The notes beneath the pieces were generated by a model. It was given only the letters and a program-made list of their open reading frames with translations, was not told the origin of the DNA and did not search any database. From Desulfobacteraceae bacterium (GTDB lineage Bacteria > Desulfobacterota > DSM-4660 > Desulfatiglandales > HGW-15), in the NCBI GenBank assembly GCA_050115555.1, contig JASFQI010000002.1, positions 1-45,961 of the forward strand: a DNA stretch of 45,961 nucleotides. The letters are read 5' to 3'. The position numbers and the translations under genes are program-made. This document shows positions 1 to 45,961 of the stretch, piece by piece. Positions within the stretch are counted from its first letter, which is position 1. The number at the start of each line of letters is the position of its first letter.

Positions 1-1
1 G

Positions 2-640
2 GAGAAGCTCCAGGACCTCCTGGAGCGGTACACCGACCCGAAGACGTTTCCCGAGGACTGGGACATGCAGGGTCTGAGGGAGAGCGTGTCCCGCCTTTTC
101 GGGTTCGTTCCCAGGGTCACCGCCGAGGAGTTGGGAGAAGACCAGTTTCAATCGCTCAAGCAGGATGAGATGGCCGACCTGCTCCGAGAGGGGGCGCAGA
201 CCGCCTATGAGAAGCGGAAGCAGGAGTTCGGCGAGCAGGATCTTGCCATGCTCGAGAAGATCGTCCTTCTCCAGATCATCGATGAGCAGTGGGTGGCTCA
301 CCTTCAGGACATGGACCACATGAAGGAGGGGATCGGTTTGCGGGGCTACGGCCAGATGGATCCCCTGCGAGAGTACAAGAAAGAGGGGTTCGCCCTGTTT
401 GAAGAGCTCATGGACCGAATCCGGGAGGAGACCCTCATGACCCTGGGCCGGTTTCAGGTCCTGAGGCAGAAGCCAAAGGAAGTTCCACAGAAAAAGAGAC
501 GGCCCATGCATTTGAGCCACGGCGACGAGGGAGATCGGCCGGCTCCGGTCAAGCGCGAAGGCAAGAAGGTGGGACGAAACGATCCCTGCCCCTGTGGGTC
601 CGGCAAGAAGTACAAGAAGTGCTGCGGAAGAAACCTCTGA
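2..640 (+). CDS. secA: Preprotein translocase ATPase SecA, C-terminal part (5' end lies outside the window)
   Basis: Frame 2 is open from the window edge ([25 protein letters not shown]...). It contains the conserved [39 protein letters not shown] block. It ends in the zinc-binding SEC-C tail [19 protein letters not shown]. Confidence 0.93.
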
Positions 641-780
641 ATATAGGATTAAGGATTCAGGGGTAAGGGGTAGGAAGAAGGTTCAGGGACAAAGGACAAA
701 GGACAAAGGTGAAAGGTCGAAGGTCGAAGGACAGAAACAAAAGGATATAGGCGGAAGGGGAAAGGGAAGAGGCGGGGGAC
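641..780 (+). repeat. Purine-rich, C-poor low-complexity tract with 7 tandem heptamers (687-735)
   Basis: It fills the whole secA-argJ spacer. By my count there are only ~12 C in 140 nt. The heptamers are GGACAAA x3, GGTGAAA, GGTCGAA x2, GGACAGA in tandem. At least 13 GGA triplets. Confidence 0.8.
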
Positions 781-1974
781 ATGAAGGAAACGGATTGGCG
801 GGTATCCGGGTTTCGAGCGGGGGCGGTGGCTGCGGGCCTGAAAAAGCATGGGGGCCTGGACCTGGGACTCATTGTCTCCGATGAACCGGCCGCAGTGGCC
901 GGTGTATTCACCACGAATCGGGTCTGCGCCGCCCCGGTGCTCCTGTGCCGGGAGCGCATTCAGGGGGGTGCGGCGCGCGCCGTCGTGGCCAATGCAGGGT
1001 GCGCCAATGCCTGCACCGGGCCGCAGGGCCTGGAAGATGCTCGAAGCACGGCCGCTATAGCGGCCGGTGCCCTCGAGACCGCTCCTGAAGACGTCCTCGT
1101 GGCCTCCACCGGCGTCATCGGTGCGCGCCTGGACATGGAAAAGCTGAAAAAGGCTGTCCCGAGAGTCGCTGGCGATGTCTCCGAGGACGGGCTTCCGCAG
1201 TTCGCCGAAGCGATCCTGACCACAGACACGTTTCCCAAAATGAGCCGCTTTGACGGTAGGGCCGATGGGAAACCTTACCGAATCGTGGGGGTGGCCAAGG
1301 GCGCCGGTATGATCATGCCCGACATGGCCACGATGCTGTCCTTTGTGCTGACGGATGCCGCCATCCCCCCGCAGGATCTCAAGAAGGCGCTTTTTCACGC
1401 CGCGGACGCCACGTTCAACCGGATCACAGTGGACGGGGACACCAGCACGAACGACACGCTGCTCGCCCTGGCGAACGGCGCGGCCGGAACCGGGAACCTC
1501 TCCGGACCGGACCTGGACGCCTTTCAGGAAGGACTCCAGCAGGTAATGGAGGTACTGGCCGTTATGATCGTGCGGGACGGGGAGGGCGCCACCCGCGTGA
1601 TCTTTGTGCAGGTTCGAGGGGCGTCCGGACCCGAGGACGCAATCTCCGCGGCCCGAACCGTGGCCAACTCCAATCTGGTCAAAACGGCGGTCTGCGGCCG
1701 GGACCCCAACTGGGGGCGGATCATGGCCGCGCTCGGCCGGTCCGGGGTGCTCATGCAGGAGGAGGCGGTGAGCATCTGGATCGACGACGTCCTCATTGTG
1801 GAAGGAGGGCTTGGCCGGGGCCCGGATGCGGAGAGCGCCGCGGCCGCGCTCATGGCCGAGCGGGAGGAAATCACGCTCACCATCGATCTGCACCAGGGGA
1901 AGTACGAGGACCGTGTCGTGACCTGCGATCTCACCCAGCGGTACGTGGACATCAACGCGGATTATAGGACGTAA
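781..1974 (+). CDS. argJ: Bifunctional glutamate N-acetyltransferase / amino-acid acetyltransferase (ornithine acetyltransferase)
   Basis: 397 aa. Has FTTNRVCAAPV, the autoprocessing site PDMATMLSFVLTDA and TVDGDTSTNDT, all typical ArgJ blocks. The ATG follows the purine-rich tract. Confidence 0.92.
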   Translation: MKETDWRVSGFRAGAVAAGLKKHGGLDLGLIVSDEPAAVAGVFTTNRVCAAPVLLCRERIQGGAARAVVANAGCANACTGPQGLEDARSTAAIAAGALETAPEDVLVASTGVIGARLDMEKLKKAVPRVAGDVSEDGLPQFAEAILTTDTFPKMSRFDGRADGKPYRIVGVAKGAGMIMPDMATMLSFVLTDAAIPPQDLKKALFHAADATFNRITVDGDTSTNDTLLALANGAAGTGNLSGPDLDAFQEGLQQVMEVLAVMIVRDGEGATRVIFVQVRGASGPEDAISAARTVANSNLVKTAVCGRDPNWGRIMAALGRSGVLMQEEAVSIWIDDVLIVEGGLGRGPDAESAAAALMAEREEITLTIDLHQGKYEDRVVTCDLTQRYVDINADYRT

Positions 1975-1986
1975 AAGCAGGGGATA

Positions 1987-2010
1987 GGTGTTGAGGTGTT
2001 AAGCTGTTGA
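1987..2010 (+). repeat. Three tandem 8-mers: GGTGTTGA GGTGTTAA GCTGTTGA
   Basis: Read directly just downstream of the argJ stop. It is loosely inverted relative to the ACCTTATC array at 2151-2170. Confidence 0.7.
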
Positions 2011-2150
2011 GGGGAAAACCATTAGGACTTGATAAGTCCCCGTGCTTCTGCCCTGGATTGTTTCGTCATATGTATGCCGATGGAACCAGTTCGATTTAGA
2101 ATGACGTCGCGCAACATGAATGCATTGTATGTTTCCCTTACCGCCTCAAT

Positions 2151-2170
2151 ACCTTATCACCTTATCACCT
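2151..2170 (+). repeat. Tandem 8-mer ACCTTATC x2.5 (CACC-type strand)
   Basis: Sequence is accttatc accttatc acct, immediately upstream of the manC RBS (GGAGG 2176-2180). Confidence 0.7.
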
Positions 2171-2185
2171 AATCCGGAGGCATCC

Positions 2186-3262
2186 ATGCACACGGTGATC
2201 ATGGCTGGAGGGTCAGGCACCCGGTTCTGGCCCGCGAGCCGGAGGAAACGCCCGAAGCAGTTTCTCCGTATCACCGGAGACACCCCGCTGGTGGTGGAGA
2301 CCTGCAATCGGCTGGCCCCTGTAGCGCGTGACGAGCAGATGATCCTCGTCCTGGGAGCCGAGCACATGGCCGAGGCCGGGTCGCTGTTCAAGGGGCGGGG
2401 CGTCCATCTCCTTGGGGAGCCCGTGGGCCGGAACACGGCCCCGTGCATCGGTCTCGGAGCGCTCTACGCCAGGCATCTGGGGTGCCAGGGCCCGGTGGCC
2501 TTCATGCCCGCAGACCACTACATTGCGGACGGACCCGCCTTCCTGAACGCCCTGCAAAACGCCGAGAGCGCTGCGACCGAGGGGGGAATCGTCACGCTGG
2601 GAATCGTCCCCACGCGGCCCGAGACCGGGTACGGCTACATCCGCCGCGGAGAAGTCGTTTCAGCCGCCGGGGAGGCGCCGATTCACAGGGTTTCCAGGTT
2701 TGTGGAAAAGCCCGATCGGGCCACGGCCCTTGCCTACCTGGAGAGCCGGGACTACGACTGGAACGCCGGCATCTTCGTGGCCAAGCCCGAGGTGATCCTC
2801 CAGGAGATCGAAGCCTGCCTTCCGGACCTCTTTGCAGGCCTCAACCGGCTGAACAACTCGTTGGGAACGGATGCGTTTGAGCAGGAAATGGCCGAGGTCT
2901 ACGCGGGAATCGAGCCCGTTTCCTTTGATTACGGGGTCATGGAGAAGACCACGGCCCCCGTCTTTGTGGTGCCCTGCGAATGCGGATGGAGCGATGTGGG
3001 CTCGTGGGAGTCTCTCTATGAACTGCGGTCCGGGGAATCGGACCCAGCCGGGAACCTGGCCCTGGGAGAGATCGAGCTGGTGGACTGCAGGAACCTGTTC
3101 GTGGTCTCGCAGCCGGGGCGTCTCGTGGCCTGCCTGGGGATGGAGGACTGTCTGGTGGTGGATACCACGGATGCCCTGCTGGTGGCTCCGCGAAGCCGCA
3201 GCCAGGAGGTTCGAGAGATCGTGGATGCTCTCAAGCAGAAACGGAAGGAGTCATTCCTGTGA
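2186..3262 (+). CDS. manC: Mannose-1-phosphate guanylyltransferase (GDP-mannose pyrophosphorylase)
   Basis: I place the start at ATG 2186, 5 nt after GGAGG, not at the track start 2120. The N-terminus MHTVIMAGGSGTRFWPASRRKRPKQFL is the nucleotidyl-transferase G-loop. Confidence 0.88.
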   Translation: MHTVIMAGGSGTRFWPASRRKRPKQFLRITGDTPLVVETCNRLAPVARDEQMILVLGAEHMAEAGSLFKGRGVHLLGEPVGRNTAPCIGLGALYARHLGCQGPVAFMPADHYIADGPAFLNALQNAESAATEGGIVTLGIVPTRPETGYGYIRRGEVVSAAGEAPIHRVSRFVEKPDRATALAYLESRDYDWNAGIFVAKPEVILQEIEACLPDLFAGLNRLNNSLGTDAFEQEMAEVYAGIEPVSFDYGVMEKTTAPVFVVPCECGWSDVGSWESLYELRSGESDPAGNLALGEIELVDCRNLFVVSQPGRLVACLGMEDCLVVDTTDALLVAPRSRSQEVREIVDALKQKRKESFL

Positions 3263-4623
3263 ACGCGAACATCTTTCGGGAGTACGACATTCGCGGCCGC
3301 TTCCCCGAGGACTTGAATGCGAAGACGGCCAGGACCCTGGGCCGGGCCCTGGGGACCTACTATCAAGGCCATGGGGCCCGCCGCATCGCCCTGGGACGGG
3401 ACTGCCGCATCAGCTCACCGGAGCTGAGGGATTCCCTGGCGGAAGGCCTGATTTCGGCGGGTATGGAGGTGGTGGATGTGGGCATGGTGCCCACGCCCCT
3501 CCTCTACTTCTCCCTGTTTCACCTGAAGCTCGACGGCGGGGTTCAGATCACGGGCAGCCACAACCCTCCGGACTACAACGGGTTCAAGGTCTGCCTGGGC
3601 ACGGCCACCATCTACGGACCGGAGATTCAAAGGGTCGGGGACATTGTGGCTTCAGGCCGATTTCGGGAGGGGAACGGGAGCCTCGAGCAGGTGGAGATCA
3701 TTCCCCCCTATCTGGCCTACCTGGCGGAAAACCTTCGGCCGGGGCCGGTGAAAAGACGGGTCGTGGTGGACGCGGGCAACGGGGTGGGCGGCCTGGCTGC
3801 GCCGGACGTCTACCGCACCATGGGGATCGAGGTGGACGAGCTGTTTTGCGAGCCGGACGGCCGGTTCCCAAACCACCATCCCGACCCCACCATTCCAGAC
3901 AATCTTCAGGACCTGGTGGCCCGGGTGGAAGAGACCGGGGCCGACCTAGGGATCGGGTTTGACGGGGATGCGGACCGTATCGGCGTGGTGGACGATAAGG
4001 GGAACATGATCTGGGGGGATCACCTGATGATCCTTTTTTCCCGGGACCTATTGGAGCGCAACCCCGGGGCCCGTGTCATTGCAGAGGTCAAGTGCTCCCA
4101 GGTGCTCTTCGACGACATCGAGCGGCACGGCGGCGTCCCGATCATGTGGAAGGCAGGCCACTCCCTGATCAAAGGCAAGATGAAGGAGGAGGGGGCCCTG
4201 CTGGCCGGGGAGATGAGTGGCCACCTGTTCTTTGCCGAGCGGTATTTCGGGTTTGACGATGCCGTTTACGCCGGGGCCCGCCTCCTGGAGATCCTCACGA
4301 ACACGGAAAACCGGCTTCAGGATCTCCTCGATGACGTTCCGCACATGGTCAACACGCCCGAGATCCGCATGGACTGCCCGGACGAGCTGAAGTTCCAGGT
4401 GGTGGAGGCACTGGCCGCAGAGTTCAAAAAGGACTATTCGGTGATCGACGTGGACGGGGCCCGGGTGCTCTTTGACGGCGGCTGGGGCCTGGTCCGGGCC
4501 TCCAACACCCAGCCGGTTCTCGTGCTTCGGTTCGAGGCCGGGAATGAGGATCGGCTCCAGGAGATTCAGAGAGCGTTCATGGAGCGCGTCCAGAACGCCA
4601 TGGATGCGGCATCGCCTTCGTAA
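3259..4623 (+). CDS. manB: Phosphomannomutase / phosphoglucomutase
   Basis: 454 aa. Has the active-site serine loop TGSHNPPDYNGFK, the metal loop GFDGDADR and the sugar loop GEMSGH. The GTG start overlaps the manC stop (GTGA). Confidence 0.92.
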   Translation: MNANIFREYDIRGRFPEDLNAKTARTLGRALGTYYQGHGARRIALGRDCRISSPELRDSLAEGLISAGMEVVDVGMVPTPLLYFSLFHLKLDGGVQITGSHNPPDYNGFKVCLGTATIYGPEIQRVGDIVASGRFREGNGSLEQVEIIPPYLAYLAENLRPGPVKRRVVVDAGNGVGGLAAPDVYRTMGIEVDELFCEPDGRFPNHHPDPTIPDNLQDLVARVEETGADLGIGFDGDADRIGVVDDKGNMIWGDHLMILFSRDLLERNPGARVIAEVKCSQVLFDDIERHGGVPIMWKAGHSLIKGKMKEEGALLAGEMSGHLFFAERYFGFDDAVYAGARLLEILTNTENRLQDLLDDVPHMVNTPEIRMDCPDELKFQVVEALAAEFKKDYSVIDVDGARVLFDGGWGLVRASNTQPVLVLRFEAGNEDRLQEIQRAFMERVQNAMDAASPS

Positions 4624-4689
4624 CGCAAGGACTTGCCCGGGAGTGCCGGTTTCGGGAGGCATGCCCACGATGGGGGCCTCGGCGTTTTC

Positions 4690-5187
4690 CTATGGGCGGA
4701 GGAGTATGCGGGCCAGCAGGAAGGCCCAGAGGATTGCGACCAGGCAAAAGCCCAGCAGAATTTTGAGCCGGGTGTAGCGCCGGTCCTTCGGGCGGGTTCC
4801 GGAGAAGGCGCGCCGGGGGAGCGCGGCCAGTTGAACAATGCGGTCCCGGTACGTGTGACCCAGCACGGATTCGGGGTTTTGGAGCAGAAACGCCTGGTAG
4901 CTCCGGGCTGCGAAGTCGAGACATTGATGCTCGTGGCAGTGGGTAAGGAACGCCTGGTGAAGGGACTCATCGTCCGGATCTGTCAAAACCCGTTCCCACA
5001 GGCGATGAGCTGGATCGTCCTCCGCATCGTCCTGGCCGGTAGAGGGTCCCGAGCGGATGGCTTCAGGGTCCCAAAGAGAGAAGACGAGGCCGCATTTCGG
5101 GCAGGATGTGCTCCCCCGCGGGTAGGGACGAAGGCATTTGGGGCAAATCGCCTTTTCGTTTTCGTTTCGGTCCGACTCAGGAGTCAT
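4690..5187 (-). CDS. Hypothetical zinc-ribbon protein with C-terminal transmembrane helix
   Basis: 165 aa. N-terminal CPKC-x13-CPKC zinc ribbon and a C-terminal hydrophobic segment LKILLGFCLVAILWAFLLARILL. Its ATG overlaps the stop of the upstream receiver gene by 11 nt. Confidence 0.6.
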   Translation of the reverse strand: MTPESDRNENEKAICPKCLRPYPRGSTSCPKCGLVFSLWDPEAIRSGPSTGQDDAEDDPAHRLWERVLTDPDDESLHQAFLTHCHEHQCLDFAARSYQAFLLQNPESVLGHTYRDRIVQLAALPRRAFSGTRPKDRRYTRLKILLGFCLVAILWAFLLARILLRP

Positions 5188-5566
5188 CCTGTTTTTCCCT
5201 GAAATGTCGTTCCAGGAAGGGAAGAATGACCTGCTTGAATTTCAGGGGCTTCTCAAAGTAAGGCTTTCCACGCCTCAAGAGCTCCTCGACGATGTCTTCG
5301 TCATAAAAGAACGATGTGAAGAAGACGTGATCCTGGAATCCATACTCCCTTTCCAGGGCGTCTGCCAGATCAAACCCGGTTTCGTTGAGGAGTTTGACAT
5401 CGCTGAGGAGCAGATCGATTTCGTCTTCGTGCTCCTTGAATGTGTCCATGGCGCCTGCGACGTTTTCTGCAGCGAATACCGTGTACCCGGACTGGACGAG
5501 CCATTCGGACATCATGGCCAGGACGACTTCGTCGTCGTCTACAATGAGAATTCCCCACTTTTTCAT
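5177..5566 (-). CDS. Single-domain response regulator (CheY-like receiver)
   Basis: Start set at ATG 5566 (MKKWGILIVDDDEVV) rather than 5686. Acidic pocket DDD, phospho-acceptor LLLSDVKL, FFTS and FEKP receiver signatures. Confidence 0.82.
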   Translation of the reverse strand: MKKWGILIVDDDEVVLAMMSEWLVQSGYTVFAAENVAGAMDTFKEHEDEIDLLLSDVKLLNETGFDLADALEREYGFQDHVFFTSFFYDEDIVEELLRRGKPYFEKPLKFKQVILPFLERHFREKQDDS

Positions 5567-5859
5567 AGATTCATCCCTTTCACGGGGATTGAAACTACCA
5601 CAAAAAGGGAATGCGTGCAAAGAGGGATCTTCGGGATGTTCGCTACGGGGATGTGAGAAAAGGAGCTTGGACCCTGGGTCCTTCATACGGGCATTGAAAT
5701 CGTACTGAAGAATATACTACAAGGGTAGAGCCCCTGGCGCGGTATTCTTGTCCCGCACAGGGAAGCACGGTCGCCCCCTGGAGGGGTTGTGCACGGGCTT
5801 GGGCAGGTACCCGCTGCAGTAAGCAGGAATTTCAACGCAATGGCTCGGAGGAGAGAGGC

Positions 5860-7377
5860 ATGAACGGGATCACGCTGAACAGCATGGGCCCCAATGGAAC
5901 GATCGAAGCACAGCGGAGGCGGGGCCAGGGAGAGAGAAACGCGTTCGAAACCGAGGCCTTTTGTGAGGCCAATCGCCTCTCCCTCGATTTGACTTACGTG
6001 TTCGACGCACCCGGTGAGGCGCCCATTACGCGAAAGGACATCGAGACCCTGATTCCCAGGGTTCTCGAGGCCAAGCGCAGGCTGGAACGCGGGGAGGGGG
6101 ACATTCGGGACGGGGATGTGGCCATGACCGGCTGGCAGGACATGCCGGTACACCTCGCCCCGGAACATCTCGACGCCATTCAATACACCGTGGCGGACCT
6201 CTCCAGGGAGATCGATGCGTTCGTGTCCATCGGGATCGGGGGGTCCTATCTGGGCATTGAGGCGACCTTTCGGGCATTGACCCACACCCACTTCAATCAG
6301 CTCGACCGGGAGGAACGAGGGGGCGCGCCGGAAATCTACTTCCTCGGACAGAACATGGACCCGGATTTTTTTCGGGACACCCTGGATATGCTGCGGGGCA
6401 AGCGCGTGGGCCTGAACGTGATCTCCAAGTCCGGGACCACCACCGAGACCGCGATCGCCTTCCGCATTCTTCAGCGTCTTCTGGAAGAGACCCTGGGAGA
6501 CGAGGCGAACCGCCGCATCCTGGTGACCACGGATCGCCATCGCGGGGCCTTGCGTGAGCTGGCGAATCGCAAGGGGTACCGCTCCTTTGTCGTCCCCGAC
6601 GACATCGGGGGAAGGTTTTCCGTTCTCTCCGACGTGGGGCTTGTGGGACTGGCCATGGCGAACATCGACATTCGGGAGTTCGTGGCGGGTTTTCGCGCCA
6701 TGCGGGAGGTGTGCGCGTCCGAGGACTTCTGGAAAAACCCGGCGCTCGTGCATGCCGCGGTCCGACATGCCGCATGGCAAAGCGGGAAGAAGATCGAGGT
6801 GGTGGCCACGAACGCGGTTTCGCTCTACTCCGTGGCACGGTGGATGGAGCAGTTGTTCCCTGAGAGCGAGGGGCACCAGGGGCACGGCATGTGGGTCTCT
6901 CCTTCTCTTTACAGCGAGAAACTGCACGCAAACGGCCAGATGGTCCAGCAGGGGGAGCGGAACCTTTTGGAGACGTTCCTTCTCCTGGGGGAGCATGACA
7001 GCCGCATGGCGATTCCCGAGGACCCTGCAAATCTGGACGGCTTGAACTACCTCCCGGAGCGCGGGGTGGACATGAGCTTTGTCAACCGAAAGGTGGTGGA
7101 AGGGCCGGCCTACGCCCACTATTTGGGCGGCGTTCCGAACATGATCCTGGAGGTGCCCCGCCGCAATGCCTACAACCTGGGGCAGGTGTACTACATGATG
7201 GAAAAGTCCGTAGCGATCAGCGGGGTTCTCCTCGGACACAACCCTTTTGTGCAGCCCGGCGTGGAGGCCTACAAGGCGGCCATGTTCGCGCTCATTGGAA
7301 AGCCCGGCTTCGAGGAAAAGGCCGCGGCTATGGAAGCGGAATTGAACCAACGGGAAAGGATTCGAATTCATGCGTGA
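5860..7377 (+). CDS. pgi: Glucose-6-phosphate isomerase
   Basis: 505 aa. SIS-fold signatures IGIGGSYLG and ISKSGTTTET. RBS GGAGGAG lies upstream of the ATG. Confidence 0.9.
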   Translation: MNGITLNSMGPNGTIEAQRRRGQGERNAFETEAFCEANRLSLDLTYVFDAPGEAPITRKDIETLIPRVLEAKRRLERGEGDIRDGDVAMTGWQDMPVHLAPEHLDAIQYTVADLSREIDAFVSIGIGGSYLGIEATFRALTHTHFNQLDREERGGAPEIYFLGQNMDPDFFRDTLDMLRGKRVGLNVISKSGTTTETAIAFRILQRLLEETLGDEANRRILVTTDRHRGALRELANRKGYRSFVVPDDIGGRFSVLSDVGLVGLAMANIDIREFVAGFRAMREVCASEDFWKNPALVHAAVRHAAWQSGKKIEVVATNAVSLYSVARWMEQLFPESEGHQGHGMWVSPSLYSEKLHANGQMVQQGERNLLETFLLLGEHDSRMAIPEDPANLDGLNYLPERGVDMSFVNRKVVEGPAYAHYLGGVPNMILEVPRRNAYNLGQVYYMMEKSVAISGVLLGHNPFVQPGVEAYKAAMFALIGKPGFEEKAAAMEAELNQRERIRIHA

Positions 7378-7999
7378 TCGACTGATCGTCCTGGCGACCC
7401 GCAATCCGGGAAAAGTGAAGGAGTACCAGGAGCTTTTGTCCGGATTCGATTTGGAGTTCCGAAGCCTGAACGATTTCGGGCCCATTCCGGAGGCGGAGGA
7501 GAACGGAAGCACCTTTGACGACAACGCCTACATCAAGGCTTCGCACACGGCGAGGATTCTGGGATTTCCCGCCTTTGCAGACGATTCCGGCCTCGTAGTG
7601 GCGGCGCTTGATGGCGAGCCCGGGGTTCGCTCGGCCCGCTACGCAGGAGAAGAGGCCACGGACGAGGAAAACAACCGGAAGCTTCTTCAAGCCATGGAAG
7701 GCGTGGAGGATCGGAGAGCCGCCTTCGTGTGCACCATCAGCGTTGCGGTCCCCAGGGGACCCGCCCTCACCTATGAAGGGAGGTGCGAGGGGGAGATCGC
7801 GATCGAACCGGCCGGGGAAAACGGCTTCGGGTACGATCCGGTCTTCTACTATTCTCCCCTTGGCAAGACTTTTGCGCAGCTTTCTTCCCAGGAAAAAAAC
7901 GAGGTCAGCCACAGGGGAAAGGCCATGGCCGAGCTCAGGGGCGAGTTCGACAAGGTCCTCATCTGGCTGGAGCAGCGGCTTCAGGAGGAGCCTTTTTAG
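7370..7999 (+). CDS. rdgB: dITP/XTP pyrophosphatase (RdgB/HAM1 family)
   Basis: 209 aa. Has LATRNPGKVKEY, FADDSGL, GENGFGYDPVF and SHRGKA motifs. Overlaps the pgi stop by 8 nt. Confidence 0.9.
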   Translation: MRDRLIVLATRNPGKVKEYQELLSGFDLEFRSLNDFGPIPEAEENGSTFDDNAYIKASHTARILGFPAFADDSGLVVAALDGEPGVRSARYAGEEATDEENNRKLLQAMEGVEDRRAAFVCTISVAVPRGPALTYEGRCEGEIAIEPAGENGFGYDPVFYYSPLGKTFAQLSSQEKNEVSHRGKAMAELRGEFDKVLIWLEQRLQEEPF

Positions 8000-8300
8000 G
8001 AAGAACCCCTGTAAGGCGATGATGGACTCGAGAGGGTGTTTTCTCGGGTATGAGGACCCCCGTGTGGAGAAAAAGAGGTGTTTGCCATTGCGTGCGCTCG
8101 AACATGTTTGGCTCGCGTATCCCTCCCCGGCCATCACGGGACTGCCGGGAGATGAAAAAGAAAACCTCGTGCCCCGTGAAACGGTTTCCGGGTTTTGGTC
8201 TCTTTACGGATAACACGGTAGAAGAAGGGAGCACAGGCGCAGAAAGGGAGCGGTAGAGAAATTTGCTGATAAGCAATGCAGGCAATGTACGGAAAGGCCA

Positions 8301-8357
8301 TTGACAAAAGGAAATGATTGTATACTATTAAAGTATAAAACCTGCCGGAACCGGCAG
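8301..8357 (+). promoter_or_regulatory. Candidate sigma-70 promoter plus two perfect palindromes upstream of the selenoprotein gene
   Basis: TTGACA at 8301-8306. AT-rich -10 candidates TATACT/TACTAT at 8321-8329. Inverted repeat TATACT-ATTAA-AGTATA at 8321-8337. 16-nt palindrome CTGCCGG-AA-CCGGCAG at 8342-8357. Confidence 0.4.
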
Positions 8358-8378
8358 AGACCCCCAGAGGAGGAAAGC

Positions 8379-8705
8379 ATGTTTCAGGTCACTGACAAAG
8401 CAGACACCATGATCAAGGATTTTCTGAAGGACAAAGAGGAGATACCCGGTATTCGAATTTTTCTCGCTCAAGGTGGTTGAGCCGGGCCCTCATTGGGCAT
8501 GGCTCTGGACGAGCCTAAAGACGATGATCAGGTGTTCGAGATGAACGATATCACGTACATCATCAACCAGGACCTCTTTAACCAGGTTAAGCCGATCAAT
8601 GTGGATTTCGTAGAGAGCGCCATGGGATCGGGATTCGCGATTCAGTCCAATCTGAACGCGGGAGGTGGATGCGGAAGCAGTTGCGGATCGTCCTGTAGTT
8701 GCTGA
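8379..8705 (+). CDS. IscA/HesB-family (A-type Fe-S carrier-like) selenoprotein, UGA at 8478-8480 read as Sec34
   Basis: ATG 8379 sits 5 nt after GGAGG (8369-8373). The product is MFQVTDKADTMIKDFLKDKEEIPGIRIFLAQGG-U-AGPSLGMALDEP...GSGFAIQSNLNAGGGCGSSCGSSCSC. The TGA replaces the conserved first Cys of the GGC[SA]G motif. A hairpin follows the TGA. The track only lists the 3' part (8493..8705). Confidence 0.8.
8479..8515 (+). promoter_or_regulatory. SECIS-like hairpin(s) directly downstream of the in-frame UGA
   Basis: GAGCC/GGCUC (8479-8483/8501-8505) continues through G.U and a G.A mismatch into GCCC/GGGC with loop UCAUU. An alternative hairpin is GGCUC-UGGAC-GAGCC at 8501-8515. Confidence 0.55.
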
Positions 8706-8723
8706 TTCGAAGATAAAATCCTC

Positions 8724-8762
8724 AGCCTTTCGCCCCTGAGGAAGGGGCGAAAGGCTTTTTTT
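8724..8762 (+). terminator. Rho-independent terminator of the selenoprotein gene
   Basis: 13-bp stem AGCCUUUCGCCCC / GGGGCGAAAGGCU with a 7-nt loop, followed by a run of 7 T. Confidence 0.85.
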
Positions 8763-8942
8763 CGCGCCCGTGCCTCGGGCCCGCCACATCCCCGCCTCCT
8801 GCCTAAAGGGACCACAGTCCCTGTCTCACCGCAATCTCCCCGGATTGCGGGTTTACACGCAAACGGGATTCGAGTATCTAGAGAGAGATGCTCTTGCGGG
8901 CGGGAAACGCCCTTGTTGCCAAAGCGTAACGTGGAGGCACTC

Positions 8943-9602
8943 ATGATACGAGAAAACGTACAGCAGATCTTCGAAGAACTTCCTTCCAGTGTCGAGCTTG
9001 TGGCGGCCGCCAAGACCCGCACGGCCGAAGAGGTCCTTGAAGCCGTGGATGCGGGGCTTCGAATCGTGGGCATGAACTACATTCAGGAAGCCGAGGCCCT
9101 TTTTGAGAAGGTGGGCCACCGTGTGGCATGGCACATGATCGGTCATCTTCAGAGGAACAAGGCCAAAAAGGCTGTGGGCATGTTCGACATGATCGAGACC
9201 GTGGACACCGTACGCCTTGCCCGAGAGATCGACAAGCAGTGCGAAAAGATCGACAAGGTCATGCCGGTGCTTGTGGAGATCAACAGCGGGGAGGAAGATC
9301 AGAAGGCCGGTGTCCTGCCTGACGACGCGATCCCGCTCGTGAAGGAAATCGCCGGGATGAACCACGTGAAGGTGAGGGGTCTCATGACCATGGGGCCGTT
9401 TACCGGGGACCCGGAGGACGCGAGGCCGTACTTTCAGAAGACCCGTGCACTCTTCGAAAAGCTCCGGGGCCTGAACATTCCCGGGGTGGAGATGCAGGTC
9501 CTTTCCATGGGGATGTCCAACTCCTACCGCGTGGCCATCGAGGAGGGCGCGACCCTGGTGCGCATCGGCACGAAGATATTCGGTGAACGCGTCTACGCGT
9601 AG
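8943..9602 (+). CDS. yggS: YggS-family pyridoxal-phosphate homeostasis protein
   Basis: ATG 8943 sits 5 nt after GGAGG (8933-8937). The track start 8913 is a TTG upstream of the RBS. Has LVAAAKTRT (PLP lysine), HMIGHLQRNK and MGMSNSY motifs. Confidence 0.85.
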   Translation: MIRENVQQIFEELPSSVELVAAAKTRTAEEVLEAVDAGLRIVGMNYIQEAEALFEKVGHRVAWHMIGHLQRNKAKKAVGMFDMIETVDTVRLAREIDKQCEKIDKVMPVLVEINSGEEDQKAGVLPDDAIPLVKEIAGMNHVKVRGLMTMGPFTGDPEDARPYFQKTRALFEKLRGLNIPGVEMQVLSMGMSNSYRVAIEEGATLVRIGTKIFGERVYA

Positions 9603-9659
9603 CCCCCGAAAACGGGTGACCCCTCGGAACTCCTCCGGGAAAAAGCGAGCAAGCACAGC

Positions 9660-10379
9660 GTGGGATACGCGGCCAAAGAGATGCGGCGGATGGCGGGCAA
9701 GGCCATTCACAGCCGGAATATGATCGAGGAAGGCGACCGCATCCTGGTCGCCGTCTCCGGGGGCAAGGACAGCCTTTCCGTGCTGTGGCTTCTCAGGGAA
9801 CGCATTCGACGGATTCCCATCGACTACACGCTCACCGCCGTTCATGTGGACCCTGGTTTTGGGACCAATTCGGCGGACCAAATGGCCGCCTTTTTCGAGG
9901 AGAACGGATTCGACTTCCGCGTGATCCGCAGCGACTGCGGACCCCGAGCCCATGGACCGGAAAACCTGGAAAACCCGTGTTTCCTGTGCTCGCGCCTGAG
10001 AAGAAAGGCCCTGTTCGAGACTGCGGCCGAGCTCGAATGCAACAAGATCGCGTTCGGGCACCACAAGGACGACGTCATCGAGACCCTGTTCCTGAACCTC
10101 TTCTACGGCGCATCCATCAGCACCATGAATCCGGTTCAGACGTTCTTCGACGGAAGGATCACGGTGATTCGGCCCCTCTACCTGCTCGATGAATCCGTGA
10201 TTGCGCGGTATGCGCGGGACATGGGGTGGCCCCGGGTCGATCTGGGGTGCCCGACGGCCGGATCGAGCAAGCGCCGGGAGATAAAGGACATGCTCGAGCG
10301 TATCTACCGGAAGAACCGCAAGGTCAAGGGAAACATCTTCCACGCGCTCCAGAACGTGCGGGAGGAGTACCTGCCGTAA
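9660..10379 (+). CDS. ttcA: PP-loop ATPase, tRNA 2-thiocytidine synthase TtcA family
   Basis: Has the SGGKDS PP-loop, CFLCSRLRR and GHHKDD motifs. The start is ambiguous (GTG 9660 or ATG 9681). Confidence 0.72.
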   Translation: MGYAAKEMRRMAGKAIHSRNMIEEGDRILVAVSGGKDSLSVLWLLRERIRRIPIDYTLTAVHVDPGFGTNSADQMAAFFEENGFDFRVIRSDCGPRAHGPENLENPCFLCSRLRRKALFETAAELECNKIAFGHHKDDVIETLFLNLFYGASISTMNPVQTFFDGRITVIRPLYLLDESVIARYARDMGWPRVDLGCPTAGSSKRREIKDMLERIYRKNRKVKGNIFHALQNVREEYLP

Positions 10380-10383
10380 TGTC

Positions 10384-12408
10384 CTATTGCCCGCCTTGCT
10401 GTTCCTTCAGCACGGCGTGCGCTTCCTCCACTACACGGTCGGCCGTGATGCCGAACTTCTCGAAGAGCACTCCCGAAGGCGCGGATGCGCCGAAGTGATC
10501 GATGCCGATCACCCGTCCCCGGTCCCCGGTGAAGCGGTGCCACCCCTGCGTGGCCCCTGCCTCCACGGCCACACGTGCCGTGATTCGGCGCGGGAGTACC
10601 TCATCTCGGTACGATTCGGTCTGGGCGTCGAAGAGCTCCCAGGAGGGCATGCTCACCACGCGCGCATGTTTCCCCTCCTGCTCGAGCCGATCGGCGGCGT
10701 CCAGGGCGATGTGCACCTCGGAGCCCGTGGCGATCAGAAGGACATCGGGCTCGCCGCCCGCGGCTTCCCGCAACACATACCCCCCGAGATGGAGCTTGTC
10801 CGCGGGCGCGTGGACCTTCCGATCGAGCGTGGGCAGGCCCTGCCGCGTGAGGATGAGCGCAGTGGGGCCGTCCTTTCTTCCGAGAGCGGCACGCCACGCT
10901 TCGGCGGTTTCATTCGCATCGCACGGCCGAATGACCCGAAGTCCCGGAATGGATCGAAGGCCGGCGAGCTGCTCCACGGGCTGGTGCGTGGGCCCGTCCT
11001 CGCCCAGGCCGATGCTGTCGTGGGTCAGGATGTAGATCACCCGGAGCCCCATCATGGAGGCGAGCCGAATGGGGGGGCGCATGTAGTCCGTGAAGATCAG
11101 GAAAGTCCCACCGTAGGGGATCAGGCCGCCGTGAAGGGCCATGCCGTTCATCACCGCACCCATGCCGTGCTCCCGCACGCCGAAATGGATGTTTCGGCCC
11201 TCGTAGGATTCACCTTGGAAGACCGGCTCACCCTGGACCACGGTCTTGTTGGATGGGGAAAGGTCGGCGGAACCGCCTATCAGGTTGGGAAGCAGGGGGG
11301 CAATGGCATTGAGCACCTTGCCGGAGGCCGCCCGTGTGGCAGGTCCCTTGGGTTCCGTTTCAAAGACCGGAAGGACGCTGTCCAGGTTCGAGGGGAGCTC
11401 CCCCTGTATCCACTGGTCCCACATATCGGCCATGTCCTGAAAGGCGTTTCGATAACGCTCCATTTGCTCGTCCCAGGCCTTGCTCCAGTCCCGGCCGCGG
11501 GCCACGGCCTGGCGGAAGCGTGCGCTCACCTCTTCCGGGACATGAAACGCGGGCTCCACGGGCCAGCCCAGGGCTTCCTTGGTGCGGAGGATCTCCTCCT
11601 CTCCCAGAGGTTCACCGTGAGCCGATGACCGATCCTGTTTGTTGGGGCTTCCAAAACCGATGTGCGTATGCAGGGCAATGAACGAGGGCCTGCCCTCCTC
11701 CTCTTTGGCGGCCTGAATGGCATTCTCCACGGCATCCAGGTCGTTCCCGTCCTCCACGTGCAGCACGTGCCAGCCATAGGCCCGAAATCGTTCCTCCCGA
11801 TCCTCTGTAAAGGCCAGGTCCGTGCTGCCGTCGATGGAAATGTGGTTGTCGTCGTAAAGGCAGATGAGCCTGCCCAGTTTCAGATGCCCGGCCCAGGAAG
11901 CCGCCTCGTGGCTGATCCCCTCCATGAGATCGCCGTCCCCGGCCAGGACGTACGTGTAGTGGTCCACGATTTCGTGATCAGGGCGGTTGAACCGGGCGGC
12001 GAGAAAGCGTTCGGCCATGGCCATGCCCACGGCGTTGGCAAGGCCCTGCCCCAGGGGGCCGGTGGTGGTCTCCACACCGGGTGTGTGACCGTACTCGGGG
12101 TGCCCCGGCGTGCGGCTGCCCCACTGCCGGAAGTTTTTGAGGTCGTCCAGGGAGAGATCGTACCCTGTGAGGTGGAGGAGGCTGTAGATGAGCATGGATC
12201 CGTGACCTGCCGACAGGATGAACCGATCGCGGTCCGGCCAGTCGGGACGGCTCGGGTCGTGCTTCAGGAAACGGGTCCACAGGACGTACGCGGGGGCGGC
12301 GCATCCCATGGGAAGCCCGGGATGCCCGGAGTGGGCCTTTTCCACGCCGTCCGCTGAGAGCGTGCGGATCGTATTGATGCACAGGGCGTCCAGGTCGGTC
12401 TTCATCAC
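10384..12408 (-). CDS. tkt: Transketolase
   Basis: 674 aa. Has SGHPG, the GDGDLMEG ThDP motif and [16 protein letters not shown]. Convergent with ttcA, with only 4 nt between the stops. Confidence 0.95.
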
Positions 12409-12459
12409 ATCCTCCCCTATTGTAAGTCAAATGGCTTCGGTCGATGTTGACGCGTGCGT

Positions 12460-12487
12460 ACTTTATCGTATCTGGAAAGGGTGTCAA
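12460..12487 (-). promoter_or_regulatory. Candidate sigma-70 promoter for tkt
   Basis: On the minus strand: TTGACA (12487-12482), 16-nt spacer, TAAAGT (12465-12460), about 50 nt upstream of the tkt ATG. Confidence 0.35.
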
Positions 12488-12560
12488 GGCGGTTCCCGGT
12501 CTCACTGCAGAGACGCTGTGGATTCCATGTTTCTCTTGCTTGAGCCCGACGGAAAGGCAT

Positions 12561-12612
12561 GTGAAGGTGAAGGTTTGAGAAATGTGTATGTGAAGGTGTT
12601 GGTGTAAGTATT
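12561..12612 (+). repeat. GGTG-rich low-complexity island containing a dispersed 21-mer
   Basis: Sequence gtgaag gtgaag gt ... gtgtatgtgaaggtgttggtg (12584-12604). The 21-mer is the reverse complement of 38955-38975 at 20/21 positions. Confidence 0.75.
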
Positions 12613-12792
12613 TGAAAAGGCATCTGGTCTCCGGGGTGGCAGGGGGATCGTTCCTGAACTCCCGGGCCGGTCTTCGCAACGGACTTGCCCGCGGGGGAAG
12701 CCGCCCCCTCCCTGTTCCATCCCGCCGGGTACAGCGTCCCACCAAACAAACGCCTGCGCTATTCGTAACGTTTTCTCCTTCACCCTTGCACC

Positions 12793-12829
12793 TGTCCGGC
12801 GGGGACTGGCCAGGGGGTCCCCCACGGAC
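12793..12829 (+). other. Stable bipartite hairpin in the gene-free region
   Basis: TGTCCG-GC-GGGGAC-(UGGCCAGGG)-GUCCCC-CA-CGGACA, i.e. 6+6 bp with a symmetric 2x2 internal loop. It is immediately followed by a 12-bp helix with a 1-nt bulge, 12831-12842 / 12883-12895. Confidence 0.5.
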
Positions 12830-13235
12830 AAGCCCGGCGAAGACGAGGCCCTTCCGCAAAGTCACGATCCCTCCTCCCACCCCTTCGCCCGGGCTCCTAT
12901 GGGAAAACCGAGGGAATCTTGGGGTGTCATGGCATAGACCTCGTAAGAATAGCAGCGCATTGAAATTTCGAGCAAAAGACCCACTCTGGTTTTGTAAGCC
13001 CCGATGGGGAACCTAGTTCCGTGGGGCGAGGGGCGTGGGGCTCTCTCCTGGAGAAGCGATCCCGGAGATCGGACATCGACGCGATGCGCAGGGATTCCGC
13101 ACCCATACCGTTCCGATGCGATGAAAACGAAGAAGAACCCGAACGCTCGTTGTAAGAGGTTTTCGGAGAGTCGAGGCGGCTCGCCGGCGGAGGAGTCCGG
13201 GGTTTCTGGAGCGGACATCAGCGTGAGGCATTCGC

Positions 13236-13405
13236 CATTCCGGGCGGTTACGTCTGGGGGAAAACGCGGCCATCCGCCGCCCGGAAAAGGTTTGACGGGA
13301 TGACGAAAAGGACCATTTGGAGAGATCCCGGTTTATGACGGGTGCCTGCGGCGGGGGTGGAACGCGGAGGGGGCAGGAATCCCTCGGACGTAACCGCCCG
13401 GAATG
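13236..13405 (+). ncRNA. Candidate structured RNA or long imperfect palindromic element (function unknown)
   Basis: 13236-13261 pairs with 13380-13405 over 26 consecutive positions (24 Watson-Crick + 2 G.U, the latter valid only on the + strand). Nested helices: 13270-13280/13348-13360 (11 bp, 2-nt bulge) and 13296-13301/13325-13330. No credible ORF. Confidence 0.35.
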
Positions 13406-13481
13406 ACCAGGCCGGGAGCGCAGGGAGCGGAAGAAATCCCCCGGCCTCCGGAGCCTAAGTACCATCCTTTAAAATTCCGGT

Positions 13482-13511
13482 AGCGATCCCGATTTCGATT
13501 TGGATGATCCC
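13482..13511 (+). repeat. Third copy of the CGAT-hexamer array (NNCGAT x4)
   Basis: agcgat cccgat ttcgat ttggat gatccc. It matches 22066-22092 at all but about 3 of 27 positions. It lies 35 nt upstream of the -35 box at 13546. Confidence 0.65.
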
Positions 13512-13545
13512 AGCCCATGCGCGCAACGGAAAATCGAGGAGGTTC

Positions 13546-13574
13546 TTGTTAGTGGGCAGGTGAGTGATTATATT
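13546..13574 (+). promoter_or_regulatory. Candidate sigma-70 promoter
   Basis: TTGTTA (13546-13551), 17-nt spacer, TATATT (13569-13574). It is followed by the RBS AAGGAGG (13606-13612) and ATG 13619. Confidence 0.5.
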
Positions 13575-13618
13575 CATTTCGTTGGAGATTTCGGTGAAAT
13601 CAAGGCAAGGAGGCGTAT

Positions 13619-14005
13619 ATGGCACAGGCGGCCGAGAAGATCGATGCGATGCGAAAGGTGAGGCTTCGCATGGAGGTGGTTCAGGAAGGACAAGGGAAGG
13701 TGGATTGTGTGCGCGGGCCCAGGGAGTACGCGTTCGTGTTCGGGGTGGGAAGCGGCGGTCTCTCGCCCCTGGAGATGGCGATCCAGGGCAAAGCCGACGG
13801 GGATGAGATGTTCTTCAGCGTGCCGGAGGAGGGATGGGAGGCGTTTTTCGAGCACCTCCCCATTCCGGAGCCGGGTTTGCTGGATTTAAAAGCGAACGAA
13901 CGCCTTCGGCTCACCGTGGAGAGCGTGGTGCATGCAGATCAGCGGGAAATCGTGCAGGCCATGGCGGAAGGGGCGGCCTGCGGATCGGACTGCTGCGGCC
14001 ATTGA
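13619..14005 (+). CDS. SlyD-like FKBP-fold protein lacking the insert-in-flap domain, with Cys-rich C-terminal tail
   Basis: 128 aa. FVFGVGSGGLSPLEMAIQGKADGDEMFFSVPEEGW resembles the SlyD YLHGHGSLISGLETALEGHEVGDKF block. LRLTVESVVHADQREIVQAMAEG resembles the last FKBP strand and helix. The tail is ACGSDCCGH. The assignment is from memory of SlyD sequences. Confidence 0.45.
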   Translation: MAQAAEKIDAMRKVRLRMEVVQEGQGKVDCVRGPREYAFVFGVGSGGLSPLEMAIQGKADGDEMFFSVPEEGWEAFFEHLPIPEPGLLDLKANERLRLTVESVVHADQREIVQAMAEGAACGSDCCGH

Positions 14006-14044
14006 CCGAAAAGCCTGCCTTGTTAAAGAGGTTGCGCCGTTTGA

Positions 14045-14995
14045 CTACGCGTCTCCGTGGGCCTTCATGAGCTCGTAAAGCCGGACGACGGCCTGTTGGG
14101 TCTGGGGGTCGGTGGGTTCGGCGTCGGACGCCTCGAGCACGCCTGCGCGAGCCAGGGCAGCCCGAATGCGTGCCGATGGGTGATCGGCGTACGTTCCTCG
14201 AAGGGCCTCCAGGTAGCGGCCCCGCTCCAAGATCTGCTGTAAGCGGTCCGGGTATCCGGGCTGATCGCCGGTCGGCTCCAGGGAAGCGGCTGTCACTTTA
14301 CCCCATGTCGCGGGAGCCAGGTTCGCCCCTGGGGAGAGGACCCCGTGGCGGCTCGGGTGGGAGAGGAACGAGGCTTCATCCCCGTCGTACATGCGGAAGT
14401 CGTTTCGGAAGCGGGTTGCCTTGCGGTAATTCCGGGCGCGCTCCAGGGGCCCCCGAAAAAACACACCCTGAACCTCCTGGACGTGCGCGATCTCTTTCAG
14501 GATACCCGTCCGAATGTTGGCCCGCTTCAAAGGCCGGGCTCCCTGCTTGACCCGCTCCGGATCGTTCATAAGGAGGATGGGCCTGCGAACGGATTCGGCA
14601 AGCTCTCGATAGTGCTGCGGCAGGCCCCGGTTGCTGTGGTAGAGGAGCGGCATGTCCACCCAGGCGACAGGACCATGGTGATCCCGGGCCTGAAGAAGGG
14701 CCTCCAGTTCCTTCACCGAATCGATGGTTTCCTCTGTACTTTCCCCCGTGATCCAGACCATCAAAGGGGTTCGGCCGTTTCCGTGATCCAGCGCGGTTTC
14801 GAGCATTTCGGCCCGTTGCGCCTGTCCCAGGGAAACTCCATCGCCGGCGCCGGGCCCGCAGAGCAGGATCCCCTGGACGTGGGGCGCAATGCGGTCCAGG
14901 AGAAGCTGAACTCCGCGCCTGTCGATGCCGCCGCTCGGCTCGAGGGGTGTGATCAGGTCAATGATCAGGCCTCGGGGGACCGTTGAAACCGCCAT
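14045..14995 (-). CDS. Divergent dihydrodipicolinate synthase / N-acetylneuraminate lyase superfamily protein
   Basis: About 316 aa from ATG 14995 (the track start 15019 is a TTG). It has the TIM-barrel class I aldolase layout, with GILKEIAH as the candidate Schiff-base lysine region. The GTTGE and YN.P signatures are degenerate. Confidence 0.5.
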   Translation of the reverse strand: MAVSTVPRGLIIDLITPLEPSGGIDRRGVQLLLDRIAPHVQGILLCGPGAGDGVSLGQAQRAEMLETALDHGNGRTPLMVWITGESTEETIDSVKELEALLQARDHHGPVAWVDMPLLYHSNRGLPQHYRELAESVRRPILLMNDPERVKQGARPLKRANIRTGILKEIAHVQEVQGVFFRGPLERARNYRKATRFRNDFRMYDGDEASFLSHPSRHGVLSPGANLAPATWGKVTAASLEPTGDQPGYPDRLQQILERGRYLEALRGTYADHPSARIRAALARAGVLEASDAEPTDPQTQQAVVRLYELMKAHGDA

Positions 14996-15959
14996 TGATG
15001 CGGAACTCCTCTCTTCCAAGCAGGTCGTGGAGGTGGGCCACGCCCTGAATGCGTTGCTGATGGTCCACGATGACCAGGAGGGTAATGGCGTACATCTCCA
15101 TGATGCCGAGGGCCTCGGCCGTGGTCTGTTCCGGATGAACGGTCTTGGGCGTGGTGGACATGACCTGGTCCACGGTCAGGGCGCTGAGGTCGGTATGACG
15201 GGTCATGGCCCTTCGCAGGTCTCCATCCGTAACGATCCCTGCCAGCCGGCCGTCTCCATCCATTACCAGAGTGGCTCCCAGGTTCTTGGCGTCGATTTCC
15301 TCCACGGCCCGAAGGAGTCCGGCTCCGAGAGGCACCGAAGGCACGTGGTCGTCCGTGAGCATGACGTCCTGTACCCTGGTGGAAAGGCGTTCTCCCAGGT
15401 TGCCGCCGGGGTGGAACTTTCGGAAGTCCTGCTGGTTGAAACGGCGGCTGTGAATCAGGACCACGGCCAGCGCATCCCCCATGGCCAGGGTAGCCGTGGT
15501 GCTGGCCGTGGGGGCGAGCCCCATGGGGCAGGCCTCCCGCTCCACACCCACGTCGATGACTACATCGCTGGCCAGGGCCATGGGAGAGTCGAGCCCGCCG
15601 GTCATGGAAATGATGCGGGCGTCCATGTTCTTGAGGATCGGGATCAGGTTGTTGATCTCCGCGGTGTGGCCGCTGTTCGAGATCGCCAGCACGATGTCGT
15701 CCCGGGTCACCATGCCCAGGTCGCCGTGGATCGCCTCTGCAGGGTGGAGAAAGAGGGATGGGGTGCCCGTGCTGTTAAGGGTGGCCGATATCTTACGGGC
15801 CACGAGACCCGATTTCCCCATCCCCGTGAGGATCACCCGCCCCTTGGCCTCGAGAATCATGCGCGCGGCACGCTCGAACTCGGGCCCGATACGGTCGACG
15901 AGGTCCAGGATGGCCTGGGCCTCGATGTTCAGAACCTCTCTTGCCTGTTCTCGGATCAT
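14958..15959 (-). CDS. kdsD: Arabinose-5-phosphate isomerase (KdsD/KpsF/GutQ; SIS + tandem CBS)
   Basis: True start is ATG 15959 (MIREQAREVLNIEAQAI). The remainder of track ORF 14958..17234 is antisense read-through of thrC. Has GRVILTGMGKSG, APTASTTATLAMGDALA and two CBS repeats. Confidence 0.9.
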   Translation of the reverse strand: MIREQAREVLNIEAQAILDLVDRIGPEFERAARMILEAKGRVILTGMGKSGLVARKISATLNSTGTPSLFLHPAEAIHGDLGMVTRDDIVLAISNSGHTAEINNLIPILKNMDARIISMTGGLDSPMALASDVVIDVGVEREACPMGLAPTASTTATLAMGDALAVVLIHSRRFNQQDFRKFHPGGNLGERLSTRVQDVMLTDDHVPSVPLGAGLLRAVEEIDAKNLGATLVMDGDGRLAGIVTDGDLRRAMTRHTDLSALTVDQVMSTTPKTVHPEQTTAEALGIMEMYAITLLVIVDHQQRIQGVAHLHDLLGREEFRINGGFNGPPRPDH

Positions 15960-16133
15960 GAGGGACTCGCGGTGTTTCCTTGCGTTTTTTCGTTTCCTTA
16001 CCACGATCCGGGGCCCTTCACAAGGAGGGAAATGGGGCGGTGCTTTGCGTTGCAATTTGAAGGGATCTGTACTATCCGTGAAAAATAGAATGGGGCATGA
16101 GCCCGCTGCTGCGAAAAAAGGGGATAATGAGCC

Positions 16134-17645
16134 ATGAAGATCGAGGATTTCCCGGAGGACGTTCGATCCGCCCTCCTTCCAGAGCCCACCGGACACATGG
16201 AGTACCGATGCCTGGGCTGCGAACGCACCTTTGAGATCGACCGGCTGCTGTACACATGCCCGGACTGCGGCCGCGTCCTGCTCCTTCACGACCGGAATTT
16301 CGACGCGCTCAAGCGCAGGGACGGACGCCAGTGGCGGCGCATCCTGGACCACCGCCGCATGCTCAATGAGCAGCCTTTGAAGGGAGTGTTTCGTTACTAC
16401 GAGTTCATGGCGCCCGTGATTCCCCTGGATCGGATCGTGTACCTCGGGGAAGGGCATACCCCTGTGGTTCGTGGAAGTCGAACCTTGCGGAGGGAAATCG
16501 GGAACGATTTCTACTTCAAGAACGACGGGCTCAACCCGAGTGCCTCCTTCAAGGACCGGGGCATGGCGTGTGCGTTGAGCTTCCTCAATCACTTCGCCGA
16601 GGAGCAGGGGACCGGAAACATTCTTTCGATCTGCGCCTCCACCGGGGACACATCTGCATCGGCCGCGCTGTATGCGGCCTACCTGTCCGATTTCGTCACC
16701 TCGGCCGTTCTCCTTCCTCATGGCAAGGTGACACCCCAGCAACTGGGCCAGCCGCTCGGCAGCGGCGCCCGCGTCCTGGAGATCCCCGGGGTCTTCGACG
16801 ACTGCATGAAGGTCGTGGAGGCCCTGGCCGAGGACTACCACGTGGCCCTGCTCAACTCCAAGAACAGTTGGCGTATCCTGGGGCAGGAGTCGTTCTCGTT
16901 CGAGATCGCCCAGGACTTCGATTACCAGGTGGGCGACAAGGTCGTGGTCCTGCCCATCGGGAACGCCGGCAACATCACGGCGGTGCTCAGCGGGTTCCTG
17001 AAGTTTTACGAGACCGGTGTGATCACGGCATTGCCCAAGATCGTGGGGGTTCAGTCCGAGCACGCAGACCCGGTGTTTCGATACTACCTGGAAAAGGACC
17101 CGCGTCGCCGCGACTTTGTTCCGGTGAACGTCCGGCCCAGCGTGGCCCAGGCCGCCATGATCGGCAATCCCGTGTCCATGCCCCGGGTGGTCGAAATGGT
17201 GCGTCGGTACGACGAGGCCGCAGGGGACAGGCATGTGTTCGTGGTCCAGGTTCGCGAGCAGGAGATCATGGATGCCATGATCGTGGCCAACCGTAACGGC
17301 AACATCGTCTGCACCCAGGGCGGAGAATCCATGGCCGGGTTTTCAAAGGCCATCGAAGAGGGAATCGTGGGGTCGGATGAGATCGGCGTTCTAGATTCCA
17401 CGGCACACATGCTCAAGTTCCTGGGATTTCAGAACATGTACTTTGAAAACACGTTCGATCCAGGCTATGAGATTACGCCGCGAGCCGACTTGAAAAACAC
17501 CCCCTCCCTGGTGAAGGCCGAGGGAATTTCGCGTTTCCCCGAGCCCGGAAAACCCCTGGAAGGGGACGATCTGGATTGTTTCGTGCGGGAGACCGCCCTG
17601 GAGATCGCCCGGGTCCTGGGGCTCGAGCGCAGGGAACGTCGATAA
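16134..17645 (+). CDS. thrC: Threonine synthase (long form with N-terminal zinc ribbon)
   Basis: 503 aa. CLGC-x14-CPDC ribbon, PLP-lysine motif NPSASFKDRGM and GNAGN loop. Confidence 0.9.
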   Translation: MKIEDFPEDVRSALLPEPTGHMEYRCLGCERTFEIDRLLYTCPDCGRVLLLHDRNFDALKRRDGRQWRRILDHRRMLNEQPLKGVFRYYEFMAPVIPLDRIVYLGEGHTPVVRGSRTLRREIGNDFYFKNDGLNPSASFKDRGMACALSFLNHFAEEQGTGNILSICASTGDTSASAALYAAYLSDFVTSAVLLPHGKVTPQQLGQPLGSGARVLEIPGVFDDCMKVVEALAEDYHVALLNSKNSWRILGQESFSFEIAQDFDYQVGDKVVVLPIGNAGNITAVLSGFLKFYETGVITALPKIVGVQSEHADPVFRYYLEKDPRRRDFVPVNVRPSVAQAAMIGNPVSMPRVVEMVRRYDEAAGDRHVFVVQVREQEIMDAMIVANRNGNIVCTQGGESMAGFSKAIEEGIVGSDEIGVLDSTAHMLKFLGFQNMYFENTFDPGYEITPRADLKNTPSLVKAEGISRFPEPGKPLEGDDLDCFVRETALEIARVLGLERRERR

Positions 17646-17672
17646 TCCCTTTTCTTTCGTCGAGGACCTCCC

Positions 17673-18143
17673 ATTCACATCCTATTTGTCTGCAGCGGGA
17701 ATATCAGTCGAAGCTACCTGGCCGAAGCCTTGTTTCAACAGGCGCTTCAAGACCGTGAACAGGGAAACGTGGAGGTCCGATCCGCCGGGCTCTTCGCCTT
17801 TCCAGGGAACTCGCCCGATGAGGAGATGGCCCGGTTCCTTCTAGAACGAGGTGGAACACCGGGAAATCACCGGGCACGGCTGCTCGGCAGTGAGGATGTG
17901 GTGTGGGCCGACCTCATCCTGGCCATGGAGCACGGGCATACCCTGTCCATTTCGCAGCGTTTTCCCGAGGCCCAGGACAAAACGCACCTGCTGGGCCGGT
18001 TCATCCCCGGCGTAGACCGGCCGGAAGAGATCCCGGACCCTTTCGGCCTCTCCTCGGCTCACTACCGGCATGTGCAGACCCGGATCGTCCTGGCCGTGGA
18101 GGGGCTTCTGAAGGAGGTACTCCAAGGGGATCTGAAGGGGTAA
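17673..18143 (+). CDS. Low-molecular-weight protein-tyrosine phosphatase / ArsC-like phosphatase, predicted non-canonical ATT (or ATC) start
   Basis: The P-loop IHILFVCSGNISRSYLAEALF (C-x5-R-S) is encoded at 17673-17735. That is upstream of the first canonical start (TTG 17730) and downstream of the in-frame thrC TAA (17643). GAGGA at 17662-17666 lies 6 nt before ATT 17673. The DP loop EIPDPFG is present. Confidence 0.7.
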   Translation: MHILFVCSGNISRSYLAEALFQQALQDREQGNVEVRSAGLFAFPGNSPDEEMARFLLERGGTPGNHRARLLGSEDVVWADLILAMEHGHTLSISQRFPEAQDKTHLLGRFIPGVDRPEEIPDPFGLSSAHYRHVQTRIVLAVEGLLKEVLQGDLKG

Positions 18144-18183
18144 GAATGAAAAAGAGACGGTCGACCGGCTCCCTGGGGGCGGG

Positions 18184-18657
18184 ATGCTGAGATTCCGAGT
18201 GATTGTCGTGGACCGCACCCGGTCACCCTTTCTGCGAGAGGGTGAACGTTTCTACCTCGAGCGATTGCGGCGATATGTCAAGACGGAATGGATGGAAGTG
18301 AAGCCCGCCCGAATGACCAAGGGCCGTCCCCCGGAGGAGGCCATGCGGGAGGAAGGGCAGGCCCTGCTGAAACGCATTCGGGAACAGGATTTTTTGGTAC
18401 CGCTGGACCGATCGGGAACCGAGTACGATTCTCTCGAGTTGGCGGATTGGCTCGGGCGGCTCGCCGAGCGCTCGAGCGGGACGGTGTGCTTTCTTGTGGG
18501 AGGGGCCCTGGGGCATTCCAGGGAGGTGCTGAAGGCGTCCGGAAAGGTCCTCTCTCTCTCTCGGCTCACCCTGACTCACGAGATGACACGGCTCGTCCTT
18601 CTGGAACAGCTTTATCGTGCCTGCACGATTCTGGAAGGGGAAAACTACCACAAATGA
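18184..18657 (+). CDS. rlmH: 23S rRNA (pseudouridine1915-N3)-methyltransferase
   Basis: 157 aa SPOUT protein with C-terminal LSLSRLTLTHEMTRLVLLEQLYRA, typical of RlmH. Confidence 0.88.
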   Translation: MLRFRVIVVDRTRSPFLREGERFYLERLRRYVKTEWMEVKPARMTKGRPPEEAMREEGQALLKRIREQDFLVPLDRSGTEYDSLELADWLGRLAERSSGTVCFLVGGALGHSREVLKASGKVLSLSRLTLTHEMTRLVLLEQLYRACTILEGENYHK

Positions 18658-18740
18658 GTAGCCGGGGGGAGATTCTATTGCGCGTGCCGCTCCAGACGCC
18701 GCGAAGAGATCCCAGGGTCATCGCACGCCGCTGAGGAGGG

Positions 18741-19121
18741 CTATTCTTCGTTTTCTGTGGGCTTGGTCCCGGCGTCCAGCGCCATAGCGATCTTGTTTTT
18801 CAGTTCGGTCAGGTCAAACGACTTGATCACGTAAAAGTCCGCGGCAATGGACTTCATGTCTTCCTTAAAGGTGTCATAGGCCGTACACAGGACCACGGGC
18901 AGGTTGTAGAAAGTATTCCGGATGTCCTGTAGAAGATCCAGACCGTTGTAATCCACCATTTTGATGTCCAGGACCACGAGATCCGGCTTTTCTTCCTTGA
19001 TTTTTTCAATCAATCGGTACCCGCTGTCCGCGGTGATGACCTCGTATCCGGCTTCTGTGAGCTCTTCCGAGTAAAGAAAACGGATATGTTCCTCATCATC
19101 CACGATCAGTATTTTGGCCAT
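18741..19121 (-). CDS. Single-domain response regulator (CheY-like)
   Basis: Start at ATG 19121 (MAKILIVDDEEHIR). Has the VVLDIKM phospho-acceptor, LCTAY and VIKSF. Confidence 0.88.
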   Translation of the reverse strand: MAKILIVDDEEHIRFLYSEELTEAGYEVITADSGYRLIEKIKEEKPDLVVLDIKMVDYNGLDLLQDIRNTFYNLPVVLCTAYDTFKEDMKSIAADFYVIKSFDLTELKNKIAMALDAGTKPTENEE

Positions 19122-19323
19122 GATGCTCTCCCGCATTTTCAGGTGAAATCCGGAATAAAGCTATCATAGATTCGATCGACAGGCAAATACTATCTCTGAC
19201 GGTGCGGCGTAAGGATGAGGCAGGACGCTCACCTCCATGTTTCATAAACAACGCATCTTTTGGGTGGATATGGATCCCGGGGGTACATCGCCTTTGGAGG
19301 CGCGACCCCCGGAATTCCATGCC

Positions 19324-20178
<855 letters not shown>

Positions 20179-20301
20179 CTTCAACAACCTCCTTGTGTAT
20201 GAGTGTACGTGACTGTTCTAAGTCTTTCTTTGCTTGCGATTTTGCGCAGGCCGATTTCAGAGCCGTGACTCTGCGAGGAAAGGGCTCCCCGCTTTCACGA
20301 C

Positions 20302-20766
20302 TCACGCATTTTCACCCGGGGAAGAGCCCTTTTCCCGCACGATCATCACCGAGCACGCCGCCTTACGGGCCACCCGCTTGGCCACGCTCCCGAAGAGCAC
20401 CAGCCCCATTCCGGATTCCCCGTACGATCCCGTAATGACCAGATCGATATCCATGTTCGACAGGAACCCAATAATTTCAGAAGAAACGTGCCCGTCCAGG
20501 ATCACCAATTCATGATCCATGCCCGGCCGGATGCGGGACATGTAGTCCTGTTGAAGGCGTTCCTCCAGGTTCAGCAGGAGGGTTTTGCGAGGTTCCTCCG
20601 GAAGCACCCAGGCCTCCTCCGTGACCATGGGGTTGATCACCGGGGGCAGGACGTGTACCACGTAAAGCTTGGCTCGAAAGGCTTCCGCCATGTCCAGGGC
20701 CGTATCAAACGCCTTGGACGCGTTCTCCGAGAAGTCCACACAGCATGCAATCCGATGAAAGGCCAT
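20302..20766 (-). CDS. Universal stress protein (UspA family)
   Basis: 154 aa. Has YVVHV and the ATP-binding GSYGESGMGLVLFGSVAKRV motif. Confidence 0.88.
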   Translation of the reverse strand: MAFHRIACCVDFSENASKAFDTALDMAEAFRAKLYVVHVLPPVINPMVTEEAWVLPEEPRKTLLLNLEERLQQDYMSRIRPGMDHELVILDGHVSSEIIGFLSNMDIDLVITGSYGESGMGLVLFGSVAKRVARKAACSVMIVREKGSSPGENA

Positions 20767-20942
20767 GACATTCCCTCCTTTCCCCCGCAGGTCCTTCTAT
20801 ATCCGGAAGCGGCCTGTTGATCAAGGTCGTTTCCACCTGAAAAGCGAAACCCTCGCATCACGAAGCAAGCGAAGTCAGGGCCGGCCTCCCTATCGACGCC
20901 CCCGCGTCGTGGCGGGTGCGCCGTTCAAGGGGCGCATTCAGG

Positions 20943-21689
20943 CTATTGTCCAGAGGCCACGCTGCCAAAGACATCCTTGAGCAGATCGGTCACGCGGGCG
21001 GCCGGGTCCTGTCGAATTTTCTGTTCCTCCCGTGCGATCATGAAAAAAAGTCCATCCAGGGCCTTTTCCGTGACATGGCGGTCCAGATCCAGGCTTTCAA
21101 AGGTGTCCAGAAACGGCAGGGAGTTCAACTGGGAGGTCAGATTCTGGTACCGGCGTGTGACCTCGACCCGGGCCATGGCATCGTGCACCTCGGGCTTGAA
21201 CACGTCCCGAAGCCGATCGAACGTCTTGTTCCTCAGGTAGGTCGTGGCTGCGTCGTCCGGTCCCTTCAGGATGCCGCGCGCATCATCCAGGGTCATGTCC
21301 TTGACGGCGTCCACGAAGAGACTCGCCGCCTGGGGCGCGGCTTTCTCCGCAGCGCGGTTCATGCTTTCGAGAAAGGCGTCCAGATGGTTGCCATAGCCCG
21401 CGCCCCGCACGATCCGTTCGATTTTGTTGAGACTGTTCGGCAGCGGGATTCGAATGTCGGGATTTCCAAAGTACCCGTCCGTGCGAGAAACCCGATCCAC
21501 TGCATTTCGGGCGCCGATGCGCAGGGCCTCTTTCAGCCCCTGGGCGATTTTTCCCTCGGAGAGGGATTCCGGTTGCACACTCATGCCCAGCCCTTTGAGG
21601 AAATCCCCTATCCCTGCCTCAGACGGTGCGGAAAGGACCAGGGTAATGAGGGCGAAACAAAGGATCAGCCGTATGGTGGGTGTTTTCAT
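20943..21689 (-). CDS. DUF4197-family secreted protein
   Basis: Start at ATG 21689 (MKTPTIRLILCFALITLVLSAPSEA signal peptide) after GGAGGAAGGAG. LKEALRIGARNAVDRVSRTDGYFGNPDIRIPLP matches my recollection of DUF4197. Confidence 0.7.
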   Translation of the reverse strand: MKTPTIRLILCFALITLVLSAPSEAGIGDFLKGLGMSVQPESLSEGKIAQGLKEALRIGARNAVDRVSRTDGYFGNPDIRIPLPNSLNKIERIVRGAGYGNHLDAFLESMNRAAEKAAPQAASLFVDAVKDMTLDDARGILKGPDDAATTYLRNKTFDRLRDVFKPEVHDAMARVEVTRRYQNLTSQLNSLPFLDTFESLDLDRHVTEKALDGLFFMIAREEQKIRQDPAARVTDLLKDVFGSVASGQ

Positions 21690-21840
21690 CTTTTCTCCTT
21701 CCTCCCTCGCGCGTGGGAGATGCAAAGACGGGATGCGGCGCTTGGCGAAATCGGTATACATACGTACGGGCCAAGATATCATGAAAGCATGAAAAAGCGA
21801 AAGGGTTCCTGCCCGGCAGGGACACGTGAGGTATGGTTTC

Positions 21841-21888
21841 ATCGGTATCGGTATCGAAATCGAAATCGGGATCGGGATCGGTATCGAA
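21841..21888. repeat. Tandem hexamer array (ATCGNN) x8
   Basis: ATCGGT ATCGGT ATCGAA ATCGAA ATCGGG ATCGGG ATCGGT ATCGAA. 21865-21880 is the perfect reverse complement of 22058-22073. Confidence 0.85.
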
Positions 21889-22051
21889 GAAGTTGGCCAA
21901 TATGCATGAAGAACCCGTCGATTTCCGCCGTTCTACAGGACCCATTGAATAGTTTGGATCGGTTAAATTATCTATTGCGGTGCTGCTCCGTGGATCAGGC
22001 GGAAGGAATGACAACGTGAAGCAGAATCCACAACCTATGGATGGTGGAAAC

Positions 22052-22097
22052 CGATTTCGATCCCGATCCCGATAGCGATTTGGATAAACCCGATTTC
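22052..22097. repeat. Inverted partner hexamer array (CGATNN) x5 plus degenerate units
   Basis: CGATTT CGATCC CGATCC CGATAG CGATTT GGATAA ACC CGATTT. It lies about 160 nt from the first array, in opposite orientation. Confidence 0.85.
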
Positions 22098-22161
22098 ATC
22101 GTCACGTGGTCACCGCAATGCCATCCAATTCAACTCGTTGGAGCTCAGAGACCAGATACCT

Positions 22162-23367
22162 TCACGGCAAAAACAACAGGGGAAGTCGATCCGCGATCAT
22201 CATGCCTCGGCACGTGGGCACGACACGGGTCCCTTGTCGGGCCACTAGGCCCTGTTGCTCCAGGTCTTGCACGGTCTGGTTTCCGTCGGCGCATGCCGAG
22301 AGGACCCGACCGGGCACGCCCTCGGCGGTTCGAAAGCCCAGGCCGAGGGTTTCCAGGAGGGCCTGTTCCCTGGACAGGACTTCACTTCCTTCGGCCGGGG
22401 ATCGGCCGGAGGAGATCTGCCGGATGTAGGTGTCCAGGGACGAGGGGTTCCACCATCGAACCGGGGCCAGAAAGGAGTGTGCCGCCGGCCCCAGGCCGAG
22501 GTAGGGGGCACGGCGCCAGTACTTCCGGTTGTGCCTCGAGGTGTGCCCTGGAAGGGCGAAGTTGGAGACTTCGTAATGGAGGTAGCCCCGGTCTCGAAGG
22601 ATCTCGGATGTGGCGAGAAAGAGGTCCGCCAGGGTGTCCTCTTCGGGGAGGTGAATCCGTCCCGCACGGTGCTGCTTCCCCAGGGGCGTCTTGGGGCTGA
22701 GGGTCAGCTGATAGCAGGAGATATGGTGCGGACGAAAGCACAGGACACGCTGGAGCGTTTTTTCCCAGGCCCTGGATGTCTGCCCGGGGATGCCGTAGAT
22801 CAGGTCCACGCTCACGCTTGAAAATCCGGCGTTCAGAATGTCGGCCAGGGCCTGCTCCGCCCGGTATGCGGTGTGTCGGCGGCCCAGAAATCGCAATGTG
22901 GTGTCCTCCAGGGCCTGGATCCCCAGGCTGATGCGCCGGATACCCACGTCCAGGTAAGCGGTAAGTCGACCGGGGGAAAGGTCGTCCGGGTTGGCCTCCA
23001 GTGTGATCTCAGGGCTGGGGGAAAACGCGAGCTCCCGAAAGAGACCCTGGAGCAACCGTTCTAGCTCCCGTAGACCCAGGAGAGACGGTGTTCCACCGCC
23101 AAGGTACAGGGTGTCGAAACGAGGGAACTGGCCCCGAAACAGGTGGGCTTCGGCCTGCACGGCCTCGATCCATGCCGGGATGCGCGTTCTCTCGGGAAGC
23201 GAGTAGAAATCACAGTAGGCGCACTTACCCGCACAGAAAGGGACGTGGACATAAAGCCCGGGTGCCGGGTCCCGGAGCGCGGCATGCTTCGAGCAGGGCG
23301 GTTTCACGGGCTCGAATGCGGTGGTGCCGCGGGACGGGGCAGGGGAAAGGGCTTTGCAGGGGGGCAT
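22162..23367 (-). CDS. hemW: Radical SAM heme chaperone HemW (HemN-like, oxygen-independent coproporphyrinogen oxidase family)
   Basis: Has the YVHVPFCAGKCAYCDF radical-SAM cluster motif. ATG 23367 lies 4 nt after the lepA stop (the track start 23403 would overlap lepA). Confidence 0.85.
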   Translation of the reverse strand: MPPCKALSPAPSRGTTAFEPVKPPCSKHAALRDPAPGLYVHVPFCAGKCAYCDFYSLPERTRIPAWIEAVQAEAHLFRGQFPRFDTLYLGGGTPSLLGLRELERLLQGLFRELAFSPSPEITLEANPDDLSPGRLTAYLDVGIRRISLGIQALEDTTLRFLGRRHTAYRAEQALADILNAGFSSVSVDLIYGIPGQTSRAWEKTLQRVLCFRPHHISCYQLTLSPKTPLGKQHRAGRIHLPEEDTLADLFLATSEILRDRGYLHYEVSNFALPGHTSRHNRKYWRRAPYLGLGPAAHSFLAPVRWWNPSSLDTYIRQISSGRSPAEGSEVLSREQALLETLGLGFRTAEGVPGRVLSACADGNQTVQDLEQQGLVARQGTRVVPTCRGMMIADRLPLLFLP

Positions 23368-23371
23368 TGCG

Positions 23372-25174
23372 TCAATCCTCTTCCGAGCGCAGGGCTGCCA
23401 CAAAGGCGCTTTGAGGGATCATCACGGAACCGACCATTTTCATGCGTTTCTTTCCTTTTTTCTGTTTCTCCAGGAGCTTTCGTTTCCGCGTGATGTCGCC
23501 TCCGTAACACTTGGCCGTGACGTCCTTGCGAAAGGCAGAGATCGTGGAGCGCGCAATAATCTTTCCCCCGACGGCCCCCTGGATGGGGATCTTGAACTGG
23601 TGGCGGGGAATCTCCTTTTTCAGCCGCTCGCAGACCTGAAGCGCCCACTCCCGGGCGCGGTCCTGGTGCACGATGACCGACAGGGCATCCACCCGCTCGC
23701 CATTGACCAGGATGTCCAGGCGGACCAGATCGCTCGGGCGGTAGTCCAGCATCTCGTAGTCCACGGAAGCATACCCCTGGCTCACGGTCTTCAGCCGGTC
23801 GTAGAAGTCGTAGATGACCTCCACCAGGGGCATGTCCACGGTGAGCTCCACACGATCCGGCGTGGGGAAGGCCGTGCGGGGCTGCACTCCCCGACGGTCC
23901 ATGCAGAGCGGGAGGACCGTACCCAGATGGCGTTCCGGGACCAGAATGGAGGCGCGAACAAAGGGTTCTTCCGCCCCCTCTATCAGTGTGGGGTCGGGGT
24001 AGTCCTGCGGGTTGTCCACGATGATCGTTTCGCCGGATTTGAGGTGAAACCGGTATCGGACGCTCGGTGCCGTCATGAGCAGGGACAGGCCGAACTCCCG
24101 CTCCAGCCTGGCCTGGACGATTTCCAGGTGAAGGAGGCCGAGAAAGCCGCAGCGGAAACCCTGTCCCAGTGCGGCCGAGGCGTCCTTTTGAAAGACCAGG
24201 GCCGCGTCGTTCAGTGCATATTTGTCCAGGGCGTCCTTGAGGTCCTCGTAGTCGTCCGAGGCCATGGGGTAAATCGAGGAAAACACCATGGGCTTGACCT
24301 CACGGAAGCCGGGAAGAGGCTTCTCTACCGGGCGATCGTCCAGTGTGACCGTGTCCCCGATACGCGCATCCGCGATGTTTTTGATCCCGGCGATCAGGTA
24401 TCCTACGTCGCCTGCGGAGAGGGACTCCTGGGGGTCCCTGCCCAAGCGGAAGAAGCCGACCTCTTCGACGCGGTACCGGGATCGGTTGGAAAGGAGGCGG
24501 ATGGTGTCGCCCTTGCGCACGGTCCCGTCAAAGACGCGGCAGCAGATGATCACTCCCCGGAACGGATCGTAGTGGGCGTCAAAGATCAGGGCGGAGAGGG
24601 GCAGCTCCGGCCGGCCCGTGGGTGGGGGGATGCGCTTCACAACCGCTTCCAGGACCTCGTCGATCCCGATGCCCTCCTTGGCAGAGCACAGGACGGCCTC
24701 GGCGGCATCGAGCCCCAACTCGCTTTCGATCTGCTCCCGAACCCGTTCCACGTCCGCTGAGGGAAGGTCGATCTTGTTGATGACGGGTATGATCTCCAGG
24801 TCGTGATCCATGGCCAGATACACATTGGCCAGGGTCTGGGCCTCCACTCCCTGGGCCGCATCGACCAGAACGAGAACCCCGTCGCAGGAAGCCAGGGCCC
24901 TGGAGACCTCGTAGGAGAAATCCACGTGCCCCGGCGTGTCGATGAGATTCAACCGGATCTCCTCGCCGTCTCGGGAATGGTAGGGGAGGGTGACCGTCTG
25001 GCTCTTGATGGTGATCCCGCGTTCTCGTTCGATGTCCATGGTGTCCAGGATCTGATCTCGAAAATCCCGATCGCTGACCAGACCGGCGCTTTGGATCAAT
25101 CGATCCGCCAGGGTCGATTTCCCGTGATCGATGTGGGCGATGATACTGAAATTGCGGATGCTGGATGGTGTCAT
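23372..25174 (-). CDS. lepA: Elongation factor 4
   Basis: 600 aa. Has IRNFSIIAHIDHGKSTL, DTPGHVDF, NKID and the LepA-specific C-terminal domain. Confidence 0.96.
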   Translation of the reverse strand: MTPSSIRNFSIIAHIDHGKSTLADRLIQSAGLVSDRDFRDQILDTMDIERERGITIKSQTVTLPYHSRDGEEIRLNLIDTPGHVDFSYEVSRALASCDGVLVLVDAAQGVEAQTLANVYLAMDHDLEIIPVINKIDLPSADVERVREQIESELGLDAAEAVLCSAKEGIGIDEVLEAVVKRIPPPTGRPELPLSALIFDAHYDPFRGVIICCRVFDGTVRKGDTIRLLSNRSRYRVEEVGFFRLGRDPQESLSAGDVGYLIAGIKNIADARIGDTVTLDDRPVEKPLPGFREVKPMVFSSIYPMASDDYEDLKDALDKYALNDAALVFQKDASAALGQGFRCGFLGLLHLEIVQARLEREFGLSLLMTAPSVRYRFHLKSGETIIVDNPQDYPDPTLIEGAEEPFVRASILVPERHLGTVLPLCMDRRGVQPRTAFPTPDRVELTVDMPLVEVIYDFYDRLKTVSQGYASVDYEMLDYRPSDLVRLDILVNGERVDALSVIVHQDRAREWALQVCERLKKEIPRHQFKIPIQGAVGGKIIARSTISAFRKDVTAKCYGGDITRKRKLLEKQKKGKKRMKMVGSVMIPQSAFVAALRSEED

Positions 25175-25186
25175 GATTCCTTCACG

Positions 25187-26326
25187 TCAGTACAGGTCGA
25201 AACGCACAAGGCGACCGTCCAAGCCGCCGTTTTTCAAAGGTTTTTTCCAGGCCGGGTGAAGCCGGATCGTCGGGATGAGCTCCGGCCGGCCGAAGTAGAC
25301 AAAGGCACTTGCTCCCCGGCATCGCTGCTTCAGGAAATCACCGAATTCCCGGTACAGGCCGGGGATCTCCTTCGTATGCCCCAGACGGACCCCGTAGGGT
25401 GGGTTGCATACGATCGTGGTGTCCTGAAGATCCGGGATGTCGTGAAAATCCATGAGCTTCACCGACGCTTCCCCGCCCCCGGGCAGGCGTTGCGCATTGG
25501 CCCGCGCCGCCCGGACCGCCTTGTCCGAAAAGTCGCTACCGCCAATCAACCGTGGGGGAAGCGGGCGGATGTCGCGGTCCTCCCGTGAGCGGAGGGCCCG
25601 CCATCGATCCGGTTCAAAATCGGGCAGCCCCATGAACCCGAAACGCTGCCGAAGATAGCCGGAAGGGACCCGGCAATAGGCCGAGAGCGCCTCGCAGAGA
25701 AGGGTCCCCGACCCGCACATAGGGTCGTAAAGGGGGCGGGCGCCATCCCACCCGGAGAGGCGGATCACAGCTGCAGCCAGGGTTTCCTGCATGGGCGCCT
25801 CGACCGATTGAACGCGATACCCCCGCCGGTGAAGCGATCCCCCGGATACGTCCAGGCTGATGGTGGCCACGTCGTTTTCAATATGGAGCCCGAATCCCTG
25901 GTCCGGGTCTTTCCGATCTACGTCCGGTCGCTTCCCGAAGCGGTCGCGGATGGTATCCACGATGGCGTCCTTGAGCTTCAGCGCCGCGTACTGCGAGTGC
26001 CGGATCCGGCTGTTGGCAACCGATGCGAACACCGCAAATGTGTCCTCTGCAGAGAGCAGTTCGGCCCAGTCGATCTCCCGCGCCCTGCGATAGAGGTAGC
26101 GCGCGGCATGACAGCGAAAGCGGAGGAGCGGCGCGAGCACCCGCGTCACGAATCGGGCGCAGTAGACCGTTCTGTAGAGGCCTTCCGAATCCGTTTCGAA
26201 GTGGATTCCCCGGTGGACCGGCCGGAGGCTTCGGGCCCCGAGGCGGCGAAGTTCCTCCCCTGCCAGGTCAAGGAGCTCCCTAGGCGCCTGGGCGAAGTAG
26301 CGACCGTTTTTCTGATACTCCAACAT
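25187..26326 (-). CDS. THUMP-domain class I SAM-dependent RNA methyltransferase (RlmL/RlmK-like, COG0116)
   Basis: Start at ATG 26326 (MLEYQKNGRYFAQAP). Has the DPMCGSGTLLCEA SAM motif and the NPPYG catalytic motif. Confidence 0.82.
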   Translation of the reverse strand: MLEYQKNGRYFAQAPRELLDLAGEELRRLGARSLRPVHRGIHFETDSEGLYRTVYCARFVTRVLAPLLRFRCHAARYLYRRAREIDWAELLSAEDTFAVFASVANSRIRHSQYAALKLKDAIVDTIRDRFGKRPDVDRKDPDQGFGLHIENDVATISLDVSGGSLHRRGYRVQSVEAPMQETLAAAVIRLSGWDGARPLYDPMCGSGTLLCEALSAYCRVPSGYLRQRFGFMGLPDFEPDRWRALRSREDRDIRPLPPRLIGGSDFSDKAVRAARANAQRLPGGGEASVKLMDFHDIPDLQDTTIVCNPPYGVRLGHTKEIPGLYREFGDFLKQRCRGASAFVYFGRPELIPTIRLHPAWKKPLKNGGLDGRLVRFDLY

Positions 26327-26360
26327 GCCGTGCCGTTTCCCGTGGCCCTCAGGGAGCGAC

Positions 26361-26723
26361 TCACGAATGCCCATCGGTAATGTCCACAACGAGCTCATTG
26401 CCGGGAGATCGTTTCAGCACGACCTGGACAGGTTCTCCGTTTTCCATGAGCGCTTCGGTCTGTTTCCGGATCGAGGCCACGTCGGCCGTTTCCAGGAAGA
26501 GGCGAAGGAGCTCGATTTCCTCCTCCATTTCTTCGGCCGGTTCTTCTCGTGCAATGGCCTTCATACAGGCGTCCACCTGTCTCCAGTAGGTTTCCCGGGC
26601 AACGGTTTCCACGCACTTGCCCGGCCGCGGTGTGAGCACAACGGATCTCACGGCAATGCCCCCTTGGAATGTGTCGGATGAGAAGGACCGGTCCGGCCCC
26701 GCTTTACCCGCGTGAGATCGCAT
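26361..26723 (-). CDS. Small acidic hypothetical protein (start uncertain)
   Basis: The open frame sits between the M23 gene and the methyltransferase gene on the same strand. The C-terminal part is MKAIAREEPAEEMEEEIELLRLFLETADVASIRKQTEALMENGEPVQVVLKRSPGNELVVDITDGHS. Possible starts are 26723, 26651 (GTG) or 26564 (ATG). No family recognised. Confidence 0.4.
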   Translation of the reverse strand: MRSHAGKAGPDRSFSSDTFQGGIAVRSVVLTPRPGKCVETVARETYWRQVDACMKAIAREEPAEEMEEEIELLRLFLETADVASIRKQTEALMENGEPVQVVLKRSPGNELVVDITDGHS

Positions 26724-27249
26724 TCAGAAACGGTGTAGGATCCACCAGGTGGTCGGGCATCTCATGGCTGAACACGTTCCCCCCCAGGTAGCATGAAAGG
26801 GGTTCGGTCGGCACGTGTCGATAGCACTCGAAGTGGAGCATACTGTGATGGTTTTCCCGAATCAGGGCCTGAATGTACTTCGGAGCGTCTTCCGAAACCC
26901 GCTTCGGATCGAGCACGGATCCCACAAGCCCGATCACATCTCCGGCGCGCACGCGGTCGCCCCGGGAGACGCATGGTTCCCCCAGTTCGGCATACTTCCC
27001 TATGGGAGCAGCCGCGTGCCGGACGAGCACGTAGTAGGTCGTATTCCAGTAGGGGACGCGGTCGCTGGATGTAAAAGTCCCCACGTCCAGGACCTCGCCG
27101 TCATCCACGGCGAGCACACGGCTTCCCTCGGGGGCGTAGATGTCCACACCGCAGTGCCGTCGGTCTCCACGATTTTCCCAAAAAGCGCCCGAAGAACGAG
27201 CCTCGTTACCGAAAGAGGGTTCGCCCTCCGGGACGGGCCAGATTTTCAT
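26704..27249 (-). CDS. M23/LytM-family metallopeptidase-like protein without signal peptide
   Basis: Start at ATG 27249 (MKIWPVPEGEP). HCGVD (HxxxD), the glycine-rich GDRVRAGDVIGLVGS and the MLHFE (HxH-region) motifs. Confidence 0.75.
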   Translation of the reverse strand: MKIWPVPEGEPSFGNEARSSGAFWENRGDRRHCGVDIYAPEGSRVLAVDDGEVLDVGTFTSSDRVPYWNTTYYVLVRHAAAPIGKYAELGEPCVSRGDRVRAGDVIGLVGSVLDPKRVSEDAPKYIQALIRENHHSMLHFECYRHVPTEPLSCYLGGNVFSHEMPDHLVDPTPFLNAISRG

Positions 27250-27460
27250 CGAAACCGTCTCCTCGCAATGCATTCCGAAAGGCACTGAGTCCTGTGATTG
27301 TTTCCGTTCCTTCCTTTTCTTTTCTCAAATTCCGAGGAAACGTACTATACCCTCGTGCCGGGGAGGGGGCAAGGTGAATGTGGGGTTCGGTCCGATGCAT
27401 TATTTTCTGGTTTCTTCTTGCGGTTTTTCCTGGTAATAAAAAAAAGGATTTAGGATGTTG

Positions 27461-27563
27461 ATGGAGTCGCAATAAGCCGTGACCCAGAGATTTGCCCCTA
27501 GCGATTCCATGGCCTTACAGCATTGCCAACAGCGGTCGAGCGGGTTTTTGCGAGACCGTCAAT
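27461..27563. repeat. Copy A of a ~103-nt dispersed element (MITE-like or structured leader)
   Basis: It is the reverse complement of 32938-33040. About 86/103 positions are identical, with two 1-nt indels, by hand alignment. The first 12 and last 18 nt are identical. Internal inverted 9-mers TCGCAA(T/A)AA ... TTTTTGCGA. Confidence 0.8.
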
Positions 27564-27627
27564 GTTGAGTCCCGGATTTCCGCGGGCATTGTCCCCGGTG
27601 GATTCGATGGAAGAAAGGAGAAGGACC

Positions 27628-27999
27628 ATGCCGTCAAAAACCAGAGAAGCACGTCTCGATCAGAAAAGCTATCTCGAGACCAAGCTGAAGGAGCGCCTCG
27701 AGACCCTTGGTGAAAAGGGTCTGGACCCCCGTTGCGCTGCCAAAGACCGTGGGGTACGCAAGCTTCGCGCCGATCTTCGGAGCACGGTGGAGCGTCTTGC
27801 CACTATCGAGGAAAAGGAGAAGAAAATAGCGGAAATGGCCGGTCGAAAGGCGGAACAGCAGGCCGCCCCGAAGGACAAGGACAAGGGAAAGAAGAAGCAA
27901 GCCGGCGAGGATGAGCCCGAGATGAGCAAGCGCCAGAGAAAGAAACTGGAGAAACAACAGGAAAAACAGAAGAAGAAAACGGAAGAAAGCGAGAGCTGA
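27628..27999 (+). CDS. Lys/Glu-rich hypothetical protein
   Basis: ATG 27628 follows AAAGGAGAAGG. 123 aa: MPSKTREARLDQKSYLETKLKERLE...KDKDKGKKKQAGEDEPEMSKRQRKKLEKQQEKQKKKTEESES. No family recognised. Confidence 0.55.
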   Translation: MPSKTREARLDQKSYLETKLKERLETLGEKGLDPRCAAKDRGVRKLRADLRSTVERLATIEEKEKKIAEMAGRKAEQQAAPKDKDKGKKKQAGEDEPEMSKRQRKKLEKQQEKQKKKTEESES

Positions 28000-28139
28000 T
28001 CCTGCGGCCGTAGGAGTCCGCTATGTGGGTTCAGGGTGTAGCTATCTCCTTGGGTCCACGGCACACGTGAAAGCGATCCCCTCGGATTTTTCCCTCCGCC
28101 GAAACGGGGAGAAGAGGGAGATTCAAAAGGAGCGGCGAC

Positions 28140-28649
28140 ATGGATATACCGGGCGCGAGTGCCCTTGAGGAAAAGGTCGTCCTGGTTGTGGATGATGAGC
28201 CGGACGTGCTGGAGACCGTAGAAGATGAGCTGGACATGTGTATCGTGCACAAGGCCGGGGACTACGATACGGCCTTCCAGTACCTCGTGAGCTACACGTA
28301 TGATATCGTGATTCTGGACATCATGGGCGTGAATGGCTTCGAGCTGCTCAGGACGTCGGTATCCCGAGGGTTTCCCACGGTTATGCTCACGGCCCACGCC
28401 CTGTCGCCGGAATCCCTGAAGACCTCCATCAAGCTCGGCGCGGTTTCCTTTCTGCCCAAGGAACGCGTGTATATGATTCGCACTTTTTTGGAGGACGTCG
28501 TGCTGGGTCAGGGGAAACCGGTGTGGAAGAAACTTTTCGATCGCTTGGGGGATTACTTCAACAAGCGCTTCGGACCGGATTGGCAGGAACGGGATGAGTT
28601 TTTCCGCCGGTTTGAGGAGCAGTTGAAGGCGGAGGAAGACGGGGTTTGA
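28140..28649 (+). CDS. Response regulator receiver protein with ~50-aa C-terminal extension
   Basis: VVLVVDDEPD, the ILDIMG phospho-acceptor, MLTAH and FLPKE. The tail WKKLFDRLGDYFNKRFGPDWQERDEFFRRFEEQLK is unassigned. Confidence 0.85.
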   Translation: MDIPGASALEEKVVLVVDDEPDVLETVEDELDMCIVHKAGDYDTAFQYLVSYTYDIVILDIMGVNGFELLRTSVSRGFPTVMLTAHALSPESLKTSIKLGAVSFLPKERVYMIRTFLEDVVLGQGKPVWKKLFDRLGDYFNKRFGPDWQERDEFFRRFEEQLKAEEDGV

Positions 28650-28674
28650 TGCCCGTCTCGGCCCCTCCGAAGGC

Positions 28675-29472
28675 TCAAACCGAATGTGTCAGGAGCGTGT
28701 ACTGGTCAGGGCGCCGGTCTTGAAAGATATCGTTGCGATCCGTGACCCGCTTGTCTCTCGCCAGATCCTCCCGGATGTCCACAATTCCCACATGGTCTTT
28801 CGAGGCCGTTCCCTCCACGAGCACGGCCCCGGTCGGATCGGCTACCAAAGAGCCCCCTGTGAACGTGAGCCCGCGTTCCGTCCCGATTCGGTTGGCCGTC
28901 ACCGCGAAGATCCGGTTGGTCAGGGCATGGACCGGCACGGCCCGCTGAGCCAGGCCCGGCAGCACGAGATTGGCCGGATGTGCAATAATATCTGCGCCCT
29001 GAAGGGCCAGGATTCGCCAGACCTCAGGGAAGATCCAGTCGAAGCAGATCAGCATGCCGATGCAGAAGGCCCCGATTTGAAAGACCGGAAGTCCAAGGTC
29101 TCCGGGAGAGAAGAAGTCCTTCTCGTCCTTGAACAGGTGGAGCTTGCGATAGCTCCCCTGAACGCCGTCCGGTCCCACAAGCACGGACGAGTTGTAGAGC
29201 CGGTCCCCGGCACGCTCGTTGATTCCTGCCACAATGTAGGTTCCCCGGTCCCGGCAGCGCTCCTTGAGAAACGTAGAGAAAGGCCCCTTCCCGATCTCCT
29301 CGGCCCCTTTACGCGCCTCTTCCAGGGAGCGGAATGCATAACCGGAGTTGGCCAGCTCCGGGAGAACCAGGAGTTCCGCTTCCCCGGCCCGATCCAGCAG
29401 GGGGGACAGCCTTTCTAACGTGGCATCCACATTGCCGAAAACGGGTGCGAACTGAACGAAACCGATCTTCAT
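28675..29472 (-). CDS. Carbon-nitrogen hydrolase (nitrilase superfamily)
   Basis: Start at ATG 29472 (MKIGFVQFAPVFGN), overlapping the upstream stop (ATGA). Glu-Lys-Cys triad contexts: LVLPELANSGY, YRKLHLF, GMLICFDWIFPE. Confidence 0.85.
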   Translation of the reverse strand: MKIGFVQFAPVFGNVDATLERLSPLLDRAGEAELLVLPELANSGYAFRSLEEARKGAEEIGKGPFSTFLKERCRDRGTYIVAGINERAGDRLYNSSVLVGPDGVQGSYRKLHLFKDEKDFFSPGDLGLPVFQIGAFCIGMLICFDWIFPEVWRILALQGADIIAHPANLVLPGLAQRAVPVHALTNRIFAVTANRIGTERGLTFTGGSLVADPTGAVLVEGTASKDHVGIVDIREDLARDKRVTDRNDIFQDRRPDQYTLLTHSV

Positions 29473-30902
29473 GGGACCCCCGCATGGGCCAACTCGGCCT
29501 CGATGAGTCTGCGGAACGCTTCCGGGTCCGGGGTTCCGGGCCGAATGCGCCCATTGATGATGAAGGTGGGAGTCGCCTCCACACCGGCTTCCTCGGCGCT
29601 TCGAATGTCTTCCAGGATCCCTGCAACGTGCCTGCCGCTTTTCAGACATCGCTCGAACGGCTCCGCCTCCATACCGAGTTCAACGGCATACGCCACGAGC
29701 TGTGAATCGTCCGGATCCCCCCCGCCCATGAAGAGCAGGTCCTGGTACTCCCAAAACAGGCCCTGGTCGCGTGCACAACGCGCGGCCTCGGCCAGTCTTC
29801 GGGCGCTCTTGTGACGATCGAGAGGGAAGTCCTTGAACACCCAGCGGATCTTTCCCTGGAAGGCATCTCGAAGGGCCAGGGTGGTCTCGTGGGCCTGCCG
29901 GCATGCCGAGCAGGTATAGTCGGAGAACTCCACCACGGTTACGGGTGCATCCGGAGGACCCTGGGTAGGGCTGTCCCCCACGCTGATCCGGGTCAGGGGA
30001 AGAGGAGGTTCCACGAGGTAAAACTCCACGCCATACTGTCGACCGAGGTCGTCCAGGGTGGCGCGAAGGTGCTGATGGGCCTTCTCCTCAATCAGGTACG
30101 CGCGAATGCGCGTGCGCAAAGAGGATTCGGAGCCTTTCCATGAGGCTTGCAGCCCGGGATTTTCGGCTGCAAAAGCGTCCACTTCCTCGGGCGAAATATC
30201 TCCTGCCTCTCCCTGGATGCGCGATTCGAGCTCTTGTCGGGACAGATCCTGTTTTTCAGCCTCTTTCCGAAGCAGGATGTCGTCCACCATGCGGCGAAGC
30301 TGCTCCATCTTTTGCGCGTAGAGCTCCATGCGGGCGTCGTAGATTCGGGAGGACATGGAACGCTCCAGGTCCTGAATCGTAATCGTCTCCCCATCTATAC
30401 GGGCTGCGATCGTTTGCTCGGCCGCAGAGGGTGTTCGAGTCGTAAAGGTATGGTTTTCCCATGCAAACGGGATACAGGAAGCCACAAAAAAAAGAAGAAT
30501 CAGGGCCATGGCTTCCCAGGTCCTTTGCCTGCGGAGAACCACGGCCACGAGACCGACGACGACCCCGAAGGTGAGCATGCAGAACGGGCAGAAGACATTT
30601 TCCGTAACGAGGGCCGAGAGGAACGTCAGCTCCACCCCGGCGCCGATCATGATCAGACGAAAGGGAAGGGCCCGCCCGACGAAAAGGACTCCCGCCAGGA
30701 GCGCGTAGTAGCCGACGCCCAGCAGAGCTACGGGGATACCGAAGAGGGTAAAGGCCGCGGTTTCCCGGCAGCCGCCTCCGAACACCCCGCACAGATCGGC
30801 GAGCCACGCCATATGGGGCTCCAGAAAGGACAGAAGCGCGATTGCGATGCCGATGAGCGCCAGTGCGAACGGAAGAGGGTGTATGGGGGATCTTTTCGTC
30901 AT
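29469..30902 (-). CDS. VKOR-domain / DsbA-like thioredoxin fusion protein
   Basis: 477 aa. The N-terminal 4-5 TM segment has loop cysteines (LCGVFGGGC) and a CPFC motif, as in vitamin K epoxide reductase homologues. A coiled middle region follows. The C-terminal thioredoxin fold has FSDYTCSACRQ (CxxC). Confidence 0.8.
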   Translation of the reverse strand: MTKRSPIHPLPFALALIGIAIALLSFLEPHMAWLADLCGVFGGGCRETAAFTLFGIPVALLGVGYYALLAGVLFVGRALPFRLIMIGAGVELTFLSALVTENVFCPFCMLTFGVVVGLVAVVLRRQRTWEAMALILLFFVASCIPFAWENHTFTTRTPSAAEQTIAARIDGETITIQDLERSMSSRIYDARMELYAQKMEQLRRMVDDILLRKEAEKQDLSRQELESRIQGEAGDISPEEVDAFAAENPGLQASWKGSESSLRTRIRAYLIEEKAHQHLRATLDDLGRQYGVEFYLVEPPLPLTRISVGDSPTQGPPDAPVTVVEFSDYTCSACRQAHETTLALRDAFQGKIRWVFKDFPLDRHKSARRLAEAARCARDQGLFWEYQDLLFMGGGDPDDSQLVAYAVELGMEAEPFERCLKSGRHVAGILEDIRSAEEAGVEATPTFIINGRIRPGTPDPEAFRRLIEAELAHAGVP

Positions 30903-31040
30903 GAGTCCTCGGGCTCAAAGTCTTGTGCGATCGTCGAGAAACGGTGATTTCTTTGTCGACGAATGGAGTACGTCCCTTACCACATCCAATGCCGGTGTGC
31001 AATCCGGAGATGCCGGATCCGGGGAGGGGTTGTTTTCATG

Positions 31041-31140
31041 GGTAAGTTGATTTGATACCTTTAAAGTGATCAATAATAGACATGATATTATCCATTAAAA
31101 ATATAAATAAAGTATATTTAAGGCAAAATATTAGATCAAT
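31041..31140. promoter_or_regulatory. AT-rich island in the divergent VKOR-DsbA / TlpA control region
   Basis: About 19% G+C over 31051-31140 by my count, versus roughly 60% in the flanks. Contains the inverted repeat AAATATA-n7-TATATTT (31109-31129) and several TTGAT/TATAAT-like hexamers. Confidence 0.5.
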
Positions 31141-31329
31141 TCAGTCTCTCGTTTACACTCGGTTCGGGCTAGGTTGAAACGTTTTCCCGTTTTTCTCCTC
31201 TTTATGAAGGACAAAAAGATGCGGCGCGGGCAGGCTGTGAAGCTCGACAACGGCTTTGTCCTGGTGATAGAATCACTCTGATTTTTTCGGCCCGACCTGG
31301 AACGGCGCTGGGTCAATGAAGGAGATGCA

Positions 31330-31848
31330 ATGAGATTCCATGTGATTTCTGCGAAAGGGATTGTGGCTCTGAGTCTGCTGTTTATGCTTGGCCTTACCGG
31401 TGCGTGCAGTGAGACCGATGGGACTTCGGTCAAGGCCCCGGATTTTACCTTGGAGGACCTCTCGGGAAAGGCGGTGTCCCTGGAGGACTACCGGGGAAAG
31501 GTGGTGCTGGTCGATTTTTGGGCCACATGGTGCCCGCCCTGCCTTCGTTCCATCCCTGAGCTGGTTCGCCTACAGGAGAGCTATGCCGGCCAGGGCCTGG
31601 TGGTCCTGGGCATTTCCCTGGATGATCCAGGTATGGCGGACAATGCCTCCCTTCAGACATTCAAGGAAAAGCACCGCATGAATTATCCGGTGCTTCGAGG
31701 GAACCAACGCGTGGCCCGCGATTACTTCGGCGAAGAACGGATGGGCATCCCGACGATGTTCGTTGTGAATCGGGAAGGAAGAATCGTGGACCGACACGTC
31801 GGGTTCAAGCCGGGCGTTCTGGAAAAAGCCGTGCAAAAGATCCTTTGA
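31330..31848 (+). CDS. TlpA/ResA-like periplasmic thiol:disulfide oxidoreductase (lipoprotein)
   Basis: 172 aa. Lipobox LGLTGAC and thioredoxin motif FWATWCPPC. RBS GAAGGAG. Confidence 0.88.
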   Translation: MRFHVISAKGIVALSLLFMLGLTGACSETDGTSVKAPDFTLEDLSGKAVSLEDYRGKVVLVDFWATWCPPCLRSIPELVRLQESYAGQGLVVLGISLDDPGMADNASLQTFKEKHRMNYPVLRGNQRVARDYFGEERMGIPTMFVVNREGRIVDRHVGFKPGVLEKAVQKIL

Positions 31849-31912
31849 GAGGGTTCGGACGTTCGTCTCGAGGGATAACTCTACCGCACGGGCATGCTGA
31901 AGGGACCCTTCC

Positions 31913-32758
31913 ATGATTGTTGACGCGCACGTTCACATTTTCCCCCGCGTGTTTCGAGAGAACCGGGAAGACCTGTTTGACGGGGAGCCCGCCTTTGAGC
32001 TCCTCTACCGCCCTTCGAACGCCCGCCTTGCCGGTTGCGAGGCGCTTGTTCAGGACATGGACCGGCACGGCGTGGATCGCGCCGTGGTCTTCGGGTTTCC
32101 CTGGGAGCGAAAGGATACCTACCAAAGGCACAACGACTACATCCTGGAGGCGGTGACGCGATATCCTGACCGCCTGGTGGGCCTGGGTTGTTTTTCCCTA
32201 TCCGCAAAGGGCTGCGCCCGGGAGGCGGAGCGCTGCCTCGAGGCCGGGCTTGCCGGTGTGGGGGAGCTTGCCGTGTATGACGCGGGATTCTCCGCAAGCG
32301 CTCTTCCGGAATTGAACGAGGTCATGTCGGCCTGCGCGGAACGGAACGCCCCCCTGCTCCTCCATACGAACGAGCCGGTGGGACATGTGTATCCGGGGAA
32401 AACCGCCATGGCGCTGGGTGAGCTTTATGCGTTTCTCAAGGCCTATCCGCAAAACCGCCTCATTCTGGCCCACTGGGGAGGAGGGTTGTTCTTCTACAGG
32501 CTGATGAAAAAGGAGGTCCAGGACGTCCTGAAAAACGTCTGGTTCGACACGGCCGCCTCTCCCTTCCTTTACAGGCCCGACATCTACCGAATCGCAATGG
32601 ATATCGTGGGTTATGAGCGGATTCTTTTCGGTTCCGACTACCCCCTGATTCAGCCCGACCGTTACTTCCGTGAACTCGAGCAGGCCGGCCTTCCGGCGGA
32701 GGCGGTCCGCGGAATCACCGGCGAAAACGCCGAGTCGGTCTTCGGTCTGTCGGGCTGA
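31913..32758 (+). CDS. Amidohydrolase-family (TIM-barrel metal-dependent hydrolase) protein
   Basis: 281 aa. Has the MIVDAHVHIFP metal-binding HxH, internal HTNEP and a C-terminal FGSDYP motif. Confidence 0.78.
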   Translation: MIVDAHVHIFPRVFRENREDLFDGEPAFELLYRPSNARLAGCEALVQDMDRHGVDRAVVFGFPWERKDTYQRHNDYILEAVTRYPDRLVGLGCFSLSAKGCAREAERCLEAGLAGVGELAVYDAGFSASALPELNEVMSACAERNAPLLLHTNEPVGHVYPGKTAMALGELYAFLKAYPQNRLILAHWGGGLFFYRLMKKEVQDVLKNVWFDTAASPFLYRPDIYRIAMDIVGYERILFGSDYPLIQPDRYFRELEQAGLPAEAVRGITGENAESVFGLSG

Positions 32759-32772
32759 GCCCTTCGCTCTCC

Positions 32773-32788
32773 TGGCATACTTGTTGCT
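32773..32788 (+). promoter_or_regulatory. Candidate sigma-54 (-24/-12) promoter
   Basis: TGGCAT-ACTTG-TTGCT has exactly the consensus TGGCAC-N5-TTGC spacing. It lies 15 nt after the amidohydrolase stop and 345 nt upstream of the first MotB-like gene. Confidence 0.45.
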
Positions 32789-32937
32789 ATTCATAAGGAG
32801 GGGATATCCCCGCTCCACGTGAGTTCCTGTGCGAAGCGCAGCCGGGAAACGCCCCAGGGCCCGCCCTGTCGGCCGTTTCGGGCGGACAGGATTCGGCGGG
32901 GCCTGGGGCAGGTCATGTTGACGCTCTGCGGCGAAGA

Positions 32938-33040
32938 ATTGACGGTCTCGCAAAAACTTGCTCGACCGCCTGTTGGCCACACTTAAGTCGCTGGAATCGT
33001 TAGAGGCAAATCTCTAGGTCTCGGCTTTTTGCGACTCCAT
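32938..33040. repeat. Copy B of the ~103-nt dispersed element (inverted relative to copy A)
   Basis: See copy A. It lies 94 nt upstream of the ATG at 33134. Confidence 0.8.
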
Positions 33041-33133
33041 CAGAATGGACATGGCGGTTCCTTGCACGTGCCGGATCGATGCCCCGGTGCCCGAAAAATG
33101 CACATCCTTGGGGCCGGGGCTCGGAGAGGCAAT

Positions 33134-33925
33134 ATGGCAGGCAAAAAAGACGATCAGTCGAAGATGGATACCAACGCGTGGATGACCACGTACACGGACT
33201 TGACCACGCTCCTGCTCACGTTTTTTGTCCTTCTGCTGAGCATCGCCAGCATCGACGAGAAAAACAAGCGTGTTGCCCTCAACTCCCTGGTCGGGGCCTT
33301 TGGGTTCAAACCCGGAGCGCACTCCATCATCGGCAGCCCCGAAGGCATGAACATCACCCTGGGCGCGGTCCCCATGAAGAAGGAGGAGATCAGCTTTGAG
33401 AAGCTTCAAAACGTGGTGATCAAGAACACGCTGGAGCAGGAAGTGGAGGTGGTCCGGGAGGGCGATCGGGTGGTTCTCTCCCTGGGAAACCGCGTGCTCT
33501 TCGAGGAGGGCTCGGCCGAGATTCGGGAATCGACGGCCTCCTTTCTCGCCGAGTTGGGTGATGTGTTGCGTGAGGACGACCCCAGCCTCATCGAGTTACG
33601 GGGTTTTGCCGCACACGCCGAGACCGTGTTCGAGACGGACCCTGCGCGATCCGGCCTGATCCTCTCCACACAACGCGCCCTGGCCGTCTTCCAGTTCTTT
33701 GCGGAGCGGAGCGACATCCCCTCCGATGCCATGGTCGCCCATGGGTTCGGCAAGCCTGCGCCGTTCAACCGCGGGAAGAAAAAGAAGGGGCGACTCAACC
33801 GCCAGGTGCAGATCATTCTCGATTTCGAGCAGGAAATTCCGTATCGGCTCAAGAAAAGGACCGGAGATTCTATTCTCGACTTCAAGGGATTCCTGTTCCG
33901 GTTCCCGGGGAACATGCATGAGTAG
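33134..33925 (+). CDS. MotB-like / OmpA-family protein 1
   Basis: ATG 33134 follows GGAGAGG. The N-terminus NAWMTTYTDLTTLLLTFFVLLLS is a MotB-type TM helix with the conserved Asp. The C-terminal OmpA-like region is degenerate (LNRQVQIIL). Confidence 0.75.
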   Translation: MAGKKDDQSKMDTNAWMTTYTDLTTLLLTFFVLLLSIASIDEKNKRVALNSLVGAFGFKPGAHSIIGSPEGMNITLGAVPMKKEEISFEKLQNVVIKNTLEQEVEVVREGDRVVLSLGNRVLFEEGSAEIRESTASFLAELGDVLREDDPSLIELRGFAAHAETVFETDPARSGLILSTQRALAVFQFFAERSDIPSDAMVAHGFGKPAPFNRGKKKKGRLNRQVQIILDFEQEIPYRLKKRTGDSILDFKGFLFRFPGNMHE

Positions 33926-34661
33926 GAAAGGCAAAAAGGGCGAGTCAGATGAGGGCGGGACCTCGGCGTGGATGGTCACGTTTTCCGATCTCTCTACCCT
34001 GCTCCTGACGTTTTTCGTGTTACTGCTCTCCATGTCCTCCATGGACGAACGCAAGCTCAAGAGCCTCATGAGTAACTTCACGAGCAGTTGCGGCATCCTT
34101 CTTTTCAAGGAGTATGGCGAAATCTACCATCCCAAGGAGGTGATGATCGAGGGCATCACGGCAAAGCTCAAGGATACCCTCGTTGTTCGAAAGGCCGATG
34201 ACCCCATGGACGACCTTTCCGCCGACATGGAAGACGAACTGCTCAAGAAGGCGGGCGGAAAACTTGAAATCGAGTATTTCAAGGAGGGGTTCAAGCTTGT
34301 GTTCGGGGACGGGCTTCTCTTTGGATCGGGAAGCGCCGAGATTCTGGAGGACATGAAGCCCGTCTTGAAAAAGGTCGTCCGCTTCATGCGATACACGGAC
34401 TACCAGGTCTACATCGACGGCCATACGGACGACATCCCGATTCGAGGCAGCGGTGGGGAGTATGCTTCGAATCAGGCACTTTCCCAGGCGCGGGCCATGG
34501 CCATTCGTGACTATTTCCTCGAAGGGGATGACCCTCCCGAAGCGGACATTGCGCTGATCGGCTACGGTGCGTTGAAACCGGTTGCTCCCAACGACACACC
34601 GGACGGGAGGAGCAAAAACCGCCGCGTGGAGGTGATCTTCAAGAACAAGAAGTACTTCTAA
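33918..34661 (+). CDS. MotB-like / OmpA-family protein 2
   Basis: ATG 33918 overlaps the gene 1 stop by 8 nt. Has SAWMVTFSDLSTLLLTFFVLLLS and the canonical OmpA/peptidoglycan-binding block GHTDDIPI...NQALSQARAMAIRDYF...NRRVEVIF. Confidence 0.82.
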   Translation: MSRKGKKGESDEGGTSAWMVTFSDLSTLLLTFFVLLLSMSSMDERKLKSLMSNFTSSCGILLFKEYGEIYHPKEVMIEGITAKLKDTLVVRKADDPMDDLSADMEDELLKKAGGKLEIEYFKEGFKLVFGDGLLFGSGSAEILEDMKPVLKKVVRFMRYTDYQVYIDGHTDDIPIRGSGGEYASNQALSQARAMAIRDYFLEGDDPPEADIALIGYGALKPVAPNDTPDGRSKNRRVEVIFKNKKYF

Positions 34662-35987
34662 CTATCTCTTGCCTTTACCCTCGCGTTTTCTCAAAAAAAG
34701 GCGAATGGGGATCTTTTCGAGGCCGAAGCGTTTTCGAAGCTGATTGGCCAGGAAACGCCGGTAGGAGACGTGGACGAGATCCGGGCGATTCATGAAAACC
34801 ACAAAGGTTGGAGGGCGAACACCGGCCTGGGTGGCGTAGTAGAGCTTGACCGTACCGCGACCCGCTCGAGGCGGGGGTTTGTGATCCAGGATGTCGGCCA
34901 CGGCCCGGTTTACATCTCCGGTCCCGATTCGCCTGCAAAAGGGCTCCCAGATCCCTTCGATGATCGGCATTAGACGGTTCACCCGTTCCCCGGTCAGGGC
35001 GGAGATCCTCAGGGTGGGTGCAAAGGAGACAAAGCCCAGCTGTCGATCCATGGATGCCTCGAAGACCCGTTTCCGTTCGGCGTCGCGTTTGACGAGATCC
35101 CATTTGTTTGCGGCCAACACCAGCGCCCGGCCCTTTTCCAGGGCATACCCGCAGATGCGTGCATCCTGCTCAGCCAGATCCTCGGAGGCATCCAGGAGCA
35201 CGACGGCTACGTGGCAGCGATCGAGGCTCTTGAGGGACTTGATCATGCTGACCGTATCGATACGCTCCCGGACACGCGATTTGCGCCGAAGGCCGGCCGT
35301 GTCGATCAGGAGGTAGTCTTTTCCCTGGAAGGCAAAGGGGGTGTCCACGGCGTCGCGCGTGGTACCTGGAAGGTCGCTGACCAGGAGCCGGTCGAGCCCC
35401 AGGATGCGATTGATCAACGAGGACTTTCCCACGTTTGGGCGACCGACCACGGCTACGCGGATGCGGTCGGGCTCCTCGTCCTCGCAGGCATCTTCGGAAA
35501 GCCCCTGCACCAGTTCGTCCATGAGGGATGCGAGCCCGTACCCATGAGCCGCTGAGAGGGGGTACACCCTTTCCATGCCCAGTTCATAGAAGTCCAGGGC
35601 CAAGGCATCATGCTCGGGACCGTCGATCTTATTGACCGCCAGGAGAACGGGCTTTTCGGACCTGCGCAGGAGATCTGCGATCTCCTTGTCTCCCGGTGAA
35701 ACGCCTTGTCGGCCGTCCACCATGAAAACCACGCATTCCGCTTCCTCAATGGCTCGCAGGACCTGGTTGCGCACGCTTTCAAGAAGGGGTTCGTCCTCCT
35801 GCGTGGCAAATCCCCCGGTGTCGGCAATGCGAAACGGGACTCCGTTCCAGCGGACGGAAGCGTAAAGACGATCCCGCGTGATGCCGGGGCGATCGTCCAC
35901 GAGGGCGTCCCGCGATCGGGTCAGGCGGTTGAACAGGGTGGACTTGCCCACATTCGGACGACCCACGATGGCGACAAGTGCGGTCAT
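34662..35987 (-). CDS. der: Ribosome-associated GTPase Der (EngA)
   Basis: Start at ATG 35987 (MTALVAIVGRPNVGKSTLFNRL). Two GTPase domains (the second has GRPNVGKSSLIN) plus a KH-like C-terminus. Its stop abuts the MotB-like 2 stop with 0 nt between. Confidence 0.94.
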   Translation of the reverse strand: MTALVAIVGRPNVGKSTLFNRLTRSRDALVDDRPGITRDRLYASVRWNGVPFRIADTGGFATQEDEPLLESVRNQVLRAIEEAECVVFMVDGRQGVSPGDKEIADLLRRSEKPVLLAVNKIDGPEHDALALDFYELGMERVYPLSAAHGYGLASLMDELVQGLSEDACEDEEPDRIRVAVVGRPNVGKSSLINRILGLDRLLVSDLPGTTRDAVDTPFAFQGKDYLLIDTAGLRRKSRVRERIDTVSMIKSLKSLDRCHVAVVLLDASEDLAEQDARICGYALEKGRALVLAANKWDLVKRDAERKRVFEASMDRQLGFVSFAPTLRISALTGERVNRLMPIIEGIWEPFCRRIGTGDVNRAVADILDHKPPPRAGRGTVKLYYATQAGVRPPTFVVFMNRPDLVHVSYRRFLANQLRKRFGLEKIPIRLFLRKREGKGKR

Positions 35988-36331
35988 GACGGCAACTCCG
36001 TTCGGGTCTTGACAGTCGGCTCGAGAAGATCCCATGGAAACGCTCTACAGGACCCGGGGCTGTTTTGCACTGTACGGACGATTCGTTCGAAGAGTCAACG
36101 GATTTCAGGTCAAAGCGATGCTGAAAAACCGGGAGTTTTTTCTCAAAGCACCGGGTGCGGCATAGCCGCAACCAAAGTGTTTCTCCATCCCTTTCTGCAT
36201 ACCCTATAGCAGGGAATCGGCGGTTCCAGACAGGACGTCCACGAACAGAGAAGGAGGGACACCCTTCACCCGATGCCCGGAGGCGGGGGGGTGGAAATCT
36301 CGTGTCCGATCGAGAGGCTGGTTGAGGGCTT

Positions 36332-36772
36332 TTAGGCCGTCAGGGGCGGGCTCCCCTGGGGCATGGAAAATACGGGGGGAGGGGCGTCCGGAGCGGGAGT
36401 GCCGGCGGCCTTGGAGCGGACGATGTCCAGGAGTTTCTGAAGGCGGATCGGTTTTGTGATCACGGTTTCAGCGATGCCTTCGCTCAGGATGCGCCGGGCC
36501 CTTGAGTCTCCCGGATTCCCCGTGAGCACCACAATTTTTGCTTCCGGATCCATGGACTTGATGCGGCAGGAGGCCTCATATCCATCCATTACAGGCATGG
36601 AGATGTCCATAAGGACCAGGTCAGGCATCAGTTCCTGGTATTGGTTCACGGCCTCTATGCCGTTGGAAGCCCATTGCACGTCTTTAAATCCGTCCAGGGA
36701 GAGGATTTCTGAAATAAGCTGGCTGATTGTGGAATCGTCGTCGACCACAAGAATGCGTACAACTTCCGTCAT
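36332..36772 (-). CDS. Single-domain response regulator with Pro/Ala-rich tail
   Basis: Start at ATG 36772 (MTEVVRILVVDDD). Has the LVLMDISMP phospho-acceptor, VLTGN and ITKPI. Confidence 0.88.
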   Translation of the reverse strand: MTEVVRILVVDDDSTISQLISEILSLDGFKDVQWASNGIEAVNQYQELMPDLVLMDISMPVMDGYEASCRIKSMDPEAKIVVLTGNPGDSRARRILSEGIAETVITKPIRLQKLLDIVRSKAAGTPAPDAPPPVFSMPQGSPPLTA

Positions 36773-36907
36773 TGCAAACTCCAATAGGATAATCGCAGGT
36801 TACGCGATAGCAGCCATAGGGTCGGCCGGCAAGTGGCCCGAAGGCATCCCATTTCATGCCGAAGAATCGAGTGTAATATAGAGGGTCCATAGACGAAATG
36901 TCAAGAT

Positions 36908-36947
36908 ATATTGTGTCCGGCCGGACATATTACCTAACATATTGTGT
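36908..36947. promoter_or_regulatory. 14-bp perfect palindrome flanked by a 9-nt direct repeat
   Basis: TGTCCGGCCGGACA at 36914-36927. ATATTGTGT occurs at 36908-36916 and again at 36939-36947. It lies in the divergent region between the receiver gene and pyrG. Confidence 0.45.
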
Positions 36948-37068
36948 TTTCGCGGATTTCCAAGGCACGTCCTCGAAGTCAAAGATCAGGAGCGTTTCTG
37001 GGCGGGATTTTTCCCCTGCAAGAGGCGTTACAGGGCCGCGGTTCCCTGAAAACGAGCGGCATTTTGGC

Positions 37069-37097
37069 TTGACTGCATAGAGCAATGGCTTTATGGT
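37069..37097 (+). promoter_or_regulatory. Candidate sigma-70 promoter for pyrG
   Basis: TTGACT (37069-37074), 17-nt spacer, TATGGT (37092-37097), about 100 nt upstream of ATG 37195. Confidence 0.45.
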
Positions 37098-37194
37098 CGT
37101 GGCGGATATCAGGGACCGGTTCGGTGCCCTGTCCTGTCTGAGCGGAATTTTGGACCCCCGCTTCGAATTTCTTACGGGGAACACTGTGAGCGAC

Positions 37195-38808
37195 ATGCCC
37201 ACTCAATACATCATCGTGACCGGCGGTGTGCTTTCCGGGCTCGGAAAGGGCATTGCCGCTGCCTCCATCGGCCACCTTCTCTCCTCTCGGCTCAAAATCA
37301 TTCCCATCAAGTGCGACGGGTACCTGAACGTCGATCCGGGAACCATGAACCCGTATGAGCACGGCGAGGTTTTCGTCCTCGACGACGGGGGCGAGGTGGA
37401 CATGGACTTCGGGCATTACGAGCGCTTTGTGGGTGTGACCTGCAAGTCCACGTGGAACCTCACCATGGGGAAGGTGTTTGACATGGTCCGCCAGAAGGAA
37501 CGCCGCGGCGATTACCTCGGCAAGACCGTTCAGTACATTCCCCATGTGACCGATGTGATCAAGGAGCACATCTTCACGGTGACCCGTGAGGAGTCGGCGG
37601 GTCTGGTCATCGTGGAGATCGGCGGGACTGTCGGAGATATCGAAAACGAGCTGTTCCTCGAGGCCATGCGTCAGATGCGGGAGGACGTCGGGCGTGAAAA
37701 CATCGCCTATGTTCACCTGACCTACGTACCCATCCCCCACGGCGTGAACGAGCAGAAGTCCAAGCCCACGCAGCAGAGCGTGAACCTCCTGAAACAGCGG
37801 GGCATTTTCCCGGATATCATCATCGGCCGATGCCAGACGTTCCTCACGCGCGAGATCAAGCAGAAGATCGCCAACTTCTGCGATGTGGCCCCCGAGGCGG
37901 TCATCACGGGTCTGGACGTGGAGGACATCTACGAAATCCCGCTCATCTTTGAGGACGAGGGCTTGGCTGAAATTCTGCACAAAAAGCTGAACATATACAG
38001 CCCTCCGATTTTGGGACGCTGGCGCGAGTATATCGAGAATCTTCGCCACCCCAAGCAGGAGATTACCGTGGCCATGTGCGGCAAGTACACGAAGCTTGAG
38101 GATTCCTACGCCTCCATCATCGAATCCTTCAACCACTGCGCCGCACACCTGAGCTGTAAGATCGACCTGAAGTGGGTGGAAACGTCGGAGTTGGAAGACA
38201 CGAACGAGCTCGAGGGCGTGGATGGAGTGGTCGTGCCCGGCGGGTTCGGCACCCGGGGCACCGAGGGTAAGATTCAAGTGATTCGGCGGGTCCGGGAGCG
38301 CAAGATTCCCTACCTGGGTCTGTGCCTGGGAATGCAATTGGCCGTGAGCGAGTTTGCCCGGAACGTCTGCGACCTCGAAGGCGCGAACTCCACGGAGTTC
38401 GATTCTCAGACTCCCCACCCGGTTATCGACATCCTGCCGGAACAGCGGGATGTGGTGGACAAGGGCGGAACCATGCGGCTCGGGGCTTACAAGGCGCTGC
38501 TCAAAAAGGGAACGGTTGTACAGCGCCTGTATCGGGCCTCAGTCGCGTCCGAGCGGCACCGCCACCGCTATGAGGTGAATCCCGCGTATCACGATTTGCT
38601 CCAGGACCACGGCATGGTGTTTTCGGGGCTCTCCGAGGACGGAAGGCTCGTGGAGTTCATCGAGCTTCCGGATCATCCGTTTTTCGTGGCCACCCAGGCC
38701 CATCCCGAGCTCAAATCCCGAATGGAGAAGCCCGCCCCGCTCTTTTTCGGCTTTGTCCAGGCCTGCCTGAAGAAGAAAGCCGAGTCGCCCGAAGAGCCCG
38801 CCTGTTGA
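37195..38808 (+). CDS. pyrG: CTP synthase
   Basis: Start at ATG 37195 (MPTQYIIVTGGVLSGLGKGI), not the track start 37093. Glutamine amidotransferase motif GLCLGMQ and HRHRYEVN. Confidence 0.96.
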   Translation: MPTQYIIVTGGVLSGLGKGIAAASIGHLLSSRLKIIPIKCDGYLNVDPGTMNPYEHGEVFVLDDGGEVDMDFGHYERFVGVTCKSTWNLTMGKVFDMVRQKERRGDYLGKTVQYIPHVTDVIKEHIFTVTREESAGLVIVEIGGTVGDIENELFLEAMRQMREDVGRENIAYVHLTYVPIPHGVNEQKSKPTQQSVNLLKQRGIFPDIIIGRCQTFLTREIKQKIANFCDVAPEAVITGLDVEDIYEIPLIFEDEGLAEILHKKLNIYSPPILGRWREYIENLRHPKQEITVAMCGKYTKLEDSYASIIESFNHCAAHLSCKIDLKWVETSELEDTNELEGVDGVVVPGGFGTRGTEGKIQVIRRVRERKIPYLGLCLGMQLAVSEFARNVCDLEGANSTEFDSQTPHPVIDILPEQRDVVDKGGTMRLGAYKALLKKGTVVQRLYRASVASERHRHRYEVNPAYHDLLQDHGMVFSGLSEDGRLVEFIELPDHPFFVATQAHPELKSRMEKPAPLFFGFVQACLKKKAESPEEPAC

Positions 38809-38948
38809 TCCGTCAGGCTCTGCAGACTTCAAGCCTTTCACTGAGCGATCCAGGATCCAGGAAAATCCCCTACGAAAGCGCTCCGTGCCCATCGAATCTT
38901 CCCTCTCTTGCAAGTCAGAATTCATGAGGGCTGGATCCGGAATTTTTT

Positions 38949-39010
38949 CACCATCACCAACACCTACACATACACGGTCAATCAGGTTCCTATCCCAAGG
39001 TTCAAGTTCC
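38949..39010 (+). repeat. CACC-rich pyrimidine low-complexity island with dispersed 21-mer
   Basis: The sequence is tcaccatcaccaacacctacacatacac, with further sequence running on to ccaaggttcaagttccc. 38955-38975 is the reverse complement of 12584-12604 (20/21). Confidence 0.75.
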
Positions 39011-39205
39011 CTACAAAAGCAAGGTGGACGAGGCCGAGGCCATTCGTTAGGATAGGACCATCCACAAACGGGTTTGATTCAGCCCTGTTTCCAATTCCAA
39101 ATGCGTCTTGTCGCTACCGAACGATGCGCCAGGCTTGCTCGAGAAAGAACGGGTAGATTCCTTTTCGAGCACGCGAGGACAAACGCTGCTGCGAGGCGGA
39201 GGGTC

Positions 39206-40309
39206 ATGAGAGAGAAGGAATGGAAAAAGAGGTATCACGTGGGGAAGATTTCAACAGGCCTTGTTCTGATGGTGCTCATTCTGGCAGGAGCGGATGGGAT
39301 CTCGGCCCAACCTGAGCAGGCACCGGAGTCGGCCCCGGTACGTGCGACCCCGGCGATACGGAGGGAGGTGAAACCGTACGTCCGCCTGATCGGCACGAGT
39401 GGGGCTTTTCGGAGGAGCGTGGTGGCCTCCGAGGTGGAAGGCCGCGTGGTGGCGATGGAGGCCCGCCGCGCGCAGGCTGTAGACCGGAACGGTGTATTGG
39501 CCCGCATCGACCGGACGCGATGGGCCCTTCAACTCAAGCAGGCCAGGGCCGAGCTGCGAGAGGTGCAGCAGACCTATCAGAATGCTGTTCTGGAATTGAA
39601 ACGCACCCGGACGCTTTATCAGGAGAAGAGCGTCTCCAGCCGGCAGTATGACGATGCGCGGTTCCAGGCCTCTGCCCTGGAGAACCGCATTGCGGCGCTC
39701 CAGGCCCGCATCGAATCCATCGAGTTCGACCTGACGCGATGCGTTGTGCGGGCTCCGTTTGCCGGCTTTGTGGTGGAGGAGTACACAGAGGAAGGGGAGT
39801 GGGCTAAGGAGGGTGGTGCGATCGCTGAGATCGTGGATATCGATCCCCTCCTGGTGACAGTCCCTGTGCCGGACCGATACGTTCAGCACGTGGCTCCAGA
39901 CCAGACGTTCGCCATTCGTTTCCAGGGGCTGAACCGGGAGAGTGAGCAGGAGGGCACTGTGCGGGGCGTCGTACCCAAGGGGAACGAGGCGGCTCGAACG
40001 TTTCCTGTGGAGATCCTGGTGCCCAATCCCGAAGGAGACTTGTTCGCGGGCCTCTCCTGTGAGGTGCGCATTCCGGTGGGGCCGGCAGAGTCTCGTCTTC
40101 TTGTGCACAAGGATGCCGTCGTGGCCGGAGGCGAGGGCTATCATATCTTTGTGGTGCGGGAAGGGAGGGCCGTATTCGTGCCTGTGGAAAAGGGGCCGGC
40201 CTATGAGGGCTTTGTCGCCGTCCGTGGCGAGGTGCGTGACACGGAGCCCGTGGTGACAGAGGGCAATGAGCGGCTTCGACCCGACCAGCCGGTCCATATA
40301 CTCGACTGA
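39206..40309 (+). CDS. RND efflux periplasmic adaptor (membrane fusion protein, HlyD family)
   Basis: ATG 39206 follows GGAGGG. N-terminal TM/signal segment ISTGLVLMVLILAGA, a coiled-coil hairpin (LKQARAELREVQQTYQNAVLELKRTRTLYQ) and beta-barrel domains. Confidence 0.88.
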   Translation: MREKEWKKRYHVGKISTGLVLMVLILAGADGISAQPEQAPESAPVRATPAIRREVKPYVRLIGTSGAFRRSVVASEVEGRVVAMEARRAQAVDRNGVLARIDRTRWALQLKQARAELREVQQTYQNAVLELKRTRTLYQEKSVSSRQYDDARFQASALENRIAALQARIESIEFDLTRCVVRAPFAGFVVEEYTEEGEWAKEGGAIAEIVDIDPLLVTVPVPDRYVQHVAPDQTFAIRFQGLNRESEQEGTVRGVVPKGNEAARTFPVEILVPNPEGDLFAGLSCEVRIPVGPAESRLLVHKDAVVAGGEGYHIFVVREGRAVFVPVEKGPAYEGFVAVRGEVRDTEPVVTEGNERLRPDQPVHILD

Positions 40310-40324
40310 TGGGAGGAGGGGTGC

Positions 40325-43300
40325 GTGGGGGCCGTTGAACGAGCCATTCGACTTCCTGTGACCGTGTCCGTGGGCGCGGCCCTGATCATCCTGTTCGGAT
40401 TCATCAGCCTGTTCCGCGTCCCGGTCCAGCTCACGCCGGATGTGGAGAAACCCAAGATCAGCGTGCGCACCACTTGGCGCGGGGCAAGCCCCGAGGAGGT
40501 CGAAAAAGAGATCATTATTCCCCAGGAGGACAAGCTCAAGACCCTCGAGGGCCTCCTCGAGATGGAGAGCGAGAGTCGCGAAAGCCTGGGTGATGTCACA
40601 TTGACCTTTGCGCTGGAAACGGACATGGACGCGGCCATCCTCAAGGTGTCCAACAAGTTGAACCAGGTGCCGAGCTACCCGGACAACGTGGAAAAACCGA
40701 TCATCGTTTCGGCGAGCGAGCAGCGGGAGGCCATCGCTTACCTGATTCTTCGAAAGACCCGGGGCGACCCGGCCGACATCGACTTTGAGAAAACATATGC
40801 GGAGAACTTCATCAAACCGCGGCTGGAGCGGGTCCCCGGGGTGGGACTCGTGGAGCAGTTCGGTGGGAGGGAGCAGGAGCTTCAGGTGATCCTCGAGCCG
40901 GATGCACTCGCTACCTTCCAACTGACCGTCGATGATGTGACGTCCGCCATTCGCCGGGAGAACCGCAACACGACCGGCGGGGACTTCGACGAGGGCAAGC
41001 GCCGGTATCTGCTGCGCGTGCTGGGCGAGTACCGCGCGCCCCGGGATGTGGAGGAGGTGGTCATCAAGCGGGTGGACGGGGTTCCGGTGACCGTGGGCGA
41101 CGTGGGCCGGGTGAAGCTCGGTTTTGCCAAACGGAACGTCATCGTCCGGCAGCACAACGATTCCACCCTGGTCTTCAAGGTGGTCCAGACGGCCGGGACC
41201 AACGTGCTCACCGTGATGACCGGGCTCAAGGAGACCATCAAGAAACTGAACGACCAGTATCTCCAGCACCGGGGTCTGTCGCTCGAACAGGTCTACGACA
41301 CCACGGAGTACATCTACGCCTCCATCGAACGGGTACGCGACAACATATTTCTGGGAAGCGCCCTGGCCGTGATTGTCCTGCTTTTGTTCCTGCGAAGCGT
41401 CACCAGCGTGATGGTGATTGCTGTCGCCATTCCGATCAGTATCATCGGAACGTTCCTGATGATCACCCTTTTCGGACGCAACATCAATGTCATCTCCCTG
41501 GCCGGCATGAGTTTTGCCATTGGAATGGTCGTAGACAGCTCCATCGTGGTTCTGGAAAACATCTACCGCCACTATCAGGAAGGGGAGCCGCGGTATGACG
41601 CTGCACTGCACGGCACGCAGGAGGTGATCGGTGCCATTGTGGCTTCCACCTTCACCACCATTGCCGTCTTTGTGCCGGTGGTGTTTGTGGAGGAGGAAGC
41701 AGGACAGCTTTTCCGGGACATTGCCATCGCCATTGCCAGCGCGGTCTTCCTGAGCCTGTTGGTTTCGTTCACCGTGATTCCGTCCATGTCCGCGATGATC
41801 ATGAAAGGGGGACGGGGAAGGGGAAAGAGTTTCGGCCCCCTGGCCTGGGCAGGAGGCCTGGTGGCACGCGGCATCACCGGACTGGTCTCCCGGTTGATTG
41901 CCACGAGGTGGCGGCGGTTAGGGACAGTGGTGGTGCTGACCGCCCTGGCCCTAGGCACGGCTTGGACCCTCGTGCCTGAAGCAGAGTACCTTCCTGAAGG
42001 GAACCGGAACTTCGCTTTCGGCCTGCTGCTCCCGCCTCCCGGGTACAACACCGCTCAGCTCGGGGAGATCGCGGATCGAGTCGGCGAAAGGATGCGCCCG
42101 TTATGGGAGGCAAAACCCGGTTCCGAAGAGGCGGCTGCCCTGGACGGCCCCACCATTGACGACTTTTTCTTCGTGGCCTACTCTCAAAACGCCTTTATGG
42201 GATGCGATGCGCAGGATGCTTCGCGGGCCAGGGAGCTCATCCCTATTCTACAGGAGGCCTTTGCCTCGATTCCGGGCACGTACGGGATCGTTCAGCAGGG
42301 AAGTCTCTTTGCACGAGGCATCGGAGAGGGACGGTCTATCGAGGTGGAAATTACGGGTCCCGATCTCGAGACGTTGATCGCCCTGGGCGGTGAGATTTTC
42401 GGCAGGGCCAGGGCCCTGGTGCCGGGGTCCCAGATCCGACCCATACCGAGCCTGGACCTCGGCAACCCGGAGATCCAGGTGGTCCCGGATCGGGATAAGG
42501 CCTCCAAGGTGGGTTTGAGCGCGACGGACATCGGGAGGACGCTGGACGTTCTCCTGGACGGGGCCAAGGTGGACGACTATCTCCATGAGGGGGAGGAAAT
42601 CGATCTCGTGCTGCGGGGTGAAGAGGGAGAGCTCGCGCGGACACAGGATTTCGAACACGTGCTGATCCACACACCCCTGGCTGGACTCGTGCCCCTGAAC
42701 TCGGTGAGCCGATTGGAACTGGTCTCCGGCCCCAGCCAGATCAACCACATCGAGCAGCAGCGGGCGATCGTGATTCAGATCATTCCGCCTGCAGACATCT
42801 CCATGGAAAGGGCCATGGCTGTTGTGCAGAAGGAGATCCTGAATCCCATGCGAGCGAGGGGAGACCTGGACCGTGCCACCAACCTTCGGCTCACGGGAAC
42901 GGCCGATGACCTCACGCGTACACAAAACGCCCTGAAATTGAACTTCCTCCTGGCCGTGGTGATCACGTACCTCCTCATGGCCGCGTTGTTCGAGAACCTG
43001 TTTTACCCCCTGGTCATTCTGTTCAGTGTCCCCATGGCTGCGGCAGGAGGGTTCGTGGGGCTCTGGCTGGTGAACCGGTTTCTCTCCACCCAGCCCATGG
43101 ACATTTTGACCATGCTGGGATTCGTGATTCTGGTGGGTATCGTGGTGAACAACGCAATCCTGATTGTGCATCAGAGCCTGAGCTTTCTGCGGGCGGGGGG
43201 GACGGACATTAAATCGGCCGTGCAGGAGGCAGTCCGCATCCGTATCCGGCCCATTTTCATGAGCATGTTCACGAGCGTTCTGGGGATGTCCCCACTCGTC

Positions 43301-43471
43301 TTTTTTGCAGGAGCCGGGTCCGAGCTCTACCGGGGCCTGGGCTCCGTGGTCATCGGAGGTCTGGCCTTGTCCACTGTGTTTACCCTGTTCCTCATTCCCA
43401 GCCTGTTCACGCTGGTGTACGGTGTGGGTCAGCGTTTGAAACGCATTGGAGGAAAGGTGCGTGGTGATTAA
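40325..43471 (+). CDS. RND-family efflux pump inner-membrane permease (AcrB/HAE-type)
   Basis: 1048 aa. GTG 40325 is the only start after the in-frame adaptor stop, with GGAGGAGG upstream. 12-TM layout with two large periplasmic loops, and conserved GMSFAIGMVVDSSIVVLENI and GFVILVGIVVNNAILIV blocks. Confidence 0.93.
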   Translation: MGAVERAIRLPVTVSVGAALIILFGFISLFRVPVQLTPDVEKPKISVRTTWRGASPEEVEKEIIIPQEDKLKTLEGLLEMESESRESLGDVTLTFALETDMDAAILKVSNKLNQVPSYPDNVEKPIIVSASEQREAIAYLILRKTRGDPADIDFEKTYAENFIKPRLERVPGVGLVEQFGGREQELQVILEPDALATFQLTVDDVTSAIRRENRNTTGGDFDEGKRRYLLRVLGEYRAPRDVEEVVIKRVDGVPVTVGDVGRVKLGFAKRNVIVRQHNDSTLVFKVVQTAGTNVLTVMTGLKETIKKLNDQYLQHRGLSLEQVYDTTEYIYASIERVRDNIFLGSALAVIVLLLFLRSVTSVMVIAVAIPISIIGTFLMITLFGRNINVISLAGMSFAIGMVVDSSIVVLENIYRHYQEGEPRYDAALHGTQEVIGAIVASTFTTIAVFVPVVFVEEEAGQLFRDIAIAIASAVFLSLLVSFTVIPSMSAMIMKGGRGRGKSFGPLAWAGGLVARGITGLVSRLIATRWRRLGTVVVLTALALGTAWTLVPEAEYLPEGNRNFAFGLLLPPPGYNTAQLGEIADRVGERMRPLWEAKPGSEEAAALDGPTIDDFFFVAYSQNAFMGCDAQDASRARELIPILQEAFASIPGTYGIVQQGSLFARGIGEGRSIEVEITGPDLETLIALGGEIFGRARALVPGSQIRPIPSLDLGNPEIQVVPDRDKASKVGLSATDIGRTLDVLLDGAKVDDYLHEGEEIDLVLRGEEGELARTQDFEHVLIHTPLAGLVPLNSVSRLELVSGPSQINHIEQQRAIVIQIIPPADISMERAMAVVQKEILNPMRARGDLDRATNLRLTGTADDLTRTQNALKLNFLLAVVITYLLMAALFENLFYPLVILFSVPMAAAGGFVGLWLVNRFLSTQPMDILTMLGFVILVGIVVNNAILIVHQSLSFLRAGGTDIKSAVQEAVRIRIRPIFMSMFTSVLGMSPLVFFAGAGSELYRGLGSVVIGGLALSTVFTLFLIPSLFTLVYGVGQRLKRIGGKVRGD

Positions 43472-43832
43472 GACGTATCGCGTGGTCTTTCAGGGCTTGC
43501 TCACCCGGGAGACGACATTTCGAGAGAGCATGGAACGGTTGGGCGTGGAGTCTGAAACCGTGGATCGCATGCTGTCCACAGCCCCTGTTCCGATTAAGCA
43601 AGGCTTGACCCTTCGAGAGGCGCGGGTCTATGCGGAGGCCGTTCAGGAGGCGGGCGGCAGGGTTTGCATTCGGGAGCACGGAGAAGTCGTCGAGGGTGAG
43701 AACGCCCCTACGGCACCGCCCGTCCGACCGCTGAAGTCGTTCACGCGTTGTCCGGAGTGCGGATTGAAACAGGAATGGGCGGCCACGTGTGCCCGGTGCG
43801 GCTGTCGTTTAGGGCAGGAACCGGCCTCTTGA
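43461..43832 (+). CDS. Hypothetical protein: L7/L12-C-terminal-like domain plus C-terminal zinc ribbon
   Basis: GTG 43461/43464 follows GGAGGAAAGG (43448-43457) and overlaps the pump stop. IKQGLTLREARVYAEAVQEAGGRVCI resembles the ribosomal L7/L12 CTD. The C-terminus is CPEC-x10-CARC. Confidence 0.5.
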   Translation: MVIKTYRVVFQGLLTRETTFRESMERLGVESETVDRMLSTAPVPIKQGLTLREARVYAEAVQEAGGRVCIREHGEVVEGENAPTAPPVRPLKSFTRCPECGLKQEWAATCARCGCRLGQEPAS

Positions 43833-43932
43833 GCGTATCCATCCTATTCCACTTTTCTACTGGCAAGCCCGCAGGGTTCGGAAGGAGAGTTCGCAGGAAG
43901 TTTCGCCCAGGATGTAAGGAAGGGGTTTGACA

Positions 43933-44463
43933 ATGACCCGCGTGGTTGATTTCGACAAGGCACGCACCGAGGCCGCAACGCGCCGAGGCTATAGAAACTG
44001 GAAGAGCCGGTTTCGGGAGACCTTTGACATGGAAACGCGTACCGCGGACCTCTCCGATTCCACACTGGCGTTTCTGGCACGGGGAAGCGAGGAGTCGGCG
44101 TTCTACCTCTACGACCTGATCATGCACGTCCTTCACCTGGGCAGCGGGTTTGAGATCCGGGAGCTGAAAGCGGCGGACCGAATGGCGGTCATGGACCGCT
44201 ACCTGTTCGTTCTGGATCGACTTCGGTTCGAGATCATGAAGCGGCTGGATTGGCTGGAGGGCTATCCCGGAGCGGAGGTTCCCCTCGTGGAGATGTTTGT
44301 CCGCTATGAGGACATTGCACCCGGCCTCCAGGCCGGGGTCCCTGCTTTGCGGCGGACGCATCCCGCGCACGAGACCTTCGAGGCGGTGAGTGCCATCGAG
44401 AAGGAGTCGTTTATTCGAAAGCTCATCCCAGAGGCCCTGGAAACCTTTCCACGGAAGCCTTAG
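43933..44463 (+). CDS. Hypothetical protein
   Basis: ATG 43933 follows AAGGAAGGGG. 176 aa, mostly helical-looking (LYDLIMHVLHLGSGFEIRELKAADRMAVMDRYLFVLDRLRFEIMKRLDWL). No family recognised. Confidence 0.5.
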   Translation: MTRVVDFDKARTEAATRRGYRNWKSRFRETFDMETRTADLSDSTLAFLARGSEESAFYLYDLIMHVLHLGSGFEIRELKAADRMAVMDRYLFVLDRLRFEIMKRLDWLEGYPGAEVPLVEMFVRYEDIAPGLQAGVPALRRTHPAHETFEAVSAIEKESFIRKLIPEALETFPRKP

Positions 44464-44615
44464 GCTGTGGGCACCCGCCCGCGTTTTGGTGAAGCTCCGG
44501 TTCGCGTACAGAAAGAGGTATTGCAGCAGGTGGTCGAGGCGCGTTGGTAGATCCAGCAGGGAGTTTCCACGAGGGGCGCGAAGCACGCGGCGTGTGAAGC
44601 GATCCCGGATGAAAA

Positions 44616-44867
44616 CTAGGTCACCTTGAAGACCTTGTCGTTCTCCCGAACCCGGTCTTTGACCTGGACACCCACGAGGTCTCCGGTCTTCACTTCTTCC
44701 ACGGACTGGTTGTCCACCTCCATGGACGTCACGTCCTGCTCGAAGTCCGTGGTGGCTCCCTGGTAGCGGAGATGATCGCCGACGCGGATAGTCCCGGTGG
44801 CCTTGATCGCGGCCACGCTGGGCTTGGCAAAGAACTTGACGATCACGCCTACTTCCTCTTCGGCCAT
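44616..44867 (-). CDS. Small EF-Tu-domain-2-like beta-barrel protein
   Basis: Start at ATG 44867, 5 nt after AAGGGAGGGAG. 83 aa: MAEEEVGVIVKFFAKPSVAAIKATGTIRVGDHLRYQG...GDLVGVQVKDRVRENDKVFKV. It resembles translation-factor domain II. Confidence 0.55.
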   Translation of the reverse strand: MAEEEVGVIVKFFAKPSVAAIKATGTIRVGDHLRYQGATTDFEQDVTSMEVDNQSVEEVKTGDLVGVQVKDRVRENDKVFKVT

Positions 44868-45203
44868 GACTCCCTCCCTTTGCTGGAGTTCGTGAACTCG
44901 GGGATCGGGTCCACCCGCGAACAGTCCCATCCCCCTTCCTGGTCCGATCCCCGTCTCCTTTTGTCCCAGAGCATACGCCTTCACAGCCGAACCTGTCAAC
45001 GAGCGAAGAGAGGCTTTTTTTCGTGATTTCCGTGGACGTCATGGAGAGATCCTCGCTGCCATTCCCGCGTGTTCAGCTGCTCTTGAGATGGCTCCTCTCT
45101 CGCATTTCTCACACACCCTTGGCGGGATTGGGGCGAGGTTCAATCCTTCCGCATATGCCAGATTCCCATTGAAGCCGCATCGCATTTCCAGTAGGATCAT
45201 CCC

Positions 45204-45961
45204 ATGGAAACGTACAAGAAACGCCTTGCCGAGACCCTGGCCGAGACGGGCGCCCTGTTTTTCGACAAAGGACTCGTGCTCAAGGACGGGCGGCCCACCC
45301 CGTACTTCGTAAACCTTGGCATGTTCCGGACCGGCCGTCTGGCCATGGAACTGGGGGAGACCTTTGCCGGCATGATGGTCCACAAGGGGCTGGCCGACGA
45401 CGTGGACGTCATCCTGGGGCCATCGTACAAGGGAAGCGTCATCGCAGTTTCAACGGCCGTGGCACTCTACAGGGACCACGGGCGGGACCTCCTGTTCGAG
45501 TACGACCGCAAGGAGGCCAAGACACACGGAGAGGGAAGCCGAGGGGGCAGCATTCTCGTGAACCATACCCTCTTTGACGGCTGCCGGGTTTTCGTGGTGG
45601 ACGATGTGGCCACGTCCATGGGCACCAAGGTGGAGCTCATCGAACGGGTCACGCAGGAAGCGCAGGCCCGGGGCGTAACGGTTCAATGGGTCGGTGTGGG
45701 CATTGCCGTGGATCGCGAGCAGACCACGGCCGTGTATGACGCCCAGGGAAAACCCGTGCTCAAGGCGCGGGGAGAGAACGCCGTGGCCTCCTTCTCAGAG
45801 CGGACCGGGATCCCTGTGTGGAACGTGGCGGGCATTCGCGAGATTGTGGAATACCTTGCCGAAACGGGTACGCCCGTGCTCATTCGAGGGGAGAGGCATC
45901 CGATCGACGCGGACACCAGGGCGGCCTTTGACGACTATCTGGAGACCTACGGAGTGCTTTG
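45204..45961 (+). CDS. pyrE: Orotate phosphoribosyltransferase-like protein (3' end outside the window)
   Basis: The frame is open from ATG 45204 to the window end and is not in the ORF track. It has GRPTPYFVNLG and the PRPP-binding loop VFVVDDVATSMGTK. Confidence 0.7.
   Translation, partial: METYKKRLAETLAETGALFFDKGLVLKDGRPTPYFVNLGMFRTGRLAMELGETFAGMMVHKGLADDVDVILGPSYKGSVIAVSTAVALYRDHGRDLLFEYDRKEAKTHGEGSRGGSILVNHTLFDGCRVFVVDDVATSMGTKVELIERVTQEAQARGVTVQWVGVGIAVDREQTTAVYDAQGKPVLKARGENAVASFSERTGIPVWNVAGIREIVEYLAETGTPVLIRGERHPIDADTRAAFDDYLETYGVL

Follow-up and report, generated by a model that had tools for sequence, protein, structure and literature searches.

Reading frame and surroundings of the gene

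The window, which is the whole 46-kb stretch of DNA analysed (45,961 nucleotides), carries on its plus strand one frame of 108 codons, stop codon not counted, that runs from ATG 8379 to the stop TGA at 8703-8705 and contains a single in-frame TGA at 8478-8480, corresponding to codon 34. The joined product reads MFQVTDKADTMIKDFLKDKEEIPGIRIFLAQGG-U-AGPSLGMALDEP...GGGCGSSCGSSCSC. The features assigned to the locus are as follows:

8301-8328, plus strand: candidate sigma-70-like promoter with -35 TTGACA (8301-8306), a 16-nt spacer and -10 TACTAT (8323-8328), from the consensus match
8341-8358, plus strand: predicted 5'-UTR hairpin CCUGCCGG-AA-CCGGCAGA in the interval between promoter and ribosome-binding site, from folding in the window
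8369-8373, plus strand: ribosome-binding site GGAGG, 5 nt 5' of the ATG, read directly
8379-8705, plus strand: complete coding sequence of a predicted HesB/IscA-type selenoprotein, 108 residues, stop codon included in the coordinates, from translation, profile scores and PDB sequence hits
8478-8480, plus strand: UGA presumably read as selenocysteine (Sec), residue 34, in the motif G-G-U-A-G-P, from codon conservation and alignment to A-type carriers
8479-8505, plus strand: local hairpin that excludes the SECIS stem (fold -17.8 kcal/mol, z -4.2)
8501-8515, plus strand: predicted SECIS core hairpin GGCUC-UGGAC-GAGCC, 5 bp, from pairing in 52/52 TGA genes, covariation and RNAalifold
8670-8702, plus strand: Cys-rich tail C98-GSS-C102-GSS-C106-S-C108 after the Gly-rich linker AGGG, read directly
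8724-8763, plus strand: predicted intrinsic terminator with a G+C-rich stem of 14 bp, a 5-nt loop and a T-run (stem-loop 8724-8756), from folding and a terminator scan

The gene looked hidden because standard gene callers cut the frame at the UGA into two. At this locus, the stop-to-stop ORF listing has 8301-8480 (59 aa) and 8493-8705 (70 aa, starting with TTG 8493) and no joined frame; an earlier note on this DNA had cited the second ORF alone. The positions which that note gave for the GGAGG, the ATG, the in-frame TGA and the terminal stop are exact. An exact-sequence look-up of the 70-aa ORF returned no record. The AGGAGG upstream of the ATG is kept in eight of nine aligned relatives, the ninth (L005) having GGGAGG.

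The putative promoter matches the consensus at 10 of 12 positions, and TTGACA occurs at the same relative position in all nine of the closest relatives aligned. The stem CUGCC/GGCAG of the 5'-UTR hairpin is kept in the relatives L001 to L003 and shifted to UGCCC/GGGCA in L004, with differing loops, and the hairpin is absent from L005 onward; a simple scan also flagged it as a terminator-like site of the minus strand. The strong terminator that the earlier note had placed at the end of the unit is borne out by the fold, with -28.8 kcal/mol, a z-score of -3.85 and none of 200 shuffles as stable, and strong hairpins directly 3' of the stop are present in 8/8 relatives with sequence past this point. 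The gene stands alone, outside any isc or suf operon. Eight close relatives share the gene order PGI-Ham1-gene-YggS-PP-loop-transketolase, fully or partly, which indicates a stably inherited chromosomal gene.

Family membership and the codon at position 34

The joined product, with U read as C, scored 128.2 bits against the NCBIfam model NF038090 (IscA_HesB_Se; cutoff 85), the match spanning residues 1-100 and profile positions 1-101 of 101, 66.9 bits against TIGR00049 (cutoff 58.8) and 34.2 bits against Pfam PF01521 (gathering threshold 26.3), while in the same profile searches neither of the separate halves gave a family match above cutoff. The A-type carrier layout that had been proposed for the joined translation is supported by three curated models, and all 41 aligned relatives also match NF038090. 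With the older model TIGR01911 (HesB_rel_seleno), the score of 52.1 bits is below the cutoff of 66.35, which places the gene in the NF038090 branch instead of the TIGR01911 branch. The equivalog models for IscA, SufA and ErpA are missed by far (36-50 bits vs cutoffs of 117-181; e.g., TIGR02011 45.8 vs 150.6, TIGR01997 50.5 vs 136.2 and NF010147 47.8 vs 117), and the protein is therefore assigned to a separate subfamily and is no orthologue of these. Sequence matches in the PDB are 1NWB, 2APN, IscA (1S98/1R94) and SufA (2D2A). The fold was assessed by proxy on the Cys homologue P0058, which is 63% identical; its predicted model (pLDDT 83) matches IscA (1R94 and 1S98), [2Fe-2S]-IscA (1X0G) and SufA (2D2A) with TM-scores of 0.69-0.75 when normalised to the query and 0.66-0.80 when normalised to the target. 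Through this proxy homologue only, the protein is predicted to adopt the IscA/SufA fold.

In the alignment, U34 coincides with the Cys of GGCSG in 1NWB, 2APN and 1S98 and, in solved chains of the IscA, SufA and ErpA type, with the Cys of GGC(S/A)G that serves as first ligand, so the TGA sits at the first conserved cysteine of the motif, where the earlier note had located it. The surrounding G-G-U-A-G-P (residues 32-37) fits the published family motif UxGP (PMC13188914). U34 in its loop would give the three-ligand layout together with candidate ligands among the conserved tail cysteines C98, C102 and C106, the last of which belongs to the terminal C-x-C type pair C106-S-C108. In 51 of 59 related genomic loci, mostly from Desulfobacterota-type MAGs and with others titled Cytobacillus, Rossellomorea, Pseudalkalibacillus, Dehalococcoidales, Fibrobacteraceae and Myxococcota, the homologous codon is TGA, and in the other eight it is TGC or TGT. 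By this comparison, the shared TGA codon is an arrangement beyond chance. Among the best 120 database homologues, the residue at position 34 is W in 79 and C in 29, and the remaining 12 are truncations of 68-70 aa. Homologues with Cys at position 34, for which the earlier note had suggested a search, exist in both sets.

If the UGA were a true stop, the locus would be a decayed pseudogene or consist of two small independent ORFs (33 and 68-70 aa). Such a split is what gene callers produce, another assembly of the same organism (L061) is annotated with separate genes of 33 and 68 aa, the 12 truncated entries among the database homologues are of the same kind, and the window shows no Sec machinery. 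However, 51 loci from several phyla have their stop at the identical codon and conserve both halves as protein, which does not fit decay, and the three thresholds are passed by the joined product but not by its halves. Homologues with Cys at the same codon, the conserved and covarying hairpin downstream (described below) and the lack of an evident Shine-Dalgarno-like motif just 5' of TTG 8493 also speak against a stop. On conservation and profile scores, the pseudogene and the two-ORF reading were rejected, and their probability is considered almost negligible.

The frame could also be read through without selenocysteine, either by a genetic code in which TGA is a sense codon (Trp or Gly) or, after loss of the Sec machinery, by a near-cognate tRNA inserting Trp or Cys. 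The W deposited at position 34 in most of the database homologues would agree with this. However, 14 of the 27 Pfam-validated genes in the window, this gene included, use TGA as their ordinary stop, which indicates the standard genetic code, and an alternative code was rejected on these grounds. The one W entry examined proved to be a translation artefact, as its underlying DNA has TGA followed by the same SECIS hairpin, and true homologues have Cys at position 34 and never a Trp encoded by TGG. The hairpin, moreover, is decayed in the Cys forms and perfectly preserved here. Readthrough of this kind is accordingly regarded as very unlikely, and Sec at codon 34 is retained as the preferred reading.

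The Cys/Ser/Gly tail had been called unusual, a view that the relatives contradict. In alignment A2, C98 is invariant and C102 and C106 are nearly invariant, at least three Cys occur within the last 22 residues in 53 of 57 complete relatives, and the relative L004 has an identical ending (CGSSCGSSCSC). Most relatives have three tail cysteines vs four here, a variant common to the closest relatives. As an oddity the tail was therefore rejected; three to four Cys of the form GGGCGSSC...CxC are the family norm.

Two mutually exclusive hairpins downstream of the UGA

The hairpin at 8501-8515 begins 20 nt past the UGA and has a 5-nt apical loop (8506-8510) with G8507 and G8508. The complete set of five pairs is present in 52 of 52 TGA-bearing genes vs 1 of 13 Cys-encoding relatives, an association with the codon for which Fisher's test, ignoring shared ancestry, gives p = 3e-12. 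Five of the 13 Cys forms encode the same M-A-L-D-E peptide, and yet only one of the 13 has the hairpin intact. Since the hairpin decays in Cys forms, its full preservation here argues for its use. The middle pair shows a compensatory change from C-G to U-A (GGUUC/GAACC) in 11 of the 52 genes, which corresponds to 9 of the 41 sequences in the alignment, and G-U variants occur too; the third base of the Ala codon is U throughout, and a change of Ala to Val (GCU to GUU) is invariably paired with GAG to GAA. In the alignment of 41 sequences, pairing reaches 100% of the 205 cells, compared to 12-47% when the partner is slid, the G36 and G37 of the loop U-G-G-A-Y are invariant, and RNAalifold predicts 8501-8515 as the sole helix (folding term -8.05). 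No conserved lower stem was found for this hairpin in the 52 genes or by RNAalifold on the alignment.

The distance from the UGA to the loop is 25 nt (8481-8505) and is the same in all 52 genes because they contain no indels in this stretch. The published constraints for a bacterial SECIS (bSECIS) are a loop of 3-9 nt, a stem of 4-16 bp, a UGA-to-loop distance of 16-37 nt and an MFE of at most -7.5 kcal/mol, with a G in the first two loop positions that is usually followed by G or U (PMC13188914). The constraints on loop size, stem length, loop G and distance are satisfied by 8501-8515, and its folding energy is -6.9 kcal/mol as a bare 15-mer and -8.1 kcal/mol with flanking bases (8497-8520) vs the model threshold of -7.5. 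Conservation and covariation thus identify 8501-8515, which the earlier note had listed merely as an alternative hairpin, as the predicted selenocysteine insertion signal.

The hairpin favoured in that note, 8479-8505, does exist, but the role of insertion signal does not hold for it. For 8479-8505 to be the functional SECIS, the signal would start inside the UGA itself and 8501-8515 would be incidental. In favour of this, no other local fold in the window approaches it in stability, none of 200 shuffles folds as well, it is the MFE structure of the region, isolated local RNA prefers it over the SECIS hairpin, and its covariation score exceeds that of shuffled alignments (0/500). Its pairing across 41 relatives, however, is near the shuffle level (76% of cells vs 73%, with 5-10 of 10 pairs formed per sequence), and its three invariant pairs are made up of bases from the UGA and from the SECIS arm, which is itself invariant. 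The loop UCAUU contains no G and begins 9 nt past the UGA, so that two bSECIS constraints are failed, and the RNAalifold prediction omits this hairpin. With the UGA positioned in the A site, moreover, the 5' arm of 8479-8505 would lie inside the ribosome, in the mRNA channel, which counts against it as a SECIS. It was rejected as such on conservation, loop content and spacing, making this assignment extremely improbable, and it is probably a by-product of the coding sequence.

Proposed selenocysteine insertion and relation to known selenoproteins

We interpret 8379-8705 on the plus strand as a monocistronic gene for a 108-residue A-type (IscA/HesB-like) Fe-S carrier in which the first ligand Cys is replaced by Sec, with an estimated probability of about 0.88. 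The frame, the family membership, the conservation of the UGA, the Sec/Cys pairs, the conserved hairpin with its covariation and, for a close Cys homologue, the modelled fold are shown here. Transcription would start from TTGACA/TACTAT (8301-8328) and end at the terminator. By the time the ribosome stands at the UGA, its helicase would already have melted 8479-8505, and it is proposed that this frees 8501-8505 for pairing with 8511-8515. The 5-bp hairpin so formed would present the loop UGGAC 25 nt past the UGA and recruit SelB-GTP-Sec-tRNA(Sec), Sec would be inserted as residue 34, and translation would continue to the stop TGA at 8703-8705. The protein may form dimers in the manner of IscA or SufA. 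It may bind iron, or a cluster of the [2Fe-2S] or [4Fe-4S] type, through Sec34 and cysteines of the flexible C-terminal tail and deliver it to apo-proteins, and selenium may offer some advantage over sulfur at this site.

Neither selA, selB, selC/tRNA-Sec nor selD was found in the 46-kb window. The tRNA scan of the window revealed no tRNA, no Rfam family matched, and Pfam scans of about 50 window ORFs gave no SelA, SelB or SelD, the only translational GTPases being LepA and EngA; the 59 related loci also contain no tRNA-Sec. The absence of sel genes from the window is uninformative, since they need not be linked to the genes they serve. A scan for ORFs broken by one or two TGA codons yielded no second selenoprotein in the window, and a search of the window for the SECIS core motif returned the known site only. 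The nearby TlpA-like (WCPPC) and DsbA-like genes are Cys forms.

A more elaborate reading was considered for this clade, in which the very stable 8479-8505 acts as a switch. By occluding both the UGA and the SECIS 5' arm, it might compete with the SECIS and tune Sec insertion against termination, with translation rate or selenium supply as examples of what the input might be. Separately, the fourth tail Cys might provide an extra metal site, and the SECIS of 15 nt, nearly invariant and with its spacing fixed at 20 nt in several phyla, might reflect horizontal spread together with the gene. Readings of this sort are considered improbable.

The A-type carrier with Sec34 shares its domain, the Sec at the first ligand-Cys position and U-x-G-P with the HesB-like/IscA-type selenoproteins (NF038090; surveys PMC1794560 and PMC13188914), and further the Cys homologues, the SECIS in the coding region 3' of the UGA and the anaerobic Desulfobacterota-type hosts. 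There is no essential difference from that family, apart from four tail Cys vs three in most members. The family is listed for Syntrophobacter, Syntrophus, Desulfovibrio and Geobacter (PMC1794560). An archaeal member, the HesB-like selenoprotein of Methanococcus maripaludis, was labelled with 75Se, and nitrogen fixation was unimpaired in a disruption mutant (unpublished observation cited in PMC11097638, which also describes the labelling). In comparison with IscA, SufA and ErpA (PF01521; 1R94, 1S98, 1X0G, 2D2A, 2APN), the fold is the same by the proxy model, with TM-scores of about 0.7-0.8, and so is the three-ligand layout, in which the GG(C/U)xG loop supplies one ligand and the C-terminus the others. 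Unlike in these carriers, Sec takes the place of Cys at the first ligand here, and the C-terminus is G-G-G-C-G-S-S-C-G-S-S-C-S-C instead of the short C-G-C-G-x-S-F. The predicted SECIS resembles those of bacteria (consensus of Zhang and Gladyshev, summarised in PMC13188914; prototype E. coli fdhF) in being a coding-region stem-loop 3' of the UGA whose small apical loop has a G at position 2 followed by G, and in its distance of 25 nt from the UGA. It differs from bacterial SECIS elements at large in having only 5 bp and in being near-invariant (GGYUC-UGGAY-GARCC) at a fixed spacing of 20 nt in 52 genes from several phyla.

The gene is thus an ordinary member of a selenoprotein family that the earlier note had already recognised as catalogued, and the family, its UxGP motif and the problem of its mis-annotation are all published. 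For the biology, one member is added to the family and no new question is opened. The main value of the finding is for annotation quality. The gene is wrongly called as two fragments or as an antisense ORF, or is given Trp in place of Sec in many database entries, and censuses of selenoproteomes or of Fe-S biogenesis based on standard gene calls would miss or distort such genes. UGA-N20-GGYUC-UGGAY-GARCC provides a testable SECIS definition for the family, which could be used to find and correct its members automatically.

The joined gene product and its reading frame

The gene at 8379-8705 (+) had been described in an earlier note, from the sequence alone, as a selenoprotein of HesB/IscA type with selenocysteine (Sec) at codon 34, and the coordinates given there for the gene, the ribosome-binding site, the UGA, the stop, the hairpins and the terminator all proved correct when the sequence was re-read. 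The locus contains the following features.

8301-8328 (+): sigma-70-like promoter upstream of the gene (TTGACA, 16 nt, TACTAT)
8369-8373 (+): ribosome-binding site GGAGG upstream of ATG 8379, read directly
8379-8705 (+): coding frame from ATG 8379 to TGA 8703-8705, with 33 codons, TGA 8478-8480, then uninterrupted to the stop
8501-8515 (+): SECIS hairpin (signal for Sec insertion at UGA) GGCUC-UGGAC-GAGCC, conserved and covarying
8724-8756 plus T-run (+): intrinsic terminator with a 14-bp stem, downstream of the gene

The terminator folds with -28.8 kcal/mol (z -3.85; none of 200 shuffles folds equally well), in agreement with the claim that a strong terminator closes the unit. Between the promoter and the ribosome-binding site lies a 5'-UTR hairpin (8341-8358), whose CUGCC/GGCAG stem is kept in the related loci L001-L003 and moved to UGCCC/GGGCA in L004, with loop sequences varying among all four; it is absent from the upstream regions of the more distant relatives compared and may be a transcript stabiliser or a regulatory site.

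The joined 108-residue product, searched with U read as C, is a member of the HesB-like selenoprotein family: it matches the NCBIfam model NF038090 ("IscA_HesB_Se") over its full length with 128.2 bits (cutoff 85), and also the wider A-type Fe-S carrier models TIGR00049 (66.9 bits, cutoff 58.8) and Pfam PF01521 (34.2 bits, cutoff 26.3). This profile comparison had been proposed in the earlier note, which named a missing match as grounds for giving up the reading. When the 33-residue and 70-residue halves were searched separately, neither reached any family threshold. The solved structures matched by sequence are A. aeolicus AQ_1857 (1NWB, E = 1e-13), HI1723 (2APN), E. coli IscA (1S98, 1R94) and SufA (2D2A), and residue 34 aligns with the ligand-loop Cys of GGC(S/A)G in every alignment shown. 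An IscA/SufA fold is suggested by proxy, through a structure model of the Cys-containing homologue P0058 (63% identical, mean pLDDT 83), which matches SufA and IscA, including the [2Fe-2S]-bound 1X0G, with TM-scores of 0.69-0.75 (query-normalised) and 0.66-0.80 (target-normalised). The gene scores far below the equivalog cutoffs of IscA, SufA and ErpA and therefore belongs to a separate subfamily.

As had been claimed, stop-to-stop calling misses the gene: besides an antisense ORF, the mechanical ORF listing contains only the pieces 8301-8480 and 8493-8705. In a second assembly of the same organism (L061) the gene is annotated as split into 33 aa and 68 aa, which is the typical pattern, and in a third (L060) the antisense ORF is the sole one annotated. 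This ORF (8490-8789, -, 99 codons) runs across the terminator and the final two-thirds of the gene, has no Pfam match recorded for L060 and is almost certainly spurious.

Conservation of the UGA and of its insertion signal

Scanning a single genome for each species, with each match extended upstream in frame, yielded 59 related loci, of which 51 carry TGA at the homologous codon and 8 carry TGC/TGT. The TGA loci come mostly from Desulfobacterota-type MAGs (Desulfobacterales, Syntrophales, Syntrophobacterales, Desulfobulbia, Desulfovibrionales), the remainder being assigned by title to Rossellomorea, Cytobacillus, Pseudalkalibacillus, Dehalococcoidales, Fibrobacteraceae and Myxococcota. Among the best 120 database homologues, the residue at the Sec position is W in 79 and C in 29, while 12 are fragments of 68-70 aa, so that homologues with Cys at position 34, a check suggested in the earlier note, are found in both sets. 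In the single W entry checked (P0029; L067:495-809) the DNA carries TGA followed by the SECIS hairpin, and its W is therefore the gene caller's translation of TGA as Trp, an artefact of calling genes on short contigs from metagenomes. Alignments and profiles of the family could be misled by entries of this kind. The genetic code of the window is standard, because TGA ends 14 of its 27 Pfam-validated genes. Pfam, tRNA and Rfam scans, together with searches for TGA-interrupted ORFs and SECIS motifs, found no selA, selB, selD, tRNA-Sec or second selenoprotein gene in the 46-kb window.

The first choice of the earlier note for the SECIS was a hairpin at 8479-8505, the most stable local fold in the window (-17.8 kcal/mol). 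In any one relative just 5-10 of the 10 pairs of this hairpin form, with 76% of cells paired versus 73% in shuffles, and its invariant pairs are the UGA itself and the invariant downstream arm; the loop UCAUU lacks a G and starts only 9 nt past the UGA. On these grounds 8479-8505 was rejected. It is the hairpin named there as an alternative, 8501-8515, that is conserved, with all five pairs present in 52/52 TGA-bearing genes and the UGA-to-stem spacing free of indels. Stem variants are confined to GGUUC/GAACC in 11 genes, a compensatory change from C-G to U-A, and G-U wobbles in 6. In a 41-sequence alignment its pairs form in 100% of 205 cells, as opposed to 12-47% with the 3' partner slid by 1-3 columns, and RNAalifold returned this helix and no other. 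Synonymous sites within the hairpin are constrained: the Ala codon is always GCU (Val: GUU), Leu, whose codon provides the loop G, is always CUG, and Glu is GAG, with GAA exactly where Val GUU replaces the Ala codon, whereas the neighbouring Gly and Pro and the downstream Pro codons vary freely at their third positions.

Table. Hairpin 8501-8515 and the published constraints on bacterial SECIS elements (PMC13188914)
Apical loop: required 3-9 nt; 5 nt
Upper stem: required 4-16 bp; 5 bp
G in first two loop positions: required; G at position 2, then G
UGA-to-loop distance: required 16-37 nt; 25 nt
MFE: required <= -7.5 kcal/mol; -8.1 with flanking bases, -6.9 bare (borderline)

As a control, five close Cys-form genes encoding the identical M-A-L-D-E peptide were compared at the DNA level; in four of them one or two pairs no longer form, mostly because Ala is GCG or GCC, and one (L064, TGT) has retained the hairpin. 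All 8 Cys loci from the genome scan lack at least one of the five pairs, giving an intact hairpin in 52/52 TGA genes versus 1/13 Cys forms (Fisher p = 3e-12, uncorrected for shared ancestry). The exception, L064:1001-1312, with intact GGCTC-TGGAT-GAGCC, looks from its sequence like a recent Sec-to-Cys conversion, consistent with the "remnant SECIS-like structures" reported in Cys-containing HesB-like genes, including that of D. hafniense (PMC1794560). Judged by this conservation, 8501-8515 is the SECIS of the gene. The conserved TGA, the profile match of the joined product and the conserved hairpin uphold the reading of codon 34 as Sec.

The C-terminal tail and the genomic surroundings

The tail, which the earlier note had regarded as unusual, is a family trait rather than special to this copy, because three or more Cys lie within the final 22 residues of 53 of the 57 complete relatives (exactly 4 in 20) and L004 ends identically in CGSSCGSSCSC, with one- or two-residue differences in L002 and L003. 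Typically a Gly run leads into C-G-S-S-C, and the chain closes with C-x-C; in the protein alignment of relatives C98 never varies, and C102 and C106 are nearly invariant. Compared with classical IscA, SufA and ErpA, the tail is longer and richer in Cys. Some TGA-bearing variants of 92-94 aa (L052, L054, L057, L059, also L051) have just 1-2 C-terminal Cys and no Gly/Ser/Cys-rich tail, with SECIS core and spacing unchanged; their titles name Rossellomorea, Pseudalkalibacillus, Cytobacillus and Dehalococcoidales, notable for the aerobic Bacillaceae, and they may form a distinct sub-branch.

The neighbouring genes, named from Pfam scans of the window, are listed below.

Upstream: SecA C-terminus, ArgJ, mannose-1-phosphate guanylyltransferase-like, phosphomannomutase, PGI, Ham1/RdgB
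Directly downstream: YggS-like, TtcA-like PP-loop ATPase, transketolase, DHDPS-like, SIS-CBS protein, PLP enzyme, RlmH
Further along: 3-hydroxyacyl-CoA dehydrogenase, Usp, HemN-like radical SAM protein, LepA, THUMP methyltransferase
Further along: M23 peptidase, CN-hydrolase, DsbA-like and TlpA-like thiol oxidoreductases, amidohydrolase
Further along: two MotB-like proteins, EngA, CTP synthase, RND efflux pair

The order PGI-Ham1-gene-YggS-PP-loop-transketolase is kept, wholly or partly, in the closest relatives (L001-L005, L009, L011 and L013), all of which keep the promoter -35, and a strong downstream hairpin occurs in every relative whose sequence runs past the stop. Its layout across these loci marks the gene as stably inherited, monocistronic and of housekeeping type, outside any isc/suf operon. 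The PP-loop ATPase (9660-10379, +; SGGKDS and CFLC motifs), two genes downstream in the order kept among close relatives, resembles TtcA, and the TtcA family consists of tRNA thiolases that depend on Fe-S; the carrier could have this ATPase as a client, or the two genes may be linked through inherited synteny and nothing more.

Elsewhere in the window, a DsbA/Thioredoxin_4 protein with a SurA-like N-terminus (29469-30902, -) adjoins a TlpA-like AhpC/TSA lipoprotein with WCPPC (31330-31848, +); both families have Sec-containing members elsewhere, and both genes are plain Cys forms here. Two adjacent MotB_plug and OmpA-domain ORFs (33029-33925 and 33699-34661, +) look like tandem MotB-like paralogues; they overlap by about 230 nt as listed, and the second probably starts further downstream than its listed coordinate. 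Tandem repeats lie at 687-733 (GGACAAA x6.7, SecA-ArgJ intergenic region) and 21841-21888 (ATCGGT-like x7.7, 5' end of a DUF4197 gene, -).

Proposed working and relation to known selenoproteins

The transcript would start near 8335. Since positions 8501-8505 are common to both hairpins, 8479-8505 and 8501-8515 are mutually exclusive, and once the UGA occupies the A site, the former would have its 5' arm inside the ribosome, freeing the SECIS arm. SelB would then bind the 8501-8515 hairpin and Sec would be inserted at UGA 8478. By analogy with the related families, the 108-residue carrier would dimerise, coordinate iron or an Fe-S cluster between Sec34 and cysteines of the tail and deliver it to apo-proteins. 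In 1X0G, IscA ligates [2Fe-2S] via the Cys residues at the equivalent positions.

An archaeal HesB-like protein has been labelled with 75Se (PMC11097638). That the family is not new, as the earlier note remarked, is evident from surveys listing HesB-like selenoproteins for Syntrophobacter, Syntrophus, Desulfovibrio, Geobacter and others (PMC1794560) and from NF038090, the dedicated NCBI model. A 2026 review gives the HesB-like motif as UxGP and points to TIGR01911 (PMC13188914), and PMC5054222 states that selenoprotein genes missed by standard callers are a long-known problem. The finding is real and correctly interpreted, and it is already known, because the family has been surveyed, its motif published, its model maintained and the caller misses documented; the sole additions made here are the corrected assignment of the SECIS to 8501-8515 and the observation that the Cys-rich tail is typical of the family.
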